Positions 1-22,827 of a stretch of 22,827 nucleotides of DNA are shown one piece after another; the first letter of the stretch is position 1, and each line of letters begins with the position of its first letter. The stretch covers positions 1-22,827 of the forward strand of contig DXJO01000031.1 in assembly GCA_019057475.1 (NCBI GenBank), written 5' to 3'. The notes under the pieces were generated by a model. That model saw nothing but the letters and a program-made list of their open reading frames with translations, was not told the DNA's origin and ran no database searches. Both the position numbers and the translations under genes were made by a program. Origin of the DNA: Candidatus Thorarchaeota archaeon (GTDB lineage: Archaea; Asgardarchaeota; Thorarchaeia; Thorarchaeales; Thorarchaeaceae).

Positions 1-9706: not shown

Positions 9707-9979
9707 ATGTTGTTCAAACCCGGAGAGTCTTGCGAGATATGTGACTCACGAGAAGGTGTGCTTGAACAATGCTCCATGTGTGGAGCCTATTGTTGTGAGA
9801 ACTGCAGAGATGATAAAGAGAAGATATGTCTGACCTGTCAGGAAGCAAGGTGTTTCATCTGTGCAGAGTATCTTGCGTCAAGGGCGTGTGATAGATGTGG
9901 CCGACTGGTCTGCGAGGACCACGGAGTAAAAGTGAACGAAGTCACAGTCTGCAATTTATGTCGGGCGAATGAAACATGA
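9707..9979 (+). CDS. Small Cys-rich zinc-finger protein (two tandem multi-CxxC modules)
   Basis: CEIC, CSMC, CCENC, CLTC, CFIC, CDRC, CEDH and CNLC. ATG 9707 is preceded by GAGGT. Stop overlaps the tiaS start (ATGA). Confidence 0.8.
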   Translation: MLFKPGESCEICDSREGVLEQCSMCGAYCCENCRDDKEKICLTCQEARCFICAEYLASRACDRCGRLVCEDHGVKVNEVTVCNLCRANET

Positions 9980-11310
9980 CAATGACTGCAGTTCACCTGG
10001 GAATGGACGATATCGACAGCCCGAGAGGAGGCTGTACGACGCACTTTGCCAGTCTCTTAGTTGAGGAATTGACCGAGTTGGGAGCCAGTTGGCTGGACTA
10101 TCCGAATCTCATTAGACTAAATCCAAACATTCCATACAGAACACGAGGCAACGGTGCGGTCACTCTAAGGTTCGAGCTTGAAGCCTCAGACGTGGACCAA
10201 GTCTTACCAAGATCGAACCTGCTACTCAAAAAGTACCTAAAAGAGGACTACCCAAACACCAACCCCGGTATGGTCATCGCGACAGGAGATGTCCCAGTTG
10301 ATTTGCTCGGTTTCTCCAAGCTCGCTCTCTGGAGAACTGTGCCCGTGGCATTGGCCCGAAGACTGGTGGCCAGATTAGCCCTTCCCTACATTGCAATCGG
10401 AAATAGGAGGGGTCTCATAGGTGCACTGTCAGCCATAGGGAACCCATTGCGCCAGGATCACACCTACGAGTACATCGCATACCGCTCGATTGAACTGACC
10501 TCTAGAGAACGAGGAGTTGATGTGGATTCCGTGTTCAAGATGAACCAAAAATACGGAAACCGCTTGTTTTCCAATATCGATGGCTCAGCGCAGAAAATTT
10601 TGATTGAGCCTCATGGCCCGGATCCAGTCATCTATGGAATCAGAGGGGAAACCCCACTGGACGTGATAAAGGCTGCAGATCTAATCCAGAGTAAGCAGGA
10701 CAAGGAACGTTGGATGGTATTCAGGACAAACCAGGGTACAGGTGCACATCTCGTTCACAGAGTACGCCTTTCGGACATTAGGCCGTACATGGCCGCTGTT
10801 GTGGAGGGAGAAGTTGCAACAAAATCAAAGATAATCGAGGGCGGCCATGTCATCTTCAAGATAACAGATGGGCCCACTAATGCAGAGTGTGCAGTGTACG
10901 AGCCAACAGGTGAGTTCAGAGAGATAGCAACAATGCTCATTGAAGGAGACAAGGTAAGTCTGGACGTAGGAGTTCGGCCCGCATCAAGGATGCACGGCTT
11001 AACATTGAATGTCGAAGGACTTAGAATCCTCCAACTAACAGACGAAGTCATTCTTGTCAATCCGATATGCCCCCATTGTCTGAAAAGAATGAAGAGTGCT
11101 GGTAAGGAAAAGGGCTTCAAATGCATCAAGTGCGGCTTCAAGGACCCTCAAGCGAAGAAAACAGAAATCCCAGTTGAGAGACAATTGAAAGCGGGTAGGT
11201 ATCTGCCACCTCCAAGGGCACAGAGGCATCTGACTCGACCAATGAACAGGATGGATCGAAGAAACAATGGCATACCGAATAATCTAGTCGATGAATGGCA
11301 CGACCCCTAG
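9976..11310 (+). CDS. tiaS: tRNA(Ile2) agmatinylcytidine synthetase
   Basis: GMDDIDSPRGGCTTH, LIRLNPNIPYRTRGNGAV, GRRGLIGAL-like motif, PHGPDPVIYGIRG, FRTNQGT, OB fold (GGHV, YEPT), Zn ribbon CPHC...MKSAG...CIKC and RHLTRP. Confidence 0.95.
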   Translation: MTMTAVHLGMDDIDSPRGGCTTHFASLLVEELTELGASWLDYPNLIRLNPNIPYRTRGNGAVTLRFELEASDVDQVLPRSNLLLKKYLKEDYPNTNPGMVIATGDVPVDLLGFSKLALWRTVPVALARRLVARLALPYIAIGNRRGLIGALSAIGNPLRQDHTYEYIAYRSIELTSRERGVDVDSVFKMNQKYGNRLFSNIDGSAQKILIEPHGPDPVIYGIRGETPLDVIKAADLIQSKQDKERWMVFRTNQGTGAHLVHRVRLSDIRPYMAAVVEGEVATKSKIIEGGHVIFKITDGPTNAECAVYEPTGEFREIATMLIEGDKVSLDVGVRPASRMHGLTLNVEGLRILQLTDEVILVNPICPHCLKRMKSAGKEKGFKCIKCGFKDPQAKKTEIPVERQLKAGRYLPPPRAQRHLTRPMNRMDRRNNGIPNNLVDEWHDP

Positions 11311-11358
11311 AACACTGCAACATTGAGGAGTATTGGAACATCTGAGGAACAAGCTGTG

Positions 11359-11760
11359 CTAGACTCTGCGTCCACGACGGCCGCCAGGTTTTCTCGTTCC
11401 GTCATGTGGAATGGGTGTAACCTCGTCTATGATGCCTATCCTCAGACCGGCACGACTTAGAGCACGAATGGCTGCCTGTGCACCGGGCCCGGGTGTCTTT
11501 GGTCCATGACCCCCAGGAGCTCGAACACGTATGTGTATCCCGTAGACGCCCTTGTCTTTGGCCTCGCGTGCGGCCTGAAAGGCTGCCTGCATTGCTGCGT
11601 GCGGTGAGGATTCATTTCTGTCTGCTTTCACCATCATCCCACCAGAGGTCCGTGCGATTGTTTCTGCTCCGGTTATGTCTGTTAGATGGACAATGGTATC
11701 GTTGTATGATGCAAAAATATGCGCGATGGCCCACTTGTCGCGATCGTCTCTCCTACTCAT
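11359..11760 (-). CDS. rps11: 30S ribosomal protein S11 (uS11)
   Basis: [45 protein letters not shown] and [18 protein letters not shown]. Confidence 0.98.
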
Positions 11761-12383
11761 CTTCGTTGGCCTCCTCCTCGCCTGCGTCTATCATCCCGAC
11801 GCCCGCCGTAACGGTGGACAGACTCATCCACTTCCTCAGGTGGTTGTGACGCTCTTAGTGCGGCGTCTGAAGCAGCAATTCTGGCAGGATGTGATTCGCT
11901 GTTTAGTGGGGATTTCGGTGTAAATAGCAAGCGCTCTTCTTCGTCCACATTCATTATCCTACGTGGAGTGGTCACTCTTGCTCCATCCAGTGCAATGTGT
12001 CCATGCGTCACGAGTTGACGCGCATGATGCGGGGAGCATGCAAGCCCCTTTCTAAAGATGATAGTCTGAAGTCTACGGTCCAGTATATTGTCTAAGGTTA
12101 AGTCAAGAACATGGTCTAGAGATGGTTCAGTCACGAGAACTCCGTTCCGGACTAGCTTGTCAACGAGTTCCTTTTCTTGCAGCGCACGCTCATCAAGTGA
12201 CAGAGCAAGCAGGTTACGCGCTTGGCGTCTGTAGCGAGATAGATCAGTTTTGTGCTTCCAGAGCTCTTTCTTATTGCGAAGCCCATAGGTACCTATCAGT
12301 TGGAGCTCTTGCTCAAACCTGTCACTGTCAAAAGGACGTTTCGGAGTTACGTACTTCTTCTTCTGCCGACGTGGATCACCCAT
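11757..12383 (-). CDS. rps4: 30S ribosomal protein S4 (uS4)
   Basis: [41 protein letters not shown] and [10 protein letters not shown]. Stop overlaps the rps11 start. Confidence 0.98.
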
Positions 12384-12850
12384 TACTCATTACCTCGGGC
12401 TGAAACTTTTGTCCTTGATACACCCACGGCCATTCCTTTACGTCCGGTAGTCCTAGTGTGTTGTCCTCGAACCTTCAGACCAAGAGAATGCCTAAGACCT
12501 CGCCACGACTTGATTCGCCTCAAGCGCTCAATGTCACTTCGGTGTGCGAAATCAAGATCGGAGCCGGTAAGATGAAGCATCCTGCCGCTCATTCTGTCCC
12601 TTGGTCGATTGGTATACCAATAAGGCAAACCTGCCTTCACCGGGTCTGAGATAATCGTTTCAATCTTGGAGATGTCTGCATCAGTCATATGACCTAGTCT
12701 AGCAGAAGGGTCCATACTTAGCTTGATGATGATGGCCTTCGAAAAACGAAGTCCAACTCCACTAACTTTGGTGAGCCCTTGCAGTAGGTTCTCCTGGCCA
12801 TCTATATCCTTGCCAGACACTCGTACGATATGGCGATATTCTTCAGACAT
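12383..12850 (-). CDS. rps13: 30S ribosomal protein S13 (uS13)
   Basis: YRHIVRVSGKDIDG and SWRGLRHSLGLKVRGQHTRTTGR. Start taken at MSEEY (12850), which follows GAGGT. Confidence 0.98.
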   Translation of the reverse strand: MSEEYRHIVRVSGKDIDGQENLLQGLTKVSGVGLRFSKAIIIKLSMDPSARLGHMTDADISKIETIISDPVKAGLPYWYTNRPRDRMSGRMLHLTGSDLDFAHRSDIERLRRIKSWRGLRHSLGLKVRGQHTRTTGRKGMAVGVSRTKVSARGNE

Positions 12851-12898
12851 GGTCTCTAACCTCATTCGGACTGGGGTGAGGCTTGTTCGCCTCTTGAA

Positions 12899-12921
12899 GA
12901 TGCCTTATAATAGTTGGCATC
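12899..12921 (-). promoter_or_regulatory. Probable TATA box of the rps13 operon, bracketed by an inverted repeat
   Basis: TTATAA at 12905-12910, 55 nt upstream of the rps13 start, lies inside GATGCC-N11-GGCATC. Confidence 0.5.
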
Positions 12922-13162
12922 AAGACTCGGCTTCACCGGGCCATTCTGGGCCCCGAATCATGTGTGCGTCAACATCAGGCGCTCATATGGCCACAAACTA
13001 AGGGAATCTTCTAGGGGATTGTTAGAACTCAGATGCAATGATGTTGCAGTTGGGAGTGCAAGATGCTTCACCGAGTCATACTAAGAGAAAAGATGAAAAG
13101 CAGGCGACGTCAGGAACTTGAGTAAGCCCGGATAGCCAAGCGGCTACGGCGGCAGCCTGGAA

Positions 13163-13194
13163 TCGACAGCCCTATGAAGGCTTGTCGAATAGGC
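13163..13194 (+). other. tRNA intron 1 (32 nt, canonical position 37/38)
   Basis: Removal restores a 7-nt anticodon loop. Internal stem TCGACA/TGTCGA. Relaxed bulge-helix motif with one G-A mismatch in the central helix. Confidence 0.88.
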
Positions 13195-13225
13195 AGCTGC
13201 TCTCCTTTGGGAGGCATGAGTTCGA

Positions 13226-13254
13226 AGTACAGCGTATTGCATGCGTACGAACAT
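13226..13254 (+). other. tRNA intron 2 (29 nt, non-canonical position 58/59 in the T loop)
   Basis: Strict BHB geometry: central helix GTTC(13220-23)/GAAC(13249-52), bulges GA^A and AT^A, flanking helix GTAC/GTAC. Removal restores the TTCGAAT loop. Confidence 0.88.
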
Positions 13255-13283
13255 ATCTCATTCCGGGCGCCATTATTTCTTCT

Positions 13284-14348
13284 TCAAGGATTCATAGGAC
13301 TTGTGCCGCGGATGGTCTTGCTATCCGACAAGGTCACTTCACTGACATAGTTGGTGAGTATCATCTCCTTGACAACATCGCGTTCGCGGGTGTGCCCCAA
13401 TATCCACATTAACTTCACAACTGCAGCCTCAGAGGTCATGTCATGCGCACTCAATGCCCCTACATCCAACGCAGCTTTTCCCACCTCATAAAAGGACAGG
13501 TCCGCCTGTCCGAAAGCGCATTGTGTACTCATCAACATTGAGCAGCCTTCAGAAACCGCCTGTTTGATCGGCCCTGTAAGGGCGTTCTCTTGAGTTGGAA
13601 TGTTGCCAGAGCCATAACCTTCGATAACAATCCCATGGTACCCCATGTCAACTATTCGCGAGATAACACTGGGAGGAATCCCTGGGAAAACCTTCAAGAG
13701 AAACACCCTATCATCAAGTCGAGTGTCGAAGCGAGGTATGAGATTGTGCCGTTTTGTTCTGCCCTCATAGAGTACTATGTCGCGAGCCAGCATCCCCAAG
13801 GGGGTAGGGTCGGCAGAATCGAAGGCGTCATGATCTCTATCTCTAAGCTTCTTCACCCGAGTTGCCCGATGGATCTCTCCATTGAAAACTATGCACGTTT
13901 CACCCAAGTCAGCCCAAGCTGCAACTCTTAACGCATCTCTCAGGTTTCTAGGTCCATCACTCCACGGCATTGAGGCGGGTATTTGCGAACCGGTGAAGAC
14001 GATTGGTTTTCCGAAATCCTGAATCATGAAACTCACAGCTGAGGCCGTGTAAACCATCGTATCCGTTCCATGTAGAACCACGAAACCAGCCAGGTCTGGT
14101 ATCTCTTCGTACGTTGCTTTGATGCAACTAGCAACCTCTTGCCAATGATGAGGTTGTGCATTCGCTGAGTCAAGCTGGAACAGTTCTCTTTTAATGACCT
14201 CTATCTTGCCCATGCCTTCTGGTAGGTATGACAACAGTGTGTCTACGGATAAGCCAGGCCTATAGGCTTGAGATTCAGAGTCATAGATGCTGGCAATTGT
14301 GCCGCCCGTTGGAATAATGCAGACTCTGACTGGTTCACCTTGGGACAT
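13284..14348 (-). CDS. ansA: L-asparaginase type I (stand-alone; lacks the GatD N-terminal domain)
   Basis: PTGGTIAS, LDSAN, VLHGTDTM, KPIVFTGSQ, GIVIEGYGSGN and DMTSEAAVVKLMWILG. Confidence 0.9.
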   Translation of the reverse strand: MSQGEPVRVCIIPTGGTIASIYDSESQAYRPGLSVDTLLSYLPEGMGKIEVIKRELFQLDSANAQPHHWQEVASCIKATYEEIPDLAGFVVLHGTDTMVYTASAVSFMIQDFGKPIVFTGSQIPASMPWSDGPRNLRDALRVAAWADLGETCIVFNGEIHRATRVKKLRDRDHDAFDSADPTPLGMLARDIVLYEGRTKRHNLIPRFDTRLDDRVFLLKVFPGIPPSVISRIVDMGYHGIVIEGYGSGNIPTQENALTGPIKQAVSEGCSMLMSTQCAFGQADLSFYEVGKAALDVGALSAHDMTSEAAVVKLMWILGHTRERDVVKEMILTNYVSEVTLSDSKTIRGTSPMNP

Positions 14349-14586
14349 AATTTAACCCACAATTGTCTGACCTAGGACTCCATCTTATCCGTGTTGTGGC
14401 AAGGTTGCTAACAACTGTTTGTCAGAGATTGAATTCACGCCCGAAATAAACAGAACTAGAATATCTACACCACTATGTAGTTGGAACGTCCTTCTACATC
14501 TCTCTTTTTTTGCATTGTTGACAATTCGGTTATTCCCGCGGATACATTCTATAAAGTAAAAAGCCACCGAGCACGCGGAAACACTA

Positions 14587-15789
14587 ATGCACGACCTCAT
14601 AATAGTCGGTGGTGGACCTGCCGGAGCATCATGCGCAAGAAGAGCCGCTCTCCATGGGCTTGATATTGTGATTCTTGAAAAGAGCGTCCACCCACGTGAC
14701 AAACTTTGCGGCGGTGGGCTGACCCCTCATGTCAAGGACCTGGTGGATTTTGATATCAGTGGAGCAATTGAACGTGATATTCACGCAGTACGCCTAATCT
14801 CGCCCTCAGGAAGGCGGCCATATCTCAAACGAGATACTCAAGCAGGATACACCGTGAAGAGAGACAAGTTCGACCACCACCTATTGAAAAAGGCAGAAGA
14901 AGCAGGCGCCCGGGTTGAACAAGGCACCGAGGTTGTCGCCATTGAGCAGTTGCGGTCCGGAATCAGGGTGCTCACGAAAGGCGACTCATACAGAGCACCC
15001 CTGCTTGTCGCTGCTGACGGGGTTAATGGCATCGTATCTCGGAGCATTGGAATCAGGAAAAGATGGCCTTCTGACCGGGTAGGCCTGTGCATAGCAGCGG
15101 ATGTGCCTGTGGATCCCAGCGAGATTGAGAGAATCATGTCGGTTTCCGAGGAGGAGGACTGCATGCCCATCGAGATTTACTTTGGACCAGTGGAATGGGG
15201 TTATGCGTGGTGCTTCCCGAAGCGGGACGAGTTAAGTATCGGTGTCGGGTGCAGAATGGACAGGATGTCCAATCTCAAAGGGAGTTGGCGTGGCTTTTTG
15301 TCAATGCTAGAACGAACAAAGGGAATCCAAATCGACCCTGATTCTAGAAGCGCATTCAGAGTGCCTATTGGCGGATGCGAAAAAAGATTGATTGACCGTC
15401 GGACTATGCTAATCGGAGACGCGGCTGGGCTTGTTTCTCCGATTACGGGAGAAGGAATATACTACGCAATTGAATCGGGGCTGATTGCAGCTGATGTCGC
15501 AAAAGATGCCACGGAAAGCCGCAACCCACTTCTGGTGAAAAACTATCAAGATATCATCAAAACATCAATATGCCGCGAGCTTGACGCAGCGATGTTCATA
15601 GGCAACATCATTTACAAATCCTCCAGCAACATAGAACTAATATGCAAAATCACCCAAGCAGATTCAGTAGTAGGCGAGTTGATGCTTGATATAATCGCTG
15701 CCACGAAACCCATGCATCAACTCAAAACTGCGTTAATCAAGCGCTTGGTTACGCGTCATCCTCTGAAAGCGTTAAGGCTAGGACTCTGA
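14587..15789 (+). CDS. Geranylgeranyl reductase family FAD-dependent oxidoreductase
   Basis: IIVGGGPAG, PRDKLCGGG, RDKFDHHL, AADG, GYAWCFPK and LIGDAAGLVSPITGEGIYYAIESG. Confidence 0.92.
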   Translation: MHDLIIVGGGPAGASCARRAALHGLDIVILEKSVHPRDKLCGGGLTPHVKDLVDFDISGAIERDIHAVRLISPSGRRPYLKRDTQAGYTVKRDKFDHHLLKKAEEAGARVEQGTEVVAIEQLRSGIRVLTKGDSYRAPLLVAADGVNGIVSRSIGIRKRWPSDRVGLCIAADVPVDPSEIERIMSVSEEEDCMPIEIYFGPVEWGYAWCFPKRDELSIGVGCRMDRMSNLKGSWRGFLSMLERTKGIQIDPDSRSAFRVPIGGCEKRLIDRRTMLIGDAAGLVSPITGEGIYYAIESGLIAADVAKDATESRNPLLVKNYQDIIKTSICRELDAAMFIGNIIYKSSSNIELICKITQADSVVGELMLDIIAATKPMHQLKTALIKRLVTRHPLKALRLGL

Positions 15790-15812
15790 AACTCACACGA
15801 ACGCCCCAGTGT

Positions 15813-16754
15813 TCAGATAGTCGGGAGGATCACCTCGTGTGAGCCATCCTTATGCATCTTGATTCTCATGAGGTCTCTAGCAAGGATTGTATTTGGGTTG
15901 ATTGATAGGGCTTCTTTGATTATAGCAGCGCCATCCTCATAGCGAGGGCTAAAATGAGTGAGAGCAAGCAGTTTTGCATCAGCATCGAGAGCTAACTGGG
16001 CTGCCGCCGCTGCAGTAGTGTGGCCCCGCTCCTCCGCGAGATCTGCGTGCTCAGAGGTATACATTGCCTCGCATATCAGTAAGTCAGCATTGGTTGCTGC
16101 CTGTTTCAACGATTGGCATGGACGGGTGTCGCCGGAATACACAATCCTGATTGGGGGAGGTTTTGGACCTGTCACCTCTTCAGGGCGAATCTTTCTGCCA
16201 TCTGCAAGCTCAACCTCTTGACCCGCTGATAGTGCCTGCCAGTGTGGGCCTTTGGGTATACCCAGATTTTTGGCCATTTCTGGCAGGAAAGTGCCCGTGG
16301 GACGCTGATACACGATTTCGTAGCCGAGTGCATAGCCTCGATGGTCAACCTCGAATGCGTTAACACGGAGATCATCTACGTCAAAGATGGGACCGTCTTT
16401 TATCCCATACACAGTGGTTTCGAAGGTAGTACCAAAGCTCATTGTATTCTGAGCCGATTTAACGTACTGTATCAGTTCGTTAGGACCGTACACACTGAGG
16501 GGACGGATTCGTCCTAGAAGTGAAAAGCGCAGTAAGAGACCAGGGAGACCAAGTATGTGATCTGCATGCATGTGAGTGATGAATATGGCTTGTCTCTTGT
16601 TGGTCCCGAGATTCGCACGTTCAAACTGTCTTTGTACATCTTCCCCTGCGTCAAGTAGTAGAACCCAGCCTTGATATCTAATGGCTATGGCAGGTAGGTT
16701 CCGTCCCTCGGTGGGCATGCTGCCTCCGGTTCCAAGAAACACAACCTCCAACAT
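15813..16754 (-). CDS. rnz: Ribonuclease Z
   Basis: FLGTGGSMPT..RN, FITHMHADHILGLPG, exosite GIPKGP, YSGDTRP and LTHFSPRY. Confidence 0.96.
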   Translation of the reverse strand: MLEVVFLGTGGSMPTEGRNLPAIAIRYQGWVLLLDAGEDVQRQFERANLGTNKRQAIFITHMHADHILGLPGLLLRFSLLGRIRPLSVYGPNELIQYVKSAQNTMSFGTTFETTVYGIKDGPIFDVDDLRVNAFEVDHRGYALGYEIVYQRPTGTFLPEMAKNLGIPKGPHWQALSAGQEVELADGRKIRPEEVTGPKPPPIRIVYSGDTRPCQSLKQAATNADLLICEAMYTSEHADLAEERGHTTAAAAAQLALDADAKLLALTHFSPRYEDGAAIIKEALSINPNTILARDLMRIKMHKDGSHEVILPTI

Positions 16755-16810
16755 TCAAACCACCAATGGAAGAACCATCCGTCACATCCAGATATGAGTT
16801 TCGACCTAAC

Positions 16811-18178
16811 TCACGCCAAATCCAGTGGGATACTACTCCTCCCGCATTCCTTTCTGGCAACCCCATACGAAAGGAGATCGAAGAAACTTGGGTCCCACTT
16901 CCATCGCTTCTCACGACGGTCAAACATGGAGGCTACCTTAATGGGGTTGGTGATTCCACCTGTGACCGAACGGGCAGCGAAGTCATCAGCTCTGCTTTTC
17001 TCGGAATGTAACACATCAATTAGATCTGACGCAGAACCTGATGCGAGAGCTGATAGCAGAAGGATCTTCCTCTCATCAGGGTTCTCAAGATTCTCCAGAC
17101 GAGATACGTAGGTCAAGGGCAGCTGACTCCACGCCGGCACGATGTTGCCAGCACAATCTGGACTTAAAAGAACAACAACCCGGTCCTTCAGTTTTGGAAT
17201 GGCCACCGTAGCTCTCGGCACTACGACCCGATTGTTAATCAATTGGGACCTCTTTCTGAATGCTGTACTCTCGCTTAGATTGGTGGATTCGGTGATCTCA
17301 ACTGCAGTCGCCTCGTAATTCTCCACAATCTTTTCGAGGATTTTCAGCTCTGCAGATGTGAACGTGGAAGACGGAATAGTTGGTGTGGAGAGGCGAGCAC
17401 CCACAGTAAGGTCATTGTCCCTTGTCCTCAACATGAGCCGGAAGTGAAGCAAGTTTGGACGCCACTCGCCAGTCTTCGAGTTGTAGTAAACACTACTGAA
17501 CCGGGGTTTTCCAGCAGATAGTTTCCAAGCTGAAACGGAACCAGCGGTGCCTCTCAAGGATTTGATCATCTTCAACAGTTCTGGAACACGCTCCCTTGGG
17601 AGGGTTGAAACTAGGAAAACAGTTGGTGAGGGTGAATCTACAAAGAGGGCCTTATGGATGTAAGGTCCTGAGAGAACTAGAGTAGGATGCTCTAGGATGA
17701 TTAGAACCCTTTCAAGACCGAGATGATTTGTGTTCAATATGCCCTTAGTGTGCAGCACTCCAGAAGCACGAAGTCGCTGAGCGGCTCTACGCGTTTGGGC
17801 GTAGCTGAGCCCCACTACCGAAGAAAGAGAACGCAGGCTCAGGCTTGAGTCCTCCAAAACACCCTTGAGAACTTTGAGTTCAGTGGGACTGCATCTTGAA
17901 GCATTCGAATCCCAAATCTCTTCTACTAGGCTAATGACGTCCCTTTGGGTAACTACGCTGACGCCTCCCAGAGTGATGACCTCAGCAAGACGTCGTGTGA
18001 TTTCAGAGTACAGACTCCCACGATATGTTCGCACCATCTTACTCAGGTGCGATGTGTCAGGATCAGAATCATCAAAGATCTCTGCGTCCGTGCGTTCTTC
18101 GAACGATTGTAGAACACGTAGGACAGCCGTTGCAGAAGAAGTCAGCTTGCTACGGAAGTCGGTATCTTCTTCTGGCAT
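16811..18178 (-). CDS. Putative transcriptional regulator with two winged-HTH (Lrp/AsnC-like) modules
   Basis: Two segments fit a wHTH: SPTELKVLKGVLEDSSLSLRSLSSVVGLSYAQTRRAAQRL and TSAELKILEKIVENYEATAVEITESTNLSESTAFRKRSQL. Start could be 18178 or 18220. Confidence 0.65.
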   Translation of the reverse strand: MPEEDTDFRSKLTSSATAVLRVLQSFEERTDAEIFDDSDPDTSHLSKMVRTYRGSLYSEITRRLAEVITLGGVSVVTQRDVISLVEEIWDSNASRCSPTELKVLKGVLEDSSLSLRSLSSVVGLSYAQTRRAAQRLRASGVLHTKGILNTNHLGLERVLIILEHPTLVLSGPYIHKALFVDSPSPTVFLVSTLPRERVPELLKMIKSLRGTAGSVSAWKLSAGKPRFSSVYYNSKTGEWRPNLLHFRLMLRTRDNDLTVGARLSTPTIPSSTFTSAELKILEKIVENYEATAVEITESTNLSESTAFRKRSQLINNRVVVPRATVAIPKLKDRVVVLLSPDCAGNIVPAWSQLPLTYVSRLENLENPDERKILLLSALASGSASDLIDVLHSEKSRADDFAARSVTGGITNPIKVASMFDRREKRWKWDPSFFDLLSYGVARKECGRSSIPLDLA

Positions 18179-18401
18179 GATGGGACCTTCTTGTTTGATG
18201 GGCAAAAGACAATCTCCCATTGTAAGTTAGTATTGCCTGATATAGTGCCTTACTTTGAGGTTAGAATTATGCTTTTGGACAGGGCACTCACGTATCTCAA
18301 TCATCAAGCAAGGGATAAGAACTCGTTGTTTTCATCCTACAATGGACTGCCACGATTTTACCCAGTTCACACTTTTGGATTGATATATGAATGAGAGAAT
18401 C

Positions 18402-18504
18402 GTCGTTAACGACAGAACATTCGATAAATCGAAAGAACTACTCTTAAGAGTAATTCTTGTTCTCATAGTCAGGTACTAGTAAATTTACTAGTACCTCATA
18501 GTCA
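18402..18504. repeat. Cluster of four adjacent palindromes, the last flanked by a 10-bp direct repeat
   Basis: GTCGTTAACGAC (18402-13); TTCGAT-AA-ATCGAA (18420-33); AAGAAcTACTCTTAAGAGTAaTTCTT (18433-58); perfect 26-mer AGGTACTAGTAAATTTACTAGTACCT (18471-96); CTCATAGTCA at 18462-71 and 18495-504. Confidence 0.9.
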
Positions 18505-18511
18505 CTCTCCT

Positions 18512-18910
18512 TCATCTCTTGCACCAGTCTGGAAGACGGTAAGAGATGGTTGACTGTGACACTCCAAGCCTTCGAGCCAGTTCTGCTTGACCCATCCTCT
18601 TGTTTTCTTTAGGTCCGTCTTTAGCACCTACCTCTATTAACGTTAATAGAGCTTGATGACTCTTTGCCCACATCTTCTTAATCTGTGGAACTGTGTAGGT
18701 CTGCTTGGGGTCGTTGATGGAGGCAACACCTGTGGCGTATGCCCAGACCTTTTCCATTGAGGTGAGTTCTTTGTGGGTATCATCAAGAAGTTGTCTTTCT
18801 AGACGGTCTTGGGAAGTGAGGGCTTTGACCCTTCGCACAGGCACAGTTTTTAGGCCTGCCTTCTTTGCGGCACGTACTCGGCACTCACCTAGAATGATGG
18901 TGTTGTCTTG
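18512..18910 (-). pseudogene. ParB/Spo0J-like protein fragment (second half of the ParB N-domain plus HTH), 5' truncated
   Basis: The frame extends upstream of the listed ORF as QDNTIILGECRVRAAKKAGLKTVPVRRV, which resembles the ParB IIxGERRxRAAxxAGL..VP box. There is no ATG before the in-frame TAA at 18953-55. Ends just after the HTH GQAELARRLGVSQSTISYRL. Confidence 0.78.
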
Positions 18911-18978
18911 GCTTTTCGATGTAATTAGAAAAACAGATATAGAACTTGTGGATTAACATCAAGCTCGGTGATAGGTCA

Positions 18979-19677
18979 GTGCCATCTCTCGAAGAGGTCA
19001 TGAAGGAATTAGGCAAGCAACTTGACAAGAAACTGCAGGATTTAAAAATCGACTACCTTCTCAGAATTCTCCTAATCTTGGCCTCCAAAATGGACAAGAG
19101 GTCTCTCACTAAGCTAATATCTGATGATGCCTATTTCCCTTTGGCAAGGATTGTGACATTGCTGGAAAAGCAAGACCTAGATGGAAAAGAGATTTTATTC
19201 GAGATTCTGGATGAGCCTGCCGCAGAAATAGACCTACGCAAACCTGTGGATGCCTGGCTCACGCAAGAACATGGAATGCAAAAGACAGCTTACGAAGTAC
19301 CGCTACCTGTCGCTGGTCGAAGTCGTGCAATTGATGTCTGTGGTTACAAGTCCGGCAGATTAGGAGAGGTGAAAGTCATAGCAGTTGAACTCAAAATCGA
19401 CCCCCAACGTGGTTCTATTGACAAAGCCTTCGGTCAAGCACTCGATAACGCCAAGGGTGCTAATGAGTCATACGTAGTTTTCTCACCCTATGTGTATCTC
19501 AAGCAGGCAGAGGCAATCATGAAAAAGAACAAAGACCACAAAGAAGTTGGTGTACTGATAGTAAACAAGAGGGGAGTCACCATTCCTGTTTCGAAACCAT
19601 CAGAATGGAGTTTGAAGGACTACCACGACACAGATGTCCTCAACGCAGTGAAAGAGTGGATGAAACAATCAAAGTGA
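18979..19677 (+). CDS. PD-(D/E)XK superfamily nuclease with helical N-terminal domain
   Basis: E.DL..V.AWL...YEV...RAIDVCG...IAVELK...KAFGQAL...NESYVV. GTG 18979 follows GGTGAT. Confidence 0.75.
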   Translation: MPSLEEVMKELGKQLDKKLQDLKIDYLLRILLILASKMDKRSLTKLISDDAYFPLARIVTLLEKQDLDGKEILFEILDEPAAEIDLRKPVDAWLTQEHGMQKTAYEVPLPVAGRSRAIDVCGYKSGRLGEVKVIAVELKIDPQRGSIDKAFGQALDNAKGANESYVVFSPYVYLKQAEAIMKKNKDHKEVGVLIVNKRGVTIPVSKPSEWSLKDYHDTDVLNAVKEWMKQSK

Positions 19678-19702
19678 CAAAGACCTAGAATGAAGGAAGT
19701 CA

Positions 19703-20140
19703 CTAAAGAGTACAACCACCACCTGCCATCGGGTCTAGAATTGTTTCTCCCTGCTTGGTGAAGTAGTACAGATAATGAAGGGCAATCTGACCAGGAATGT
19801 TCATTTCGTGATGAATACCAAGACGGTCGTCTAAGTCTTGGAAGTTCCAGACGTTGAAGAGATATGGTGGCTGGCCTAGGAAAGACTCTATGCGTTCGTC
19901 GTCTGACTTGCCTTCCTGCAGTATTGCCCACGTCACAGGAATGTCTAGACCATGGAATTGTGCAACATCGGAGATGGACTTACCAGATTCGTAGTCATTG
20001 TCAATTTTATCAAAATTGATATTTTTGACAATTTCAGTGATTGCAGTCCTACCTAATTCTACCTTATCAGCAATCTCCTGCTGAGTCCAATTCGGCCTGT
20101 GCGTGGACTTCTCCAGCGTCGAACTGAAATCTTTGGGCAT
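19703..20140 (-). pseudogene. HTH plus N4/N6 DNA methyltransferase-like fragment, 3' truncated
   Basis: HTH WTQQEIADKVELGRTAITEIV, then NVWNF...IPGQIALHYLYYFTKQGETILDPMAGGG (SAM-binding motif I). A stop follows 3 codons later and there is no DPPY/SPPY catalytic motif. GGAGG precedes the start. Confidence 0.75.
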
Positions 20141-20193
20141 GTTCGTGTCCTCCAGCTACACCTATTTGGTGTTTTTCAGGCATCGAAATCACA

Positions 20194-20288
20194 CAGGATT
20201 CAGGCAAGAGCTGTCTAGGCGGTGGTATCAAGATCGCCCACCACATCGTCGCCGAGTTCACGGCCCGTGGACTCTTGTTTCCTGCCTT
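20194..20288. repeat. Structured intergenic repeat, copy A (95 bp)
   Basis: Arms CAGGATTCAGGCAAGAGCT (20194-212) and CTCTTGTTTCCTGCCTT (20272-288) are mutually complementary with a bulge and enclose two hairpins. Confidence 0.85.
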
Positions 20289-20506
20289 CATTCATCCTTT
20301 GGCTTCTGTTCTTGTATGAAGATTCGTCGGAACGGTCTACCCACAAATCTCAACCTAACATCATCACCACTTTCTGCTCTCTTTAGGATTTCAGTTGCTA
20401 GGGCCAAAGAGTTCTCATTGGTTAGAGAGAATCTCATCGACTCCTTAGTCTCTGTGAAGTCGTAGATTTTTATAGACGGCCACTTCTCACTTCTCTTTTT
20501 TTGCAT
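20288..20506 (-). CDS. Hypothetical protein (72 aa) lying between the two structured repeats
   Basis: Strong GGAGGTG 8 nt before ATG. Globular-looking sequence. Stop overlaps the end of repeat A. Confidence 0.7.
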   Translation of the reverse strand: MQKKRSEKWPSIKIYDFTETKESMRFSLTNENSLALATEILKRAESGDDVRLRFVGRPFRRIFIQEQKPKDE

Positions 20507-20541
20507 GAATTATCCACCTCCGTTAAGTTGTTGGTTGTCAT

Positions 20542-20629
20542 CAGGATTCAAGCAAGAGCTATGACGGGGTGAAAAGAAACCGAAAACCCCATCGCATTGT
20601 CGCCAATGCGACCTCTTGTTTCCTGCCTT
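20542..20629. repeat. Structured intergenic repeat, copy B (88 bp)
   Basis: Arms CAGGATTCAAGCAAGAGCT (20542-560; 18/19 identical to copy A) and CTCTTGTTTCCTGCCTT (20613-629; 17/17). The interior sequence differs from copy A but again forms two hairpins. Confidence 0.85.
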
Positions 20630-20643
20630 GCAATGCGAATGAA

Positions 20644-20808
20644 TCACTCTTGCCTTCCGCGTTCGACAATACACTTGAAGCATAGCCAATATGGTCTCCA
20701 GACATTCATAATGAGAACCAAGGGTCTATCCACACCCGAAGCACCACACTCTTTACACTTGCCCTTTGCTTTATCCAAGAATCCTTTTGCCTTGTCTAAG
20801 AATCCCAT
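20644..20808 (-). CDS. 54-aa C4 zinc-finger microprotein (not in the ORF track)
   Basis: Translated by hand: MGFLDKAKGFLDKAKGKCKECGASGVDRPLVLIMNVWRPYWLCFKCIVERGRQE*. ATG directly follows the upstream TGA and a GGTGA motif. Confidence 0.75.
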   Translation of the reverse strand: MGFLDKAKGFLDKAKGKCKECGASGVDRPLVLIMNVWRPYWLCFKCIVERGRQE

Positions 20809-21063
20809 TCAATCACCGTCCTCATCCTTTGGCTTCGCACCTTCTATCACCAGAGGAATACCGATAATCAGCATCCCCGCTCCGAGAGGGAGTAGCATCA
20901 TAGGAATTGGTGGTTGTAGACTCCCTATCCAGTCCATGAGGTAATTGAAGGGGGCAATTATATTTTGATGTATAGCATACGAAATCTGTCCAATGGACAT
21001 AAAGGCCCCACCAACACTGTGAGTATCACTCCTATGGTCAACTTCAATGGGTCTCTCATTCAA
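20809..21063 (-). CDS. Small membrane protein (true start may be 21000)
   Basis: Hydrophobic MMLLPLGAGMLIIGIPLVI. TTG 21063 follows GGAGG. Stop abuts the next start. Confidence 0.55.
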   Translation of the reverse strand: MNERPIEVDHRSDTHSVGGAFMSIGQISYAIHQNIIAPFNYLMDWIGSLQPPIPMMLLPLGAGMLIIGIPLVIEGAKPKDEDGD

Positions 21064-21110
21064 TCACATCCTCCTGTCTGACTTGTCTGCCTTAAACTCT
21101 TCGACTTCAT

Positions 21111-21515
21111 TCATGGCAACACGTCCCAACGGTCTTCCCAGTCCTTGATATTAGGCACATGGAAGCCTGCCTGTTTGTAGTCCGGTTCGTTCCAAGAGAA
21201 CCATCGCTTGTTGACCTCATCACCACGGGCAATAAAGACGCGGAACCCTCTGCCCTTCTCTGGAAGGATGACAAAGAACCAAAAGGTGTTCTCATCGCTC
21301 GGTGGCTCTCTGACGTACCAGCCATTCTTGTCTTGAGACGATGTCTTAACCTCTCCAACAAAGGGAGCGGCGTCGGCCTTTCTTGCCATGAAGTCATTGG
21401 TCATGACGTTGCCTTTCGTCTCCTGTGTATCATATCCTCGAACTGACAGTTCACTGAGAACATGGTGCAGTCCTGCATATTCGACCTGTCGCGTCGATAG
21501 TTTCTTTTCTGTCAT
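21111..21515 (-). CDS. Small PD-(D/E)XK nuclease-like protein
   Basis: AGLHHVLSELSVRGY...GN...DFMA...GEVKTS...W...FWFFVIL...RWDVL. Start taken at MTEKK after GAAGTGA; 21551 is an alternative. Confidence 0.7.
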   Translation of the reverse strand: MTEKKLSTRQVEYAGLHHVLSELSVRGYDTQETKGNVMTNDFMARKADAAPFVGEVKTSSQDKNGWYVREPPSDENTFWFFVILPEKGRGFRVFIARGDEVNKRWFSWNEPDYKQAGFHVPNIKDWEDRWDVLP

Positions 21516-21846
21516 TGTTTCAATCACTTCCCTAGTCGTGCTTCCTATCAAGAGTATTCAACATGTCAGACAACTTTAGGTGTTCTCTCATATACGATTC
21601 TTGCCACCTGATTCGACCGTGCCCCAATGCATAAAATGGCTGTACTAAATGGTTACTTGGTAGATATTAGCGAACGGTTCCACAGGGGCAAATATCCTAG
21701 CCCTCTTGGTGAATTACCCAACTAGATCCAATCCCCTAGAAAAAGAGTATATGTATATACGAACTCAACCAGCTCTGTGGAAGTTTTGATATATTTATAA
21801 AGATTCAACCAACCCCACCCCTCCAAAACCTTCGCTAGTTCAGGTC

Positions 21847-22011
21847 CTAGTCCTCCTCCTCATCGTCCTCCGCTTCTCTTGATGCTTCATATGCCTCATG
21901 ATCCGGATTCAGCTGGTCAGCACGATTCTCAACAGAGGCGTCATATGCTGGATTATTGGGATTCATCGAATCAGATCTGTCATCGTTCCGCGATCTTCCT
22001 CCTTTTGCCAT
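21847..22011 (-). CDS. 54-aa hydrophilic microprotein with two R(S/A)Dx(M/L)NP repeats and an acidic tail (not in the ORF track)
   Basis: MAKGGRSRNDDRSDSMNPNNPAYDASVENRADQLNPDHEAYEASREAEDDEEED*. AAGGAGGTGA lies just upstream of ATG and TTATAC lies near 22051-56 on the minus strand. Confidence 0.8.
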   Translation of the reverse strand: MAKGGRSRNDDRSDSMNPNNPAYDASVENRADQLNPDHEAYEASREAEDDEEED

Positions 22012-22219
22012 CTTTTCACCTCCTTAGTAGTTGGAATATAGAAAACTTTTGTATAAGTCTTTGTTGATTTTTTTGATTCGCCCAATATCTCCCAGACTAG
22101 ATGAGGTTTTGGATGAATATTCACGCGTAAATTTTTTCGTTGGCTCATATCGTGGTTTGAACCCAAGGGTAACTGGGCTCTAGTGGGTCGGATTCGTGAA
22201 ACCGGTCCTAGGAGGAAGC

Positions 22220-22378
22220 CTACTTCTGCACATAGGAATCCGCCACTCTAAGGGCATACACAAAACACCACAGGAATCCAAGAGGCATCAATAGTGGATG
22301 AACTGCCCAAGCCTCAAGTCCCATTCCGGCACTGATAGCTATGAGCCCACCCAGTGTAGCCAACATCCAGTTAGCCAT
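22220..22378 (-). CDS. Possible 52-aa two-TM membrane microprotein
   Basis: MANWMLATLGGLIAISAGMGLEAWAVHPLLMPLGFLWCFVYALRVADSYVQK has two hydrophobic stretches. No clear RBS. Confidence 0.45.
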   Translation of the reverse strand: MANWMLATLGGLIAISAGMGLEAWAVHPLLMPLGFLWCFVYALRVADSYVQK

Positions 22379-22415
22379 GCTGATTCGTCCGTTGGTGACA
22401 TGACTGGCATGGTCT

Positions 22416-22640
22416 ATGCACTCCCTGCCTAGTTCTTCCAGAACAACACAGCTCCTCAAGAAGAAGAAATTCTCTGAGGTCGAGCTCAAGCTGCGAATGG
22501 ATCACAAGAAGAACTCGCAGATGCTAGAGCAGTATTACGCTGTCCTTGACGAAAAAGACCAAGCTGCGGCTGAGCTCAAGTATCTTGGCAGCCGGCTTGG
22601 AATCAACCAGAGACCATATCGCGGTTCACAGATCACCTGA
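22416..22640 (+). pseudogene. C-terminal fragment of a tyrosine recombinase/integrase
   Basis: SRTTQLL...SEVELKLRMDH..NSQMLEQYYAVL resembles the segment after HxxR (HSRATxL...ExELKxxxG(H/W)...SxM...Y) and includes the catalytic Tyr. The HxxR motif and all upstream domains are absent. Confidence 0.6.
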
Positions 22641-22827
22641 AACGGCACCGTGACACAGGCAGATTCGTCACGACCATGTGGACTGACCTGAAGCCGACCT
22701 ACTACGTTGTGACAATCGAGGAACATGGATAAGCAAAGAGAGAGATACGGAAACCCAGGGAGAGTCGACTAGATTGTTCCTCCGATATGTTTGCACGAAG
22801 TGTGATGACGCAACTGAGGCTGAAGAG

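What the first reader, a model, noticed from the sequence alone, without database searches (positions are those of the whole stretch)
20194..20629. Two copies of a structured repeat with conserved arms and variable interior flank a single gene: cassette-like recombination site or new RNA motif
Seen: copies A (20194-20288) and B (20542-20629) share only their ends (18/19 and 17/17 identity). On the coding (minus) strand both read AAGG-CAGGA-AA-CAAGAG...AG-CUCUUG-CYUGAA-UCCUG, a basal stem with an asymmetric internal loop. The interiors are unrelated in sequence but each folds into two hairpins (B: CGCAUUG-GCGA-CAAUGCG and GGGGU..ACCCC; A: CACG-GGC-CGUG and GGCG..GUGGU..ACCAC-CGCC), giving a three-way junction. 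Each copy sits immediately after a stop codon and shortly before the RBS of the next co-oriented small gene. The arm spacing differs by 7 nt between copies, so the conservation is not protein-level. Established: integron attC sites have this layout (gene, then imperfect IR with extrahelical bases and a variable terminal structure), but the RYYYAAC/GTTRRRY cores are absent here. Inference: either a non-canonical attC-like site of an archaeal cassette system (a tyrosine-recombinase remnant lies ~1.8 kb away) or an undescribed cis-acting RNA such as a processing site, attenuator or ribozyme.
Basis: partly seen in the sequence, partly recalled or inferred. Interest (0 to 1): 0.8.

Follow-up and report, generated by a model that had tools for sequence, protein, structure and literature searches.

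The report
Repeated splicing-endonuclease site in island mRNAs
The two repeats are real, and their conserved base folds into the exact shape (two 3-base bulges four base pairs apart) that archaeal tRNA-splicing enzymes cut, so they are most likely small excisable RNA cassettes between genes of a mobile island in an intron-rich Asgard archaeon, a setting where such introns are almost unknown.

Summary
Copies A (20188-20292, minus strand) and B (20534-20633, minus) belong to a small family. I found 4 intact copies in this genome and 3 in unrelated metagenome or MAG contigs, plus several decayed copies. All lie between, and point the same way as, small genes of related mobile islands. I found none in 400 other genomes of the phylum, and there is no Rfam match.

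The interiors are not unrelated. Six copies share a covarying hairpin with a GNRA loop; a seventh has a different interior between identical arms.

It is (A)GG-CRGG-[ANA]-CAAGAG ... CUYUUG-CYUG-[ARN]-CC(U): two 3-nt bulges on opposite strands, 4 bp apart, in canonical polarity. That is a strict bulge-helix-bulge (BHB) motif. It is the only fold all 7 copies share. None of 4000 random windows from this genome shows this geometry.

A second, sequence-unrelated conserved BHB element lies 1.1 kb from copy C. The host has two EndA paralogues, RtcB and many intron-bearing tRNAs.

Best reading (~0.55): EndA/RtcB excise a 65-84-nt structured circular RNA from intergenic mRNA. Cleavage is untested and the arms show no compensatory covariation. 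attC membership is rejected, but one comparison does show a cassette-like gene insertion between copies.

The parts
20188..20292 (-). Copy A, whole element (covariance-model match). The BHB core is 20195-20287.
   Evidence: R1 90.4 bits, E 5.7e-18; pattern match.
20272..20287 (-). Copy A 5' arm. Outer helix AGG is 20287-20285, central helix CAGG 20284-20281, 3-nt bulge AAA 20280-20278, inner helix CAAGAG 20277-20272. The predicted 5' cut is between 20279 and 20278.
   Evidence: The cut rule (after the 2nd bulge nucleotide) is established knowledge. It is consistent with the anticodon-loop intron of the tRNA-Ser in this same window.
20195..20210 (-). Copy A 3' arm. Inner helix CUCUUG is 20210-20205, central helix CCUG 20204-20201, 3-nt bulge AAU 20200-20198, outer helix CCU 20197-20195. 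The predicted 3' cut is between 20199 and 20198. The predicted intron is 20278-20199 (80 nt).
20211..20271 (-). Copy A interior (cargo). It has a hairpin with a UCG-GCGA-CGA tip and a G-rich second hairpin. It carries about 10 nt more than the other copies.
20534..20633 (-). Copy B, whole element. The BHB core is 20543-20628.
   Evidence: R1 95.4 bits, E 3.5e-19.
20613..20628 (-). Copy B 5' arm. AGG is 20628-20626, CAGG 20625-20622, bulge AAA 20621-20619, CAAGAG 20618-20613. The predicted 5' cut is between 20620 and 20619.
20543..20558 (-). Copy B 3' arm. CUCUUG is 20558-20553, CUUG 20552-20549 (one G.U pair), bulge AAU 20548-20546, CCU 20545-20543. The predicted 3' cut is between 20547 and 20546. 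The predicted intron is 20619-20547 (73 nt).
20593..20610 (-). Copy B hairpin P2, CGCAUUG-GCGA-CAAUGCG, with a GNRA tetraloop. It is followed by P3, GGGGU..ACCCC (about 20563-20592).
20288..20506 (-). 72-aa ORF between copies B and A, an ORFan. It is the 'cassette' gene that is absent from the single-copy arrangement in L056.
20644..20808 (-). 54-aa CxxC...CxxC (zinc-ribbon-like) ORF upstream of copy B. A homologue precedes copy F in L056.
19703..20140 (-). ORF downstream of copy A with an HTH plus an N6_N4 DNA-methylase fragment, ending prematurely. Remnants of the same gene follow the element site in C40, L053 and L056.

Best explanation
The element is a self-contained bulge-helix-bulge (BHB) cassette. 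It is transcribed as part of the polycistronic mRNAs of a mobile island in an intron-rich Asgard archaeon. On the sense strand the conserved arms fold into outer helix (A)GG/CC(U), central 4-bp helix CRGG/CYUG and inner helix CAAGAG/CUYUUG. A 3-nt bulge (ANA) sits on the 5' strand on the inner side, and a 3-nt bulge (ARN) sits on the 3' strand on the outer side. This is the structure that the archaeal splicing endonuclease EndA recognises by shape. EndA would cut after the second nucleotide of each bulge. RtcB would then join the mRNA halves, leaving ...GGCAGGAA|UCCUG..., and would circularise the excised 65-84-nt piece. That piece is a three-way junction. In six of seven copies it carries a conserved, covarying hairpin capped by a GNRA tetraloop, so the excised RNA, not the mRNA scar, is probably the functional product. 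Because the copies share identical arms, they also act as homology patches at which small genes are swapped between islands. Shown here: the repeat family, its geometry, its conservation pattern, its orientation and the presence of the enzymes. Inferred: transcription, cleavage, ligation, circularisation and any function of the product.
For: (1) Family: there are 7 intact copies, 4 in this genome and 3 in other assemblies, all co-oriented with the flanking genes. (2) Geometry: RNAalifold and constrained folding give exactly 3-nt bulge / 4 bp / 3-nt bulge with h=2-3 bp (up to 6-8 bp in F and G) and h'=6-8 bp. There are no indels in the arms of any copy, although the interiors vary by 19 nt. (3) This is the unconstrained minimum-energy fold in 4 of 7 copies. 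(4) Base rate: 0 of 4000 random 100-nt windows of this genome have this geometry, or its mirror image, in their minimum-energy fold, against 4 of 7 family members. (5) All three substitutions inside the central and inner helices are transitions that give G.U. Variation otherwise concentrates in bulge positions 2-3. (6) RNA signature: the tetraloop varies only at N (GCGA x3, GUGA x3), and its stem shows double compensatory changes. (7) A second, sequence-unrelated element 1.1 kb upstream of copy C (C12:1236-1337) has the same strict geometry. It was the strongest such motif in the whole genome. It is conserved in three loci with two G-C to G.U changes, and its 3' bulge differs at all three positions. 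(8) Host capacity: there are two PF01974 EndA paralogues, consistent with the broad-specificity (alpha-beta)2 enzyme reported for Asgard archaea (PMC5829648). RtcB is present. ARAGORN calls introns in 24 of 47 tRNAs. A canonical tRNA-Ser intron in this window has the near-identical 5' site CUGG-AA|U. (9) Precedent: a BHB intron in the 5' UTR of Haloferax HVO_1309 is excised as a circle and cut in vitro by EndA (PMC7714728).
Against: There is no experimental or transcript evidence. The arms show no double compensatory change, so covariation statistics are null. Only 7 related copies exist. In the two window copies the nearest-neighbour model gives the BHB fold only 2-4% of the ensemble. Sense and antisense strands fold about equally well. 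EndA recognises shape, not sequence, so it does not explain why the arm sequences are nearly invariant while the interior stems covary and copy E has a different interior. Something sequence-specific may also act on them. BHB-like geometry at this stringency is common by chance when scanning raw sequence. I found 29 hits against about 21 in shuffles per 54 kb, and 17 against 14 for the mirror control genome-wide. Splicing has no consistent coding consequence, and stop codons precede the 5' site in A and B. Sites where the element is missing are not precise intron deletions.
Confidence: 0.55

Rival explanations
1. It is a structured cis-acting RNA that EndA does not cut. The three-way junction with its conserved, sequence-specific basal internal loops would be a binding site for a protein or another RNA. 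It would stabilise the upstream cistron, or control translation of the downstream small gene, in the way REP-like intergenic stem-loops do. The BHB geometry would be coincidental.
For: The arm sequence is nearly invariant, which shape recognition by EndA does not require. The position is constant, after a stop codon and 18-60 nt before the next start. RNA features are present: the GNRA loop and a covarying hairpin. In A, B and E the alternative CAGGA/UCCUG register is thermodynamically preferred.
Against: The alternative register is broken in 4 of 7 copies. The exact 3/4/3 geometry has a base rate below 1 in 4000, and it recurs in an unrelated neighbouring element. A stable strict BHB in a cell full of BHB introns would be expected to be cut, because minimal BHB substrates are cleaved regardless of context (established enzymology; PMC7714728 for an mRNA). 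No known family matches. A K-turn reading fails because the required G at the second non-bulged position is A, U or C.
Confidence: 0.2
2. It is a DNA-level recombination site or hot spot. The conserved arms would be recognised as folded single-stranded DNA (attC-like) or as duplex by a recombinase, or would simply serve as homology patches. Small-gene cassettes would then be inserted and lost between copies.
For: L056 carries one copy (F) with B's left flank and A's right flank. The window has an extra 72-aa gene plus one extra copy, as a single crossover of a circular gene-plus-element unit would produce. Gene order around copies is mosaic: gene X is upstream of C and F but downstream of D and G. 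Solo arms and decayed copies exist. The arms are conserved and the interior is replaceable, as in copy E. Sense and antisense fold equally well.
Against: The attC cores RYYYAAC/GTTRRRY are absent on both strands (sequence). There is no tyrosine recombinase in the window and no other recombinase among the neighbouring ORFs. There are no target-site duplications. A GNRA loop varying only at N, together with G.U-only helix changes, fits RNA rather than duplex DNA. Only one cassette-type event was seen. This reading is compatible with the best explanation rather than exclusive of it, since RNA elements can act as recombination patches.
Confidence: 0.15
3. It is a decaying selfish repeat (a MITE-like or intron-derived relic) with no present function.
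For: Copy number is low and distribution is patchy. The element is absent from 400 genomes of the phylum and from 100 relatives. There are several degraded copies.
Against: The arms are identical in contigs from independent samples whose flanks and interior have diverged. Compensatory changes maintain the interior hairpin. There are no terminal duplications.
Confidence: 0.07

Closest known systems
BHB intron in the 5' UTR of Haloferax volcanii HVO_1309 (Schwarz et al. 2020, PMC7714728)
   Same: Both are BHB motifs in a non-coding part of an mRNA, upstream of a protein gene. In Haloferax the motif is excised as a small circular RNA, is cut by recombinant EndA, and has no effect on the reading frame.
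   Different: The Haloferax case is a single chromosomal locus conserved as an orthologue, with a 46-nt intron. Here a repeated family of at least 7 copies sits between several different small genes of mobile islands, has sequence-conserved arms and carries a structured 65-84-nt cargo. Nothing here is experimentally verified.
cbf5 pre-mRNA BHB intron of Crenarchaeota (Watanabe 2002; Yokobori 2009, PMC2738675)
   Same: Both are protein-gene transcripts with an EndA-type intron.
   Different: The cbf5 intron interrupts a coding sequence and must be removed to restore the frame. Here the element is intergenic. Only in copy C would removal fuse two ORFs in frame, and homologues of the upstream gene end before the element.
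tRNA and rRNA BHB introns and processing stems. This includes tRNA-Trp introns that carry a C/D-box sRNA and circular pre-rRNAs. Transposing tRNA introns of Thermoproteales are recalled from memory.
   Same: The hBHBh' geometry and cut rule are the same. The excised piece can itself be a functional, circular RNA. Related introns can occur at several sites in one genome.
   Different: Here the exon halves of the motif are not part of a tRNA or rRNA. They belong to the repeat itself, so the cassette brings its own complete recognition site.
Integron attC sites
   Same: Both are imperfect inverted repeats with unpaired bases and a variable middle. Both sit at the 3' end of small promoterless genes in fixed orientation. 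One cassette-like gain was seen.
   Different: There are no R''/R' core sequences and no IntI nearby. The features here are RNA-type (GNRA loop, G.U). Two 3-nt bulges 4 bp apart is not the attC layout of R box, unpaired central spacer and L box with single extrahelical bases.
Repeated intergenic regulatory stem-loops of phages and bacteria: PeSL cassettes of T4-type phages and REP elements (recalled from memory, not checked here)
   Same: These are short conserved structured repeats between small genes of hyperplastic regions, and they double as recombination points for module shuffling.
   Different: Those elements are promoter/terminator or RNase-protection elements of bacteria. No promoter or terminator signal is evident here, and the structure is the archaeal endonuclease motif.

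Membership tests
Archaeal BHB (hBHBh') splicing-endonuclease substrate | Two 3-nt bulges on opposite strands | tested here: met
   All 7 copies have ANA on the 5' strand and ARN on the 3' strand, with no length variation.
Archaeal BHB (hBHBh') splicing-endonuclease substrate | Bulges separated by a central helix of exactly 4 bp | tested here: met
   CRGG/CYUG is paired in 28 of 28 cells, and the two changes give G.U.
Archaeal BHB (hBHBh') splicing-endonuclease substrate | Canonical polarity: the 5'-strand bulge next to the intron helix and the 3'-strand bulge next to the exon helix | tested here: met
   The layout matches the 37/38 intron of the tRNA-Ser in this window (CUGG-AA|U). The mirror geometry is found in 0 of 7 copies.
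Archaeal BHB (hBHBh') splicing-endonuclease substrate | Flanking helices h and h' of at least 2 bp | tested here: met
   h is 3 bp in most copies, 2 bp in D and 6-8 bp in F and G. h' is 6-8 bp.
Archaeal BHB (hBHBh') splicing-endonuclease substrate | The motif is the dominant fold of the transcript | tested here: inconclusive
   It is the minimum-energy fold in 4 of 7 copies. Ensemble probability is 0.80-0.86 (C, F, G), 0.34 (D) and 0.02-0.08 (A, B, E).
Archaeal BHB (hBHBh') splicing-endonuclease substrate | The host encodes the endonuclease and the ligase | tested here: met
   There are two PF01974 matches (C42, C54) and RtcB PF01139 (C45).
Archaeal BHB (hBHBh') splicing-endonuclease substrate | Cleavage in both bulges, with exon ligation and a circular intron observed | not testable with these tools
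Integron attC site | Conserved R'' (RYYYAAC) and R' (GTTRRRY) cores at the ends | tested here: not met
   Neither strand of either arm contains them. The only GTT is in GTTTCCT on the antisense strand (sequence).
Integron attC site | Association with an IntI-type tyrosine recombinase and an attI | tested here: not met
   There is no PF00589 match in the window at E<=0.1. The 8 matches in the genome lie on other contigs.
Integron attC site | Gene cassettes gained and lost at the site | tested here: inconclusive
   There is one event consistent with it, the comparison of L056 with the window. Other differences are not bounded at the arms.
MITE / IS end | Terminal inverted repeats flanked by target-site duplications, with many near-identical copies | tested here: not met
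   The flanks show no duplications. There are only 4 copies in the genome, with diverged interiors.
Kink-turn (L7Ae site) | Tandem sheared G.A / A.G pairs next to a 3-nt bulge | tested here: not met
   The position that must be G is A, U or C among the copies.
Any Rfam 15 family | Covariance-model match | tested here: not met
   Nothing matched at the element at E<=10 in window 19000-22000, or at E<=1 in C12 1-6600.

The most novel reading that the evidence does not exclude
The arms are kept identical between copies because they also pair across copies. The 5' arm of an upstream copy (B) with the 3' arm of the next copy (A) forms the same perfect BHB around a whole small gene. EndA and RtcB could then excise entire gene cassettes as circular mRNAs, or skip them from the polycistronic transcript. 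That would be RNA-level alternative splicing and cassette circularisation in an Asgard mobile element, driven by the tRNA-splicing machinery. It would explain the sequence conservation that shape recognition alone does not. The DNA-level cassette gain seen in the L056 comparison could reflect the same units.
Probability: 0.1. Interest if true: 0.9.

Novelty: new variant of a known kind. Interest (0 to 1): 0.62.

Why it matters
The literature I read reports endonuclease-type (BHB) introns outside tRNA and rRNA only twice: in crenarchaeal cbf5 and in one Haloferax 5' UTR (PMC7714728). Two things would be new here. One is a repeated, self-contained BHB cassette that carries a conserved structured RNA. 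The other is its location, together with a second unrelated BHB element, in the intergenic mRNA of Asgard mobile islands. If real, it would show that mobile elements exploit the host tRNA-splicing machinery to make small circular RNAs or to process their transcripts. It would also provide a natural counterpart to engineered BHB circular-RNA expression systems. And it would add a concrete case to the open question of how BHB introns arrive and spread in intron-rich Asgard genomes; a recent census found no general route (bioRxiv 10.64898/2026.10.13.758758). If cleavage does not occur, the element is still an undescribed structured RNA repeat, but of narrow distribution.

Tried and rejected
- **Rfam:** an E-value scan found no family at the element in the window or in C12.
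- **Decoy of a host CRISPR repeat:** a crude array search found no arrays. The element has no similarity to other genome features.
- **Coding intron:** in A and B a stop codon precedes the 5' site. Only in C would the 69-nt excision fuse two ORFs. Homologues of the upstream protein end at ...NLYKHR, before the element. Rejected as a general function.
- **Precise intron-loss alleles:** genomic matches to the predicted spliced junction occur at the chance rate, 6 observed against about 6 expected. Sites lacking the element (C40, G385, L053) are not precise deletions.
- **Strand asymmetry of folding energy:** this was uninformative, -186.9 against -179.4 kcal/mol summed over the copies.
- **Genome-wide enrichment of BHB geometry:** there was none, so geometry alone cannot be used as evidence outside a conserved family.
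- **More copies:**
  - Exact two-arm patterns over viral, metagenome and species-genome collections gave one true hit (E); the rest were chance matches.
  - Pattern and model searches of 400 and 100 related genomes gave none.
  - Searches of phage and plasmid collections gave none.
  - Protein-guided searches of viral contigs gave none.
- **Tool closure:** Nine further metagenome contigs encoding homologues of the neighbouring membrane protein could therefore not be examined.
- **Other readings:** the K-turn, attC and MITE readings failed their defining features (see the membership tests).
Full report
**1. The observation**

Chance expectation is 0.09-0.14. The layout is as described:
- 84-aa and 54-aa ORFs, then copy B (20534-20633).
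- A 72-aa ORF, then copy A (20188-20292).
- An ORF with an HTH and a truncated N6_N4 methylase domain.
Shine-Dalgarno-like sequences precede the genes downstream of both copies.

One statement needs correcting. The interiors are not unrelated. Both contain a hairpin whose tip is UYG-GCGA-CRA, followed by a G-rich hairpin.

**2. The family**

A covariance model built from three copies (R1) finds four copies in the 3.34-Mb genome:
- A and B in the window.
- C at C12:2429-2524.
- D at C40:3848-3946.

It finds none in 100 relatives. A degenerate two-arm pattern finds none in 400 genomes of the phylum.

Exact-pattern scans of the viral, metagenome and species-genome collections, filtered with the model, gave one more copy: E on Ga0209986_10196132.

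I then followed homologues of the small membrane protein next to C and D ('X'). This gave two more:
- F on an ENA contig, L056:2176-2271.
- G on NCBI JAUVZW010000207.1, L055:2317-2408.

Decayed copies and solo arms also exist: C33:~3566-3650, G001:C215:979-1076, L053 ~10270-10320, and the 3' end of gene X in G385 and L055.

All seven intact copies point the same way as the adjacent small genes.

The surrounding DNA looks like mobile islands:
- It consists of ORFans, an Nmad3 nucleotide-modification protein, a methylase and HTH proteins.
- Short repeats are shared between contigs at the island edge.

There is no match in Rfam, phage records or plasmid records.

**3. Anatomy**

Aligned to the model (A4), the arms read, 5' to 3':

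(A)GG - CRGG - ANA - CAAGAG ... CUYUUG - CYUG - ARN - CC(U)

RNAalifold pairs AGG with CCU, CRGG with CYUG and CAAGAG with CUYUUG. That leaves one 3-nt bulge on each strand, separated by exactly 4 bp. The 5'-strand bulge is next to the inner helix and the 3'-strand bulge is next to the outer helix. This is the strict hBHBh' motif as defined in the literature (for example bioRxiv 10.64898/2026.10.13.758758). Its polarity matches the anticodon-loop intron of the tRNA-Ser in this window, whose 5' site is CUGG-AA|U.

Evidence that this register is the relevant one:
- It is the unconstrained minimum-energy fold in C, D, F and G. It lies 1.1-2.0 kcal/mol above the minimum in A, B and E.
On the alignment its outer helix is 85.7% paired, against 98.9% for all BHB arm helices.
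- Ensemble probabilities of the BHB fold are 0.80, 0.84 and 0.86 (C, F, G), 0.34 (D), 0.08 (E), 0.04 (A) and 0.02 (B).
- In F and G the outer helix is lengthened to 6-8 bp by flank sequences that differ from the other copies.

So the BHB fold is the only one common to all copies. For the two window copies it is not the predicted majority state. That is a real weakness.

**4. Is the geometry more than chance?**

Scanning raw sequence for the geometry is not informative:
- At the family's stringency I found 29 hits in 54 kb of island DNA, against 14-28 in shuffles.
- Genome-wide, I found 17 strong motifs against 14 for the mirror-polarity control.

The informative comparison asks how often a sequence's own best fold shows this geometry. 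The answer is 0 of 4000 random 100-nt windows of this genome, for both the true and the mirror polarity, against 4 of 7 family members.

The substitution pattern also fits:
- The arms contain no indel in any copy, while the interiors range over 19 nt.
- The three substitutions inside the central and inner helices are all transitions to G.U.
- The other variable arm positions are bulge positions 2-3 and the outermost pair.

No pair in the arms shows a double compensatory change, so formal covariation support is nil. The interior hairpin P2 does show such changes: C-G to U-A, A-U to G-C and others. Its GNRA loop varies only at N (GCGA three times, GUGA three times). Copy E has identical arms around an unrelated interior.

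**5. A second element**

The strongest strict BHB motif in the whole genome (17 Watson-Crick pairs, no G.U) lies at C12:1236-1337. That is 39 nt upstream of the Nmad3 gene and 1.1 kb upstream of copy C. It reads:

CGAA-GUGG-AAU-GACAAUGAG ... CUCAUUGUC-CCAC-AUG-UUCG

It has no sequence similarity to the first family. Homologues in G385 and on C24 keep the geometry:
- The RNAalifold consensus has the exact 4+4 bp / 3-nt bulge / inner helix layout.
- Two copies show it in their own minimum-energy fold.
- The differences are two G-C to G.U changes, and a 3' bulge that reads AUG, GUA or AUA.

I found this element by searching for the motif, so its discovery is biased. Its conservation pattern is an independent observation.

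**6. Host capacity**

- The genome has two PF01974 endonuclease paralogues. This fits the (alpha-beta)2 enzyme with the specificity-broadening L1 loop reported for Asgard archaea (PMC5829648).
- It has RtcB.
- ARAGORN calls introns in 24 of 47 tRNAs.
- Earlier notes of this scan call the genome Thorarchaeal and list many 30-nt BHB mini-introns in its rRNA and tRNA genes. I did not verify the taxon.

**7. Mechanism proposed**

If the element is transcribed and folded as above, EndA should cut after the second nucleotide of each bulge. This is the established rule, and it agrees. RtcB should then join the exons and circularise the intron. Predicted introns are 80 nt (A, 20278-20199), 73 nt (B, 20619-20547), and 69, 72, 84, 69 and 65 nt (C to G).

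There is no consistent effect on coding:
- Stop codons precede the 5' site in A and B.
- D has no upstream co-oriented gene.
- Only in C would the excision fuse X to the next ORF in frame, and X homologues normally end before the element.

I therefore take the structured circle, not the spliced mRNA, as the likely functional product. Its function is unknown. Every step after 'folds as a BHB' is inference.

**8. What EndA does not explain**

Shape recognition does not require the arm sequences to be invariant. Yet they are far more conserved than the covarying interior stems, including in contigs from independent samples. Something sequence-specific may act as well.

One comparison bears on this:
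- L056 has X, then a homologue of the 54-aa gene, then F, then a methylase remnant.
- F's left flank is homologous to B's over at least 45 nt, and its right flank is homologous to A's.
- Relative to this arrangement, the window contains one extra gene (72 aa) and one extra element copy. A single crossover between element copies would produce this.

It keeps a DNA-level role alive, at least as homology patches.

Membership in the attC family is nevertheless rejected. The core sequences are absent, no tyrosine recombinase is detectable in the window, and the RNA-type features argue against a purely DNA element. A more speculative explanation of the arm identity is pairing between arms of successive copies; it is given as the novel case.

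**9. Comparison with what is known**

In the papers I read, BHB introns outside tRNA and rRNA are reported only for cbf5 mRNA in Crenarchaeota (PMC2738675) and for the 5' UTR of Haloferax HVO_1309. The Haloferax intron is excised as a circle and cut in vitro (PMC7714728). The present element works like the HVO_1309 case but differs in four ways:
- It is a repeated family.
- It is carried by mobile islands.
- It brings its own complete motif, exon halves included.
- It carries a conserved structured cargo.

I found no report of such a thing.

**10. Verdict**

- The repeat is real and is more than a two-copy coincidence.
- The best-supported reading is a BHB endonuclease site (confidence about 0.55).
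- The main rival is a non-cleaved structured RNA (about 0.2).
- A DNA-level recombination role (about 0.15) could coexist with either.
- Novelty: a new variant of a known kind.
- Interest is moderate to high. It is limited by the small family, the lack of covariation in the arms and the absence of transcript data.

Noticed in passing
G000:C12:1236-1337 (+) = L068:1236-1337; homologues at L058:2858-2982 (-) and L073:996-1110 (+): A second, sequence-unrelated element has strict BHB geometry (CGAA-GUGG-AAU-GACAAUGAG...CUCAUUGUC-CCAC-AUG-UUCG, predicted 87-nt intron). It lies 39 nt upstream of an Nmad3-domain gene. It is conserved in three loci, and its 3' bulge differs at all three positions.
   Followed up: partly
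window 18292-18375: Two adjacent repeats of 41-45 bp recur at 85-98% identity on contigs C12 (6533-6573), C33, C10, C40 (4536-4580) and C49, at the edges of related island DNA. They are probably attachment or boundary sequences of the islands.
   Followed up: no
window 22616-22827: The last ~200 bp of the window, which is a whole contig, recur at the ends of six other contigs (C9, C16, C22, C32, C33, C43). This repeat breaks the assembly, so the island's far end is not in the window.
   Followed up: no
L003:1229-1873 (= C12:2163-2807): In copy C the predicted 69-nt excision would join the small membrane protein X in frame to the next 93-aa hydrophobic ORF. Without excision, X reads 8 codons into the element. 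Homologues of X normally stop at ...NLYKHR.
   Followed up: partly
L058:1455-1534 (-) and L055 ~2720-2760: In G385 and in the NCBI contig, the 3' end of gene X encodes ...GDSSPSDLPET using a solo 3' arm of the element (CUUGCCUGAAACCUGAUGA). A relic of the repeat has thus become coding sequence and supplies the stop codon.
   Followed up: partly
window 20291-20305 and 20822-20836 (minus strand): The 72-aa and 84-aa ORFs both carry the 15-nt string GAAGCCAAAGGAUGA (encoding KPKDE) at or near their 3' ends. It is a short shared repeat outside the element.
   Followed up: no
window 18946-20140: The HTH-plus-N6_N4-methylase ORF downstream of copy A stops after 145 aa, in the middle of the methylase domain. 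It abuts a convergent 243-aa ORFan on the plus strand. Remnants of the same gene follow the element site on C40, L053 and L056.
   Followed up: partly
whole genome (G000): ARAGORN calls introns in 24 of 47 detected tRNA genes and misses the two-intron tRNA-Ser in the window. The genome has two EndA paralogues.
   Followed up: partly
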